Shown: piece after piece, positions 1-64,000 of the stretch
Layout: the number at the start of each line of letters is the position of its first letter
Position numbering within the stretch: position 1 is the first letter of the stretch
From: an uncultured Candidatus Rokubacteria bacterium
GTDB taxonomy: Bacteria > Methylomirabilota > Methylomirabilia > Rokubacteriales > CSP1-6
DNA: 64,000 bases
Assembly: GCA_963747235.1 (NCBI GenBank)
Contig: CAVVEU010000024.1
Span: 480,001 to 544,000 of the forward strand
Direction of reading: 5' to 3'
The notes under the pieces: generated by a model
What the model was told of the DNA's origin: nothing
Seen by the model: the letters and a program-made list of their open reading frames with translations, nothing else
Database searches by the model: none
Made by a program: the position numbers and the translations under genes

Positions 1-2
1 TC

Positions 3-254
3 CGCGACACCGGCTACGACGCGCGCCTGGTGGTGGCGGAGACGGTGCGCGCCTTCCGGGAGGGCGGGGTCGAGGCGGAGGTCATCGTGGGGAGCATCCG
101 GCATCTCTACGACGTGAACGAAGCGTTCTCCGCGGGAGCGCACATCGTCACGGTCCCGTCCAAGTTTCTGCCCCAGCTCACCCAGCATCCCAAGACCACC
201 GAGGCGGTCAACCAGTTCCTGTCCGACTTCCGCCGCTGGAGCGACCCGGCCTAG
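3..254 (+). CDS. Transaldolase/fructose-6-phosphate aldolase family protein (3' part, truncated by window edge)
   Basis: Frame is open from base 3 (RDTGYDARLVV...). The C-terminus 'VIVGSIRH..DV.EAF.AGAHIVTVP...L.QHPKT.EAV.QFL.D' is typical of Tal/FSA. Confidence 0.85.
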   Translation, partial: RDTGYDARLVVAETVRAFREGGVEAEVIVGSIRHLYDVNEAFSAGAHIVTVPSKFLPQLTQHPKTTEAVNQFLSDFRRWSDPA

Positions 255-270
255 GCTCGTCGCCGCCCGC

Positions 271-810
271 GTGAAGGGACTTCTCCTCGCCCTCGCGTGC
301 TCCGCCGCCACCGCGCTCGGGGTCACGCTGCTGTTCGCGTGCCGGGACGTCGCGCGGCGGGCGGCCGCGATGTGCGGCGTGTTCCTCGTCACCGCCCTCG
401 TCTACCCGGTGGCGTACGGCCTGACTCCGCCCGACCTCGGCGTCCTGCCGGCGTGGCTCGTCGAGCCACGGACCTGGCTCGATGGCGCGTTCGGCCTGAC
501 TGTGCACGCGGCGCTGTTCTTCGGCGGTTGGCTGCAGGTCTACAACCTGGCCGAGCGCGGCTTCTCGCTGCGCATCCTGATCGATATCACGGAAGCGCCG
601 GCGCCCGTGCTCACCGGCGATGAGGTGGCGGCGCGCTACGGGGGCGGCCGCGGCGCGGCCTGGATGCGAGAGAAGCGGATCGATGGGCTGGTGGAGACCG
701 GCCTGGCTGCGTGGCGCGACGGTCGGCTCCGGGCCACTCCCAAGGGCCGGCGCACCGCGCGGTTTTTCGGCCGGCTCAGGGCCGCGCTGCGAATCGACAC
801 CCGCCAGTGA
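271..810 (+). CDS. Hypothetical membrane protein with C-terminal winged-helix-like segment
   Basis: Three hydrophobic helices followed by 'RGFSLRILIDI...EVAARY...KRIDGLVETGLA...RLRATPKGRRTARFF'. TGA overlaps the ATG of the next gene. Confidence 0.7.
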   Translation: MKGLLLALACSAATALGVTLLFACRDVARRAAAMCGVFLVTALVYPVAYGLTPPDLGVLPAWLVEPRTWLDGAFGLTVHAALFFGGWLQVYNLAERGFSLRILIDITEAPAPVLTGDEVAARYGGGRGAAWMREKRIDGLVETGLAAWRDGRLRATPKGRRTARFFGRLRAALRIDTRQ

Positions 811-1304
811 TGCGCGATCCGCTCACGCTGGCGCTGGGGTCCGCCCTCGCGTGGATCACGGCCGCGCTCATCGCCCACCTCGTGGTGTTCCGCCTCGTCC
901 GGATCGAGCGGCGCGCGCGGACCCTGGTCGCTCTGTTCGGCGCGGCGGCGGTCGGGCATCTGGCGACGGTCCTCGGCTCGCTGGACGGCTGGCGGGCGGG
1001 CTACGGGCTGCTGCTGATCGGCTGCGCGTTCATCTGCTACATGCCATTCTTCTACACGGTCGCGGCTTCTCAGTCGGTGCAGATGCTCATCGCGCTGGAG
1101 GCGGCCCACGACGGGCTTTCCGTGGACGAATTGCGCCGGATGTACGCGGTCGAGGCGGTGTTCGCGGGCCGTCTCGAGACGCTCGTGGGCGCGGGCTACC
1201 TCCAGAGGACGGTGGGGGGGTACGCGCTGGCCCCCAAGGGGCGTCTGGTCGCCCGGTGCTTCCAAGTGGTGAAAACCGTGTGGAATTTGGGCCCGGGCGG
1301 GTAG
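810..1304 (+). CDS. Hypothetical membrane protein with C-terminal winged-helix-like segment (same architecture as upstream gene)
   Basis: ATG at 810 overlaps the upstream stop. TM helices are followed by 'SQSVQMLIAL...ELRRMY...RLETLVGAGYL...YALAPKGRLVARCF'. Confidence 0.7.
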   Translation: MRDPLTLALGSALAWITAALIAHLVVFRLVRIERRARTLVALFGAAAVGHLATVLGSLDGWRAGYGLLLIGCAFICYMPFFYTVAASQSVQMLIALEAAHDGLSVDELRRMYAVEAVFAGRLETLVGAGYLQRTVGGYALAPKGRLVARCFQVVKTVWNLGPGG

Positions 1305-1342
1305 GAGAATCAGTAGGTGGCAATTTTTTCACCGTGGTGAGT

Positions 1343-1348
1343 TAAGCT
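1343..1348 (+). promoter_or_regulatory. Putative -10 element (TAAGCT) 6 nt before ATG 1355; leaderless-type start
   Basis: AT-rich spacer, TANNNT hexamer, no Shine-Dalgarno before the ATG. Confidence 0.45.
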
Positions 1349-1354
1349 TTTTTC

Positions 1355-2890
1355 ATGCCCCCGCGGACCTTCGAAGACAAGATCAAGACGCTCCCCGAGC
1401 TGGTCGCGATCTGCGACGAGCTGCGCGCGGCGGGCCAGAAAGTCGCGCAGTGCCACGGCGTCTTCGACCTGGTCCACCCGGGGCACGTCCGCCACTTCGA
1501 GGCGGCGCGGGCGGAGGGCGACCTGCTGGTCGTGACCATCACGCCCGACCGCTTCGTGAACAAGGGGCCTGGGCGCCCGGTCTTCAACCAGCGCCTGCGC
1601 GCGGAGACGGTGGCGGCCCTCGGCTGCGTGCGGTACGTGGCGGTCACCGAATCACCCTCCGCGGAGGACGTGATCCGCCAGATCCGCCCCGCGGTGTACG
1701 TGAAGGGGAGCGACTACCTCGACGCGAAGGACGACCTCACCGGCAAGATCCTCGACGAGCGTCGCGCCGTCGAGGACGGGGGCGGCCGCATCCATTTCAC
1801 CACCGAGATCGCGTTCAGCTCGAGCAACCTGCTCAACCTGCACTTCGACGTGTACCCGGAGGAGGCCCAGGACTTCCTCCGCGATTTCCGCCAGCGACAC
1901 TCCGCGGACGAGGTGATCGGCCTCCTGAAGAACCTGAAGGATCTGAAGGTCCTGGTCGTCGGCGAGGCGATCATCGACGAGTACCACTACGTGCAGTCGA
2001 TGCAGAAGTCCCCCAAGGAGCTGCTGGTCGCCACCCGCCACCTGCGGGAGGAGCACTTCGCGGGCGGCATCCTCGCCTGCGCCAACCACGTGGCCGGGTT
2101 CTGCGGGCAGGTGGACGTGGTGTCGGTGCTCGGGGCCAAGGATTCGCGCGAGAGCTTCATCCGGCGGAGCCTGAAGCCGAACGTGACCCCGCAGTTCTTC
2201 TATCACCCGGACGCGGGCACGATCGTCAAGCGCCGGTACGTCGAGCAGGCGTTCCTGAACAAGATGTTCGAGGTGTCGTTCCTGGACGACGGCGAGCTGC
2301 CGACCGAGGTGTCACGGCAGGTCGAGCGCTATCTGGCCCGGATGCTCGCCGACTACGACGTGGTCATCGTCGCCGACTACGGCCACGGCTTCCTCGGTCG
2401 CGATCTGATCCAGCTCCTGTGCTCCGAGTCGCGCTTCCTGGCCTTGAACGTCCAGACCAACAGCGCCAACCTCGGCTACAACCTCGTCACCAAGTATCCG
2501 CGCGCCCACTACGTGTGCATCGACGAGCCGGAGGTCCGGCTGGCCGCCCACGATCGCCGGAGCAACCTCGAGGAGATCATCCGGCGGCTCGCCAAGGACA
2601 TGTCGTGCCCTCGCGTGTCGATCACCCGCGGCCACAAGGGGAGCGTGGTGTACGCGGAGGGCGAGGGGTTCTCGCACGCCCCGGTGCTCTCCCGCGAGAT
2701 CGTGGACCGCATCGGCGCGGGTGACGCGTACCTGTCGATCACCGCCCCGTGCACCGCCGCGGGCTACTCGCCGGAGGTCGTTGGATTCATCGGGAACGTC
2801 GCGGGGGCGCTCGCGGTGCGCATCGTCGGCAACCGCACGCCCGTCGAGCCGGTGCCGCTCTACAAGTTCGTCTCCGCCCTCCTGCAATGA
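1355..2890 (+). CDS. Bifunctional sugar-phosphate nucleotidyltransferase / PfkB kinase (HldE/RfaE-like, domains in reverse order)
   Basis: N-terminal 'HGVFDLVHPGHVRHF...KGPGRPVFN' cytidylyltransferase-like domain. C-terminal PfkB signature 'VDRIGAGDAY'. Confidence 0.88.
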   Translation: MPPRTFEDKIKTLPELVAICDELRAAGQKVAQCHGVFDLVHPGHVRHFEAARAEGDLLVVTITPDRFVNKGPGRPVFNQRLRAETVAALGCVRYVAVTESPSAEDVIRQIRPAVYVKGSDYLDAKDDLTGKILDERRAVEDGGGRIHFTTEIAFSSSNLLNLHFDVYPEEAQDFLRDFRQRHSADEVIGLLKNLKDLKVLVVGEAIIDEYHYVQSMQKSPKELLVATRHLREEHFAGGILACANHVAGFCGQVDVVSVLGAKDSRESFIRRSLKPNVTPQFFYHPDAGTIVKRRYVEQAFLNKMFEVSFLDDGELPTEVSRQVERYLARMLADYDVVIVADYGHGFLGRDLIQLLCSESRFLALNVQTNSANLGYNLVTKYPRAHYVCIDEPEVRLAAHDRRSNLEEIIRRLAKDMSCPRVSITRGHKGSVVYAEGEGFSHAPVLSREIVDRIGAGDAYLSITAPCTAAGYSPEVVGFIGNVAGALAVRIVGNRTPVEPVPLYKFVSALLQ

Positions 2891-3453
2891 CCCCCAAGTT
2901 CCTCGTCGAGCTCGGCGAGATGCAGTCGCGGATCGAGGCGTCCGATCACGCGGGCACCGTCCTCTCCTGCTCGGACGCGATGGACCGCGCGGTCGCGCTG
3001 GTGCGGGGCCAGACCGCGGCGGGCCGGAAGGTCATCTTCGTCGGCAACGGCGGGAGCGCGGCGATCGCGAGCCACCAGGCGGTGGACTACTGGAAGAACG
3101 GCGGCATGCGCGCGGTGTCCTTCAACGACGGCGCGCTCCTGACCTGCGTGGGCAACGACTTCGGCTACGCCCACGTGTTCGAGAAGCCGATCGAGATGTT
3201 CGCCGATCCCGGCGACGTGCTGATCGCGATCTCGAGCTCCGGCCGGTCCGAGAACATCCTGCGAGCCGCGGCCGCCGGCGCGCGGGCCCGCTGCCGCGTC
3301 ATCACGCTCTCCGGCTTCGGGGTCGACAACCCGCTCCGCCGCCTGGGCGAGCTGAACTTCTACCTGCCTTCGGACTCCTACGGGTACGTGGAGATCACCC
3401 ACCTGGCGATCTGCCACTGCATCCTCGACACGATCATCGCCGCTCGCGGTTGA
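2887..3453 (+). CDS. SIS-domain phosphoheptose isomerase (GmhA-like)
   Basis: ATGA overlap at 2887. Motifs 'GNGGSAAIASH', 'GNDFGY..VF', 'DVLIAISSSGRSENI', 'EITHLAICH'. Confidence 0.88.
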   Translation: MTPKFLVELGEMQSRIEASDHAGTVLSCSDAMDRAVALVRGQTAAGRKVIFVGNGGSAAIASHQAVDYWKNGGMRAVSFNDGALLTCVGNDFGYAHVFEKPIEMFADPGDVLIAISSSGRSENILRAAAAGARARCRVITLSGFGVDNPLRRLGELNFYLPSDSYGYVEITHLAICHCILDTIIAARG

Positions 3454-3592
3454 ACCCGGTGTTCCGGGGCTGGGCCTGCCTCTTGCATGCATGTTCTGCG
3501 CTGGAAGTGCGTCTGTCCGATCTCCGGGTCGGATCCGGGGGCTCAGGCCCGGCGCCGGGGGCGGCGGCTAACTCAATAAAGGACTGATACTT

Positions 3593-4591
3593 ATGAGCAA
3601 ATTGCATGTCCTGGTGACGGGTGGGGCCGGCTACGTCGGGGCCGTGCTGGTGCCCAAGCTGCTGGCCCAGGGCCATCGGGTCACGGTCCTCGATCTCTAC
3701 ATTTTCGGCGACCAGGTGCTCAAGGCTGTCAGTGGGCACCCGGGCCTCCGGGAGGTCAAGGGAGACATCCGCGATCGGCGGCTCCTCGAGCGCGAGCTCA
3801 CCGGCGTCGATGCGGTCATCCACCTCGCCTGCATCTCGAACGATCCGAGCTTCGAGCTGAACCCGGAGCTGGGCAAGTCGATCAACTACGACGCGTTCCT
3901 GCCCCTCGTGGAGATCGCGAAGGACAAGGGCGTGCGGCGGTTCATCTACGCCTCGTCGTCGAGCGTGTACGGCATCAAGGACGAGGAGAACGTCACCGAG
4001 GATCTGCCGCTCCAGCCGCTGACCGACTACTCGAAGTACAAGGCCCTCTGCGAGGAGGTGCTCCTGAAGGCGCAGGCTCCGGGGTTCACGAGCCTGATCC
4101 TGCGGCCGGCCACCGTGTGCGGGTACTCCCCGCGGCTGCGGCTCGACCTGGCGGTCAACATCCTCACCAATCTCGCGGTGAACACCGGGCGCATCACCGT
4201 GTTCGGGGGCGCCCAGAAGCGGCCCAACATCCACATCGAGGACGTGACCGATCTCTACGTGCGGTCGCTCGAGTGGCCCGAGGAGAGCATCGACGGCCAG
4301 ATCTTCAACGCGGGCTACGAGAACCACACCGTGTCCCAGCTCGCCGACATGGTGGCCGGGAGTCGTGGGCCGCGAGAAGGTGGACATCGTGACCACGCCC
4401 ACCGACGACCACCGCTCGTACCACATCTCGTCGGAGCGCATCAAGCGGATGCTGGGATTCGAGCCGAGCCACAGCGTCGAGGAAGCGGTGCGCGACCTCT
4501 CGCGCCGCCTACGGCCAGGGATGCGATCCCCAATTCGATGACCGACAAGCGGTACTACAACATCAAGACCATGTTGGAGGTGAAGCTCTAG
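3593..4591 (+). CDS. NAD-dependent nucleotide-sugar epimerase/dehydratase (extended SDR); two compensating indels ~4360 and ~4500
   Basis: 'VLVTGGAGYVG', 'YASSSSVYG', 'YSKYK' (YxxxK). An alternate frame restores 'TTPTDDHRSYHISSERIKRMLGFEP'. Confidence 0.88.
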   Translation: MSKLHVLVTGGAGYVGAVLVPKLLAQGHRVTVLDLYIFGDQVLKAVSGHPGLREVKGDIRDRRLLERELTGVDAVIHLACISNDPSFELNPELGKSINYDAFLPLVEIAKDKGVRRFIYASSSSVYGIKDEENVTEDLPLQPLTDYSKYKALCEEVLLKAQAPGFTSLILRPATVCGYSPRLRLDLAVNILTNLAVNTGRITVFGGAQKRPNIHIEDVTDLYVRSLEWPEESIDGQIFNAGYENHTVSQLADMVAGSRGPREGGHRDHAHRRPPLVPHLVGAHQADAGIRAEPQRRGSGARPLAPPTARDAIPNSMTDKRYYNIKTMLEVKL

Positions 4592-4592
4592 C

Positions 4593-5717
4593 ATGCACGT
4601 TCCCTATTCGTACCTGCGCGACCAGTTCGCCGACTCCGAGCCCATCCTCCGCGACATCAAGGGGCTGCTCGAATCCACCCAGTTCACGCTGGGTCCGCCG
4701 GTGGCCGAGTTCGAGGGGCGCTTCGCGCGCCTCTGCGGGGCGCGGCACGCGATCGGGGTGGGCACCGGCACCGACGCGCTCTCGCTCTCGCTCAAGGCGC
4801 TCGGAGTCGGGCCGGGCGACGAGGTGATCACCGCCGCGAACACCTTCATCGCCACCGCGGGCGCCATCGTCCAGGCGGGCGCCCGGCCGGTGTTCGTGGA
4901 CGTGCTCGACGACTTCAACCTCGATCCGGGGAAGATCGAGGCGGCCATCACCCCCCGGACGCGGGCGCTGCTGCCCGTGCACTACGCAGGCCAGCCCGCC
5001 AAGATGGGTCCGATCCTCGAGATCGCGCAGCGCCGCGGGCTGCCGGTGGTCGAGGACGCCTGCCAGGCCATCAGCGCGGCCATCGACGGTCGGCTCGTGA
5101 GCAACTTCGGCGTGGCGGCCGGCTTCAGCCTGCACCCGCTCAAGAACCTCAACGTCTGGGGTGACGGAGGGGTGATCGTCACCAACTCCGCCGAGCTGGA
5201 CGCGAAGCTCCGGCTCCTGCGCAACCACGGCCTCGTGAATCGCGACGAGGTGGAGATCTTCGGGCACAACTGCCGGCTCGACACGCTGCAGGCGATCGTG
5301 GGCAACCACCTGATCGGCGACACCGAGGCGATCACCGCCGCCCGCATCAAGAACGCCCTCGCGCTCGACGCGGGGCTTCGGCCGCTGGCGCCGCGGGTGC
5401 GGGTGCCCGCGCGGCTGCCCAGCGAGCGGCACGTCTTCCACCTCTACATGTTCGAGGCGGACGATCGCGACGGGCTCCTCGCCTGGCTGCAGCAGAAGGA
5501 GATCGAGGCGAAGATCCACTATCCGGTCCCGCTCCACCTGCAGCCGGCGAGCCGGCGCCTCGGCTACAAGGAGGGCGACTTCCCGGTGGCGGAGCGGCAG
5601 GCCAAGCGGATCATCACGCTCCCGGTCCACCAGCACCTCCGCGCCGACCAGGTGAAACACATGATCGATTCCATCGCCGAGTTCTACGCCGATGAGCGCT
5701 TGCGCGAAGAGCCTTAG
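4593..5717 (+). CDS. DegT/DnrJ/EryC1/StrS PLP-dependent sugar aminotransferase
   Basis: 'GDEVIT..NTFIATAGAI', 'VEDACQA', 'FSLHPLKNL..WGDGG' (PLP lysine), 'NCRLDTLQA'. Confidence 0.92.
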   Translation: MHVPYSYLRDQFADSEPILRDIKGLLESTQFTLGPPVAEFEGRFARLCGARHAIGVGTGTDALSLSLKALGVGPGDEVITAANTFIATAGAIVQAGARPVFVDVLDDFNLDPGKIEAAITPRTRALLPVHYAGQPAKMGPILEIAQRRGLPVVEDACQAISAAIDGRLVSNFGVAAGFSLHPLKNLNVWGDGGVIVTNSAELDAKLRLLRNHGLVNRDEVEIFGHNCRLDTLQAIVGNHLIGDTEAITAARIKNALALDAGLRPLAPRVRVPARLPSERHVFHLYMFEADDRDGLLAWLQQKEIEAKIHYPVPLHLQPASRRLGYKEGDFPVAERQAKRIITLPVHQHLRADQVKHMIDSIAEFYADERLREEP

Positions 5718-6830
5718 ATGAAACACGCCATGCACGTGAAGTACATGGATCTGCCGCGCCAGTTCGAGGACGGAACGATCGTCGCGCGGGTGGTGGACGA
5801 GTTCAAGCGGTGCCAGTTCGTCCTCGGGCCCCAGGTGGCCGAGTTCGAGCGGCGGTTCGCCCGGGTGTGCGGGGCGGCGCACGCGCTCGGCCTGAACTCG
5901 GGAACCGACGCGCTGTTCCTCGCCCTCCGGGCCCTCGGCGTGGGGGCCGGCGACGAGGTGATCACCGCGCCCAACAGCTTCGTGGCGACCGCGGGCGCCA
6001 TCGTGATGACCGGCGCGACACCGGTCTTCGTGGACGTCAATGCCGAGTACCTCATGGATCCCGCTCGTCTCGAGGACGCGATCACCCCGCGCACGCGCGC
6101 GGTGATCCCGGTGCATCTCAACGGCAACCCGGTCGACATGCGTGCGCTCGGCGTGGTCGCGACGCGGCACGGGCTGCACGTCATCGAGGACTGCGCCCAG
6201 GCGGTGGGGGCGCTGGTGGACGGCAAGGTGACGGGCTCCATCGGCGTCGCGGGAGCGTTCAGCCTGTTCCCGCTGAAGAATCTCGGGGTGGCCGGGGACG
6301 GGGGCATGCTCACCACCAATTCGGCCGAGCTCGCCGAGCGCGTGCGCCTGCTGCGCCACCACGGCCTGCGCAACCGGGACGAGTGCGAGACCTGGGGCTA
6401 TAACAGCCGACTCGACACGATCCAGGCCATCGTGGGCGACGCGGTGCTCGACACGCTCGAGCGCCTGACCGACGCGCGGATCAAGCACGCCGCGTTCTAC
6501 GACGCGGCGCTGGCCGATCTGGCCCCGGACGTGGTCGTGCCGCCCCGCCGCGACGGAGTGCGGCAGGTCTTCCACCTCTACGTGGTGCAGGCGGAGTCGC
6601 GCGACCGGCTGCGCGAGTTCCTCGAGGCGCGCGGGGTGGAGACCAAGATCCACTACCCGATCCCGATCCATCTCCAGAAGGCGGCTCGGGGCCTCGGCTA
6701 CAAGCGCGGCGCGTTCCCGGTCTGCGAGGCGCAGAGCGAGCGGATCGTCTCGCTGCCGGTGCACGAGTACCTGACCGAGGACGAGCAGGGGTACGTGGTC
6801 GAGCGTATCCGGGAGTTCTACGGGCGATGA
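5718..6830 (+). CDS. DegT/DnrJ/EryC1/StrS PLP-dependent sugar aminotransferase (tandem paralog)
   Basis: 'NSGTDAL', 'IEDCAQA', 'FSLFPLKNL..AGDGG', 'YNSRLDTIQA'. Confidence 0.92.
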   Translation: MKHAMHVKYMDLPRQFEDGTIVARVVDEFKRCQFVLGPQVAEFERRFARVCGAAHALGLNSGTDALFLALRALGVGAGDEVITAPNSFVATAGAIVMTGATPVFVDVNAEYLMDPARLEDAITPRTRAVIPVHLNGNPVDMRALGVVATRHGLHVIEDCAQAVGALVDGKVTGSIGVAGAFSLFPLKNLGVAGDGGMLTTNSAELAERVRLLRHHGLRNRDECETWGYNSRLDTIQAIVGDAVLDTLERLTDARIKHAAFYDAALADLAPDVVVPPRRDGVRQVFHLYVVQAESRDRLREFLEARGVETKIHYPIPIHLQKAARGLGYKRGAFPVCEAQSERIVSLPVHEYLTEDEQGYVVERIREFYGR

Positions 6831-7868
6831 GCCGCGCGACGACGACGAAGCGAGCCGCGCGCCGGCGCCCCGCGGCACCGCGCAAGATCGACGCCGGGCT
6901 CCGCGGCCTGGCTCCCGCGCTCCTGGTGGACCTCTACGTGACGATGCGGCGCATCCGGCGGGCCGAGGAGACGATCGCGGCCCTCTATCCCGAGCAGGAG
7001 ATCCGCTGCCCGACCCATCTCTCGATCGGCCAGGAAGCGGGCGCGACCGGTGTCTGCCTCGCCCTGCGCCTGGCCGACACCGCGGTGAGCACGCATCGCT
7101 GCCACGCCCACTACATCGCCAAGGGCGGCGAGCTGCGCGCCATGTTCGCCGAGCTGTACGGGCGCGCCACCGGGTGCTGCGGGGGCAAGGGCGGCTCCAT
7201 GCATCTCACCGCTCCCGAGGTGGGCATGCTGGGGGCGTCCGCGATCGTGGCGGGATCGGTGCCGCTCGCGCTCGGCATCGCGCTGGCCGCGCGGATGGCG
7301 GGCACCGACGAGGTGGCGGTCGCCTTCTTCGGCGACGCCGCGATGGAGCAGGGGGTGACGCACGAGAGCCTGGCGCTGGCGGCCCTGCGGCGCCTTCCGG
7401 TCCTCTTCGTGTGCGAGAACAATCTCTACGCGACCAGCACCCCGCTCCGGACGCGGCAGGCGGGCAGCGACTTGGCCGTCCGCGCGGCGGGCCACTGGCT
7501 GCCGGGCAGTCACGGTGGACGGCAATGACGTGGTCGCGGTATACCGGGCGGCCCGGACCGCGGTGGAACGGGCGCGGCGCGGGCAGGGCCCCACCCTGAT
7601 CGAGGTGAAGACCTATCGGTTCCGCGAGCACGTGGGCCCGAACTACGATATCGATCAGGGCTACCGCACCCAGGCCGAGCTGGACCGCTGGATGGCGCGG
7701 GATCCGGTGGGCGGCCTGGCGCGACGCCTCGAGCGCGCGGGGCTGCTTCCGGCCGCGCGGCGGGCCGTGCTCGACGCCCAGATCGAGGCCGAGGTCGCGG
7801 ACGCGGTCGCCTTCGCCAAGTCGAGCCCATTCCCCGAGCCGGCCGCGCTGTTCGCGGACGTGGACTAG
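6827..7868 (+). CDS. TPP-dependent dehydrogenase E1 alpha-like subunit (indel ~7497)
   Basis: 'HLSIGQEA', 'THRCHAH', 'GKGGSMH', 'FFGDAA.EQG...CENNLYA'. Continues in a second frame as 'VDGNDVVAV...GPTLIEVKTYRFREH'. Confidence 0.88.
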
Positions 7869-7882
7869 GGAGAGTCATCCGC

Positions 7883-8923
7883 ATGCGCCAGCTCAAGTAC
7901 CGCGAAGCGATCGACGAAGCGACGCGCCAGGCCATGGCCAAGGACGAGCGGATCTTCGTCATGGGTGTGGGCGTGGACGACCCGAAGGGCATCTTCGGCA
8001 CCACGCGCGGGGCGTTCGAGCAGTTCGGGCCGACCCGCGTGTTCGACACCCCGCTGTCGGAGGCGGCGCTGACCGGCATGGGGGTCGGGGCGGCGATGCG
8101 CGGGTTCCACCCGCTCCTCGTCCACGCCCGCAACGACTTCCTGCTGCTGACGATGGACCAGATCGTGAACAACGCGGCCAAGTGGCGCTACATGTCCGGC
8201 GGCAAGCTCAAGGTGCCGCTCACCATCCGCGCCATCATCGGCCGGGGCTGGGGCCAGGCGGCGCAGCACTCGCAGAGCCTGCAGGCCATGTTCGCGCACG
8301 TGCCCGGCCTGACCGTGATCATGCCCACGACGCCCGCGGACGCCAAGGGACTGCTCATGACCGCGCTCAGCAGCGACAGCCCGGTCATCTGTCTCGAGCA
8401 CCGGTGGCTCTACGACAAGAGCGGCCCGGTGCCGGAGGATCCGTACTACACCCCGTTCGGGGTGGGCTCGGTGGTGCGGCCGGGGCGGGACGTCACGATC
8501 GTGGCCGTCTCGCACATGGTGCTGGAGGCGCTGCAGGCGGCCGAGGCGCTCGCCGCCGAGGGTATCGAGGCCGAGGTGATCGACCCCCGGACCCTCCGGC
8601 CGCTGGACTCCGGGCTGATCTGCCGCTCCGCGGCCAGGACCGGGCGCCTGGTCATCGCGGACACCGGCTGGCGCAGCTACGGGGTCAGCGCGGAGATCGC
8701 GGCGCGTGCGGCCGAGGAGCTGTGGGGGGTGCTGAAGGCGCCCATCAAGCGGGTCGCGCTCCCCGACGTGCCCACGCCGGGCAGCTCGGTCCTCGAGGCG
8801 GCGTACTATCCGGGAACCCGCGAGATCGTCGCCGCGGTGAAGCAGTGCCTGCAGGCCCCGGCGGGCGCCAGCGCGGACGGAGCCATGCCGAGCAGCCGGA
8901 AAGAATTCGAGGGGCCATTCTGA
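7883..8923 (+). CDS. TPP-dependent dehydrogenase E1 beta / transketolase C-terminal-like subunit
   Basis: 'RVFDTPLSEAALTG..VGAA', 'QAAQHSQSL', 'GRDVTIVA', 'EVIDPRTLRPLD'. Confidence 0.9.
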   Translation: MRQLKYREAIDEATRQAMAKDERIFVMGVGVDDPKGIFGTTRGAFEQFGPTRVFDTPLSEAALTGMGVGAAMRGFHPLLVHARNDFLLLTMDQIVNNAAKWRYMSGGKLKVPLTIRAIIGRGWGQAAQHSQSLQAMFAHVPGLTVIMPTTPADAKGLLMTALSSDSPVICLEHRWLYDKSGPVPEDPYYTPFGVGSVVRPGRDVTIVAVSHMVLEALQAAEALAAEGIEAEVIDPRTLRPLDSGLICRSAARTGRLVIADTGWRSYGVSAEIAARAAEELWGVLKAPIKRVALPDVPTPGSSVLEAAYYPGTREIVAAVKQCLQAPAGASADGAMPSSRKEFEGPF

Positions 8924-8924
8924 C

Positions 8925-10094
8925 ATGACGATCTCCGCGAACGTGGTCGACTACGAGCAGGTCACCGGGAGCTACGAGAGCACGCTGAACACGCAGCTCC
9001 GGGGCTTCCGGGGCGGGGCGCGCTTCCTGGAGCACTGGGTCCACGATCCGGACCCGGTCAAGAGTGTCATCAACATGATCGAGGCGGCGGCCACCGACGG
9101 GCTGGCCGACGTCACCGTCCTCCTGGGAGCCCGGAGCCAGGCGGCCCTCGACCTGGGGCGGCTCGATGAGCTGGCCGGCGCCCTCGGCGAGGTGACGACG
9201 GAGGCACAGGAGGGCGGGCTCGCCCTCACGGTCCGCTTCACCAGCGCGGCGGCTGCCGCGCCCGGGCTCGGAGCGGAGGCGCGCGACCGCGCGCGGCGGG
9301 CCCGCGAGGCCCGTGACGCGCGCCTGCGCGCGCAGGCCGGGCCGGCGCCGGCGCCGGCCCGCGACGGGCTCCATCCGGTTTACCGCGAGGCGGTGCGCCA
9401 GATCCTCTCGGGCGCGCTGACGCACGAGGGCCTGGTGGCCACCATGCCGGGCGTGGAGCGGCTCTCGATCGCGCGCGACGGCTGGGTCCTCGAGGCCTTC
9501 GTGGACAGCGCGACGCACCGGGTCCGGGTGGCCCGCCATCGCGGCGCGCGGAAAGAGACGCGCGCCCTCCTCGAGGGGCTGTGCGCGATGATGGAGGACA
9601 AGCCGCTGATCGAATGCGCCGACCACGCGGTGATTCGCCTGGAGTACCGGCTGCGCGATCGTCTCCAGGAGCGTCCGGTGGCCGGCCTCGTCACGCCCGA
9701 GAGTGTCGAGCCGGCCTTCGGGCCGCTCGGCGTCGCGGTGCGCGGGTTGCTGGCCGAATACCGGCGCCGAACCGGCTACGACGTGATCGAGAACCGGTTC
9801 GATCCCGAGCCCTCGGCGGGCTGGAAGGCGCTCACCGCGGAGCAGCGAATGGCTCAAGTGCAGGCCGCGCTGGACGTTCTCGTGGCGCAGCATGGGCTTC
9901 GACCGGGCGACGTGGTCTGCACGCACGTGGATCGCAGCACCCGGACCACGGTCGAGGTGCGCGCCGAGCTTCCCGCGCGGTCGAAGGCCGCCTTGATGAT
10001 GGACCTCGAGCGAGGCCTCAAGGCCCGCGTCGAGTCGATGCTGCACCTGTATCAGGCAGAGATGCACGACAAGAACAAGATTCGGCGGCTCTGA
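8925..10094 (+). CDS. Hypothetical protein with degenerate IscU/NifU-like segments
   Basis: Tightly coupled 389-aa ORF. The middle resembles the IscU fold ('LEAFVDSATHRVRVARHRG...LCAMMEDKPLIEC'). The C-terminus resembles Nfu without CxxC. Resemblance judged by eye. Confidence 0.6.
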   Translation: MTISANVVDYEQVTGSYESTLNTQLRGFRGGARFLEHWVHDPDPVKSVINMIEAAATDGLADVTVLLGARSQAALDLGRLDELAGALGEVTTEAQEGGLALTVRFTSAAAAAPGLGAEARDRARRAREARDARLRAQAGPAPAPARDGLHPVYREAVRQILSGALTHEGLVATMPGVERLSIARDGWVLEAFVDSATHRVRVARHRGARKETRALLEGLCAMMEDKPLIECADHAVIRLEYRLRDRLQERPVAGLVTPESVEPAFGPLGVAVRGLLAEYRRRTGYDVIENRFDPEPSAGWKALTAEQRMAQVQAALDVLVAQHGLRPGDVVCTHVDRSTRTTVEVRAELPARSKAALMMDLERGLKARVESMLHLYQAEMHDKNKIRRL

Positions 10095-10113
10095 AAGAGG
10101 AGTACCCCACACC

Positions 10114-11238
10114 ATGACGCAGGCACTGACCGACCACACCGACCTCATCCTGGACGGCACCAAGATCCAGTGGCATCTCGACCGGGTGCGCGCCTGGGAG
10201 CGGGGCGAGCGCATCGCGCCGATCACCATCGACATGGCGCTGACCCGAGCCTGCAACTTCGCGTGCCACTTCTGCTACGCCATGCTCCAGGAGAACGACC
10301 GCCAGACGATCACCAAGGAAGTGATCACCGACTTCCTCGACGACTGCGCGGAGATCGGGGTCAAGGGCATCAGCCTGGTCTCGGACGGGGAGAGCACGAT
10401 CTCCCCGGTCTTCGTCCACGCGGTGGTCCACGGCAGCGAGGTGGGCCTCTCCATGGCCTGCGGCACCAACGGCTTCATCTTCAACCGCCGCAAGCTGGAG
10501 GAGGTGCTGCCGCACCTGACCTACCTGCGCATCAACATCTCGGCGGGCGAGCGCAAGCGGTACTCGGAGATCATGGGCGTCAAGGAGGAATGGTTCGATC
10601 GGGTGGTCCAGAACATCCGCGACATGGTGGACATCAAGAAGCGGGAGCACCTGCCGGTGACGATCGGCCTGCAGATGGTGCTGGACCCGCGCTACGGAGA
10701 CCAGATCATGCCGCTGGCCCGCCTGGGCAAGGAGCTGCGGCCGGACTACCTGGTCATCAAGCACTGCAGCGACGACGAGGACGGCACCCTCGGGGTGGAC
10801 TACCAGGCCTATGACCAGCTCTACGACACCCTCAAGGAAGCGGAGGCGCTTTCCGACTCCGAGTACTCGGTGAAGGTGAAGTGGTCGAAGATCGAGGCCA
10901 AGGGCAAGCGCAACTACCAGCGCTGCTACGGGCCCCCGTTCATGCTGCAGATCTCCGGCTCGGGCCTGATCGCGCCCTGCGGGATGCTCTTCAACGAGCG
11001 CTACAAGAAGATGCACATCGGCAACATCTGCGAGCAGCGGTTCAAGGACATCTGGAAGTCCGACCGCTACTGGGAGGTCGTCAACTACCTGGCCTCGCCG
11101 GAGTTCAACGCCCAGAAGATGTGCGGCACCCTCTGCCTGCAGCACAAGGTCAACGAGTATCTCGACGGCTACAAGAAGGGCCTGCACATCCTCCAGGAGC
11201 CCACCGGGCGTCCGCCGCAGCACCTCGACTTCGTCTAG
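10114..11238 (+). CDS. Radical SAM protein with C-terminal SPASM/twitch domain
   Basis: CxxxCxxC 'CNFACHFC'. C-terminal 'CYGPP...IAPCG...IGNICEQRFKDIW...CGTLC'. RBS GAGGAG upstream. Confidence 0.92.
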   Translation: MTQALTDHTDLILDGTKIQWHLDRVRAWERGERIAPITIDMALTRACNFACHFCYAMLQENDRQTITKEVITDFLDDCAEIGVKGISLVSDGESTISPVFVHAVVHGSEVGLSMACGTNGFIFNRRKLEEVLPHLTYLRINISAGERKRYSEIMGVKEEWFDRVVQNIRDMVDIKKREHLPVTIGLQMVLDPRYGDQIMPLARLGKELRPDYLVIKHCSDDEDGTLGVDYQAYDQLYDTLKEAEALSDSEYSVKVKWSKIEAKGKRNYQRCYGPPFMLQISGSGLIAPCGMLFNERYKKMHIGNICEQRFKDIWKSDRYWEVVNYLASPEFNAQKMCGTLCLQHKVNEYLDGYKKGLHILQEPTGRPPQHLDFV

Positions 11239-11251
11239 GAAAGGCGCCGCC

Positions 11252-11974
11252 ATCAAGCCGACCATCTCCTTCGTCATCCCGGCGCTCAACGAGGAAGCCA
11301 ACATCGCGGACGCGGTGCGCGAGGCGGCGGCCGCGATGGGCGATCGCTTCCGGGACTACGAGCTGCTGCTGTTCGACGACGGCTCCACCGATCGGACCGG
11401 CGCGATCATGGACCGGCTGGCCGCCGCCGACCCCGGCCATATCCGGGTGACCCACAACCCCACCCCGAGAAACCTGGGCGGGGTGTACAAGCAGGGGATC
11501 GCGCTGGCCCGCATGGACTACATCCTGATGGTCCCCGGGGACAACGAGAACCCGGGGCACGCCCTCCAGGCCCCCTTCGACGCCATCGGCGGCGCCGACA
11601 TCGTGCTGCCGTACCCCGTCAACTCGGCCGTACGCGGCTTCGCCCGCCACACGGTGTCCCGCGTCTATGTCGGGCTGCTGAACCGCCTGTTCGGCCTCCG
11701 GGTTCGCTATTACAACGGCACGGTCATCCACCGCACCGCCAACCTCAAGACGCTCCCCATCAAGACCTCGAGCTTCGCCTACCAGGCCGAGATCCTGATC
11801 AAGCTCCTGTGCGCCGGGAAGACCTTCGTCGAGGTCCCCATCCGGATCGACCCGCCCAAGGAGGGCCGGCGCTCCCGGGCCTTCCGCTGGAAGAACATGA
11901 TGCAGGTCGGCCGCACGCTGGGGGACCTGTTCCTGGATATCCGCGTCCGCCGCCGCCTCCACGCCGCCCGCTGA
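11252..11974 (+). CDS. Family 2 glycosyltransferase (DPM/undecaprenyl-P sugar synthase-like); apparent ATC start
   Basis: The conserved N-terminus 'TISFVIPALNEEANI' lies upstream of the first GTG. Also 'FDDGSTDRT'. SD-like AGGAAAGG precedes ATC at 11252. Confidence 0.85.
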   Translation: MKPTISFVIPALNEEANIADAVREAAAAMGDRFRDYELLLFDDGSTDRTGAIMDRLAAADPGHIRVTHNPTPRNLGGVYKQGIALARMDYILMVPGDNENPGHALQAPFDAIGGADIVLPYPVNSAVRGFARHTVSRVYVGLLNRLFGLRVRYYNGTVIHRTANLKTLPIKTSSFAYQAEILIKLLCAGKTFVEVPIRIDPPKEGRRSRAFRWKNMMQVGRTLGDLFLDIRVRRRLHAAR

Positions 11975-12053
11975 CCGCTTCCCCGGCCCCCGGGCCGGCT
12001 TCCCGGGAGTTTGAGGATTCCGGGGCCTTTGTCTATCATGCGTTCAGGCCCTC

Positions 12054-13109
12054 ATGACGAGCATCCCCCAGAATCTCTGTGTGCCGCCCGGCACCACCAT
12101 CCGAGCGACCCTCGAGGCCATCACCAAGAACGGCCGCCAGGTGGCGCTCGTGACGGACGCGGACGACCGCCTCCTCGGCATCGCGACCGACGGCGATGTC
12201 CGCAAGGCGCTCCTTCGCGGCGCGCCCCTGGACGCGCCGATCGGGGAGAACATGAACGCCACCCCCCTGACCGGGCGCGCCGGGCTCGGACGGACCGAAG
12301 CGGCGGAGCTGATGCGGGCCCGGGCCATGCGGCACCTGCCCCTCGTGGACGGCGCGGGCCGGCTGGTGGACATGGTCTTCCTCGACGATCTGCTCGCGCG
12401 CCGGCCGCTACCCGCCTCCGCGGTGATCATGGCGGGCGGCATGGGCACGCGGCTCCGGCCCCTCACCGAGGAGACGCCGAAGCCGCTGCTGCGCGTGGGG
12501 GGGCGACCGCTCGTCGAGATCCTCATCGAGCGGCTGGCGCACTGCGGGGTGGACGACGTGGTGGTCGCGGTGCACCACAAGTCGGACATGATCCGGGCCC
12601 AGCTCGGCGACGGCGCGCGCTTCGGCGTGCGCCTCTCGTACGTGGACGAGCCCGAGCGCCTCGGCACCATCGGCGCCCTGACCCTCCTGCGCCCGCGGCC
12701 GGTCGATCCGTTCTTCGTCATCAACGGGGACATCCTCACCAAGTGCGACTTCCGGGCGATGTGGGAGTTCCATCGCGCGCAGCGGGCCCGCATGACGGTG
12801 GGCGTCTCGCTCCACCAGGTGGATATCCCGTACGGGGAATTCACCCTGCACGGGACCCGGATCAGCCGGGTGGAGGAGAAGCCGAGGAAGGAGTTCCCGA
12901 TCAACGCCGGGATCTATCTGGTCGATCCCTCGCTCATCGACCTGATCCCGCCCGGGCAGTACTGCGACGCCACCGATCTGATCCGCGCGTGCCTCGAGCG
13001 CGACCATCCGGTCTCCGCGCACCTGATCCGCGAGTACTGGCTCGACGTGGGCCGGCACGACGACCTGCGCAAGGCCGACCGCGACATCGCCGAAGGGCTC
13101 CTGGACTAG
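12054..13109 (+). CDS. CBS-domain sugar-phosphate nucleotidyltransferase (PtmE/LegX-like)
   Basis: Two CBS repeats ('LLGIATDGDVRKALL'), then 'AVIMAGGMGTRLRPLT..TPKPLL', 'INGDIL', 'YWLDVG'. Confidence 0.9.
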   Translation: MTSIPQNLCVPPGTTIRATLEAITKNGRQVALVTDADDRLLGIATDGDVRKALLRGAPLDAPIGENMNATPLTGRAGLGRTEAAELMRARAMRHLPLVDGAGRLVDMVFLDDLLARRPLPASAVIMAGGMGTRLRPLTEETPKPLLRVGGRPLVEILIERLAHCGVDDVVVAVHHKSDMIRAQLGDGARFGVRLSYVDEPERLGTIGALTLLRPRPVDPFFVINGDILTKCDFRAMWEFHRAQRARMTVGVSLHQVDIPYGEFTLHGTRISRVEEKPRKEFPINAGIYLVDPSLIDLIPPGQYCDATDLIRACLERDHPVSAHLIREYWLDVGRHDDLRKADRDIAEGLLD

Positions 13110-13113
13110 GCGC

Positions 13114-14409
13114 GTGAACACCATCGGCGTGGTGGGCATGGGCTATGTCGGCCTCACCATGGCGGTGGCCCTGGCCCGCAAGGGCTTCACCGTGCACGGG
13201 GTGGACGCCTCGCCTACCGTGCTCGCCGCGCTCTCGGAGGGCCGCGCGCATCTCTTCGAGCCCGGCGTCGAGGAAGGGCTCGCCGCATTTCGAGGCGAGC
13301 GCCTGCACGTCGGCCGTGAGCTGCCGGCCGGTGGCGTCGACGCGGTCATGATCTGCGTCTCGACGCCCACGAATCCGGCCACCCACGCGCCCGAGCTGGA
13401 GAACCTCCGCGCGGCGGCGCGTCACGTGGCCGAGCGCTGCGCGCCCGACACGCTCGTGATCGTCCGCTCCACCGTGCCGGTGGGGGCGAGCCGCAAAGTG
13501 GTGCTGCCGGAGCTGACCGGCCGATGGGGCGCAAGCGTCCGCCTGGCGTTCGCCCCGGAGCGGACCATCCAGGGCCAGGCCCTGCGGGAGCTGGACGAGC
13601 TGCCCCAGGTGGTCGGCGGCGTGGATGCGGCGAGCCGCGACGCGGCGGCCGCGCTGTTCTCCCGCGTCACGCGCCGGATCGTGCCCGTCGGGTCGCTCGA
13701 GGCCGCGGAGCTCGTGAAGCTGGTCAACAACTGCCACACCGACCTGATCTACTCCTACGGCAACGAGGTCGCGCTGATGGCCGAGCAGTGGCGCCTCGAT
13801 CCTCTGGAAATCATCCGCGCCGCCAACCTCGACTACCCGCGGCCGGATGTGGCCAAGCCCGGCTACGTCGGCGGCGGCTGCCTCTCGAAGGATCCCTATA
13901 TCCTGATGAGCGCCGCGCGCGCCGCCGGGTACACGCCCTGGCTGGTCGGCCAGGCGCGTGCGCTCAACGAGCACCTGCCGCTCCGGGTGGCCGAGCGGAT
14001 GGTGGCCCTGATCCGCGAGACGCGCGGCAGCGCGGAGGGCGCCCGGCTCGCGGTGCTGGGCTGGGCCTACAAGGGCTGGCCGCCCACCGACGACATGCGC
14101 GGGGCGCCCATCCACGCGATGCTGCCGATCTTCCGCGCGGCCGGATTCGACCTGCGCGGGCACGACTACCTGGTGGCGCCGGACGTCATCCGCGGGCTGG
14201 GCGCCACGCCGGTGAGCGCGGAAGCGGCCTGGGACGGGGCGGACGCGGTGCTGGTCATCACGAACCATCCGGAATATGCCAAGCTCGACCTGCCCGCGCG
14301 GCTTGCCGTGATGCGCCGCCCGGCGGTGCTCTTTGACTCCTGGCGCATCCTGGACGAGGACGCGGCGCGGCGGGCGGGCGTGCGCTACGCGGGCATCGGG
14401 TATGGCTAG
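13114..14409 (+). CDS. UDP-glucose/GDP-mannose dehydrogenase family (NDP-sugar 6-dehydrogenase)
   Basis: 'VVGMGYVGL', 'RSTVPVG', 'APERTIQG', 'AAELVKL', 'VGGGCLSKDP' (catalytic Cys). Confidence 0.92.
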   Translation: MNTIGVVGMGYVGLTMAVALARKGFTVHGVDASPTVLAALSEGRAHLFEPGVEEGLAAFRGERLHVGRELPAGGVDAVMICVSTPTNPATHAPELENLRAAARHVAERCAPDTLVIVRSTVPVGASRKVVLPELTGRWGASVRLAFAPERTIQGQALRELDELPQVVGGVDAASRDAAAALFSRVTRRIVPVGSLEAAELVKLVNNCHTDLIYSYGNEVALMAEQWRLDPLEIIRAANLDYPRPDVAKPGYVGGGCLSKDPYILMSAARAAGYTPWLVGQARALNEHLPLRVAERMVALIRETRGSAEGARLAVLGWAYKGWPPTDDMRGAPIHAMLPIFRAAGFDLRGHDYLVAPDVIRGLGATPVSAEAAWDGADAVLVITNHPEYAKLDLPARLAVMRRPAVLFDSWRILDEDAARRAGVRYAGIGYG

Positions 14410-15385
14410 AATCCTCGTACTGGGCGGCGCGGGCTTCATCGGCGGCCACCTGGCCGCGCGCCTGGCCGCCGAAGGTCATGCGCTCACCCTGGTGGACGAT
14501 CTCTCGCGCGGCCGCCGCGACGCGGCGCTCGAGGCGCTCACCGCGCGGCCCAATGTCCGCTTCGTCGAGGCGGATCTCACGCGGGCCGGCGCCCTCGACG
14601 CGCTCCCGAGGGACTGGGACCAGGTGTACATGCTGGCCGCCGTGGTCGGGGTGCGCAACGTCGAGACGGATCCCGCGCGGGTGGTGCGGGTGAATACTCT
14701 GTCGCTGCTCCACCTCCTCGACTGGATGCCGGGTCGCGGCGAGGTCCTCTTCTTCGCGTCCACCAGCGAGACCTATGCCGGCGGCGTCGCCGCGGGGCAC
14801 GTGCCGGTGCCGACGCCCGGAGGCGGTGCCGCTCGGCGTGCCGGACGTGGCCGCGCCGCGCTTCGCCTACGCGGCGAGCAAGCTGCTGGGGGAGGCGGCG
14901 GTGATCCACACCGCCCGCGCCCGCGGGCTCCGCGCGGTGATCGGCCGCTTCCACAATGTCTACGGCCCGCGCATGGGCGCCGACCACGTCATTCCCGAGC
15001 TGTCGCTGCGCGCGCTCCGTCGCGAGGATCCGTTCCGGGTCTTCGGGGCCGAGCAGCGCCGCGCCTTCTGCCACGTGGCCGACGCGCTCGAGGCGATGAC
15101 GCGGCTGCTCGCCACCGAGGCGGCGTGGGGGCAGGTGGTGAACATCGGCAACGACGCGGAGGAGACCCAGATCGGCGAGCTGGTGGACCTGATCCTCCGC
15201 ACCGCGCGCTTTGCGCCGCGGGTGGACAACCGGCCCGCGCCCGCGGGCTCGGTGGCGCGCCGCTGCCCGGACATCGGCCGCCTCCGCTCGCTGACCGGCT
15301 TCGCTCCCAAGGTCTCGCTCGAGGCGGGGGTCGCCGAGACCTTCGCGTGGTACCGCGAGTGGTCTGCGCACGAGGGAGCCGGCCG

Positions 15386-15389
<4 letters not shown>
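14402..15389 (+). CDS. NAD-dependent epimerase/dehydratase (indel ~14818)
   Basis: 'ILVLGGAGFIGGHL', 'FASTSETY'. Second frame gives 'YAASKLLGE', 'RFHNVYGPRM'. Confidence 0.88.
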
Positions 15390-16545
<1,156 letters not shown>

Positions 16546-16549
<4 letters not shown>

Positions 16550-17325
16550 GCCGCGCCGTCGAGCTGCGCGACCGTCTCCGGCGCTACTACACCACCTACT
16601 ACCGCGATGTCCTGGGCATCCCCGACTGGTCGGTGCTGGTCGGGCTCCGGGAAGACGAGGAGCGGCAGGAGCGCGGGCGGCTCGATCGGTTGCAGCGGCT
16701 GCTGGGCGGCGACGCCGCCTTGCGCGGGCGAATCCTGAACGTCGGCTGCGGCACCGGCGGGTTCAACCTGGTCGCGGAAGGAGCCGGCGCCCGAGTGGTC
16801 GGGGTGGACGCCGACGCGGAGGCCATCGCGATCTGCGCGCTCAAGCGCGAGAAGGGCGGGAGCGCGTTCGTCCGCGCCGCCGCCGAGCGATTGCCGTTCC
16901 CGGACGGCACCTTCGACGTCGTCTACTGCTTCTCCGCGATCGAGCACGTGGAATCGGTGGAGGAATCGGTGGCCGAGATGGCGCGGGTGACCCGTCGCGG
17001 TGGCCTCATCTACGTGCACACCCCCAATGCCTGGTCCTGGTACGAGGGCCACTACAAGCTGCTCTGGGCGCCGTTCCTGCCCGCTTCTCTGGGACGGCTC
17101 TACCTGAGAGCGCGGGGCCGCCCGAGCGAGTACCTCGCGACATTGCGTCGGCTCACTCCCGGAGCGATGCGCCGGGCCTTCGCGCGTGCGGGCGTGAGCG
17201 ATCTCCGCTTTCACGACGATGAGCCGCCCCGCGAGTCGCTGGGGCCGCTGCGCCTGCCGATCGGGCTCTACTACCGTCTCTCCGGCATCTCTCCGTTCAT
17301 CGAGCTGGTGGCGCGCAAGCCATGA
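16546..17325 (+). CDS. Class I SAM-dependent methyltransferase
   Basis: 'ILNVGCGTG', 'VVGVD', 'LPFPDGTFDVV...IEHV'. Confidence 0.88.
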
Positions 17326-18605
17326 CGTCGATCCTGTTCGCCTCGGAGTACTATCCGCCCTTTGCCCCCGGCGGCGCCGAGTGGAGCACCGCCGCCTGGG
17401 CGGCCGCGCTCGTCCGGCGCGGTCATCGCGTGACGGTGGTGACGCCCAACTACGGGGCGGCGGCCCGGGAAGAGCGCGACGGGGCCACGATCGTCCGCGT
17501 GCCGTTTCCGGTGAAGCTCCGTCCCGGACAGGGTGAGGCGCGCTTCCTCGTGCACCGCAATCCGCTGTTCCATCTCTACTTCGCCTGGCAGGTGCGGCGC
17601 GCGGCGCGCGAGGCAGGAGCCGAGATCATCCACGCCCAGGGCAAGGCGGCCCTGGTGAGCTGCTGGCTGGCCGGCCGAAGCCTCGGCCGTCCCGTGCTGG
17701 CAACGATCCGTGATCTGGGCCTGCTGTGTCCGCTCGGCCACTGCACCGTGTTCGAGCCGTGGGAGCGGTTCGACTGCGCGACCACGCAGTATCTCGGCAA
17801 GTGCCTGCCCTATCACCTGACGCACTACGCCGCCCGCCTCGGCGGGCTCGGGCGCGCGCGGGTGCGCGTCGCCGCGGTTGCCGCCTGGGTGGACACCCGG
17901 ATCCGTCAGCAGGCGATGAAGCGGGTGGCCCGCCTGATCGGCGTGAGCCAGGGCATCCTCGACGTCTACCCGACGCGGCTGCTGGGGCTGCGCGCTCGCG
18001 TGGTGCCCAATCTGCCACCGCCGGTGCCGGTGCCGTCGGATGCGGACGCCCGGGCCGTGCGCGATCGCCTCGGCGTCGGGGGCGCGCCCCTGGTGCTCTA
18101 CGCGGGCAAGCTCTCGATCGGGAAGGGGACGTTGGTGTTGCTGGAGGCGCTCGACCGCATCGCCGCCGCGGTGGCGGGCGTCCGCTTCGCGCTCGCGGGG
18201 AAGGGGGACATGGCGATTCCGTCGCGCCCGGATCTGCGCGTGCTTGGCGTGCTGCCGCAGGTCGAGCTGTTCGCGCTCTACCGCGCCGCCGACGTGGTCG
18301 TGGTGCCCTCGGTGTGGCCCGAGCCGCTGAGCCGCGTGCTGCTGGAGGTCATGCGGATCGGCCGGCCGGTGGTGGCGACCGCGGTCGGCGGGACGCCGGA
18401 GGCGGTCGAGCACGGTGTCACCGGCCTGCTGGTGCCGCGGCAGGACCCGGAGGCGCTCGCCAAGGCGGTGATCGAGCTGCTGCTCGACCCCGAGCGTCGG
18501 GCCCGCATGGGCCGGGCGGCCGTCGAGCGCGCCCGCACCGCCTTCGACGAGGAGCGCCTGGTGACCGCGCTGCTGGAGATCTATCGCGAGGCCGCCGCCG
18601 GGTGA
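17322..18605 (+). CDS. Family 4 (GT-B) glycosyltransferase with Cys-containing insert
   Basis: 'YYPPFAPGGAE', 'ADVVVVPSVWPEPLSRVLLE...PVVATAVGG'. Confidence 0.9.
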   Translation: MTSILFASEYYPPFAPGGAEWSTAAWAAALVRRGHRVTVVTPNYGAAAREERDGATIVRVPFPVKLRPGQGEARFLVHRNPLFHLYFAWQVRRAAREAGAEIIHAQGKAALVSCWLAGRSLGRPVLATIRDLGLLCPLGHCTVFEPWERFDCATTQYLGKCLPYHLTHYAARLGGLGRARVRVAAVAAWVDTRIRQQAMKRVARLIGVSQGILDVYPTRLLGLRARVVPNLPPPVPVPSDADARAVRDRLGVGGAPLVLYAGKLSIGKGTLVLLEALDRIAAAVAGVRFALAGKGDMAIPSRPDLRVLGVLPQVELFALYRAADVVVVPSVWPEPLSRVLLEVMRIGRPVVATAVGGTPEAVEHGVTGLLVPRQDPEALAKAVIELLLDPERRARMGRAAVERARTAFDEERLVTALLEIYREAAAG

Positions 18606-19267
18606 GCCGGGGACTCGCGTACTACCTGGGCGTGTCCTACCGGCGCAAGCGCGTGGATGCCGATCTCGCGGCCGCGTCCGGCCACTTCACCGGACGGGTG
18701 CTGGACGTGGGCGGAGCCCGCCGGCGCGGCGCCTTCCGCCCCCCGCCCGCGGCCCGCTGGGTCGTGGCCGACATCGATCACGCGAACCGGCCCCACGTGG
18801 GGGCCGACGTGCAGGCGCTCCCGTTCCGCGACGGCGCCTTCGACGCGATCAAGGCCACCGAGCTGCTCGAGCACGTGCCGGATGTGGCCCGCGCGCTCGG
18901 CGAGTGCCGGCGCGTGCTGCGTCCCGGCGGGCACCTGGTGATCACCGTGCCTTTCCTGGAGCGCCTGCACGGGGATCCGGGCGACTACTCCCGCTACACG
19001 CGCAGCATGTGGGAGCGCTTGCTCGCCGACGCGGACCTCAAGCCGGTGAGCATCATCGAGCAGGGCGGCTACTTCACGCATCTGGCGGGGATGCTGCGCT
19101 TCCTGGTGCAGCGCGCCCCGCGCCCGCTGCGCTGGGCCGGTTACTGTAGCTTCCCGCTGCTCGATCTTCTGGCGCGTCTCGATGCCTCACCGCGCGCCCG
19201 AGCGTCCGACTTCGCGGCGTTCGTGGGCGGCTATCTCATCGTGGCCGAGCGGCCGCCCGCCTCGTGA
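18602..19267 (+). CDS. Class I SAM-dependent methyltransferase
   Basis: GTGA overlap. 'VLDVGG', 'LPFRDGAFDAI..TELLEHV...RVLRPGG.L.ITVPF...HGDP.DY.RYT'. Confidence 0.85.
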   Translation: MSRGLAYYLGVSYRRKRVDADLAAASGHFTGRVLDVGGARRRGAFRPPPAARWVVADIDHANRPHVGADVQALPFRDGAFDAIKATELLEHVPDVARALGECRRVLRPGGHLVITVPFLERLHGDPGDYSRYTRSMWERLLADADLKPVSIIEQGGYFTHLAGMLRFLVQRAPRPLRWAGYCSFPLLDLLARLDASPRARASDFAAFVGGYLIVAERPPAS

Positions 19268-19274
19268 GACGCGC

Positions 19275-20427
19275 GTGAGGATCTGCTCGCCCCACTGCGG
19301 TATCGCCCCGGAGACCACCTCGGGCGGCGAGACCTACGAGCGGGAGCTGCTGGAACGGCTCGGCCGGGCCGGCGTGCGCCTCGAGATCATCCTGGCCCGC
19401 GGGAAGCCCCACCCGCCGGACGTGCCGAACTGGACCGTTCACCGATTCGGTATCGGCCGGGGCCTGCGCTGGTACGTCGCCCCGTTCGTGGTGCCCGCGG
19501 CCATCCGGCGCGTCCACGAGACGGTAGGCTTCGACTTGCTGCGCGTGCATTCCCTGCGCTACATCGGGCCCTCGGCGCTCGCCGCCCGCCGATGGTACGG
19601 CCTGGACGTCCCCATCGTCTCCCATCACCATCACCTCGATCCGAGCCCGCTCAACCGGCTGATCGAGAAGCGGGTGGTGGACGCGTCCGATCGCGTGGTG
19701 GTGGGCAGCGAGTTCGCGCGACGGCAGCTCCGCGAGGAGCTGGAGGCGCGCACCGACCACGTCTCGGTGGTGTACTACGGCGTGGATCGCGCGCTTCACC
19801 CCGCGGCCGCCGAGCGCGGCGCTGCGCGCCCGCTACGGGCTGACGGGCCGCCGGGTCGTGCTCTTCTTCGGTGGGCTCAAGCCGCGAAAGAACCTGGGAC
19901 TGCTCCTCGAAACCTGGCAGGCTCTCGCGCCCCGGCATCCCGACGCGACCTTGCTCGTCGCGGGCGGCGGCTCGCTGCTGCCCGAGCTCCGGGCCCTCAC
20001 GAGCCGGCTCGGGCTGGACGGCCGGGTGGTGTTCACCGGCTACGTCGCGGAAGCCGAGAAGCCCGAGCACTTCAACCTGGGCGACGTGTTCTTCTTCCCC
20101 TCCGCGATGGAAGGCTTCGGGCTCACGGTGGCGGAGGCCATGTCCTCGGGCCTGCCGGTGGTCGCCTCCAACCGCGGATCCATTCCCGAGCTGGTGGTGG
20201 ACGGCGAGGGCGGCTTCGTCTGCGACCCGGCCGGCCCCGGCCCCTTCGTGGAGAAGCTGTCGCGGATCCTGGGAGACCAGTCCCTCGGGGAGAAGCTCGG
20301 CGGGGCCAACCGCGAGCGGGTCGAGCGGATGTTCCGCTGGGAGCGCTGCGTGGACGGCACGCGCCGGGTCTACGAGACCGCGCTCGAGGAATGGCGTCGA
20401 CGCGGAGCGGGGAAGGGTGTCCGATGA
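19275..20427 (+). CDS. Family 4 glycosyltransferase (indel ~19795)
   Basis: GTG start 'RICSPHCG..PETTSGGETYE'. Second frame gives 'GGLKPRKNL', 'FFPSAMEGFGLTVAEAMSSGLPVVASN'. Confidence 0.85.
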
Positions 20428-21212
20428 ACGGCCTGCAGCGCTTGCTGGTCCGCGGCGTGGACCTGGTCAACCGGCGCGGCAAGTCGGTGGGCGTGCGGCT
20501 GGTGAAGCTGACCGGCAAACGGCCGTACGCGATCCATCCCAAGCACCTGGTCGAACAGCCGTGGCACGACTGGTACCTGCCGCACCTCGATCGGGGAGAC
20601 TTCGTGCTGGACGTGGGCTGCAGCAACGGCGCACATCTGGTGCGCGCGGCCACCGCGTGCCGCTCCATCGTCGGCTTCGACTACGATCTGCCCCAGCTCG
20701 CGATCGCGGGCCGGACTATTCGAGAGACGGCACTCCCTCGGGCCCGCGTGCTCGCCTGGGACATCACGGGCGCGTTCCCGTTTCCCGACCGCACCTTCGA
20801 GAAGGCGCTCTTCCTCGACGTGATCGAGCACCTGGTTCCGCGGGTCGCGGTCCTGCGGGAGATCCGCCGGGTGCTGAAGGACGACGGGCGCCTGCTCGTC
20901 TCCGGCCCGAACCGGGAGAACTCCTGGCGCCGCACCCTGCGGGCGGCCGGGCTCTTCTCGTACTCCGACCCCGACCACAAGATCGAGTACACCCGTGAGG
21001 AATTCCTCGCCGAGCTCCGCGAGGCGGGCTTTGAGCCGGAAGGCGGGGTGATGCCGGTGGTGCTCGACACCCCCTGGGCCGGCGTCATCGACGCGGTGGG
21101 CGGCGTCTCGCTCTCCCTCTACGATCGCCTCAGCCGCTGGAAGCGGGAGGCCGCGCTCCGGCGTCCCGAGGAGAGCACGGGCTTCCGCGTCGTGGCCAGG
21201 AAGCGGTCCTGA
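20424..21212 (+). CDS. Class I SAM-dependent methyltransferase
   Basis: ATGA overlap. 'VLDVGCSNG', 'FPFPDRTFE..LFLDVIEHL...RRVLKDDG'. Confidence 0.87.
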   Translation: MNGLQRLLVRGVDLVNRRGKSVGVRLVKLTGKRPYAIHPKHLVEQPWHDWYLPHLDRGDFVLDVGCSNGAHLVRAATACRSIVGFDYDLPQLAIAGRTIRETALPRARVLAWDITGAFPFPDRTFEKALFLDVIEHLVPRVAVLREIRRVLKDDGRLLVSGPNRENSWRRTLRAAGLFSYSDPDHKIEYTREEFLAELREAGFEPEGGVMPVVLDTPWAGVIDAVGGVSLSLYDRLSRWKREAALRRPEESTGFRVVARKRS

Positions 21213-22321
21213 TGCGGGTGGGCCTGCTGCCGGCCCTGGGCGGCGGCATCCGCGCGCTGGCCCAGAGCGGACAGCAGTCGCGCCTCCTCGACGGCTACTT
21301 CCGCCCGTACCTGCGCGCGTTCGACGGGCTCGACTACTTCAGCTACCTGCCGGAGTCCCTCGCGGAGTTCACCGACGACCCGATGCTGCGGGAGCGCGTG
21401 CGGGTTCTTGCTCCACCGGGTCCGGCGGCTCGCGGCTGCCGGGCGGTGCAGATCCCGTTCGCGCACGCGGCCGAGATGCGGCAGTGCGCCGCGCTGCGGG
21501 TGTTCCAGATCACCGGCGTCATTCCGGCGTTGATCGCACGGCGCCGCTTCGGCATCCCGTACGTGACGACGTACGGCTTCTGGTACGCGGAGCTCTCCCA
21601 GCCCGGGCCGAAACGGGCGTTGAAGGGCCTCGTGGAGCGCCTGGGCCTCAAGCACGCGGCGGCGGTCATCGTCACCACACCCGACCTGGCCGCGCGGGCC
21701 TCGCGGCTGGCCAGGCGGGTGGAGCTGATCCCGAACGGGGTGGACACCACCCTGTTCCGGCCGGCGGCGAGCCCATCCCTCGACAAGCCGAAGCGCATCC
21801 TCTACGTGGGCCGGCTCTCCGCGGAGAAGAATCTCCGGGCCGTCGTCACGGCAACCAGCTACGTGGGCGATGATGTCAAGACGGTGATGGTGGGTTCCGG
21901 CGTACTCAAGGACGAACTGGAAGCCCAGGCGCGAGAGACGGGCGTCGCGGTCGAGTTTCCCGGGGTGGTGGACCAGCGCCAGCTCCCCGACGTGTACGCC
22001 ACCGCCGACATCTTCGTTCTCGCGTCCTTCACCGAAGGGCATCCCAAGGTGCTGCTGGAGGCGATGGCCTGCGGGGTGCCCTGCGTTGCCTCCAACTGCG
22101 CGGGTAACCGCTCTCTCGTCACGCACGAGCGCACCGGCCTCCTCTTCGATCCGCACGAGCCGAGGGATCTGGCGCGATGTCTGGAGCGCATCCTCAAGGA
22201 TCCGGCCCTCGGCCGGCGGCTCGCCGATACCGCGCGCGCCGAGGTCGTCGCCCGCTACGACCTGCGCGCGCTGGTCGAGCGCGAGATCGCCCTGGTCCGG
22301 CAGGTGGCGACGGGGAGCTGA
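21212..22321 (+). CDS. Family 4 glycosyltransferase
   Basis: 'IPNGVD', 'YVGRLSAEKN', 'FVLASFTEGHPKVLLEAMACG'. Confidence 0.9.
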   Translation: MRVGLLPALGGGIRALAQSGQQSRLLDGYFRPYLRAFDGLDYFSYLPESLAEFTDDPMLRERVRVLAPPGPAARGCRAVQIPFAHAAEMRQCAALRVFQITGVIPALIARRRFGIPYVTTYGFWYAELSQPGPKRALKGLVERLGLKHAAAVIVTTPDLAARASRLARRVELIPNGVDTTLFRPAASPSLDKPKRILYVGRLSAEKNLRAVVTATSYVGDDVKTVMVGSGVLKDELEAQARETGVAVEFPGVVDQRQLPDVYATADIFVLASFTEGHPKVLLEAMACGVPCVASNCAGNRSLVTHERTGLLFDPHEPRDLARCLERILKDPALGRRLADTARAEVVARYDLRALVEREIALVRQVATGS

Positions 22322-22324
22322 GCC

Positions 22325-23140
22325 ATCCCGCTCGCGTACTACTCGCGCTCGGCCACGACCGAGTTCTGGACCGAGCACTGGGGCGGTCACACCGTGGAGG
22401 AGCTGCTCCGGATCGCGCGCGAGTCGCCGCTGACCGAGCTGATCGAGCGGCACCTTCCCGCGACGGGCCGGGTGCTCGAGGCGGGCTGCGGTCTTGGCCA
22501 GTACGTGCTGCTGCTCCGTGAGCGGGGCCGCGCCGCCCTGGGCGCCGACTGGAGCCTCGAAGCCCTGCGGGCCGGCGCGCGCGCCGGCGCCCCGGTCTCG
22601 GTCATGGACCTGCGCGCCCTGGCCGTCGCCACCGGCGCCATCGCGGCGTATCTGTCCCTGGGCGTTGTCGAGCACGACCCCGACGGCCCCGACGCGATCC
22701 TGATGGAGGCCGCGCGCGTGGTGCCCCCGGGCGGGTGGCTGCTGCTCTCGGTGCCCTACTGGAACGGGCTGCGCCGGCTCGGCGCGCCGTATCTGCGCCG
22801 CCAGGCCCGGCTCACTCGCGCGGCCGGCGGCCAGTTCTACCAGTACGCGTTCACCCGGCGCGAGCTGGGGCAGCGCCTGGCCGCCCATGGCTTCACGGTT
22901 CGATCGTTCCATCCCTACGATCCGGCGCGAGTCCTTCGCAAGGCGCTCCGAGGTCTCCGCGGCGGCGGGCCGCGTCCCTCGCGCGCGGCGCCGGGGGCCG
23001 GCGGCGCTCCCGGGTCGGCCTCCACCGCTCGGCGCGCCCCGCGTCCGGCGTGGCGGCGCGCCGCGCGCGCGCTGCTGTACTCCGGGCCCGCGCTCCGGCT
23101 CTTCGGCCACATGCTCCTCGCGGTCGCGGTGCGGCGGTAG
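22325..23140 (+). CDS. Class I SAM-dependent methyltransferase (start ATC 22325 or GTG 22394)
   Basis: 'VLEAGCGLGQ', 'YLSLGVVEH'. The coding-like N-terminus 'LAYYSRSATTEFWTEHW' is in frame immediately after the upstream TGA. Confidence 0.83.
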   Translation: MPLAYYSRSATTEFWTEHWGGHTVEELLRIARESPLTELIERHLPATGRVLEAGCGLGQYVLLLRERGRAALGADWSLEALRAGARAGAPVSVMDLRALAVATGAIAAYLSLGVVEHDPDGPDAILMEAARVVPPGGWLLLSVPYWNGLRRLGAPYLRRQARLTRAAGGQFYQYAFTRRELGQRLAAHGFTVRSFHPYDPARVLRKALRGLRGGGPRPSRAAPGAGGAPGSASTARRAPRPAWRRAARALLYSGPALRLFGHMLLAVAVRR

Positions 23141-23145
23141 CCGGT

Positions 23146-23154
23146 TGCTATACT
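23146..23154 (+). promoter_or_regulatory. Extended -10 (TGcTATACT) 7 nt before ATG 23162; leaderless-type internal promoter
   Basis: Near-consensus TGnTATAAT, no SD before the ATG. Confidence 0.6.
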
Positions 23155-23161
23155 GCTCGCG

Positions 23162-24104
23162 ATGAGCGAGCCGTCCTTCCATCTGGCGGACCTCGGGGAC
23201 CGGCGCGTGCTCACGGTGGACGGGCGGGCGCACGAGACCCGCTACAGCGCGCGCGTGGTCCGGCTGCTGGTCGAGCGCAAGGGGGCCCGCCGCGCCCCGC
23301 TCTACTTCCCGTTCAAGGAGGAGCGCGCCCGGCTCTTCCTGGATCCGCTCCTGCGCTACCTGCGCGGACGTGGCGCGCGCGATCTCTCGGTCCTCGAGGT
23401 CGGCGCCTCCTTCGGCCACATGACCGAGTACCTGGCCGAGCAGCCCGAGATCGCGGAGATCCATTGCTTCGACACGGATCCGGCGTTCGTGGACATCGTG
23501 CGCGCCAAGGTCGAGGAGCAGGATCTCCGGACGGTCAAGGAGGTCCGGCTCTTCGGCAACGACGAGACGCGGCGGCTACCGTGGCCCGACGGCCGTTTCG
23601 ATCTCGTTCTGGTCGTCGGGGTAGTGGAGCACCTGCCGCCGCGCAACCGCCGTGCCCAGGTGGACGAGTACTACCGGGTGCTCGCGCCCGGCGGCCACAT
23701 CGCCATCCTCGACACGCCCAATCGCCTGTTCCCGCTCGAGACGCATTCGATCGGCCTGCCGCTCGTGCAGTGGCTACCGCCCCGGCTCGCCTACGCCTAC
23801 GCGCGCCTGGCCCGCCCGCGGAAGTTCGGCGCGGTCGAGCTACGAGAGCTTCGTCGCCGACGGCACCGGGTGGCGCAACGCCACGCTGGCCGACTGCCTG
23901 CCCTCCGGTGGCCCGAAGGGGCTGGTCGATGTCACCGAGGCGGCGGGCTACGGCTGGCGCTTCTTCCGCGACACCCCTGGGACCCGCCCCCGCCGGCGCG
24001 CCCTGCTGAGGCTCCTGGCCGGGCCCGCGGCGGTGCTCCGGCTGGCCGGCCGCTCGCCCTCGCTCTGCTTGCCCTACTTCAACCTGCTGTTCCAGAAGCT
24101 GTGA
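23162..24104 (+). CDS. Class I SAM-dependent methyltransferase (indel ~23845)
   Basis: 'VLEVGASFG', 'LPWPDGRFDLV...VVEHL...RVLAPGG...TPNRLFPLETH'. The C-terminus continues in the 23652..24104 frame. Confidence 0.83.
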
Positions 24105-24979
24105 TCCGCATCGAGATCGGGCGGCGCAACTATCTCCTGTACCTGCTGCTGCCGCACCGGCTCAAGTCGCGCCTGCTCACGCCCGCCTCGCGCGCCAAGC
24201 TCGACCGCATCAATCGCGCGTTCAACGAGACGATCTACTCCGGCGCCGGGGCGAGCGCCTACGACCAGATCCACCGCTATGCGGAGGACGAGCAGCACGA
24301 GTATCCGGCGCGCCCGCTCGTATCGGAGATCTGGCCCGAGGGCGGCTACGGCCGCGCGCTCGAGGTGGGGGCGGGGAGCGGCTACTTCACGACCCTGATC
24401 GCCCGACACGCCCGCAGCGTGATCGCGCTCGAGCCGGTGGCCGACATGCAGGAGGTGCTGAAGGCGCGCTGCCGGGCCGAAGGCGTGGACAACGTCGAGG
24501 TGCTGGGCGTCCCCGCGGCCGAGCTGCCCGCGGTCGTGCCCGCGGCGTCGGTGGACACCGCCTTCATCATCCAGAGCCTGCACCACCTGCACGATCGGGA
24601 CCGGGTCTTCGAGGCCCTCGGGCGGATCGTGCGGCCGGGCGGCCGCCTCCTGATGGTCGAGCCCCACCACAATCTGCGGCGCGCGGCCCGTCTCTTCCGG
24701 AAATACCTCGACGAGTACCGCGCGCGCGCGTGGTGGTCCAACGAGGGGAACTGGGCGACGCACGATTTCCTGACGCGGGGCGAGCTCCGCGCGCTGTGCC
24801 GGATCGGCGGCTTCGAGACGCCGCGCTTCTCCGGCTACTGGATTCCGTACTCGCGGCGGCTGATCCGGGATCCCGAGCGGCGCTTCCTCTTCGAACGACG
24901 GATCGGGCGCTGGCCCGTCGTCCGTCACTGGGCGGCGGTGCTCGCCGTCGAGGCGCGCCGCGGGTCCGTGGAGCGATAG
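24101..24979 (+). CDS. Class I SAM-dependent methyltransferase
   Basis: GTGA overlap. 'ALEVGAGSGYFT', 'SLHHLHD', 'RIVRPGGRLLMVEP'. Confidence 0.85.
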   Translation: MIRIEIGRRNYLLYLLLPHRLKSRLLTPASRAKLDRINRAFNETIYSGAGASAYDQIHRYAEDEQHEYPARPLVSEIWPEGGYGRALEVGAGSGYFTTLIARHARSVIALEPVADMQEVLKARCRAEGVDNVEVLGVPAAELPAVVPAASVDTAFIIQSLHHLHDRDRVFEALGRIVRPGGRLLMVEPHHNLRRAARLFRKYLDEYRARAWWSNEGNWATHDFLTRGELRALCRIGGFETPRFSGYWIPYSRRLIRDPERRFLFERRIGRWPVVRHWAAVLAVEARRGSVER

Positions 24980-25774
24980 TGGCCGCGCCCGCGGTGTCCG
25001 TCCTGATGGGCGTCCGCGACGGGGCCGCCTGGATCTCCCGGGCGATCGCGAGCGTGCTGACCCAGACGCTCACGGATCTCGAGCTCATCGTGGTGGACGA
25101 CGGCTCCACCGACGCCACGGCCGCGCTCCTGTCCGGCGTGCGCGATCCCCGGCTCGTGGTGGAGCGACAGGCCCCGGCCGGGCTCACCGTCGCGCTCAAC
25201 CGGGCGCTCGGGCGCGCGCGAGCTCCGCTCATCGCCCGTCTCGACGCCGACGACGTGGCGTTGCCCGCCCGGCTCGAGCGGCAGCGCGCCTTCCTCCAGG
25301 GGCACCCGGAGGTGGGCCTGCTGGGCACCGCCGCGCGGGTGGTGGACGCAGTCCGAGCGCGACGTGGAGATCACCCGGCCCCCCGAGGGCGACCTCGCCA
25401 TCCGCCGCGCGCTGATTCGCCGCAATCCTTTCGTGCACTCCTCGGTGATGGCGCGGCGGGCGCTCGTCGCGTCGGTCGGTGGCTACGACGTGTCCTTCGC
25501 GGTGGCGCAGGACTACGACCTCTGGCTACGGCTGAGCGCGATCACCCGCATGGCGAATCTGGCTGAGCCGCTCGTCGTCCGCCATCTGGTCGCGGGGCGG
25601 GTGACCGCGGCGCGCGACGACGAGCGGCTCCGCGCCGAGGCCCGGGCGCGATGGCACGCGGTGCGCGCGGGCGCGTATCCGCCGTGGGGCGCGCTCTTCG
25701 CGCTGCGCCCGCTGCTGGCCCTGGCCGTGCCCGGCGCGCTGCGCGGGCCCCTGCGCCGCGCCCTCGGCCGCTGA
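24979..25774 (+). CDS. Family 2 glycosyltransferase (indel ~25350)
   Basis: 'VSVLMGVRDG', 'VDDGSTDAT', 'ARLDADD'. Second frame gives 'HSSVM.RR', 'AQDYDLWLR'. Confidence 0.87.
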
Positions 25775-25775
25775 C

Positions 25776-26919
25776 GTGGCCGAGCCCGTACGGGTGCTCG
25801 AGCTGCTGGTCTCGACCGACCTGGGCGGCGGCCCCGCGCACGTCCGCGATCTGATCGCGGGACTGGCCGGGCCGGAATTCCGGTTCACCGTCGGCGGGCC
25901 CGCGGGCGGCGCGCTCCTCCCCGCGCTCACCGCTGCTGGCGCCGACTTCGAGCCGATCGCGGCCGACCGCCTCTCCCCGGGCGCGCTGCGCGACACGATC
26001 CGGCTCGCGCGGGCACGCCGGATCCAGGTCATCCACTCCCACGGCAAGGGCGCCGGGCTCTACGGCCGCATCGCGGCCCGCCTGACCGGCGCGGCCTCCA
26101 TCCATACGTTCCACGGGATCCATCTGGCGGCCTACGGCGGCCTGTACCTCCGGCTGGAGCGCGCGCTCGCGCGATCGAGCTTCGCGGTGGTCCACGTATC
26201 CGAGAGCCAGGCCGCCGAGGCCCGCGCGCTCGGGCTGGCGCCGGCCGGCCGGACGCGCGTCATCGTGAACGGGATCGACGCCGGCTCCGTCCGGGCCACC
26301 GCGGTACGGGCTCCGATGTCCCGGGCGGAGCTGGGGCTCGAGCCCGACGCGCTCGTGCTCGCCACCATCGCCCGCTTCGACCCGGTCAAGCGTCTCGAGG
26401 TGCTTCTGCGCGCGCTGCCGCTCCTCGTGGCGCGAGTGCCCGAGGCGCAGCTCCTGATCGTGGGCGACGGCCCGGAGCGGAACGCGCTCCAGGCGCTCGC
26501 CCGGACGCTCGGGGTGGGGGACCGCGTCGTGTTCGCGGGCGCCATCCCGGACGCGTCGCGCGTGCTCCCGATCGTCGATCTCTACGTCACCGCGTCGCGC
26601 CGTGAGGGTCTGCCCCTGGCGGTGCTCGAGGCCATGGCGTGCGGACTGCCGGTGCTGGCGACCGAGGCGCCGGGCCACGTGGACGCCGTCGAGGCCGGAG
26701 GTGACGGGCCGGCTCGTGCCGCTCGACGACGCGCCGGGTCTGGCCACGGAGGCGGGGCGGCTCCTTCGCGATCCGGCGCTCCGAGCGCGCATGGGGCGGG
26801 CGGGGCGCGACCGGGTGGAGCAGCGCTTCTCGCGCGCCCGCATGGTCGAGGAGATCGCGGCTCTCTACCGCGAGGCGGTGGGTTTTCCTTCGGGGGGCCC
26901 ATCGACCCGTAGCGTATAA
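25776..26919 (+). CDS. Family 4 glycosyltransferase (indel ~26695)
   Basis: 'IVNGID', 'ARFDPVKR', 'SRREGLPLAVLEAMACGLPV'. The C-terminus lies in the 26602..26919 frame. Confidence 0.87.
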
Positions 26920-26920
26920 T
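26915..26920 (+). promoter_or_regulatory. Perfect -10 (TATAAT) 7 nt before ATG 26928; leaderless-type internal promoter
   Basis: Exact TATAAT in very GC-rich DNA, no SD. Confidence 0.65.
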
Positions 26921-26927
26921 CGCGGAA

Positions 26928-27896
26928 ATGCAGCTCTTGATCACCGGCATCACCGGCTTCGTGGGCAGCTACATGGCGGAGCACGCCCTGGCCCAGGGGG
27001 CCGAGGTGTTCGGATCCATCCGCTGGCGCAGCAAGACCGACAACATCGACCATCTCCGGTCCAAGGTCACGCTCATCGAGTCCGATCTTCGCGACCTTTC
27101 CTCGGTGCGCAACCTGCTCGAGACCGCCAACCCCACGCACGTGATCCACCTGGCCGCCCAGAGCTTCGTCCACGCGTCGTGGAAGACGCCGGCCGAGACC
27201 CTCACCACGAATATCCTGTCGCAGGTGAACCTCCTGGAAGGCCTGCGCGGCCTCAAGATGTCGCCGCGCTTCCTCGTCGTCGGCAGCAGCGAGGAGTACG
27301 GGCTGGTTGCGGACGACGAGCTGCCCATCAAGGAGACGAATCCGCTGCGGCCGCTCAGCCCTTACGCGGTGAGCAAGGTCGGCCAGGACCTGATGGGCTA
27401 CCAGTACTGGAAGAGCTACGGCATGCCGATCGTCCGGACCCGCGCCTTCAACCACGAGGGGCCCCGCCGCGGCGACGTGTTCGTCACGTCGAACTTCGCG
27501 CGGCAGGTCGCCGAGATCGAGGCCGGGCTGCGCGATCCGGTGATCTTCGTGGGCGACCTCACGCCCCGGCGCGACTACTCCGACGTCCGCGACATCGTGC
27601 GCGGCTACTGGACGCTCCTCGAGCGGGGCGAGCCGGGCGAGGTGTACAACCTTTGCTCCGGGCGGTCGTGGGCGATCCAGCAGGTGCTCGATTTCCTGCT
27701 CGAGCAGTCCCGCGTCAAGGACATCAAGGTCCAGGTGGATCCCGCCGTCTGCGCCCCTCCGACGTCATGGTGCTCGAAGGGCGATCCCTCGAAGATCGAG
27801 AAGGCGACCGGCTGGAAGGTGGAGATTCCATTCGAGCGCACGCTGAAGGACCTGCTCGCCTACTGGCGGCAGCGGACCTGGTCGTCCTCGCGCTGA
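26928..27896 (+). CDS. GDP-mannose 4,6-dehydratase / GDP-4-keto-6-deoxymannose reductase (Gmd/Rmd) family SDR
   Basis: 'LITGITGFVGS', 'HLAAQSFV..SW', 'SSEEYG', 'PLSPYAVSK', 'RAFNHEGPRRG..FV'. Short compensated frameshift ~27745-27775 (RLRPSDV in the other frame). Confidence 0.88.
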   Translation: MQLLITGITGFVGSYMAEHALAQGAEVFGSIRWRSKTDNIDHLRSKVTLIESDLRDLSSVRNLLETANPTHVIHLAAQSFVHASWKTPAETLTTNILSQVNLLEGLRGLKMSPRFLVVGSSEEYGLVADDELPIKETNPLRPLSPYAVSKVGQDLMGYQYWKSYGMPIVRTRAFNHEGPRRGDVFVTSNFARQVAEIEAGLRDPVIFVGDLTPRRDYSDVRDIVRGYWTLLERGEPGEVYNLCSGRSWAIQQVLDFLLEQSRVKDIKVQVDPAVCAPPTSWCSKGDPSKIEKATGWKVEIPFERTLKDLLAYWRQRTWSSSR

Positions 27897-27918
27897 CGAG
27901 GTCGGGAAGGGCTGCTCG

Positions 27919-29073
27919 ATGGCCGCGGCAGGATCCGTGCCGGAGCTAGCGAAGGCGAAGGTCGCGCTCGTCCACGACTGGCTCACCGGCATGCGCGGCG
28001 GCGAGCGCTGCCTCGAGGTCTTCTGCGAGCTGTTCCCCGCCGCCGACCTCTACACGCTCCTCCACGTGCCCGGCTCCGTCTCCCCCGCGATCGAGAACCG
28101 CCGGATCGTCACCTCGTTCATCCAGCGGCTGCCCCAGGCCGAGCGGCGCTACCGGCACTACCTGCCGCTCTTCCCGGCCGCGGTGCGCGCCTTCGACCTG
28201 CGCGGCTACGACCTCGTGCTCTCGTCCAGCCACGCGGTGGCCAAGAGCGTGCGTGTTCCCGCGGCGGCGCTCCACGTCTGCTACTGCTTCACCCCGATGC
28301 GCTACGTGTGGGACCTCTACGACGACTACTTCGGGCCGCGATCCGGCCTGGCCGCGCGCGTCCTGATGCCGCCGGTGGCGGCGTGGCTGCGGCGCTGGGA
28401 CCGGCGGACGGCGGCGGGCGTCGACCAGTTCGTGGCGATCTCGCGCTTCGTGGCCGACCGCATCCGCCGTGTCTACGGCCGCGACGCGGACGTCATCTAC
28501 CCGCCGGTGGACGTCTCGCGCTTCCGCGTGGACGAGGCGCCGGGGGAGTTCTATCTGGTCGTCTCGGCCCTGACCCCGTACAAGCGGGTGGACCTGGCGG
28601 TGGAGGCGTGCAACCGGCTCGGGCGGCGCCTGGTGGTCGTGGGGACCGGGCCCGAGGACCGCCGGCTGCGGGCCCTGGCCGGGCCCACCGTGGAGCTCCT
28701 GGGCTGGCGCGACGACGCGCAGACCGCGGAGCTCTACGCGCGCTGCCGGGCCCTGCTCTTCCCGCCCCTCGAGGACTTCGGCATCACGCCGCTCGAGGCG
28801 ATGGCGGCGGGGCGGCCGGTCATCGCCTTCGGCGAGGGGGGCGCCCGCGAGACGGTGGTGCCGCCCGGGGAAGGGGAGCCGCCGACCGGGCTCTTCTTCG
28901 AGCGCCAGACGGTCGAGGATCTCGTCGACGCCATCCGGCGCTTCGAGGCCTCCGCGCAGCAGTTCGAGCCCAAGGCCCTGCGCCGGCGCGCCGAGGCCTT
29001 CGACCGCCCGATCTTCCGCGAGCGGATGCACGCGTACCTGCGGGCGCGGGTGGAGGCGTCGACCCGATGCTGA
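27919..29073 (+). CDS. Family 4 glycosyltransferase (WbaZ-like mannosyltransferase group)
   Basis: 'VALVHDWLTGMRGGERCL', 'CYCFTPMRYVWD', 'EDFGITPLEAMAAGRPV'. Confidence 0.9.
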   Translation: MAAAGSVPELAKAKVALVHDWLTGMRGGERCLEVFCELFPAADLYTLLHVPGSVSPAIENRRIVTSFIQRLPQAERRYRHYLPLFPAAVRAFDLRGYDLVLSSSHAVAKSVRVPAAALHVCYCFTPMRYVWDLYDDYFGPRSGLAARVLMPPVAAWLRRWDRRTAAGVDQFVAISRFVADRIRRVYGRDADVIYPPVDVSRFRVDEAPGEFYLVVSALTPYKRVDLAVEACNRLGRRLVVVGTGPEDRRLRALAGPTVELLGWRDDAQTAELYARCRALLFPPLEDFGITPLEAMAAGRPVIAFGEGGARETVVPPGEGEPPTGLFFERQTVEDLVDAIRRFEASAQQFEPKALRRRAEAFDRPIFRERMHAYLRARVEASTRC

Positions 29074-30465
29074 GGGCCTACTCCCGCCTGTTCGAGCAGC
29101 TCATCCTGGTGGGCGACCTGGTGCTGGTCGGGCTCTGCTGGCTCCTGGCCTACTGGCTGCGCTTCCACGTGGCGGGCCCGCCCTTGCCCTACGGCGACGT
29201 GCCGCTGCTCGCCGACTACCTGCTGATGCTGCTGCCGATCCTGCTGGTGTGGAGCGTGTCCTTCCGCGCCTTCGGGCTCTACCGTCCGCGCCGCATCGGC
29301 TCTCACCTGTCCGAGGCCATCGACATCGCGAAGGCCTCGACCATCGGGGTACTCGTCCTGGTCGCGGTGATGACGTTCTTCTTCCGCGGCTACGACTACT
29401 CGCGCGTGGTCATCGTCTACTTCTGGCTCCTCTCGATCGCCGCCGTCTGGTTTTCCCGCGCCGCCTTCCGCGAGGGCCTCCGCTTCGCCCGGCGCCGCGG
29501 CTACAATCAGCGCTTCGCGGTGGTGGTTGGGGACGGTGAGCTCGCCGCCACCGTGGTGCAGCGCATGCAGGGCCGGCGTGACGTGGGCATCCAGGTGCTC
29601 GGGGTGGTGGGCGACGACAAGGACGACACCGGCGGGGCACGCCGGCTCGGCGGCTACGCCGACCTGCGCGCGGTGCTCGACGCCCACACGGTGGACCACG
29701 TGGTCCTGGCCCTCGCCCACGAGGACTACGGGCGGCTCCCCGGGCTGCTCGACGCGGTCGGCGACGAGCCGGTGACCATCCACGTGGTGCCCGATCTGCT
29801 GCGCTTCGCCTCGCTGCGCGGGGGCATCGAGCAGTTCGAGGGCATGCCGTTCATCCACCTGCGGGAGTCGCCGCTCTACGGCTGGAACCGGCTGGCCAAG
29901 CGCGTGTTCGACTTCGTCTTCTCGGCCGCGGTGCTCGTCGTCCTCTGGCCGGCACTGCTCATGCTCGCCGCGGTGGTCAAGCTGAGCTCCCGCGGGCCGG
30001 TCTTCTACCGCCAGGAGCGCATGGGCCTGGACGGCCGGCGCTTCGAGATGCTGAAGTTCCGGACGATGCGACCCGGACGCGGAAGCGCGGACCGGGCCGG
30101 TGTGGGCGGGCCCCTCCGACCAGCGGCGCACCGGGTTCGGCGCCTTCCTGCGGCGGTTGAGCCTCGACGAGCTGCCGCAGTTCTGGAACGTGCTGCGGGG
30201 TGACATGAGCGTGGTGGGCCCGCGGCCGGAGCGGCCGGTGTTCGTGGAGCGGTTCCGCCAGACCGTGCCCGGCTACATGCTCCGGCACAAGGTGAAGGCC
30301 GGCATCACCGGCTGGGCGCAGGTGAACGGGCTGCGCGGCAACACGTCGCTCGAGAAGCGCATCCAGTACGACATCGAGTACATCGAGCGCTGGTCGGTGT
30401 GGTTCGACGTCAAGATCATCGCGATGACGGTCGTGCGGGTGCTGGTGGACCGGAACGCCTATTGA
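29067..30465 (+). CDS. Undecaprenyl-phosphate sugar phosphotransferase (WcaJ-like initiating transferase; indel ~30075)
   Basis: N-terminal TM bundle, 'KRVFD', 'QERMGLDG..F.MLKFRTM'. Second frame gives 'SLDELPQFWNVLRGDMSVVGPRPERP', 'VKAGITGWAQVNG'. Confidence 0.92.
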
Positions 30466-31677
30466 GCGTCCGGGGCGTTCTCCTGGGCGCCTTCGTCGCC
30501 GGCCTCGGCGTGTCCATCACGCTCGCCGAGACCGCGCTGGCCCTCCTCACGCTGCACCTGCTCTGGCGCCTGCGCGATCCGGCCGAGCGCGCGGACGCCC
30601 GCTGGCCGCTCTGGCCGCCCGTGCTCGCCTTCAGCGCGGCGACCATCCTGTCCGCGCTGCTCTCCGGCGATCCGGCGGCGAGTCTCGAGTCGGCCAAGGG
30701 ACTCCTGCTCGTCGCCGCCCTGTACGTCACCGCCGACGCGGTGCGGAATCCGGACGCCGCGGGGCGCTTCCTCTTCGGCCTGACGCTCGCCGCCACCGTG
30801 GCCGCGGTGGTCGGGCTGCTCCAGGTGAGCGTCTGTCCCGGTCTGGGCGTACCCGTGGCGGGGCCGCGCTGGCTCTATCACCGCTGCGACCGCGCGCACG
30901 GCTTCTTCAGCATCTACATGACGCTGGCCGGAGTCCTCTCGCTCGTGCTGCTCGCGACCCTTCCGCGCCTCCTGCCGGGTCGGCGGCGGGCTGCGCCGGT
31001 TCGGGGCGCCGTGGCTCGTGATGCTGGGCGGGCTCATCGCCACCTACACGCGGGGAGCGTGGATCGGCTTCGCGGCGGGTGTGCTGACGGTGGCGGCCAC
31101 CGTGCGGCGTGGACGCTGGCTCCTGCTGGCGGGCCTGGTCCTCCTGGCGGGAGGCGCGCTCCTGGCGCCCCACGAGCTGCGCCACCGGTTCCTCAGCATG
31201 GCCGATCCCGAGGAGGCGGGGGTGCGGGAGCGCGTCTACATGTGGCGGAGCGGCCTCGCGATGTGGCGGGAGCGGCCGGTGCTCGGGATCGGGCCCGGCG
31301 GCGTCAAGCGGGAGTACCCGTCCTACGCGCTGCCGGAAGCGGTCAAGAAGCGAACGAGCCACGTGCACAGCACGCCGCTGCAGATCCTGGTCGAGCGCGG
31401 GGTGCTGGGCCTGGCCGCGTGGCTGGCGATCTGGGCCACCTTCTTCACCCGATGCGTCGGCCTGCTGCGACGGCGATCGGGAGAAGCCACCGCCGAGCGC
31501 ACGCTCGTGGTGGGCAGCCTCGCCGCGATCGTGGCGTTCCTGGTGGGTGGCCTCTCGGAATACAACTTCGGCGACTCCGAGGTGGTGATGGTCGCCTGGG
31601 CGCTGATGGCCCTGCCCTGGGCTAGTAGATCGCGTACGGCTCCGTCGACGACCGCACCTTCACGAAGTACTGCTTGA
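30462..31677 (+). CDS. O-antigen ligase/Wzy_C family membrane protein (TTG start; indel ~30985)
   Basis: Polytopic protein. 'RAHGFF...MTLAG', 'TYTRGAWIG', 'ER.YMW..G..M..ERPVLGIG.G', 'H.HS..LQILVE.G..GL'. Confidence 0.85.
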
Positions 31678-32344
31678 AGCGCGAGAGGTCGTCGTCGGAG
31701 ACGAGGTCGGAGACCATCACGCAGAGCATGCTCTGCTGGCGCCACAGGATCAGGCTGAAGCCGTTTTCCTTCTTCACCACGGGTCGCCAGCGATCGATCT
31801 GCACCCGCCCGCGGTCGGTGGGCAGCGTCACGCTGCCGCCCGGCACGATGATGTAGGTCACGGTGTGGCCGGCCACGTCCTGGTAGGTCAGCTCGATGCC
31901 GCGCCGGCCTTCGAGGTACGTGGGCTTGGCGTTGATGAGCTGGATGTCCTCGTCGCCCGTGAAGACCCAGCTCAGCGCGATGCCGCTCTCCTCCATCGCC
32001 CGGGGCAGGGCGGCGGGGACGACGTCGGAGCGCGTCTCGCCCCAGAAGGTGTTGCGCGCGTGCTCGGCGAGCACCGCGCGGGTCACGAGCTGCACCGGAT
32101 CGGCGCCGGGCGCCGAGGGCAGCGAGGGCGCGAGGTAGAGCAGCATGATGAGCGCGGTGGCCACCGCCGAGAACGCGGGCGGCAGCCAGAGCGTCCACCA
32201 GGGCTGCCGCGGGCGGGCGGGCATCAGCGCCTCGACCACCGCGGCGCGCAGGACGGGCGGCGCGGGATGACGCGGCAGCCGCTCGCGCAGCAACCGGCCG
32301 ATCCCGCCGTCGTCCTCTTGCGGTTCCGTGTTCTCGCGCGTCAT
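31622..32344 (-). CDS. Transmembrane anti-sigma factor (putative)
   Basis: Overlaps the ECF sigma stop. Short cytoplasmic part, one TM ('WWTLWLPPAFSAVATALIMLLYLA'), periplasmic domain. Confidence 0.7.
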   Translation of the reverse strand: MTRENTEPQEDDGGIGRLLRERLPRHPAPPVLRAAVVEALMPARPRQPWWTLWLPPAFSAVATALIMLLYLAPSLPSAPGADPVQLVTRAVLAEHARNTFWGETRSDVVPAALPRAMEESGIALSWVFTGDEDIQLINAKPTYLEGRRGIELTYQDVAGHTVTYIIVPGGSVTLPTDRGRVQIDRWRPVVKKENGFSLILWRQQSMLCVMVSDLVSDDDLSRFKQYFVKVRSSTEPYAIY

Positions 32345-32853
32345 GACCCCTGATAATCTTTCAAGTAGCCGCGCAGCCGCTCCTTGGCGCGGAAGATCCG
32401 GGACTTCACGGTGCCCACGGGGCAGTCCATGATGCGCGCCACGTCCTCCAGCGCCAGCCCCTCGACCTCGGCCAGCAGGAGCGGCGTCTTGAACTCCTCG
32501 GGCAGCTTCGCCAGGGCCCGGTCCAGATCCATGTGGGCCCCGGCGCTCTCACCATCCCGCCCGGGGGCGTCGTGGAACATCGGCGCCTCTCCTTCCGGGA
32601 CCCCGTCCTCCGAGATGGCGGACTCCCGCTCCCGGAGCCGGTAGAACGTCAGGAACGTGTTTCTCAATATTTGGAACAACCAGGCCCGCAGATGGGTTCC
32701 CGGCTGGAACCGATGGGAAAACCGCATGGCCCGCACATAGGTCTCCTGGACCAGGTCCTCCGCCTCGGAGCCGTTCCGGGTCAGGTAGACGGCGAGGTTA
32801 TGGAGGGCGTCCAGGTGTTGAAGGGCCTGCTGCCGGAACTCGTCGTCAGCCAC
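32341..32853 (-). CDS. ECF RNA polymerase sigma factor
   Basis: 'AEDLVQETYVRA', 'RAWLFQILRN', region 4 'LAKLPEEFK..LLL..VEGL...DVA.IMDCPVGTVKSRIFRA'. Confidence 0.93.
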   Translation of the reverse strand: MADDEFRQQALQHLDALHNLAVYLTRNGSEAEDLVQETYVRAMRFSHRFQPGTHLRAWLFQILRNTFLTFYRLRERESAISEDGVPEGEAPMFHDAPGRDGESAGAHMDLDRALAKLPEEFKTPLLLAEVEGLALEDVARIMDCPVGTVKSRIFRAKERLRGYLKDYQGS

Positions 32854-32859
32854 GTGACA

Positions 32860-33408
32860 TCAGCCGTCGAACCACCGGCGCGGCAGGTCGGACTCCCGCA
32901 CCTCGTGCTCGTCCTCCAGCAGGTCCAGCAGCTCCTGGATGGTCTGGTAGAGGACCGGGTGCTCCAGGTCCGGGGCGAGGTCGGCCAGGGGCCGCAGCAC
33001 GAACCGGCGCTCGTGCATGAGCAGATGGGGGATGTGCAGGTGCTCGGGCCCGCTGATCACGCGATCGTCGTAGAGCAGGATGTCGATGTCGAGCGGCCGG
33101 GGCTCGTAGCGCTGCGCCTCCGGCGTGCCCCCGCGCCGCTCGCGGCCCAGGGCGTCCTCGACCGCCTGCAGCCGCGCGAGCAGGGTGGCGGGCGGCAGCT
33201 CGGTCTCGATCACGACCGCGCAGTTGAAGAACCAGCCGGCGTCCTCGTCGGGCTTCCCGGGCGGGCGCTCCCAGGGCTCGGTGCGGTAGAGCGGCGAGGC
33301 GTCCAGGAACCGCAGATCCTGCATGGCGCGAAGCTGCTCCACGGCGCGGCGCAGGCAATCCAGCCGGTCGCCCAGGTTCGACCCCACCGAGAGGAACACC
33401 CGCGCCAT
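32860..33408 (-). CDS. folK: 2-amino-4-hydroxy-6-hydroxymethyldihydropteridine diphosphokinase
   Basis: 'FLSVGSNLGDR', 'FFNCAV', 'PRPLDIDILLY', 'IPH..MHERRFVL.PL'. Confidence 0.93.
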   Translation of the reverse strand: MARVFLSVGSNLGDRLDCLRRAVEQLRAMQDLRFLDASPLYRTEPWERPPGKPDEDAGWFFNCAVVIETELPPATLLARLQAVEDALGRERRGGTPEAQRYEPRPLDIDILLYDDRVISGPEHLHIPHLLMHERRFVLRPLADLAPDLEHPVLYQTIQELLDLLEDEHEVRESDLPRRWFDG

Positions 33409-33417
33409 GTGATCGCT

Positions 33418-33783
33418 CTACCGTCTCCGTCGAGTCAGCTCGACGCCGGGGATGCCCTGCAACCCTTCCATCGGGGGCGTGAGCTTGCGCACCCGCACCC
33501 GGACTTCGTCGCAGGGAAACTCCGCCAGCAGCATCTGGGCCAGCCGTCCCGCCAGCCGCTCCAGGAGATTGACCCGCTCCTTGGTGGACACCTCCACGAT
33601 GCGCGCCGCGATCAGCCCGTAGTCCACCGTGGACCGCAGATCGTCCGAGGCCGCCGCCGCCGCGAGGTCGAGCATGAGCTCGGCGTCCACCGCGAACCAC
33701 GCGCCGACCGTCTGCTGGGCCTTCGTGACCCCGTGGTGCCCGTAGAAGCGGACGTCCTCCAGGAAGATTTTATCAGAGCTCAG
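33418..33783 (-). CDS. folB: Dihydroneopterin aldolase (apparent CTG start overlapping dapL stop)
   Basis: 'DKIFLEDVRFYGHHGV', 'SDDLRSTVDYG', 'NLLERLA', 'VRVRKL.PP'. Confidence 0.9.
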   Translation of the reverse strand: MSSDKIFLEDVRFYGHHGVTKAQQTVGAWFAVDAELMLDLAAAAASDDLRSTVDYGLIAARIVEVSTKERVNLLERLAGRLAQMLLAEFPCDEVRVRVRKLTPPMEGLQGIPGVELTRRRR

Positions 33784-34975
33784 AGCTTGAGCCCCCGGAG
33801 GCGGTCCATCGCCTCCTGCAGGCGCTTGGCGTCGATGGTGAGCGCGATCCGGTAGAAGCCTTCCCCGGAGGGGCCGAAGCCGACCCCGGGGGTGATCACG
33901 CAGCCGACCTCGTTGAGCATGCGCGCCGCGAAGGTGCGCGAATCGAGGCCGCCGGGGACGGGGGCCCAGACGAAGAAGGCGGCCCTGGGCACGTCCACCT
34001 CCCACCCGAGCCGCTTGAGGCCCGCCACCACCACGTCGCGCCGCTCCTGATACGTGCGGCGATACTGCTCCGAGAGGTCTTGCGGCCCGGTGAGCGCGGC
34101 GATGCCCGCTTCCTGCACCGCCTGGAAGACGCCCGAGTCCACGTTGGTCTTGATCTTGCCGAGGCCGGCGATCGCCCCCGCGTTGCCGGAGCAGAAGCCG
34201 ATCCGCCAGCCGGTCATCGAGTAGGTCTTGGACAGCGAATGGAACTCGACGCCGATCTCCATCGCGCCCGGCGTCTCGAGGAAGGAGGGCGGGCGGTAGT
34301 CGTCGAAGCGCAGCTCCGAGTACATCGCGTCGTGGCAGACGATGATCTGGTGCCGCCGCGCGAAGTCGACGACGCGGGCGAAGAACTCCGGTGTCGCCAC
34401 CGCCGCGGTGGGGTTGTTCGGGTAGTTCAGGTACATGAGCTTGGCGCGCTTCGCCACGTCCGCCGGGATGGCGTCGAGATCCGGCAGGAAGCCGTTGGCG
34501 CGGCGCAGCGGCATGAAGTGCACCTCGCCGTCCGCGAACCACGTGCCCGCCGCGTAGACCGGGTAGCCCGGGTCCGGCACCAGCACCACGTCGCCCGGGT
34601 TCACGAAGGCGAGCGGCATGTGGGCGGTGCCCTCCTTCGACCCGATGAGGGTGAGCACCTCGGTCCGCGGATCGAGCGTGACGCCGAAGCGCCCGCGATA
34701 CCAGTTGGCCACCGCGGTGCGGAAGCTCAGCAGGCCCTCGTAGTCGGGATAGCGGTGATTCGCCGGGGTCTCGGCCGAGCGCTTGAGCGCCTCGATGATG
34801 TGGGGCGGCGTCGGCAGGTCCGGATCGCCGATGCCCATGTCGATGAGATCGACGCCGCGGGCGCGGGCCTCGCGCTTGTTCTTGTCGATCTCCGCGAAGA
34901 GGTACGGGGGCAGCTTGGCCAGGCGGGAGGCCAGCGGGATGGGGGAGGGGGTAAGAGGGGAGGGAATAAGAGTGC

Positions 34976-34979
<4 letters not shown>
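33780..34979 (-). CDS. dapL: LL-diaminopimelate aminotransferase (DapL-type class I aminotransferase)
   Basis: 'RLAKLPPYLFAEID', 'IDMGIGDPDLPTP', 'LIGSKEG', 'NYPNNPT', 'EFHSLSKTYSMTGWRIG'. Sits in the dapA-dapB operon. Confidence 0.8.
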
Positions 34980-36550
<1,571 letters not shown>

Positions 36551-36563
36551 GACGAGCGGAGGA

Positions 36564-37460
36564 TCAGCCCTTGACGAGGCCGAGCGAGGCCAGGACCGCC
36601 CGGAGCCGCGGCCGGTTCGCCTCGCCCATCCGGCACATGGGCAGCCGGAACTCCGGCTCGGCCAGCTTGCCCATCATGGCCAGCGCTTCCTTGACCGGGA
36701 TCGGGTTGGTCTCGATGAACATCGCGCGCGACAGCGGGAAGAGCTTGAGGTGCAGCTCGCGCGCCTGCTTCCAGTCGCCCGCCAGCGCGGCGTGCGTCAT
36801 CTCGGCGGTCTCCCGCGGCACCAGGTTGGCGATGACCGAGATCACCCCGCGGCCGCCGACCGACATGAGGGGCAGGGTGATGTTGTCGTCGCCGGAGAGG
36901 ACCGAGAAGTCGGGACCGCACGCCAGGATCACCTGGGTCATCTGGTCGAGGGAGCCCGAGGCCTCCTTGACGCCCACGACGTTCGGGCAGTCCCGTGACG
37001 ATGCGGGCCAGGGTGTCCGTCTCCACGTTGACCGCGGTGCGGCCCGCGATGTTGTAGACGAGGATCGGGATGTCCACCGCGTCCGCGACCGCGCGGAAGT
37101 GCCGGTAGAGGCCTTCCTGGGTGGGCTTGTTGTAGTAGGGATTGACCACCAGCGCGCCGGTGGCCCCCGCCTTCTTGGCGTGGGCGGTGAGGTCGATCGC
37201 CTCGGAGGTGGAGTTGGAGCCGGTGCCCGCGATGACGCGCGACCCGCCCGCGGGCGGTCTCGATGACCAGCTCCACCACGCGCTTGTGCTCGTCGTGGCT
37301 CAGGGTGGGCGACTCGCCCGGTGGTGCCGCAGGGCACGATGCCGTCCGTGCCGCTGGCCACGTGCCACTCGACCAGCTCCCGGAGCTTGGCCTCGTCCAC
37401 CTTGCCGCCGCGGAACGGGGTCACGAGGGCGACGATCGATCCCTGGAATGTCGCGCGCAT
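36564..37460 (-). CDS. dapA: 4-hydroxy-tetrahydrodipicolinate synthase (indels ~37000-37320)
   Basis: '[10 protein letters not shown]', 'PCGTTG', '[15 protein letters not shown]', 'VYNIAGRT', 'GVKEASG', '[10 protein letters not shown]'. Confidence 0.93.
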
Positions 37461-37509
37461 GGTTGAGTCCCTCCGTTGCTCACTGCGATGTGGGACGAAG
37501 AGTTGTCTG

Positions 37510-37539
37510 ACTCTAACACCAGAGCCGGAAGCACTTCAA
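37510..37539 (-). promoter_or_regulatory. Putative sigma70 promoter of the dapA operon (TTGAAG-N18-TAGAGT, with TG extension)
   Basis: Read on the minus strand of the dapA/lysA intergenic region. Confidence 0.45.
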
Positions 37540-37557
37540 GCGGCAGCCGTGATGCGG

Positions 37558-37563
37558 TAGACT
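37558..37563 (+). promoter_or_regulatory. -10 (TAGACT) 7 nt before lysA ATG; leaderless-type
   Basis: TANNNT at leaderless spacing, no SD. Confidence 0.5.
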
Positions 37564-37570
37564 CCAGCGG

Positions 37571-38832
37571 ATGGAAAGCCCCCGAGCCGACGGCCGCACC
37601 GCTCACGTCACCGCCGACGTCGCCGCCGAGGTGCGCCGCCGCTTCGGCACGCCCTGCTACGTCTACGATCACGCCGCGCTCGAGACGGCGGCGCGGCAGG
37701 CGCTGGCCTTCCCGGCGCCGTTCGGCCTCACCGTGCGCTACGCGATGAAGGCCAACCCGAGCCGCGGCATCCTCGCGCTGTTCCGCGAGCTGGGCCTGCA
37801 CGTGGACGCCTCGAGCGACTTCGAGGTGGAGCGGGCGCTGCGGGCGGGCTTCGCGGCCGAGCGCATCCAGCTCACCTCGCAGATGCCCTCGCGCGCGCTC
37901 GAGCGGCACCTCGCGCGCGGCATGCTCTTCAACGCCTGCTCGCTGCACCAGCTCGAGGAGTTCGGGCGGCGTCGCGCCGGGCCGGGAGCTCTCCGTGCGG
38001 GTGAACCCGGGGCTCGGCACCGGCTCCACCAAGCGCACCAATACCGGCGGGCCCGCCTCGAGCTTCGGGATCTGGCACGAGGCGCTGGGCGAGATCCTGG
38101 CGCATCGCCAAGCGGTACGACCTGCGCATCCGCCGGCTGCACTCGCACGTCGGCTCCGGCACGGATCCGGAGGTGTGGAAGCGCTGCGCGCGGATGACCC
38201 TCGACCTGGCCGCCCAGCTCCCCGAGGTGGCGAGCATCAACCTGGGGGGCGGCTTCAAGGTCGGCCGCATGCCCGAGGAGCCGTCGGTGGACATGGCCGA
38301 CGTGGGCGCGCACGTGCGGCGCGAGATCGAGGGGTTCCACGACCGCTCGGGCCGGGGCCTCCACCTCGAGATCGAGCCCGGCACCTTCCTCGTCGCCAAC
38401 GCGGGCGTGATCGTCGCCTCCTGCGTGGACGTGGTGGACACCGGCGCGGAGGGCTACTGCTTCGCCAAGCTCGACGCGGGCATGCCCGAGATCACGCGGC
38501 CCTCGCTCTACGGCGCCCAGCACCCGATCGACGTGCTGGCCGCCGGGCGCGAGCAGAAGGCGGTGGTCTTCGTGGGCCCGTGCTGCGAGTCGGGGGACAT
38601 CCTCACGCCGGCCCCCGGCGATCCCGAGGCGCTCGCGCCCCGCTGGGTGGCGACCCCGCGGATCGGGGACCTGGTGGTGATCGGCGGCGCGGGCGCCTAC
38701 TGCGCGGGCATGGCCACGATCAACTACAACTCCTACCCGCAGGCGCCCGAGGTCATGCTCGGCCGCGACGGCGCGCTCACGCTGCTACGCCGACGCCAGA
38801 CGCCAGAGCAGGTCTGGCAAAACGAGTTCTAG
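37571..38832 (+). CDS. lysA: Diaminopimelate decarboxylase (indels ~37970 and ~38105)
   Basis: 'FGTPCYVYD', 'YAMKANP' (PLP Lys), 'HSHVGSG', 'NLGGGF', 'IEPG', 'RPSLYGA', 'GPCCESGD', 'AGAY...NYNS'. Confidence 0.9.
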
Positions 38833-39909
38833 GGGACGCGGACGGAGATTTCGTTGGAGCGCGCGCTCTCGTTGGGGCGGCGCGCCCGGTCGAACGCGGT
38901 GACCGCGTAGCGGTAGGTCGCGCCCGGCCGCACGTCGCGGTCCAGGTAGACGGTGGCGACCGCCATCGTCGTCGCGATGCGCATGAAGTCGCCCGTCTCG
39001 CCCGCCCGGTAGATCGCGTAGAGCGCCACGTCCGGCGAGCCGCTCGCGTTCCAGGCCAGTCGCACCGCGCCCGGCGACGGCACCGCGAGCAGGTTGGCGG
39101 GCGCGGCGGGCGGCGTGGTGTCGGCCGCCGCGACGACCACCGCCGCCGAGGTCTCGCCGGTGGCGGTGACCGCCGGATCCACGCGCACCGCGCGCACCGC
39201 GTAGCGATAGTCGGTGTCGTTGTCCACGCCCTCGTCGGTGAACGTGGTGCCGTCCACCGGCTTCGGCGTGATCGCGCTGAGCGCGCCCTCCGCGCCCGCG
39301 CCCCGCAGCACGACGTAGCGCAGATCGCCGGGAGCGGGCGAGCCGTCCACCATCTCGGCGGGCGGCTGCCAGGTCAGGCGGATGCGGCGGTCGCCCGGCG
39401 CGGCGCTGAGCGCGCGCGGCGCCTTCGGGGCGGCCAGGTAGGGGATCACGAGGCGCTCGGAGGGCCCGCTGCTCCGCCCGAGCGCGTCCTCGGCGGTGAC
39501 CACGTAGACGTAGCGGCGGCCGACCGCGAGCGCGCGCCGGTCCACCCACGTGACCGTGGAGCCCTGCCACGGTCGCGGGCGCGGGGCTCTCGGGCCGGAT
39601 CGTCGCGATCTCGTCGTAGCCCACCACGCGGCCCGACGAGAGCATCGCGGACTTGGGCTCGCCGCCGTCGGCTTCTTCCCGCCGATACAGCTTGTACAGG
39701 GCGATCGCGCGCAGGCGCGTGCCGTCCACGCGGGTGCCGGGGGCGGTCCAGCCCACCACGACGCTCTGCTCGTCGACCGCGCCGTGCAGGCCGCTGGGGC
39801 CCGCGGGCACGCGCAGCTCGGGCGCCACCGGCGGTCCCTTCTTGCCGCAGGCGACCAGCGCGCTCGCGGCCAGGAGGAGCAGCAGCGCGCCCCGCGCGGC
39901 CGCCCTCAC
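38829..39909 (-). CDS. Lipoprotein with LptM/YifL-like 'CGKKGPP' N-terminus and fibronectin type III repeats (indel ~39565)
   Basis: Lipobox 'LVAC'. Three FN3-like units ('YVYVVTAED', 'YRYAVRAV', 'YRYAVTAFD...NESARSNE'). Confidence 0.8.
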
Positions 39910-41318
39910 GCGCCCGGCCCTGCCCGCGAGCAGCGCCTTCGCCTGCGCGAGCTGCCGCGCGGACCGCGTCCGGCGCGGTGCCGCCGATCACCGCGCGGGC
40001 GCGCAGCGAGGCCTCCACGGTGAGCGCCGGGTAGACGTCGCGCCCGATCAGCGGGGAGAACTGGCGCAGCTCCTCGAGCGGCAGCTCGCCCAGCTCCACG
40101 CCGCGCGTGATGGCGTGGCGCACCGCCCGGCCCACCACCTCGTGCGCGTCGCGGAAGGGCAGGCCCTGGCGGACGAGATAGTCCGCGAGATCGGTGGCGG
40201 TCGAGTAGTGCGCGCCCGCCGCATCCCGCATGCGGTCGATCCGGAAGGTCAGCGAGCCGAGCATCGGGGGCAGCACGCGGAAGATCGCCTCGAGCGTGTC
40301 CACCGTGTCGAAGAGCGGCTCCTTGTCCTCCTGCATGTCGGAGTTGTAGGTGAGGGGGAGCCCCTTCATGACGGTCAGCGCGGCGGTGAGGTTGCCGTAG
40401 AGCCGGCCGGTCTTGCCCCGGATCAGCTCGGCCACGTCGGGGTTCTTCTTCTGCGGCATGATCGACGACCCGGTCGCGAAGGCGTCCGAGAACTCCACGA
40501 AGCCGAACTCGGACGTGGCCCACAGGGTGAGATCCGCGGCGAGCCGCGAGCAGTGCATGCCGAGGATCGCGGCGTGGGCGAGGAACTCCACCACGAAGTC
40601 GCGATCGGCCACCGCGTCCATGCTGTTGGGGCTGGGCGCGGTGAAGCCCGAGATCGCGCGCGAGCGCCTCGCGGTCGATGGCGAAGGCGGCGCCCGCGAG
40701 GGCGGCGGCGCCCAGCGGCATCACGTTGACGCGCGCGCGCCCGTCGCGGAAGCGCGCGCGATCGCGCTCGAGCATGAAGACGTAGGCGAGCAGGTGGTGG
40801 GCCAGCAGCACCGGCTGGGCGCGCTGCAGGTGCGTGTAGCCGGGCATCGGCGCCTCGCCGTGCTGCTCGGCCTGGGCGATGAGCGCGCGCTCCACGTCCA
40901 CCAGTCCCGCGTCCACGTGGTCGAGGATGTCCCGGAGATAGAGCCGCTCGTCCAGCGCGATCTGATCGTTGCGGGAGCGGCCGGTGTGGAGCTTGCCGCC
41001 CACCGGCCCCGCCAGCTCGATGAGGCGGCGCTCCACGTTCATGTGGATGTCCTCGAGCTCGCGCCGGAACGGGAAGGTGCCGCCCTCGAGCTCGCGGCGG
41101 ACCCCGTCGAGGCCCGCCAGCAGGCTCTCGAGCTCCGCCTCGGTGATCAGCTTCGCCCGCGCGAGCGCGCGCGCCCACGCCGCGCTTCCGGTCAGATCGT
41201 AGGGCCAGAGCCGCCGGTCGAAGGCCAGGGACGCGGTGAAGGCTTCGGCGGTCGGATCGGCCCCGGCGGCGAAGCGCCCGGACCAGGCCTTGCCCGGGGG
41301 CGTACCGGCGGCGGTCAC
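39906..41318 (-). CDS. argH: Argininosuccinate lyase (indels ~40650, ~39960)
   Basis: 'WSGRF', 'EDIHMNVE', '[11 protein letters not shown]', '[12 protein letters not shown]', '[13 protein letters not shown]', '[10 protein letters not shown]'. Confidence 0.95.
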
Positions 41319-42058
41319 GAGGCGCCCGCGCGGCCGGCGGCCGCCGCGGGAACGGGCGGCACGCGCAGGAGCGCGGCGATCTCGGCCATGATGCGACGGG
41401 TGGCGTCGTCCCGCTCGGTCCGCGCGATGGGCCCGCGGCGCGCCCGGCCGAAGTGGATCGGCTCCCCGAACCGCACCGCGAGCGGCCGGCGCCGCGGCAG
41501 GTAGAAGCGCCGCCCGCGGAGCGCCTCGTAGGTGCCCTCGATGGCGGCGGGCACCACCGGCACGCCCGCGCGGAGCGCGACCATCGCCGTCCCGGGCCGG
41601 CCGCGCACGAGCCGGCCTTCCTGGCTGAACGGGCCCTCGGGGAAGATGCCCACCACGCGGCCGGCCTCGAGCACCTGCAGCACGCGCTTGATGGCGCCGG
41701 GATCCGGCCGCTCGAGCGCCACCGGGATCGAGCCGATGCGCCGGTGAAACGGCGGATGCAGCGGCGTCGCCCGGAACACGCGCGGCATCACGAGGAACGA
41801 GATCGGCCGCGGCACCGCGACGCCCAGCACGAACCCGTCCAGGTAGTTGTGATGGTTCGAGGCCAGGATGAAGGGGCCGGCCAGCGGTAGCCGCTCCATT
41901 CCCTCGACGCGCAGGTCGAACAATCCCCGCAGCAGCACTCCCGCCACGTCGCGGAACACCCGGTAGACCGGGGGAAACGCCTCCACGGGCACACGGCGCG
42001 ACGCCGCGGACGCGGTCGGCCGCAACACGGACAGGGTAGGGGAGTCTTCGCCCGGCAC
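41315..42058 (-). CDS. plsC: 1-acyl-sn-glycerol-3-phosphate acyltransferase (PlsC family)
   Basis: 'ASNHHNYLD' (HX4D), 'IFPEG', 'VPVVP'. GTG at 42058 lies 6 nt after an extended -10. Confidence 0.85.
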   Translation of the reverse strand: MPGEDSPTLSVLRPTASAASRRVPVEAFPPVYRVFRDVAGVLLRGLFDLRVEGMERLPLAGPFILASNHHNYLDGFVLGVAVPRPISFLVMPRVFRATPLHPPFHRRIGSIPVALERPDPGAIKRVLQVLEAGRVVGIFPEGPFSQEGRLVRGRPGTAMVALRAGVPVVPAAIEGTYEALRGRRFYLPRRRPLAVRFGEPIHFGRARRGPIARTERDDATRRIMAEIAALLRVPPVPAAAAGRAGAS

Positions 42059-42064
42059 GGGGGG

Positions 42065-42073
42065 AGGATAGCA
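42065..42073 (-). promoter_or_regulatory. Extended -10 (TGcTATCCT) 6 nt before in-frame GTG of plsC; leaderless-type
   Basis: Minus-strand read; the GTG is in frame with plsC. Confidence 0.5.
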
Positions 42074-42204
42074 CGACGCCGAACCGGTAGAAGGGGGGTC
42101 CGGTAGTGGTCCCTCTGTCCGGTCCTGGACAGACTCGGTGGGCTGAGAGGTGATCTGATCAGAGCCATGAAGGATCTGATCGAGCACCTCGAGGCCCTCT
42201 GCCC

Positions 42205-42567
42205 ATGACGAGACCCGACCGGCCCGTCCAGGTTCCCCTCCTTCACGTGACGCTGGCCGAGCAGCTGGAACGGCTCCGGCAGGAGCCCACGTGGCGCTCG
42301 AAGGGACACAATGCGATCACCTTGACCAAGGCGCCCGGGCTTCGCCTGGTCCTGATGCTATTCGCGAAAGGGGCCAAGCTCGCCGAGCATCGGGCCGCCG
42401 GGCCCCTGACCTTCCACGTCCTGAGTGGCTCGGTGACTTTTCGGACCGGCGCCCGCGCGGAAACGGTCCGGTCCGGAGAGGTTGTCGTGCTCGAGGCAGC
42501 GATCGTGCACGACGTGGAGGCTCTGGAGGAGAGCGCCTGCTTGCTGACCCTCGCGGGCGCTGCCTAG
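42205..42567 (+). CDS. Cupin domain protein
   Basis: 'LRLVLMLFAKGAKLAEH.A.GPLTFHVLSG.V.F', 'HDVEALEES'. Confidence 0.85.
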   Translation: MTRPDRPVQVPLLHVTLAEQLERLRQEPTWRSKGHNAITLTKAPGLRLVLMLFAKGAKLAEHRAAGPLTFHVLSGSVTFRTGARAETVRSGEVVVLEAAIVHDVEALEESACLLTLAGAA

Positions 42568-42592
42568 TAGGAGGACGCGAGGAGCGGGCGAG

Positions 42593-43648
42593 CTAGCGCG
42601 CGCGCGCGAGGCGGTACCGCGCCACCGCCGCGTTGTGATCCGCCAGGTTGGTGGAGAACGTGTGGAACCGCTCGTCCAGCGACACGAAGTAGAGGTAGTT
42701 CACGCGCGCCGGCCGCACCGCCGCCGCGATGGCCGCGCGCCCCGGGCTCGCGATGGGGCCGGGCGGAAGACCCTGGCGGCGATACGTGTTGTAGGGTGAG
42801 TCCACCTGGAGATCCTCGCGGGTGAGCCGCCGGCGGTCCTTGCCCACCGCGTACTGCACGGTGGGATCCGCCTGCAGCGGCATGTCGCGCCGGATCCGGT
42901 TCCAGAACACCGCGGAGATGAGCGGCATCTCGCTCGATTCGACGGCTTCCTTTTCGATGATGGAGGCGAGCGTGAGCACCTGGTGCAGGCTCACGTCGCG
43001 GCCGCGCGCTTCCACGAGCAGCTCGGGCGAGATCTTCTCGCGCATCCGCGCCACCATGCGGGCCAGGACCTCCTCGGGGGTCATGCCCTTCACGAACTGA
43101 TAGGTGTCCGGGAAGAGGTAGCCTTCCACCGAGTCGGCCTGGATGTCGAGGTTCTTCAGGAAGACGGGGTCCTTGCCGACCCGGAGGATGTCTTCGGCCG
43201 AGACCAGCCGCTCGGTCTGGAGCAGCCGCGCCAGCTCGGCCAGGGTGCTGCCCTCCGGGAAGACCACCATGTGCTGGAGGACCTGGCCGCCCGCGATCTG
43301 CTCGAGCACCCGCACCGTGTTCGAGCCCGCGGGGATCTGGTACTCGCCGGCCTTGAGGCTGCGGAAGCTGCCCCGGGCCAGGGCCAGGAGGACGAAGCCG
43401 ACCCGGCTCCGGATGACCCCCGCTTCGTCCAGGATCTCGGCCACTTCGATGACGCCCTTGTGGGCCGGGAGCTCCACGACCCGGGCCGAGGCCCGCAGCG
43501 GCGCCGGGACGCTGAGGATCCACCAGCCTTCGAGCAGCAGGGAGAGGAGGGCCACGACCACCACGAAGCCCACGGCGGCCCGCCAGGTCGGCCCGGGGCG
43601 TCCAGGCCCAACCCCCCATGTCGGAAGCGATCGGGGACGTTCCATCAT
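42593..43648 (-). CDS. mltG: Endolytic transglycosylase MltG (YceG)
   Basis: N-terminal TM, 'LKAGEY', 'EGYLFPDTY', 'LASIIEKE', 'LQADPTVQY', 'SPYNTY...GLPPGPIASPG'. Confidence 0.95.
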   Translation of the reverse strand: MMERPRSLPTWGVGPGRPGPTWRAAVGFVVVVALLSLLLEGWWILSVPAPLRASARVVELPAHKGVIEVAEILDEAGVIRSRVGFVLLALARGSFRSLKAGEYQIPAGSNTVRVLEQIAGGQVLQHMVVFPEGSTLAELARLLQTERLVSAEDILRVGKDPVFLKNLDIQADSVEGYLFPDTYQFVKGMTPEEVLARMVARMREKISPELLVEARGRDVSLHQVLTLASIIEKEAVESSEMPLISAVFWNRIRRDMPLQADPTVQYAVGKDRRRLTREDLQVDSPYNTYRRQGLPPGPIASPGRAAIAAAVRPARVNYLYFVSLDERFHTFSTNLADHNAAVARYRLARAR

Positions 43649-43727
43649 GGTGAGCCTTCATTCTGGCCGGACTGGGATTCTCAGTCAAACCGGGGGAGTG
43701 GGGAAGGCTGGCGGTCCCGGGGGTTGC

Positions 43728-43736
43728 TGGTATAAT
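43728..43736 (+). promoter_or_regulatory. Consensus extended -10 (TGgTATAAT) for the stand-alone rpoA gene
   Basis: Exact TGnTATAAT; strong SD GAGGAGG just before ATG 43783. Confidence 0.7.
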
Positions 43737-43782
43737 GACCGGCCTGGGGCGACCCGCCCCAGAACTCTGAGGAGGGAAACCC

Positions 43783-44781
43783 ATGCAGGAGCTGGTGCTT
43801 CCAGTCCGTCACGAATGGCTCGCCCGGGAGCGCGCCTACGGGAAGATCGCGATCGAGCCCTTCGAGCCGGGCTTTGCCCTGACGGCGGGCAATGCCTACC
43901 GCCGGGTGCTGCTGTCGTCCATCACGGGGTCCGCGCCCACCTGGGTCAAGATCGAGGGGGTGCTGCACGAGTTCTCGCACCTGGTCGGGATGCGCGAGGA
44001 CACCCTCGACATCATCCTGAACCTGCGCAAGCTCGTGTTCACGCTGCACGTCAACCGCCCCAAGCTGCTCCGGCTGAAGGTGCAGGGGGTGCGGACGGTG
44101 ACCGCGCGGGACTTCGAGCCCGATCCGGACGTGGAGATCCTGACGCCGGACGTGGCGCTGGCCACGCTGGACAAGGACGGCAGCCTCGAGATGGAAGTGT
44201 GCGTGGAGCGCGGGCGGGGCTACCAGGCGGCGGAGAAGCGCGAGCCGGAGGCGCTGCCCATCAACGCGATGATGATGGACGCGGACTTCTCGCCGGTGAA
44301 GCGCGTGAACTTCCACGTGGAGCCGAAGGGCGCGCACGAGCGGCTCATCATGGAAGTGTGGACCAACGGGACGGTGACGCCGGAGATGGCGGTGGCCGAC
44401 GCCTCGCGGATCCTCGACGACCAGTTCGCGCTGCTGATCGACTTCCCGACCACGCCGCCGGTGCAGACCGAGGGGACCGAGGCCGTCGCGGGCGAGCCCG
44501 CGCCGCGGAGCGAGGTGAACGAGCACCTCTTCCGCAACGTGGACGAGCTCGAGCTGTCGGTGCGCGCGTCCAACTGCCTCAAGACCGCGAACATCCGGAC
44601 CATCGCGGATCTCGTGCAGAAGACCGAGTCGGAGCTGCTGAAGACCAAGAATTTCGGCAAGAAGTCGCTGAACGAGATCAAGACCATCCTGGGGGAGATG
44701 GGGCTCTCCCTGGGCATGCGTCTCGATCCCGAAGAGCTGGAGCGGCTGCGCGCTCACTACGAGCGCGCGTTCGAGACCTAG
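43783..44781 (+). CDS. rpoA: DNA-directed RNA polymerase subunit alpha, stand-alone divergent copy
   Basis: '[11 protein letters not shown]', 'VLHEFS', 'IILNL', 'GRGY', '[10 protein letters not shown]', CTD '[13 protein letters not shown]', '[12 protein letters not shown]'. No rpsM/rpsK/rpsD/rplQ neighbours. Confidence 0.95.
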
Positions 44782-44820
44782 ACCGCCTCCCGCTTCCCGC
44801 GCGTCCACCACGGCCTCCGG

Positions 44821-47229
44821 TCATCCGGGGGCCGTGCTGTTTTCGGGGGTCTTTTCCGAGATCGTTTCGGGGTCGAGCTCCCAGGTCTCGGTGACGCCGC
44901 GGGCCCACGCGGTCACGCGCAGCACGCGTCCGTCGGTCTCCAGGATGACCGCGCCGTCGCGGTCGGTGCGGTAGACGCGCGCGCCCGCCGCGTCGAGGCG
45001 GGCGAGCGCCTCCGCGCTCGGGTGGCGGAAGGGATTGCGTGCGCCCACCGAGATCACCGCGAGCCGCGGCCGGGCCCGCTCGAGGAACGGCGCGGTGGAG
45101 GAGAACCGGCTGCCGTGATGCGCGACCTTGAGCGCGAGGGCGGCCACCGGGCCGGCACGCTCGAGCAGTAGCGCCTCGCCGCGGGCGCCCAGGTCGCCCG
45201 CGAGCAGCAGCGACACGCCACGCCAGTCGAGCCGCAACACCAGCGACTGGTCATTGGCCGTCTGCGCCGGCTCCGGACCGGGGCCGAGCACCGTGATCAG
45301 CGCGCTTCCGAGCCAGAGGCGCTGGCCGGCCGCCAGCACGCGGCGGGGCGCGCGCGAGCGGAGCAGCGCGGCCACCGTCTCCGGCGCGCCGCCCGAAGGG
45401 CGCCCGCTTTCCCAGAACTCGCCCACGTGGAAGTGGGTGAGGACGGCGGCGAGCCCGCCGGAGTGATCGGCGTCCCAGTGGGTGAGCGCGACCGCGTCCA
45501 GCCGGGCGAGCGGCCGGTTCCAGAGAAACGGCGCCAGCACGCGCTCGCCCACGTCGAAGCGGCGGACGCCGCCGGGCCCGCCGTCCACGAGCAGGCGCGG
45601 CCCCTCGGGCAGCTCGATCAGCGCCGCGTCCCCCTGGCCGACGTCGAGGAACGTCACGCGGAGCATGGTCTCGGTCGGCCGGAGCCACGGCCAGATCGAG
45701 AGCGCCGCCACCAGGACCACCAGAACCCCCATCACGACCCGGATGCGGCGGGACGCGGCCATCCCCGGCGCGAGGAGGACCGCGCCGTACCAGGCGACCG
45801 CGGTCGCCGCGGACGGCGCCGGCAGGTGCACCATCGCGGCGGGCAGGGCGGCCGCCAGGGAGACGCCCGCGCGCAGCGCGATCAGGACGAGCCAGAGCGC
45901 GTGGAAGAGCAGCGCGGCGAGCGCGCCCGAGGCCAGCTCGACCAGCAGCGCGAGCATGCCGAGGGTCGTCGCCACCGCGGCGAGCGGCACCACGAGCAGG
46001 TTGGCGACCACGCCGATCAGCGAGAGCTGATTGAAGTGGGCGAGCATGAGCGGCGTGACCGCGGCCTGCGCGCCCAGGCTCACCGCCACCGCCGCCGCGA
46101 GCCAGGCGGGCGCGCCGCGCGCGACGAGGCGCGCCGTGATGACCGGCCCGAGGTAGACGATGCCCGCGGTGGCCGCGAAGGAGAGCTGGAAGCCGGGCTC
46201 CCAGAGATCGCCGGGCCGCCAGAGCAGGAGCGCGAGCACCGCGAGGGCCAGCGCGTTGGGGAGCTGGGACTCGCGGTCGAGCAGCAGGGCGGCGAGCAGC
46301 AGCAACCCCATCACGGTGGCACGCAGCACGGACGGCTGGCCGCCCACGACCAGCGCGAACCCGACGAGCACGACGGCGGCCACGCCCGCGGCGCCGCGGC
46401 GCGGGACCCCGCACATGGCCAGCCCGCCGAACACCGCGCCCGCGAGCAGCGCCACGTTGAAGCCCGACACCGCGAGGATGTGGTAGACGCCGGCCCGCCG
46501 GAAGCCGGCGTCGATTTCACGAGGCAGCGCCGACCGCTCCCCGAGCAGCAGGCCCGCCAGCAGCGCGGCCGACGTCTCCGGCAGGCGCGCGGTGATGACG
46601 CCGACGGCCCAGCGCTTCACCGCCACCGGCCACGGCGGAGCATCCGGCGTCAGCGCGGTGATCCGATCCGATCGCGCGTGGCCGACCAGGAGAATGCCCT
46701 CGCGCCGCAGATGTTCCGGATAGTCGAAGCCGCCGGGGTTCCGGAAGCCGACGGGCCGATGGAGCCGCGCGTCCACGAGCACGCGCTGGTCCTCGCCGAG
46801 CGGGAGCGCGAGCTCGCCGTAGACGGTGAGCTGGACGCGGCCCACCGCGGGCAGCCGCTCGGGACCCGCGTGCAGGGCGTCCACGTCGAGCAGGAGCCGC
46901 GTGCGATCCGGCGTCCAGCGGACCGGCTCCTCGGCGAGCCGCCCCTCCAGCGCCAGCGTCCCGACGAGCGCCCGCCGGGCCAGGTGATCGGCGGGCAGAG
47001 GCGACCCGGCGACGCGTAGCGCGCCCAGCAGGGTCAGGCCGGCCAGGACCAGCACCAGCGCCGCGCGCGGATGCCGGCGGCTCGCGAGCGCGGCGAGCAG
47101 GAGCATGCCGGCCGCGGCGACGAGCAGGCGCGGCGTGGGGAGCGATAGCCACGCGGCCGCCGCGATGCCCGCGGTGACGGCCGCCGCGGGCGGCAGGAGC
47201 GGCGCGGTCGCGAGCCGCCGCTCAATCAC
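44821..47229 (-). CDS. comEC: Competence protein ComEC/Rec2
   Basis: 'NPGGFDY', 'HILAVSGFNV', 'PSVLRATVM', 'PGFQLSF', MBL domain 'FLDVGQGDA', 'THWDADH', 'KVAHHGS', 'YRTDRDGAV'. Confidence 0.94.
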   Translation of the reverse strand: MIERRLATAPLLPPAAAVTAGIAAAAWLSLPTPRLLVAAAGMLLLAALASRRHPRAALVLVLAGLTLLGALRVAGSPLPADHLARRALVGTLALEGRLAEEPVRWTPDRTRLLLDVDALHAGPERLPAVGRVQLTVYGELALPLGEDQRVLVDARLHRPVGFRNPGGFDYPEHLRREGILLVGHARSDRITALTPDAPPWPVAVKRWAVGVITARLPETSAALLAGLLLGERSALPREIDAGFRRAGVYHILAVSGFNVALLAGAVFGGLAMCGVPRRGAAGVAAVVLVGFALVVGGQPSVLRATVMGLLLLAALLLDRESQLPNALALAVLALLLWRPGDLWEPGFQLSFAATAGIVYLGPVITARLVARGAPAWLAAAVAVSLGAQAAVTPLMLAHFNQLSLIGVVANLLVVPLAAVATTLGMLALLVELASGALAALLFHALWLVLIALRAGVSLAAALPAAMVHLPAPSAATAVAWYGAVLLAPGMAASRRIRVVMGVLVVLVAALSIWPWLRPTETMLRVTFLDVGQGDAALIELPEGPRLLVDGGPGGVRRFDVGERVLAPFLWNRPLARLDAVALTHWDADHSGGLAAVLTHFHVGEFWESGRPSGGAPETVAALLRSRAPRRVLAAGQRLWLGSALITVLGPGPEPAQTANDQSLVLRLDWRGVSLLLAGDLGARGEALLLERAGPVAALALKVAHHGSRFSSTAPFLERARPRLAVISVGARNPFRHPSAEALARLDAAGARVYRTDRDGAVILETDGRVLRVTAWARGVTETWELDPETISEKTPENSTAPG

Positions 47230-47659
47230 TCACGGTGATGAAGCGTCGGATGGCGGCGAGCTTCTTCGGCCCCATGCCCAGGACATAGCGGAGCGCCTCG
47301 GGCGAGTCGAAGCGGCCGCGTCGCTCGCGCTCCTCCACGATGCGCTGCGCGAGCCCCGGCCCCACGCCGGGCAACGCGGCCAGCTCCGCGGCGGCGGCGC
47401 GGTTGACGTCGAGGGGCTTGATCGGCGCCGGCTCGGGCGCCGCCGCCGCGGGCGGGGTCGCGCGCGCGGGGGCGGGTGGCGGTGTCGGCGCCCCGGGCGT
47501 CTCGCCCACGAGGGGCGCCACCGGCTCGTCGCGATCGAATCGCTCCAGCCGCAGCGCCGCATCGGGGAAGCCGGCGCGCCATTCGCGCACGCCCAGCCCC
47601 ACGAGCAGGGTGAGCGCCAGCAGGATCAGGAGGCGGAGCTGCGGGAGGGAGTAGAGCAC
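47222..47659 (-). CDS. comEA: ComEA-like helix-hairpin-helix DNA-binding protein
   Basis: N-terminal TM, 'LDVNRA.AAELAALPGVGPGLAQRIV', 'VLGMGPKK'. SD GGAGG before GTG 47659. Confidence 0.88.
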   Translation of the reverse strand: MLYSLPQLRLLILLALTLLVGLGVREWRAGFPDAALRLERFDRDEPVAPLVGETPGAPTPPPAPARATPPAAAAPEPAPIKPLDVNRAAAAELAALPGVGPGLAQRIVEERERRGRFDSPEALRYVLGMGPKKLAAIRRFITVSD

Positions 47660-47803
47660 GCCTCCACCGTCCCACGACGATCCCGGGCTCGGCCAGAGTG
47701 CCAATCGGGATACGCCCCGCGGCGGCCCGGTCCCGACCAGCCGTGCTACACTTCGGAGCGCTTCGAGGTTGGCGCAGCCTCCTCAGCGCATCAGCGAACG
47801 CAC

Positions 47804-48133
47804 GTGCTCGAAAATCTCGTCATCCTGCTGATCATGGCCGGCCTGCTCGGCGGATTCTCGCTGTTTCTGTTCTTTCGCCTGCAGCGCAAGCAGCGGCGGG
47901 CGCCCTGGCGGCGGGAAGCGGGAATCCAGAACAACCGGCGCCTGGAGCGGCGGACGTTCGTGATCGGGGTCTGCGTGGTGCTCGTCCTGGTGGCCGGCAT
48001 CGTCGCGCTCCAGCTCAGCCGGCGCCCGTCCTGCGTCGGACGGTTCGTGATGATCACGGGGCCGGGTGGGACCAAGCTCGAGTGCACCTGCGAGCGCGGG
48101 CGCCTCGGCGTCTGCTTCGATCCCGGGCCCTAG
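47804..48133 (+). CDS. Small two-TM membrane protein with Cys-rich C-terminus
   Basis: GTG 47804, two hydrophobic helices separated by an Arg-rich loop, four Cys in the tail. Extended -10 TGcTACACT at 47744-47752. Confidence 0.55.
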   Translation: MLENLVILLIMAGLLGGFSLFLFFRLQRKQRRAPWRREAGIQNNRRLERRTFVIGVCVVLVLVAGIVALQLSRRPSCVGRFVMITGPGGTKLECTCERGRLGVCFDPGP

Positions 48134-48141
48134 CGGGCCGC

Positions 48142-48978
48142 TCAGATCAGGCCGAAGCCGTGGCCCCGGATGAACGGCCCGAAGTTGTGGCGCTCCGGCA
48201 CCGAGTACTGACGCGCCTTGTCCTCCGACCAGCCGTAGGGCTCCGAATACCCGAAGCGTTCCACGAAGCGCTGGTTCTCCTTCGGGGTGGCGTGCCGGCC
48301 CTCGCGACGGGTGTCGTAGGCCGCGAGCTGCGCGGGCAGATCCGCGTCGTCGTAGCGGTCGGTGTGGACGCTCACCACGGGGGGTAGCCGCATGCTGGTC
48401 CACCCGGGCTGCAGCGGATAGCCCACGCAGAGCCCGGCCACCGGGAAGACGCCGGGCGGCAGCTCGAGCAGCGCGGCGACCTTCTCGACGTGGTTGCGCA
48501 CCACGCTGATCGGGCAGCAGCCGAGGCCGAGCGCCTCCGCCGCGGTGATGAAGGCCTGCAGCACCAGCCCCGCGTCCACCGCCGCGTTCATGAACATGTC
48601 GAGCGTGTCGTTGGGGAAGGGGCGCGCGCGCAGCTCGCTCACCCGGCGGATGCGCCGGTGGTCGCCGCAGAACACCATGAAGAGCGGGGCCTGCGCGATC
48701 CACGGCATGTCCGGGATCCATGCGCCGATGGTGGCTTGCTTGATCCGGTCTCGCACGAGCACGATGCCGACCTGCTGCAGGTCCGACTTCGACGGCGCGG
48801 AGAGCGCGCCGGCCAGGGCCATCTCGAGCACGTCGTCCGGAATCGGGTCGGGCTTGTAGCGGCGCTGCGTCCGGTGCGAGAGCAGCAGGGCGAGGGCGCC
48901 TTCGGCGGGCCGCGCGCGCCCGGCCTCGGTCGGCAGGCCGAAGCGCTCCTGGATGAGATCCGCGATGGTCTTGCTCAC
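48142..48978 (-). CDS. Nitroreductase / NADPH-flavin oxidoreductase (NfsA/FRP-like)
   Basis: 'LLSHRTQRRY', 'SAPSKSDLQ', 'AAEALGLGCCPI..VRN', 'GLCVGYP...RLP...VH.DRY'. Confidence 0.88.
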   Translation of the reverse strand: MSKTIADLIQERFGLPTEAGRARPAEGALALLLSHRTQRRYKPDPIPDDVLEMALAGALSAPSKSDLQQVGIVLVRDRIKQATIGAWIPDMPWIAQAPLFMVFCGDHRRIRRVSELRARPFPNDTLDMFMNAAVDAGLVLQAFITAAEALGLGCCPISVVRNHVEKVAALLELPPGVFPVAGLCVGYPLQPGWTSMRLPPVVSVHTDRYDDADLPAQLAAYDTRREGRHATPKENQRFVERFGYSEPYGWSEDKARQYSVPERHNFGPFIRGHGFGLI

Positions 48979-50090
48979 GGCGTGAGCGCCGCGCGGGTGA
49001 TCGTCGTGGTCTCCCGGTTGTGCCACTCCGAGGCCGCGAAGGCCTCGTTGATCTGCTCGAGCGGGTAGGTGTGCGAGAGGATGCGGTGCCATGGCCGGCT
49101 CTCGCGCGTGCGCACGAGGAAGTCGAGCGCGCGCGGGATCACCCACGGGTCGTACTGGATCACGCCGACGATCTTCTTGGAGCCCCAGACGAGCAGCGCG
49201 GGCTCCAGCTCCACCTTGGCCCCGCGGCTGATGGTGCCGATCTCCAGATAGGTCCCGCCCGAGCGGAGCATCTCGATGCCCTCGGGGATCACCGCGGGGA
49301 AGCCCACCAGGTCGCACGCCACGTCCGCGCCGACCCCGCCCGTCCACTGGCGCACCAGCTTCACGCGCTCGCGCCGGTCGGTCACTTCCTTGACGTTGAT
49401 CGTGTGGTCCGCCCCGAAGGCGCGCGCCAGCTCGAGGCGCCCCGGGATCTGGTCCACCACGATCACGGTCTGCGCGCCCAGGTCCTTGGCCACCGCGGCC
49501 GCCTGGATGCCGAGGCCGCCCGCGCCCTGGATCACCACCGAGTCGCCCTGGCGGAGCCCGGCCACGTGCAGACCGTAGAAGACCTGGGAGAGCGCGCAGT
49601 TCACGCCCGCCACCGCCTCGTCGGACAGCGAATCCGGCACCACGAAGATCTGGCCGCGCGGGCGCAGGTAGTAGTGGTCGGCGAAGGCGCCGTGCAGGTG
49701 CGGAAACGCGCTCGGGCCGAGCGGCCGCTCGAGCTTGTTGGGGCAGGCCGCGGGCTCCTGGTGGAGGCACGCGTAGCAGCGCCCGCACGGGTAGAAGTAG
49801 GTGTAGGCGACGCGGTCGCCTTCCTTGAGCGGGCGGCCGAGCGAGTCGGTCTTGATCTTCGCGCCGAGGCGGGCCACGCGCCCGGTCATCTCGTGGCCGA
49901 AGATCCAGCCGTCGTCGGGCAGGCGCAGCGGCGCGTCGCCGCGCCAGAAGTGGAGGTCGGAGCCGCAGATGTTGGCGTGGCTGACCCGGATCAGCACGCC
50001 CTCCGGTTCGACCTCGGGGATCGGCACCTGGCGGATCTCGAAGGGCTTGCCGGGCCCGAAGAAGACGGCCGCCCGCGCGGTGGTGGCCAC
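48975..50090 (-). CDS. Zinc-binding (MDR) alcohol dehydrogenase
   Basis: 'ICGSDLH', 'GHE', 'CGRCYAC...C', 'VIQGAGGLG'. Confidence 0.9.
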   Translation of the reverse strand: MATTARAAVFFGPGKPFEIRQVPIPEVEPEGVLIRVSHANICGSDLHFWRGDAPLRLPDDGWIFGHEMTGRVARLGAKIKTDSLGRPLKEGDRVAYTYFYPCGRCYACLHQEPAACPNKLERPLGPSAFPHLHGAFADHYYLRPRGQIFVVPDSLSDEAVAGVNCALSQVFYGLHVAGLRQGDSVVIQGAGGLGIQAAAVAKDLGAQTVIVVDQIPGRLELARAFGADHTINVKEVTDRRERVKLVRQWTGGVGADVACDLVGFPAVIPEGIEMLRSGGTYLEIGTISRGAKVELEPALLVWGSKKIVGVIQYDPWVIPRALDFLVRTRESRPWHRILSHTYPLEQINEAFAASEWHNRETTTITRAALTP

Positions 50091-50092
50091 GG

Positions 50093-51322
50093 TCAGACCC
50101 CCCGCTCGGCGCCGAGCGCGAAGACGTCGTGCAGCGCCCGCACCGCGAGCTCGGTGTACTTGTCCTCGATGACGCAGGAGACCGCGATCTCGGAGGTGGA
50201 GATCATCTGGATGTTGATGCCCTCGGCGGACAGGGTCTCGAACATGCGGGCGGCGACGCCGGCGTGGCTGCGCATGCCCACGCCCACCACGGACACCTTG
50301 GCCACCCGGTCGTCCGCGGTCACGCCCTCGGCGCCGATCTCGCGGGCCAGCCCGGCCAGCACCGTCTCCGCGCGGGTGCGATCGGCGCGCGGCAGGGTGA
50401 AGGAGATGTCGGTCAGCCCGTCGCGGCTGATGTTCTGCACGATCATGTCCACCACGATGTTCTGGGCGCCGAGGCCGCCGAACACGCGCGAGGCGATGCC
50501 CGGCCGGTCGGGCACGCGCAGGATCGAGACCTTGGCCTGTCCCCGATCATGGGTGATGCCGGTCACCACCACGTCTTCCATGCTGTAATCCTCCCTGGTC
50601 ACGAGCGTGCCCGGGTCTGGCTTGAAGGTGGAGCGCACGTGAACCGGGACGTTGTGCTTCTTGGCGAACTCGACGGAGCGGGACTGGAGCACCTTCGCTC
50701 CGAGCGCGGCCATCTCGAGCATCTCGTCGTAGGAGATGCGCGGCAGCTTGCGCGCGTCGGGCACCACGTTGGGGTCGGCGGTGTAGACGCCGTCCACGTC
50801 GGTGAAGATCTCGCACACGTCGGCCTTGAGCGCGGCGGCGAGCGCGACCCCGGTGAGGTCGGAGCCGCCGCGGCCGAGGGTGGTGATGTCGCCGTCCTCG
50901 GTGGTGCCCTGGAAGCCCGCGATCACCGCGACGCGCCCCGCGTCGAGCGCGGCGTGGATGCGCTCGGCGGTGATGCGCTTGATGCGGGCGCGCGTGTGCC
51001 CCGCGTCGGTGACCATGCCGATCTGCGGCCCGGTGAACGAGCAGGCGGGATGGCCGAGGGACTGGAGCGCCATCGCGAGGAGCCCGATGGTGACCTGCTC
51101 GCCGGTGGAGAGGATCATGTCCATCTCGCGGGGATCCGGCGTGGCCGTGATCGCCGCGGCCAGGGAGAGGAGGCCGTCGGTGGTCTTGCCCATCGCGGAG
51201 ACCACGACGACCATGCGATGGCCGAGGCGGGCGGACTCCGCCACGCGCCGGGCCACGTTCTTGATCTTCTCGGCGTCGGCGACGGAGGAGCCACCATACT
51301 TCTGGACGATCAGCAGGCCCAT
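50093..51322 (-). CDS. lysC: Aspartokinase
   Basis: 'VQKYGGSSV', '[10 protein letters not shown]', 'TTLGRGGSD', '[11 protein letters not shown]', two ACT domains ('ISTSEI'). Confidence 0.96.
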
Positions 51323-51331
51323 GAGAGGGCC

Positions 51332-51361
51332 ATCCTACACGACGCCCGCGCGGAGTGTAAA
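51332..51361 (-). promoter_or_regulatory. Putative sigma70 promoter of lysC (TTTACA-N18-TAGGAT), 9 nt before ATG
   Basis: Minus-strand read; essentially no room for an SD. Confidence 0.5.
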
Positions 51362-51374
51362 GCCGCGCCCGGCT

Positions 51375-51986
51375 TCAGCGCGGGCGGCGACCGGGGTCGC
51401 CGCCGTCGTCGCGCGGCGGCCGGATCTCGCGCGGCGCCGACTGGCGGCGCTGCCGTAGCTGCTCGCGGGCCTGCTGGCGCTGCTCGGGGGTCATGGTGCG
51501 CCACCGCTCGAGGTTCCGGTCGAGCCGCTCGCGCTGCTCCGGCGTGAGCGCCTGGTAGCGCTCGTAGCGCTGCTGGATCTGCTGCCGCCGGTCCGGCGGG
51601 AGCTGCTGGTATCGCTCGTAGGCCCGCTCGAGCTCGCGCTTGCGATCGTCGGGGAGCTGGTTCCAGCGCTGGAAGTCCTGCATGATCCGCGCGCGCTCGC
51701 TCGGCGGCATCTGGCGGTAGCGCTGGAGATTCTGGCGTGCGTTCTGGCGCTCCTCGGGGGACAGGCTCTTCCAGTGGCGGTAGTTCTCGAGCGCGCGCTC
51801 CCGCTGCTCGGGCGTCATGGTGCGCCACCGCTCCAGGTTGCGCTCGGCCGCCGCGCGCTCCTCCGGCGAGAGCCGCTCGAGGCCCTGGATGGGCGCGCCC
51901 GCGGGCGGCGGCGGGGGCGGCGCCTGGGCGGACGCCGCGGCGGCGAGCCCCAGCACCGCGGCCACGACGAGCGCGATGAGGCGCAT
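51375..51986 (-). CDS. Secreted DUF3106-like protein with eight 18-aa repeats
   Basis: Signal peptide 'MRLIALVVAAVLGLAAAASAQ'. Repeats of form (W/Y)xx(L/M)(S/T/P)P(E/D)xR with an 18-aa period. Confidence 0.8.
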   Translation of the reverse strand: MRLIALVVAAVLGLAAAASAQAPPPPPPAGAPIQGLERLSPEERAAAERNLERWRTMTPEQRERALENYRHWKSLSPEERQNARQNLQRYRQMPPSERARIMQDFQRWNQLPDDRKRELERAYERYQQLPPDRRQQIQQRYERYQALTPEQRERLDRNLERWRTMTPEQRQQAREQLRQRRQSAPREIRPPRDDGGDPGRRPR

Positions 51987-52285
51987 CACTTCACGCTCCG
52001 GGTGGGCGGCGGCGGCGGGGGCGACGACGCGGAGTCGGGCCCGCCCGCGGCCTCCTGCGCGCGCTGGCTCTCGAGCATGCGCAGCCGCTCGAAGAAGCCC
52101 ATGCGCCGCGCCACCTCGCGGTCGCGCGCGTAGTCGGGACTGCTCAGCAGGTCGAGGTCTCTCAGCATCTCCGCGTCCACCGCCTCCGGCGCGCCCGCGC
52201 GCCCACCGCGCTCGGCCGCGCCCGCTTCGCTCACTCCCGCCAGCGCCAGCGCCGCGAGGCCGACGGGCCAGATCCATGGGGTCAC
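51986..52285 (-). CDS. Small secreted hypothetical protein
   Basis: Signal-like N-terminus, 'DAEMLRDLDLL...RRMGFFERLRMLE'. Coupled to both neighbours. Confidence 0.65.
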   Translation of the reverse strand: MTPWIWPVGLAALALAGVSEAGAAERGGRAGAPEAVDAEMLRDLDLLSSPDYARDREVARRMGFFERLRMLESQRAQEAAGGPDSASSPPPPPPTRSVK

Positions 52286-52288
52286 CGC

Positions 52289-52789
52289 TCAGCCCTTCTG
52301 GGGCTCCGGCAGCTCGTCCAGCTCGCCGATCACGTTGAAGTCCTCGAGCAGGTCGAGCTGCTGCACCACGTCGAGCCGCGCGATCATGTCGAGCTGGCTC
52401 GCCAGGATCGTGTTGTCCAGCGCGAGCGGATCGGGCGTGCGCACGCCGGCCGGCAGCCCGGTCATCACCAGCAGCGCCACGAGGCCCGCCGCCACCAGGG
52501 CGGGCAGCGGGCGCGCGAGCCACGCCCAGAGCCCGGCGCTCCCCCCGGCGCTGCCCGAGATCCGGCGCTCGAGCCGCTCGCGCAGCTCCGCGCGATAGGC
52601 GCCCCAGTGGATCGGGGGCGGCGCCGGCGCGGTCCGGGCCAGCTCCGTCATCAGCGCGCCGAACCGCTCGCGCGCCGCGCGGCAGTCGTCGCACGCCGAC
52701 AGGTGGGCGTCCACCCGCGCCCGGTCGGCCGGATCGAGCTCGCCGCGGACGTGATCGATCAGCCATTCGTCGACGTGTACGTCGTTCAT
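52289..52789 (-). CDS. Zinc-binding (ZAS, zf-HC2) transmembrane anti-sigma factor
   Basis: 'HV..WL.DHVRGEL....RARVDAHLSACDDC' (HxxxCxxC), one TM, acidic 'LD' repeat tail. Confidence 0.88.
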   Translation of the reverse strand: MNDVHVDEWLIDHVRGELDPADRARVDAHLSACDDCRAARERFGALMTELARTAPAPPPIHWGAYRAELRERLERRISGSAGGSAGLWAWLARPLPALVAAGLVALLVMTGLPAGVRTPDPLALDNTILASQLDMIARLDVVQQLDLLEDFNVIGELDELPEPQKG

Positions 52790-53364
52790 CCCTCGTCTCC
52801 GAGCCGCCGCCTGAGCGTGGAGAGCGCGCGGTGCAGATGGACCCGCACGGTGGCCTCCGACACGTTCAGCACGGCGGCGATGTCCTTCGTCGCCAGCCCC
52901 TCGCGGCACGACAGCGTCACCGCGGCGCGCTGCTGCGGCGAGAGGTCTTCCACCAGCGCCCAGACCTTCGTCATGCGCCGCTCCGTATCCATGCCCTCGA
53001 CCGGGTCCGTGAAGGGCGCGGGCGCCTGCTCCACCGGATCCGGCTCGTCGGGCCCGTCGGCGCGCTGGTCGCGCCAGCCGACGAGCCGCCGCCACCCGCG
53101 CCGGCGCCGCTGCTGGTCCAGGCAGCAGTTGACCAGGATGCGGTAGAACCAGGTCGAGAACTTCGACTGCCCCGCGAACGACCCGGCCGATTCGTGGAGG
53201 CGGATGAACGCTTCCTGCGAGCAATCCCGGGCGTCCTCGCGATCGCGCAGCACGGACCAGGCGATCCGGTAGGCCCGTTCCTGGTAGCGCTCCACCAGGA
53301 GATCGAAGGCTCCCGGTTCTCGCTCGGCGATCGCACGGCACAACTGTTCATCGCTCGACTCCAC
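52786..53364 (-). CDS. ECF RNA polymerase sigma factor
   Basis: 'AFDLLVERYQ', 'DARDCSQEAFIR', 'SKFSTWFYRILVN.CLD', 'LSPQQR...IAAVLNVSEATVRVHLHRA'. Confidence 0.93.
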   Translation of the reverse strand: MESSDEQLCRAIAEREPGAFDLLVERYQERAYRIAWSVLRDREDARDCSQEAFIRLHESAGSFAGQSKFSTWFYRILVNCCLDQQRRRRGWRRLVGWRDQRADGPDEPDPVEQAPAPFTDPVEGMDTERRMTKVWALVEDLSPQQRAAVTLSCREGLATKDIAAVLNVSEATVRVHLHRALSTLRRRLGDEG

Positions 53365-53422
53365 GGGCGCCTCTCGCCCCGATCTTCCCACACGCGCGCA
53401 CGCGGCACCAATTCCCGCTCGA

Positions 53423-53885
53423 CTACCGCCCGCGCCGGTCCGCCACGTCCCGACGCAGCTCGCGCCGATCCTGGCGCAGGTCGCGCACGTCGTGCCGCCG
53501 GTCCTGCCGGTCCTTGCGGAGCTCGCGCCGATCCTGCCACCGGTCCCGGACATCGTCGCGGAGCTCGCGCCGGTCGCCCCGCAGCTCCTGCCGGGCCTGG
53601 CGCACCGCCTGCGGGTCGCCCGATCGAGTACGCGTCGCGCAGCTCCCGCCGGTCGCCGCGCAGCTCGCGTCGATCGTGGTGGATCTCGCGGGTATCACCG
53701 CGCAGCTCGCGCCGGTCCTCGCGGATCTCCCGGCTGTCCTGGCGGATCTCCCGGCGGTCGCGGCGCAGCTCCTGGACATCGTTGCGGATCTCCTGCGCGG
53801 AGGCCACCGTGCCGAGCAGCCCCATCGTCAGGCCCGCGGCCGTCACCGCGAGGGCCCGTCCCATCCACCGAGAATGCCTACTCAT
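53423..53885 (-). CDS. Secreted highly charged heptad-repeat (DRRELRx) protein (1-nt indel ~53627)
   Basis: Signal peptide ending 'VASAQ', then more than ten 7-aa repeats (DRREIRQ/DRRELRG/DRRELRK). SD AGGAGG upstream. Confidence 0.8.
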
Positions 53886-53953
53886 CGATCTATCCTCCTG
53901 GTTTCACAGGGATTTCCTGAATCGAGCCCCGGCGTGCCGCCTTCACTAGATGA

Positions 53954-53980
53954 GACGCGGAGGGGCAAGCGCCTGTTTAC
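53954..53980 (-). promoter_or_regulatory. ECF-type promoter (GTAAAC-N17-CGTC) heading the repeat-protein/ECF operon
   Basis: AAAC -35 and CGTC -10 are the classic ECF (SigW/SigM-type) elements. Located just upstream of the operon, suggesting autoregulation. Confidence 0.6.
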
Positions 53981-54029
53981 GCCAGCAATTGTCTTGGTAA
54001 TCCGGGGGATGTTTCTCTAGGCTCTGGGT

Positions 54030-54263
54030 ATGCGACTCGGGATCGGCGTCCTGGCCCTGCTGGTGGCCGCGGCGGTGCCCGCGGTGCTCTTCGCGGGCGC
54101 GACGACGACCCTGCGTGGGCTCGGCTGGCTCGTCGTGGTGGCGGTGGGCGCGGTCCTGCTCATCGACCTCAGCGACCGGCTCACCGAATGGGTCGAGCGG
54201 CGCCGGTGGGGCCGGCTCGCCCGGCTCCGCCTGGACCGCTACCCTTCCGACGACACGCCCTGA
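54030..54263 (+). CDS. Small two-TM hypothetical membrane protein
   Basis: 77-aa ORF with two hydrophobic helices. TAGGCT -10 at 54018-54023 lies 6 nt before the ATG. Confidence 0.55.
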   Translation: MRLGIGVLALLVAAAVPAVLFAGATTTLRGLGWLVVVAVGAVLLIDLSDRLTEWVERRRWGRLARLRLDRYPSDDTP

Positions 54264-55241
54264 GACGCCGCGCGCGCCGCGTCGGTCAGGCTGACGTGCT
54301 CCAGCAGCAGGCACACCAGTCCGACCGCGGTGATCGGGAAGAACTGCGAGGCGTGCAGCAGTAGTGAGAAGGAGAGGGCCTCGGCGCGCGGCACCGCGAA
54401 GAGCGCCAGCGCCAGCACCGTCGCGATCTGGACGACCCCCACGAATCCGGGACTCGACGGCAGGCTCACCCCGAGCCCGAGGAAGGCCAGCACGACCCAC
54501 GAGGCCACCAGCGGGAGATCCAGGTGGGCGGCGTGCATCGCGGTCCACACCGACAGCGCGAGGAACAACCAGATCGCCACCGAGCTCGACGGCGAGCGGG
54601 ATCGCGTGGTGGGGCGCCCGAATGCCGCGGAGCCCCTCGGTCATCGTCCCGAGCAGCGCAATCAGTCGCCGCTCGAGCCACCCGATCCGGTGGAAGATCG
54701 TCTCGATCAGCACCCGGCATACCCCGGGCGCGACGGCGATCATCACCAGCACCAGCAGCGCCGCCAGGTCCAAGGCCAGGAAGACCGCGATGGACCAGCG
54801 CATCTCGGCCGACACCGGGACCACGAGCAGCAGGCCGGCCACGATCAGCCCCAGCGCCAGGCCGTCCAGCACGCGCTCCACCACGACCGTGGCGAAGGCG
54901 GTCCAGAACCGCGGGCCGTGCCGGGAGGCGACGTAGACCCGTACCACCTCGCCGGCGCGGAGCGGCAGCAGGTTGTTGCCCATGTAGCCGATGAGCAGCG
55001 ACCGGAACAGATGGGTCGGGCGCGGCTCCGGGCCCGGTGGGAAGAGATAGAACCAGCGCCAGGCCCGGGCCCACATCGAGACGAAGTTGCCCGCGATACT
55101 GAGCGCAACGAACGTCCAGAGGGTCCCGCGCAGCCGCCCGGCGATGTCGCCGAGATCCACGGCCCAGAAGGAGTAGACGAGAAGGCCTGCGCTCACCGCC
55201 AGGCCCAGGAGGATCTGCGCCAGCCGGCGCGGCGACGGCAT
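54239..55241 (-). CDS. Lysylphosphatidylglycerol synthase TM / flippase-like (UPF0104) protein (indel ~54590)
   Basis: 'RAWRW', 'IGYMGNNLLPLRAGEVVR', 'VVERVLDG', 'LPSSPGFVG'. Confidence 0.87.
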
Positions 55242-55275
55242 GTGGGGGCGGCTCAGAGCCCCCGCGCGCCGGCGG

Positions 55276-56574
55276 TCATGCCTCCACCCGGATCATCGTG
55301 GTGCGCCCGGCCACCACCGGCAGCTTGTCGATGGCGGCGAGCGCGGCGCGCATGTCCCGCTCCCGCGCCTCGTGCGTCATCATGACCACCGGCACCGCCT
55401 CCGTGCGCGCGCGCTCCTTCTGGAGCACCGAGACGAGGGAGATGTCGTGCCGCCCGAGGATGCCCGCCACCTGGGCGAGCACGCCGGGCTGGTCCAGGGC
55501 CATCACGCGCAGGTAGTAGGCCGAGCGGATGTCGTCCATGGGCCGGAGCGGCAGGGGGTTGCGCCCGACGGACGGGAGATCGATGTCGAGCGCCGGGATG
55601 CCGTGGGCGACCCGCCGCGCGATCTCGAGCGCGTCGGACCAGACCGCGGAGGCGGTCGGGAGCTGGCCGGCCCCGCGGCCGTAGAACATGAGGTTGCCCA
55701 CGTTGTCGCCGGTCATGAATACAGCATTGAAGACGCCGGAGACCGCCGCCATGGGCGACCCGGCCGGGATCATCGTGGGGTGCACGCGGGCTTCCAGGCC
55801 GCCGTCCGAGGCCTTGGCGATCGCGAGCAGCTTGATGCGGTAGCCGAGCTCGGTGGCGTTGACCACGTCCTGCTGGGTCACCGCGGTGATGCCCTCGGTG
55901 TAGATGTCCTTGAGATCCACCGTGGTGCGGAAGGCCAGGGTGGCCAGGATCTGCAGCTTGTGGGCGGAGTCCATGCCCTCGATGTCGAGCGTGGGATCGG
56001 ACTCCGCGTAGCCGTGGGCCTGCGCTTCCTTCAGGACCTCGCCGAAGTCCCGCCCCTCGTCGGTCATCTTGGACAGGATGTAGTTGCAGGTGCCGTTGAC
56101 GATGCCGAAGGTGGACAGGATCCGGTTCGCGGGTAGCCCGTCCTTGACCGCGCGGATGAGGGGGATGCCGCCCGCCACCGCCGCCTCGAAGCCGAGCATC
56201 ACCCCGCGGCGCCGCGCTTCCTCGAACAGCTCGGTCCCGTGATGGGCGAGCAGCGCCTTGTTGGCGGTGACCACGTGCTTGCCCGCCGCGAGGGCCCGGA
56301 GGATGAAGGTGCGCGCGGGCTCGAGCCCGCCGATCAGCTCGATGACGATCTGCACCGAGGGGTCGTCGATGGCCTGGTTGGCGTCGCTGCCCAGGGGCAG
56401 GCGGGCCAGGTCGATGCCGTCGCGCGGCCGCGTGAGGTCGGCGTCCACGACGCGCCCGAGGGCGAGCCGGCAGCCGGCGCGCTCGGCCATCTCGGCGCCA
56501 TGGCTCTGGAGCACCTTGACCACGCCGCAGCCGACGGTGCCCAGGCCCAGGAGGGCGATCTTGATCTCGTTCAG
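55276..56574 (-). CDS. hom: Homoserine dehydrogenase (apparent CTG start)
   Basis: Rossmann 'IKIALLGLGTVGCGV' lies upstream of the first GTG. 'VVTANKA', 'FEAAVAGGIP', 'GIVNGTCNYIL', 'GYAE.DPT.DIEG.D..HK', ACT domain. Confidence 0.95.
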   Translation of the reverse strand: MNEIKIALLGLGTVGCGVVKVLQSHGAEMAERAGCRLALGRVVDADLTRPRDGIDLARLPLGSDANQAIDDPSVQIVIELIGGLEPARTFILRALAAGKHVVTANKALLAHHGTELFEEARRRGVMLGFEAAVAGGIPLIRAVKDGLPANRILSTFGIVNGTCNYILSKMTDEGRDFGEVLKEAQAHGYAESDPTLDIEGMDSAHKLQILATLAFRTTVDLKDIYTEGITAVTQQDVVNATELGYRIKLLAIAKASDGGLEARVHPTMIPAGSPMAAVSGVFNAVFMTGDNVGNLMFYGRGAGQLPTASAVWSDALEIARRVAHGIPALDIDLPSVGRNPLPLRPMDDIRSAYYLRVMALDQPGVLAQVAGILGRHDISLVSVLQKERARTEAVPVVMMTHEARERDMRAALAAIDKLPVVAGRTTMIRVEA

Positions 56575-56592
56575 GGGGTGCCTCGCCGGGCG

Positions 56593-57765
<1,173 letters not shown>

Positions 57766-57801
57766 AGATCTTCTCCCGGGAGGACTTGGATCAGGAGTTC
57801 G

Positions 57802-57831
57802 ATCATACTGTGGCGTGCTCAGGAGTGTCAA
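57802..57831 (-). promoter_or_regulatory. Sigma70 promoter TTGACA-N18-TATGAT for the aminotransferase-hom operon
   Basis: Perfect -35 and near-perfect -10 on the minus strand. Confidence 0.65.
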
Positions 57832-57887
57832 CAAAGGCGCGGAGATAGCGCGCACCTCGGAGGCGCGCTCGCGGCGCGGCCGGGGGG

Positions 57888-57917
57888 TTGACACCCCTTG
57901 AATTGGCGTGCTAGAAG
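57888..57917 (+). promoter_or_regulatory. Divergent sigma70 promoter TTGACA-N18-(TGc)TAGAAG for the bactofilin-M23 operon
   Basis: Perfect -35, extended but imperfect -10. Confidence 0.5.
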
Positions 57918-58067
57918 AAACCCTACCGGGCGAAACTGTAACCAGTACCCACCCTTCCAACGGGTTCCGTAGTCGCCAGCGTGTTCCGTAGTCGATGAAG
58001 TCGAGGCCCCGAGGGGCCGCCAGGACCCGGTAGGACGAGGCAGTCCAGCGAGCGAGGGACGAGTCTT

Positions 58068-58487
58068 ATGTTCAGGCGAAGGGGCAAGGCGCCGCGGCGA
58101 AGCGAGCTGACCGCCTTCATCGACGAAGGATCGGAGATCGAAGGCCGCTATACGTTCCGGGGTACCGTCATGCTCAACGGCAAGTTCAAGGGCGAGATCA
58201 GCTCCAACGACACCCTCATCATCGGGGAGCGCGCCGTCCTCCATGCCGACGTCCGGGCCGGGCGCCTGGTGGTGAACGGGGAAGTCACCGGCAACCTGAG
58301 CGCCATGGAGCGGATCGAGCTGAAGCGGACGGCCCGGGTGTACGGCGACGTGGAGGCCCCCGTGGTGGTGCTGGAGGAGGGGGTCCTGTTCGAGGGGCAC
58401 TGCCGGATGGCCAAGCCGAGCGCGGTGGCGGAGGTCCCGCCGCGGGACCTGGCGCGGGATCTCTCGGTGGTCCCGCTCAAGCGCTGA
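58068..58487 (+). CDS. Bactofilin (polymer-forming cytoskeletal protein)
   Basis: 'AFIDEGSEIEG...VMLNGKFKGEI...LIIGE...VVNGEVTGNL.A..RIEL...ARVYGDV.....LEEGVLFEG.C.M'. Confidence 0.93.
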   Translation: MFRRRGKAPRRSELTAFIDEGSEIEGRYTFRGTVMLNGKFKGEISSNDTLIIGERAVLHADVRAGRLVVNGEVTGNLSAMERIELKRTARVYGDVEAPVVVLEEGVLFEGHCRMAKPSAVAEVPPRDLARDLSVVPLKR

Positions 58488-58498
58488 CCCGCAAACGT

Positions 58499-59407
58499 AT
58501 GCCCAAGCCCAAACAGTTCAACCTGCTGATGGTCCGGGACGACGGCAGCCGCGTCCTGCGGCTCTCGGTGCCGGGCTGGGCGGTGGGCGTCGCGGTCGGC
58601 GGGCTGGCCGTCACGATCCTGGGGCTCGCCTTCATCTATCCGGACTACGTCTCGCTCCGTCACCAGCGCGGCACCTTCGCGGCGCTGAGCGAGCGCCTGC
58701 ACATCCAGCAGGGGTTGCTCGACGCCTCCCAGTCGCGGCTGCGCGAGATCCGCGGGGAGATCGATAGCTGGCGGGATCTGCACGCCAAGATCTGGGAGCC
58801 CTTCGGGCCCGAGGCCGCCCCGGTCAAGCGCGGCACCGGCATTGGCGGGAAGACCGCGGTGGAGCCCGACCGGGCGCCGCCGGTCAAGGAGGAGATGGAT
58901 CGCCTGCTCGGGACCGTCCGGGAGGAGGGCGAGTCCATCCGGACGCTCGAGCGCTTCCTGGGCCGCGCCAGCCGGGTCCTCGCCTCGCTGCCATCGCGGT
59001 GGCCGGTGCGCGGGCCCGTGAACTCCGACTTCGGCCAGCGGCGCTCGCCGTGGGCGCCCAACTCGGAGTTCCACAGCGGCATCGACATCGGGGCCCCGAT
59101 CGGGACGTCGGTGCGGGCGCCGGCCCCGGGCGTGGTGATCTTCGCGGGCCAGCACGCCGAGTACGGCGTCACCCTCATCATCGATCACGGCAACGAGACC
59201 CGGTCCCTCTACGGCCACCTGTCCCGGCTCAACGTGGCCATGGATCAGGTCATCAGGCGGGGCGACACGGTGGCGATGACGGGCAACACCGGCCGGTCCT
59301 CCGGTCCGCATCTGCACTACGAGATCCAGGTCAAGGGCCAGCCGGTGAACCCCCACAGCTACATCTGGGAGGAGTCGGCCCCGGCCGTCGCCCGGTCCGC
59401 CCGCTGA
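58499..59407 (+). CDS. Membrane-anchored M23 family peptidoglycan endopeptidase
   Basis: N-terminal TM and coiled coil, 'HSGIDIG' (HxxxD), 'YGHLS', 'GNTGRSSGPHLHYEI' (HxH). Confidence 0.93.
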   Translation: MPKPKQFNLLMVRDDGSRVLRLSVPGWAVGVAVGGLAVTILGLAFIYPDYVSLRHQRGTFAALSERLHIQQGLLDASQSRLREIRGEIDSWRDLHAKIWEPFGPEAAPVKRGTGIGGKTAVEPDRAPPVKEEMDRLLGTVREEGESIRTLERFLGRASRVLASLPSRWPVRGPVNSDFGQRRSPWAPNSEFHSGIDIGAPIGTSVRAPAPGVVIFAGQHAEYGVTLIIDHGNETRSLYGHLSRLNVAMDQVIRRGDTVAMTGNTGRSSGPHLHYEIQVKGQPVNPHSYIWEESAPAVARSAR

Positions 59408-59425
59408 GGGCGGGCCCGCGGGCCG

Positions 59426-60238
59426 TCAGGCCCCGCGGTGTTTCTCGAGGAACTCCAGGTTGGTCGCGGTGAACCGATCCGCCTGCTCGATGAAGTGCAG
59501 GTGGCCCGCGTCCTCCATCGCGACCAGCTCCGAGCCGGGGATGCGCGCGTGCAGGTCCCGCGAGGAGATCGGCGGAACCAGGATGTCCTCGGTGCCGGTG
59601 GTGATCAGGGTCGGCACGCCGATCTCGCCGAGCCGCGCGGCGGTGTCGTGGCCCCGGATCGCGTCGGCCTGGCGTGAGAGGCCCTCGAGCCCGATCGGGT
59701 AGGGGTAGGCCAGCGCCCGCTCGATCCAGAAGCGGATGAACTCGGGCCGCTCGATCATGGTCTTGCGGCAGAGCACCCACGGCATCACCGCCCGCACGTA
59801 CTCCTCCCGGTCGCCCCGCGCCTTCACCGCGATGAGGGTGTCGATCAGGAAGCGGCCGTACGTGTCGATGCCCGCGGTCGTGCAGTGCAGGCCGAGCGTG
59901 CGCACGCGGTCCGGATGGCGCAGGGCCAGCTCCTGCGCGATCATGCCGCCCATCGAGGCGCCGCAGATGTGGGCGCGGCGGATCCCGAGCGCGTCCATCA
60001 TCCCGGCCACGTCCGCGGCCATCCCGGCGATCGTGTAGGGCGCGTCCGGCACGTCGCTCTGGCCGGCGCCCCGGTTGTCGAGCGCGATCACGCGATGCTC
60101 GGCCGCGAAGGCCGGCGCCTGCAGCGCCCACGCGGTGTGGTCTCCGCCCCAGCCCATGATGAGCACCAGCGGCGGCGCGTCGGGCGCGCCGGTCTCCTGG
60201 TAGAAGAGGCGGACGCCGTTGGCCTGGGCGTGGGGCAC
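59426..60238 (-). CDS. Alpha/beta hydrolase (enol-lactonase-like)
   Basis: 'LDNRGAGQS', nucleophile elbow 'GASMGG', 'GTEDIL', 'AGH'. Confidence 0.88.
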   Translation of the reverse strand: MPHAQANGVRLFYQETGAPDAPPLVLIMGWGGDHTAWALQAPAFAAEHRVIALDNRGAGQSDVPDAPYTIAGMAADVAGMMDALGIRRAHICGASMGGMIAQELALRHPDRVRTLGLHCTTAGIDTYGRFLIDTLIAVKARGDREEYVRAVMPWVLCRKTMIERPEFIRFWIERALAYPYPIGLEGLSRQADAIRGHDTAARLGEIGVPTLITTGTEDILVPPISSRDLHARIPGSELVAMEDAGHLHFIEQADRFTATNLEFLEKHRGA

Positions 60239-60243
60239 GGGGC

Positions 60244-61140
60244 TCAGGACACGACGGCGGCGAGCAGCTCGTCGAGCTCGGTCTGCGTGGCCGCGTCGAG
60301 CACGGGCGCGGGCGGTCGCACCAGCGCGCAGGCGATCCAGCCACGGCGGCGCAGGATCTCCTTGCGGATGCCCACCGCGGTGCCGGGCGTGGCGCCGGGC
60401 TGCGTCTCGTAGCGGATCAAGGGCAGCCAGCGGTAGAAGAGGGCGCGCGCCTCGTCGCGCCGGCCCGCCACGAAGTGGTCGCGGATGGCGCGGAGGGCCT
60501 CCGGGTACGGGAAGCCGGTCATGGCCCCGTCGGCGCCGCGGGAGAGCTCCTCGAAGAAGTAGACGCCGCCGAGGCCGCCGAAGATCGCCACCCGGTCGCC
60601 GAAGAGCGCGCGCAGGCGCGTGATCTTGGGCAGCGTCGGGGGCTCCTCCAGCTTGACCGCCTGGATCTGCGCGATCTCGGCGCACACCTGGGCGATGAAG
60701 GGCGCCGGCATGTTCACCTGCGTGGTGACCGGCTCGTCCTGCAGCACGATCGGCAGCCCGGTGGCGGCGGCGACTACGCGATAGTACTCCGCCACCGCGT
60801 CGAGGTTCTTGAGCCCGGCGGGCGGCGCCACCATCAGCGCGTCGGCGCCGTGCTCGCGCGCCATGCGGGCGAACGCGGTGGCCAGGTGCGTGCCGGACGC
60901 CGAGACGCCCACCGCGACGGGCACCCGGCCGCGGGTCTCCTTGACCACCGTCTCCACCACGCGACGGCGCTCCTCGTCGGTGAGCCGGTGGGCCTCGCCC
61001 GCGATGCCGAGGATCGTGAGGCCGTTCACCCCGGTGGCGAGCGCGGACTCGATCAGGCGGGGGAGGCCCGCGACGTCGAGCGCGCCGTCCTCGCGGAACG
61101 GGGTGGCCAAGATGTGGAACACACCGGACCACGCAATCAA
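60244..61140 (-). CDS. DapA/NAL-family class I aldolase (not a true DHDPS)
   Basis: 'LATPF', 'LGIAGEA..LT..ER', 'GADALMVAPP', 'AVKLEE'. Confidence 0.85.
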   Translation of the reverse strand: MIAWSGVFHILATPFREDGALDVAGLPRLIESALATGVNGLTILGIAGEAHRLTDEERRRVVETVVKETRGRVPVAVGVSASGTHLATAFARMAREHGADALMVAPPAGLKNLDAVAEYYRVVAAATGLPIVLQDEPVTTQVNMPAPFIAQVCAEIAQIQAVKLEEPPTLPKITRLRALFGDRVAIFGGLGGVYFFEELSRGADGAMTGFPYPEALRAIRDHFVAGRRDEARALFYRWLPLIRYETQPGATPGTAVGIRKEILRRRGWIACALVRPPAPVLDAATQTELDELLAAVVS

Positions 61141-61152
61141 CCCTGACCCCTC

Positions 61153-61201
61153 TTCATATCCGCTCGCCTCGCCTTCGGCTGCGGCTCGCCAGACTCGAAC
61201 T
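61153..61201. repeat. Candidate short REP-like structured intergenic element
   Basis: 'ttcatatccgctcgcctcgccttcggctgcggctcgccagactcgaact' has a GCC-TTC-GGC mini-hairpin flanked by direct gctcgcc units. Only one copy in the window. Confidence 0.3.
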
Positions 61202-61241
61202 CCCTGCTCCTCCCGCTACATCCTCACGGACGCCGCTGCCG

Positions 61242-62216
<975 letters not shown>

Positions 62217-62225
62217 GGCTGCCCT

Positions 62226-63204
<979 letters not shown>

Positions 63205-63234
63205 AGGGTGCGGCCTCCTCTGGGGTGCGGGCGG

Positions 63235-64000
63235 CTACCAGGCCGCCGTGATCTCGCGAACGGCCTCGAGGGCCCGCTCGATGTCGTCGGTGTCGATATC
63301 CTTGTGGGTCACGCAGCGAATGGTGCCGGGACCGGTCTGGTGGATCTTGACCTTGCGGGCCAGGCAGCCGGTGACCAGCTCCGCGGCGCCACCGTCCCGC
63401 TCCACCCGGAAGATGACGATGTTGGTCTGCACGGTCGCCAGGTCCAGCCGCACGCGGGGCAGGCGGCTCACCCCCTCGGCGAGCCGGCGGCAGTTGACGT
63501 GATCCTCGGCGAGCCGGTCCACCATCGAGTCGAGCGCGACGAGCCCGGCCGCGGCCAGCACGCCCACCTGGCGCATGCCGCCGCCCAGCATCTTCCGCAC
63601 CCGCCGGGCCCGCGCCACGAGCTCGCGCGAGCCGCACACCAGCGAGCCCACCGGGGCGCCGAGGCCCTTGGACAGGCAGAAGGTGAGCGAATCGACGGGG
63701 CGCGCGAAGTCGGCGACGGGACGCCCGAGCGCGACCGCCGCGTTGAAGAGCCGCGCACCGTCGAGGTGCACCGGCACGCCGGCGGCGTGGGCCGCGGCGG
63801 CCACCGCCTCGATCTCCTCGGGCGTGCAGCAGGTGCCGCCGTGGCGGTTGTGCGTGTTCTCGACCGCGACCAGCCCGGTCATCGGGATGTGGATGTTGTT
63901 GGGCCGGATGTGCTCGCGCACCTGCTCGGGCGTCAGGAAGCCGCGCGCGGTCTTGACCGGGAAGGTCTGCACGCCGCCGAAGACGGCCGCGCCCGCGCCC
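63235..64000 (-). CDS. ltaE: Low-specificity L-threonine aldolase (5' end beyond window)
   Basis: 'VENTHN..GG', '[10 protein letters not shown]', '[12 protein letters not shown]', '[15 protein letters not shown]'. Confidence 0.92.

Follow-up and report, generated by a model that had tools for sequence, protein, structure and literature searches.

A stand-alone RNA polymerase alpha gene and its ribosomal-operon paralog in Rokubacteria: candidate partners in an oriented alpha heterodimer

Two diverged rpoA genes, each encoding an alpha subunit of RNA polymerase, were found in the genome of a bacterium of the Methylomirabilota/Rokubacteria (as assigned by the source names of close relatives), and most of the genomes sampled from its order likewise have at least two. 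One copy, termed S for stand-alone, lies in the stretch of DNA analysed here (the window, 64 kb in length); the other, termed O, lies in the ribosomal operon. Each copy has lost a conserved motif that the other retains, and it is probable from this reciprocal pattern that S and O assemble as an oriented alpha heterodimer in the core RNA polymerase of the order, with S facing beta and O facing beta', in a manner resembling that of Francisella and of independent origin. The textbook bacterial RNA polymerase contains two identical alpha subunits. To our knowledge, Francisella is the one studied exception to the alpha homodimer, and a mixed alpha pair has so far been shown only there.

The stand-alone gene and its ribosomal counterpart

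The gene for S, rpoA_S (Table 1), encodes a protein in which the N-terminal dimerisation, insert, and C-terminal domains of an alpha subunit were recognized by matches to PF01193 (E 3.2e-17), PF01000 (E 2.6e-29), and PF03118 (E 2e-26). The protein also scored above the curated NCBIfam equivalog cut-offs for rpoA, with values of 373.1 against 302 for NF003513, 329.5 against 277 for NF003519, and 316.8 against 227.8 for TIGR02027. None of rpsM, rpsK, rpsD, or rplQ was detected by tblastn anywhere in the 64-kb window. The preliminary description of this DNA had presented a full-length rpoA between mltG and comEC, equipped with its own extended -10 element and Shine-Dalgarno sequence and with none of these four ribosomal protein genes nearby, and in all of this it was borne out.

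Table 1. Features of rpoA_S and its surroundings, with positions counted from the first nucleotide of the window
Feature	Position	Strand	Remarks
mltG/YceG	42593-43648	-	Neighbour of rpoA_S on its upstream side
Extended -10 promoter element TGGTATAAT of rpoA_S	43728..43736	+	Read directly from the sequence
GC-rich hairpin-like element CTGGGGCG-ACC-CGCCCCAG	43744..43762	+	Start of the rpoA_S 5' UTR
Shine-Dalgarno GAGGAGGG	43769..43776	+	6 nt before the rpoA_S ATG; read directly
rpoA_S, stand-alone RNA polymerase alpha paralog	43783..44781	+	Full-length ORF of 332 aa
GNAYRR (residues 36-41), with the counterpart of E. coli R45	43888..43905	+	R40 and R41 invariant in 55/55 S and 40/40 O
VLHEFS motif (residues 60-65, E. 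coli about 64-69)	43960..43977	+	Each letter in 55/55 S
PKGA, remnant of the R191 loop (residues 181-184)	44323..44334	+	From alignment
Canonical alpha C-terminal domain of rpoA_S (residues about 246-316)	44518..44730	+	PF03118 match at residues 244-304
Terminator-like hairpin (44809-44836) and T run	44809..44846	+	In the convergent rpoA_S/comEC junction; stem of 12 pairs (10 G-C), then CTGTTTTCGG
comEC	44821-47229	-	Neighbour convergent with rpoA_S; followed by a comEA-like gene

The expression signals of rpoA_S were examined across its relatives. With 24 of 25 family loci, TGnTATAAT or TGnTATACT (TATAGT in one) was found at a constant distance from the start codon, the spacers being otherwise variable, and the counterpart in family f4 reads GCTATAAT. 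A scan for -35-dependent consensus promoters returned nothing on the + strand and did not list the promoter of rpoA_S, which is called from the conserved extended -10 element only. GGAGG or GGGGG is kept at the Shine-Dalgarno site in relatives. Within the 5' leader, GGGG...CCCC was retained in most of 19 aligned leaders and covariation was weak; no compensatory change was seen in the GGG/CCC stem of these 19, their consensus fold comprised 6 pairs at -1.87 kcal/mol, and two compensatory pairs were confined to a weak downstream stem, with 6 of the 19 sequences breaking one pair. Given the weak fold and a GGG/CCC stem without compensation, an RNA structure in the leader is not considered to be established.

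Contigs from RNA libraries of four studies were found to cover rpoA_S (for example 43754-44399, 43771-44405, and 44280-44776); these are contigs of relatives at a likeness of at least 90%, which show presence but not levels or transcript ends and come from libraries that can hold DNA. On the comEC side, parts of the stretch were without RNA contigs, an observation that carries no evidential weight.

A search of the genome, which is 88% complete and comprises 42 contigs, returned two rpoA matches and no more, with 38 to 41% identity between them. The preliminary description had proposed looking for a further rpoA in the ribosomal operon. Such a copy is indeed present: O lies 364 kb from S on the same contig, within the gene order secY-map-rpsM-rpsK-rpsD-rpoA-rplQ. 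It had also called S divergent, and here the reverse was found. The rpoA model score of O is 315.5 bits against 373.1 bits for S, and identity to the alphas of sister orders (13 single-copy operon genes) is 47 to 54% for S and 39 to 45% for O; S is thus the less divergent of the two alphas overall.

Distribution, descent, and selection

The spread of the pair was established with a phylum-wide sample in which all genomes were at least 85% complete, the rpoA tallies taking in four unpublished genomes (G068, G094, G084, and G122) that contributed counts but no sequences. Within the window's order, at least two rpoA matches were present in 76 of 87 genomes, one in 9, and none in 2; for near relatives (n = 41) the corresponding counts were 32, 8, and 1. 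The 34 genomes of the sister orders had one match in 29 cases, none in 1, and two in 4, and three of the last four were artefacts, arising from a gene that was split, a fragment at the end of a contig, and a contig that was probably mis-binned. Among these 34, only G135 has two full rpoA genes. The location of S has been conserved as well: the order acyltransferase-mltG, rpoA_S, comEC was kept in all ten of the S loci examined (families f1 and f4), and comEA is also found in six of them. A duplicated beta or beta' subunit, as a partner for two enzymes, was not found in a 31-genome sample of the order. The sample yielded rpoC in 25 genomes and rpoB in 27, at a single locus per genome except in G036, where an additional, partial rpoB lies at the end of a contig. 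This result applies to genomes other than the window's own, in which the rpoB match was truncated and rpoC returned none.

Phylogenetic analysis placed S and O as sister clades. In a careful 61-row tree, built from 12 S, 12 O, 13 sister-order, and 24 outgroup representatives, the S clade was recovered with support of 100/100, the O clade with 100/99, and their union with 100/97, and a quick tree of 106 rows agreed in showing S and O each as one clade and as sisters. The families branch in broadly similar order inside the two clades, the deepest forks being different or weakly supported. A derived Trp is common to S (55/55) and O (40/40) and was found in 1 of 14 sister-order sequences; it is absent among the commonest residues at its position in 44 outgroups. 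Since the two are sister clades with shared derived residues, a recent horizontal transfer of S is unlikely. The stems of both clades in the 61-row tree are long (0.56 and 0.32), and the free tree did not place S and O beside the other alphas of the phylum. Holding them there costs 5.8 log-likelihood units and was not rejected by the AU test (p-AU 0.067); the clade of S and O joins two long branches, and long-branch attraction may have had a part in it.

Both genes are under purifying selection. Within the genus, dN/dS was 0.140 for S (78 pairs from 13 genomes) and 0.113 for O (66 pairs from 12 genomes), and for the C-terminal domain the values were 0.027 and 0.096, respectively. Three outcomes that the preliminary description had itself named as counting against its reading, namely that this is the only rpoA, that the loop deletion described below is an assembly error, or that selection on S is relaxed, were looked for and none applies: simple relocation of an only rpoA is ruled out by the two matches in the genome, and a decaying duplicate by the dN/dS of S and O. 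As to assembly error, short loops occur in all members of the genus, and RNA-library contigs of the four studies cross the loop site of S without inserted or missing letters, which together exclude it.

Conserved motifs of the two alphas

The motif content of the two alphas was compared in an alignment of 55 S, 40 O, 14 sister-order, and 44 outgroup sequences. Within the N-terminal domain, 76 columns are conserved in the background; 42 of these are retained by S and O alike, 7 survive only in S, 8 only in O, and 6 in neither, the remaining 13 being mixed. The columns kept in S only include E. coli positions of about 50, 57, and 66-68, and those kept in O only are at about 43, 86, and 125, together with five positions of the loop that contains R191 in E. 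coli. Most of the dimer-helix residues are kept in both S and O.

The loss in S concerns this loop. In the window's gene it has 5 residues fewer than in the operon paralog of the same genome, where the sequence is GVENARLGKVTDYEKL, and 5 fewer than in three solved alphas, in agreement with the 5-aa loss noted in the preliminary description; the Arg at the E. coli R191 position, present in 91% of 58 background sequences, is missing from it. The S sequences of the genus (n = 16, window included) have a loop of 5 to 7 residues, compared with 10 in other alphas, and across all 55 S sequences the loop is degenerate, varying from 5 to 13 residues without conservation of sequence. The 10-residue loop was found in O (40/40), in the sister orders (14/14), and in the outgroups (43/44), and in O it has the pattern xxRLGKxTDYEKL at a fixed length in 40/40. 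The question raised earlier as to whether the loop deletion is conserved is thereby answered: degeneracy of the loop extends to all 55 S, and its invariance to the 40 O. The other motifs that had been named as intact in S, including GNAxRR and those of the C-terminal domain that bind DNA, were found to be so. Further S changes at positions linked to beta' are conservative, comprising K86 to R, V173 to M or L, and K200 to R.

The loss in O concerns VLHEFS, each letter of which is present in every S sequence. In O this motif is scrambled, the background H, E, and F each surviving in 3%, and K86, which is Arg in S, is retained in 85%. The counterpart of R45 is retained in both copies (55/55 S and 40/40 O), and because both keep it, this classical beta determinant does not discriminate S from O.

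Relating these losses to the beta and beta' subunits requires E. coli positions, for which a mapping of our own was used that is consistent with the residues given in PMC3294249 and with the numbering of the solved chains. In E. coli alpha, residues 30-55 and 65-75 are protected by beta, which requires R45; the segments protected by beta' are 175-185 and 195-210, and the requirements of beta' are K86, V173, and unaltered positions 180 and 200 (PMC3294249). VLHEFS lies in or next to the beta-protected segments, overlapping that of 65-75 only in part, and the R191 loop falls in the gap that separates the two segments protected by beta', inside neither. The E. coli substitution R191C (rpoA101) is described as assembling normally and yielding an enzyme that is unstable, with degradation of beta as well as beta' (PMC8092217), and given that it destabilises the two of them, it is not a specific pointer to beta'. 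The complementary loss is clear with respect to the loop of S and the VLHEFS of O, though R45 is present in both, and the assignment to beta and beta' is indirect; on the E. coli footprints quoted in PMC3294249, S would appear to retain beta-side features and O beta'-side features.

A heterodimer of opposite or no fixed orientation, with motif losses that would reflect omega, sigma, or regulators rather than beta and beta', accommodates this indirectness of the assignment from motif to subunit and also the presence of R45 in both copies. It further agrees with the complex model described below, in which residue D191 of the O loop touches the other alpha, a contact that would put this loop near the dimer interface. 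The split is nevertheless a consistent one with respect to the quoted E. coli positions, with K86 and the loop region in O and residues 50 and 66-68 in S, and we consider such an arrangement to be unlikely.

The C-terminal domains of the two alphas also differ. That of S is near-invariant, most of its positions being identical in 55/55, and the DNA-binding motifs SVRASNCL and NFGKKS are invariant in all 55. The residues of the alpha C-terminal domain that bind DNA are, in E. coli, R265, N268, C269, G296, K298, and S299, and S carries them. In family f1, the C-terminal domain of O still has Arg, Asn, Gly, Lys, and Ser on its DNA-binding surface and has diverged elsewhere, for example in having ELPLPAR instead of ELSVR; the changed positions are sites that contact sigma and activators in E. 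coli. In family f4 (12/12 loci) and family f3 (1/1), O ends after an acidic linker at 237 to 255 aa with rplQ directly next to it, the stop of O overlapping the rplQ start in three loci read base by base, and no C-terminal domain of O was found in any frame at these 13 loci. With the domain of O missing in 13/13, S is the sole source of an alpha C-terminal domain in genomes of f4 and f3. The preliminary description had seen in S a specialised or alternative alpha that might reprogram the polymerase conditionally. Its canonical and near-invariant C-terminal domain, the only one in f4 and f3, weighs against that view, and S likely serves as a constitutive core subunit rather than as a conditional alternative.

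The same observations bear on whether homodimers of S and of O could form two alternative polymerases, that is, two cores for different conditions. The promoter of S and its conserved 5' leader are set apart from the ribosomal operon, which would allow separate regulation, and R45 and most of the dimer-helix residues are present in both copies, the C-terminal domains of which differ at the sigma- and activator-contact positions noted above. However, a homodimer needs both faces, and each copy has a decayed motif that is near-invariant in single-copy alphas; in two families (13/13 loci) an O homodimer would be devoid of any alpha C-terminal domain; and the promoter of S is a plain, strong extended -10 of the housekeeping type. 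Two such cores are accordingly judged to be quite unlikely. Very unlikely is an arrangement in which an S homodimer alone would be the housekeeping alpha, moved from the operon, and O a decaying or moonlighting remnant: it would fit the closer identity of S to sister-order alphas, its higher score on rpoA models, and the disappearance of VLHEFS and, in two families, of the C-terminal domain from O, but O is under purifying selection (0.113) and has kept its place in the operon across the order, its R191 loop is invariant in a way that is hard to explain outside a polymerase (40/40), and S is without the loop whose Arg the E. coli enzyme requires for its stability (PMC8092217).

The timing of these losses is suggested by family f2, of which one genome was available (n = 1, 73% complete). 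Only one rpoA was found in this genome, the operon copy, which branches at the base of the O clade in the 61-row tree and still has a VLHEFS-like HEFS, the R191 loop, and a canonical C-terminal domain. The retention of all three in a basal member of the clade indicates that decay of O came after the duplication. As this operon copy is undecayed and is the only rpoA found there, some members of the order may manage with one alpha.

The proposed heterodimer and its known counterparts

The oriented heterodimer of S and O is proposed to have arisen as follows. The ancestral operon rpoA would have been duplicated in the ancestor of the order, and one copy would have settled between mltG and comEC, gaining a promoter of its own; the two copies would then have lost complementary functions. 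S would have kept R45, VLHEFS, and the canonical C-terminal domain that binds DNA and activators while its R191 loop decayed, and O would have kept the R191 loop and K86 while its VLHEFS decayed and its C-terminal domain diverged, to be lost in two families. Within the enzyme, S would occupy the beta-bound place (alpha I) and give the main or only alpha C-terminal domain, with O in the beta'-bound place (alpha II). What argues for this assembly is that a homodimer must fill both places, yet neither copy keeps the full set of motifs or seems completely equipped by itself; a mixed pair is the most economical reading of this. The preliminary description had put S forward as a second alpha that may occupy only the beta-bound position; the reciprocal motifs and the order-wide pair speak for that position, and the formation of the heterodimer, its orientation, and its obligacy are what we infer from them.

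A complex model of the N-terminal domains of S and O, in which binding occurs via the usual helices, reached a score of 0.68, and the best of three controls scored 0.00. Among 80 solved complexes, 58 came up to this mark, as did 2 among 110 mismatched pairs. The pass may stem from likeness to solved alpha dimers, and it does not separate the heterodimer from homodimers. The model runs agreed in at least 78% of contacts, with a partner pLDDT of at least 86.

The heterodimer of alpha1 and alpha2 in Francisella has been shown biochemically (PMC3294249), and the chains of PDB 6wmp are named alpha 1 and alpha 2. Several likenesses to S and O can be recognized: the two rpoA genes have diverged, and only one of them lies in the ribosomal operon; the duplication is lineage-specific and was followed by faster evolution of both copies; and contact determinants have been lost in a complementary fashion, suggesting an oriented heterodimer (PMC3294249). 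The S/O pair differs in being of independent origin, in another phylum, and spread over a whole order, and in that both of its members keep R45, where Francisella alpha2 has Gln. It differs further in that the relocated copy S is the more canonical and is proposed for the beta side, whereas in Francisella it is the operon copy, alpha1, that binds beta (PMC3294249). Moreover, the operon copy O has lost its C-terminal domain in two families.

A second rpoA in a free-living bacterium is reported for Chloroflexus and Streptomyces avermitilis (PMC3294249). The Chloroflexus paralogs are stated there to have no drastic substitutions in the dimerisation or beta and beta' regions and to be possibly equivalent (PMC3294249), unlike S and O, each of which has lost a conserved motif. 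An unequal, oriented, alpha-like dimer in which one member is reduced and there is no pair of C-terminal domains would also be akin to archaeal and eukaryotic Rpo3/Rpb3 with Rpo11/Rpb11, an analogy drawn in PMC3294249. In contrast to S and O, which arose recently from a normal alpha, these are distant homologs, and their assembly needs extra small subunits.

We regard it as an even call that the order, which is abundant in soil, would depend on an obligate oriented heterodimer independent of that of Francisella, and that at least two of its families would combine a beta'-side alpha without a C-terminal domain with a single C-terminal domain on the beta side, as a natural step towards a pair of the Rpb3/Rpb11 type. 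E. coli enzymes with an oriented alpha heterodimer, one alpha of which lacks its C-terminal domain, have been engineered in the laboratory with the use of R45A. As far as can be told from its genomes, family f4 would be the natural equivalent of these, with one full alpha and one truncated. No paper on the S/O pair was found in the literature searched, a body outside which most subscription journals and supplements fall.

The presence of two copies has a practical consequence, in that rpoA is used as a single-copy marker and the pair in this order can distort completeness and contamination estimates as well as phylogenies. If the heterodimer is real, it would constitute a second, independent, and much older case, extending over an order, and would mean that the alpha homodimer has given way to specialised halves more than once. 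The natural sequence "mutants" represented by S and O would then mark the alpha surfaces that serve the beta side and those that serve the beta' side, and an enzyme of the f4 type, with one alpha C-terminal domain fixed in position, would allow the action of UP elements and activators to be tested.

Operon alpha subunits of families f2, f3 and f4

In families f4 and f3 of the window's order, the alpha subunit encoded in the ribosomal protein operon was found to comprise 237 to 255 aa and to end without a C-terminal domain (loci L037, L040, L054 and L075-L084). With the three loci inspected base by base (L037, L040 and L054), the stop codon of the truncated gene overlaps the start codon of rplQ (ATGA). 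To our knowledge, no further natural bacterial alpha of this type, lacking the C-terminal domain, has been described. The operon alpha of family f2 takes the basal position within the operon clade of the alpha phylogeny, and both the HEFS motif and the R191 loop are still present in it; its C-terminal domain is closer to that of the stand-alone alpha (68%) than to that of the operon alpha (51%). A single rpoA match was obtained from the genome concerned (G025), which is 73% complete.

Coordinates of the features discussed (positions in L085 and L036 are within the locus)
Feature	Sequence	Position	Strand	Remark
GGGG...CCCC hairpin-like element	window	43744-43762		right after -10 of rpoA_S; equivalent site in L004-L113
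Promoter-like site (TTGACT, 17 nt, CAGAAT)	window	43660-43688	minus	faces mltG
Operon rpoA, family f2	L085 (G025:C235:400-2600)	598-1578	plus	
rpoA genes	L036 (G135:C3:118000-130000)	about 4082-5080 and 8024-9004	minus	sister-order genome

A second rpoA in a sister order

One sister-order genome, G135, carries a second full-length rpoA that adjoins rpsK downstream of rplQ, and the rpsM to rpsD interval of the same locus is devoid of rpsK. The product of this second gene retains HEF, whereas its loop (VEPLKPG..DLLHRERL) is degenerate, as in the stand-alone alpha; in the tree, it clusters with an outgroup representative and not with the stand-alone clade. The G135 pair may represent an independent duplication in which loop decay was convergent with that of the stand-alone alpha.

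Assembly and binning

An O-type rpoA occurs at identical contig coordinates in two genomes of different orders (G065:C124:1641-2567 and G099:C191:1641-2567); this identity, coupled with near-identical scores, suggests that one and the same contig was binned twice. In a relative from the window's genus (L023; G013:C15:389229-392936), the stand-alone gene is broken in two and contains an internal TGA; its fragments share 94 to 97% identity with the window copy. The break may reflect an assembly frameshift or a genuine pseudogene. Comparable breaks were observed in rpoC of two long-read-like assemblies, G034 and G036. Within the window's own genome, an rpoB match spanning model positions 3-868 only was found from about 133232 of contig C24 onward, in a stop-free open frame that runs across masked bases; rpoC gave no match in this genome, and neither result speaks to the state of its large-subunit genes.

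Leader and spacer of rpoA_S

Given the minus-strand promoter-like site, two divergent promoters would occupy the 134-bp spacer between mltG and rpoA_S. The GGGG...CCCC element is retained, with weak covariation, in most stand-alone leaders of the window's family, and could function in mRNA stabilisation or in dosage control relative to the operon copy.
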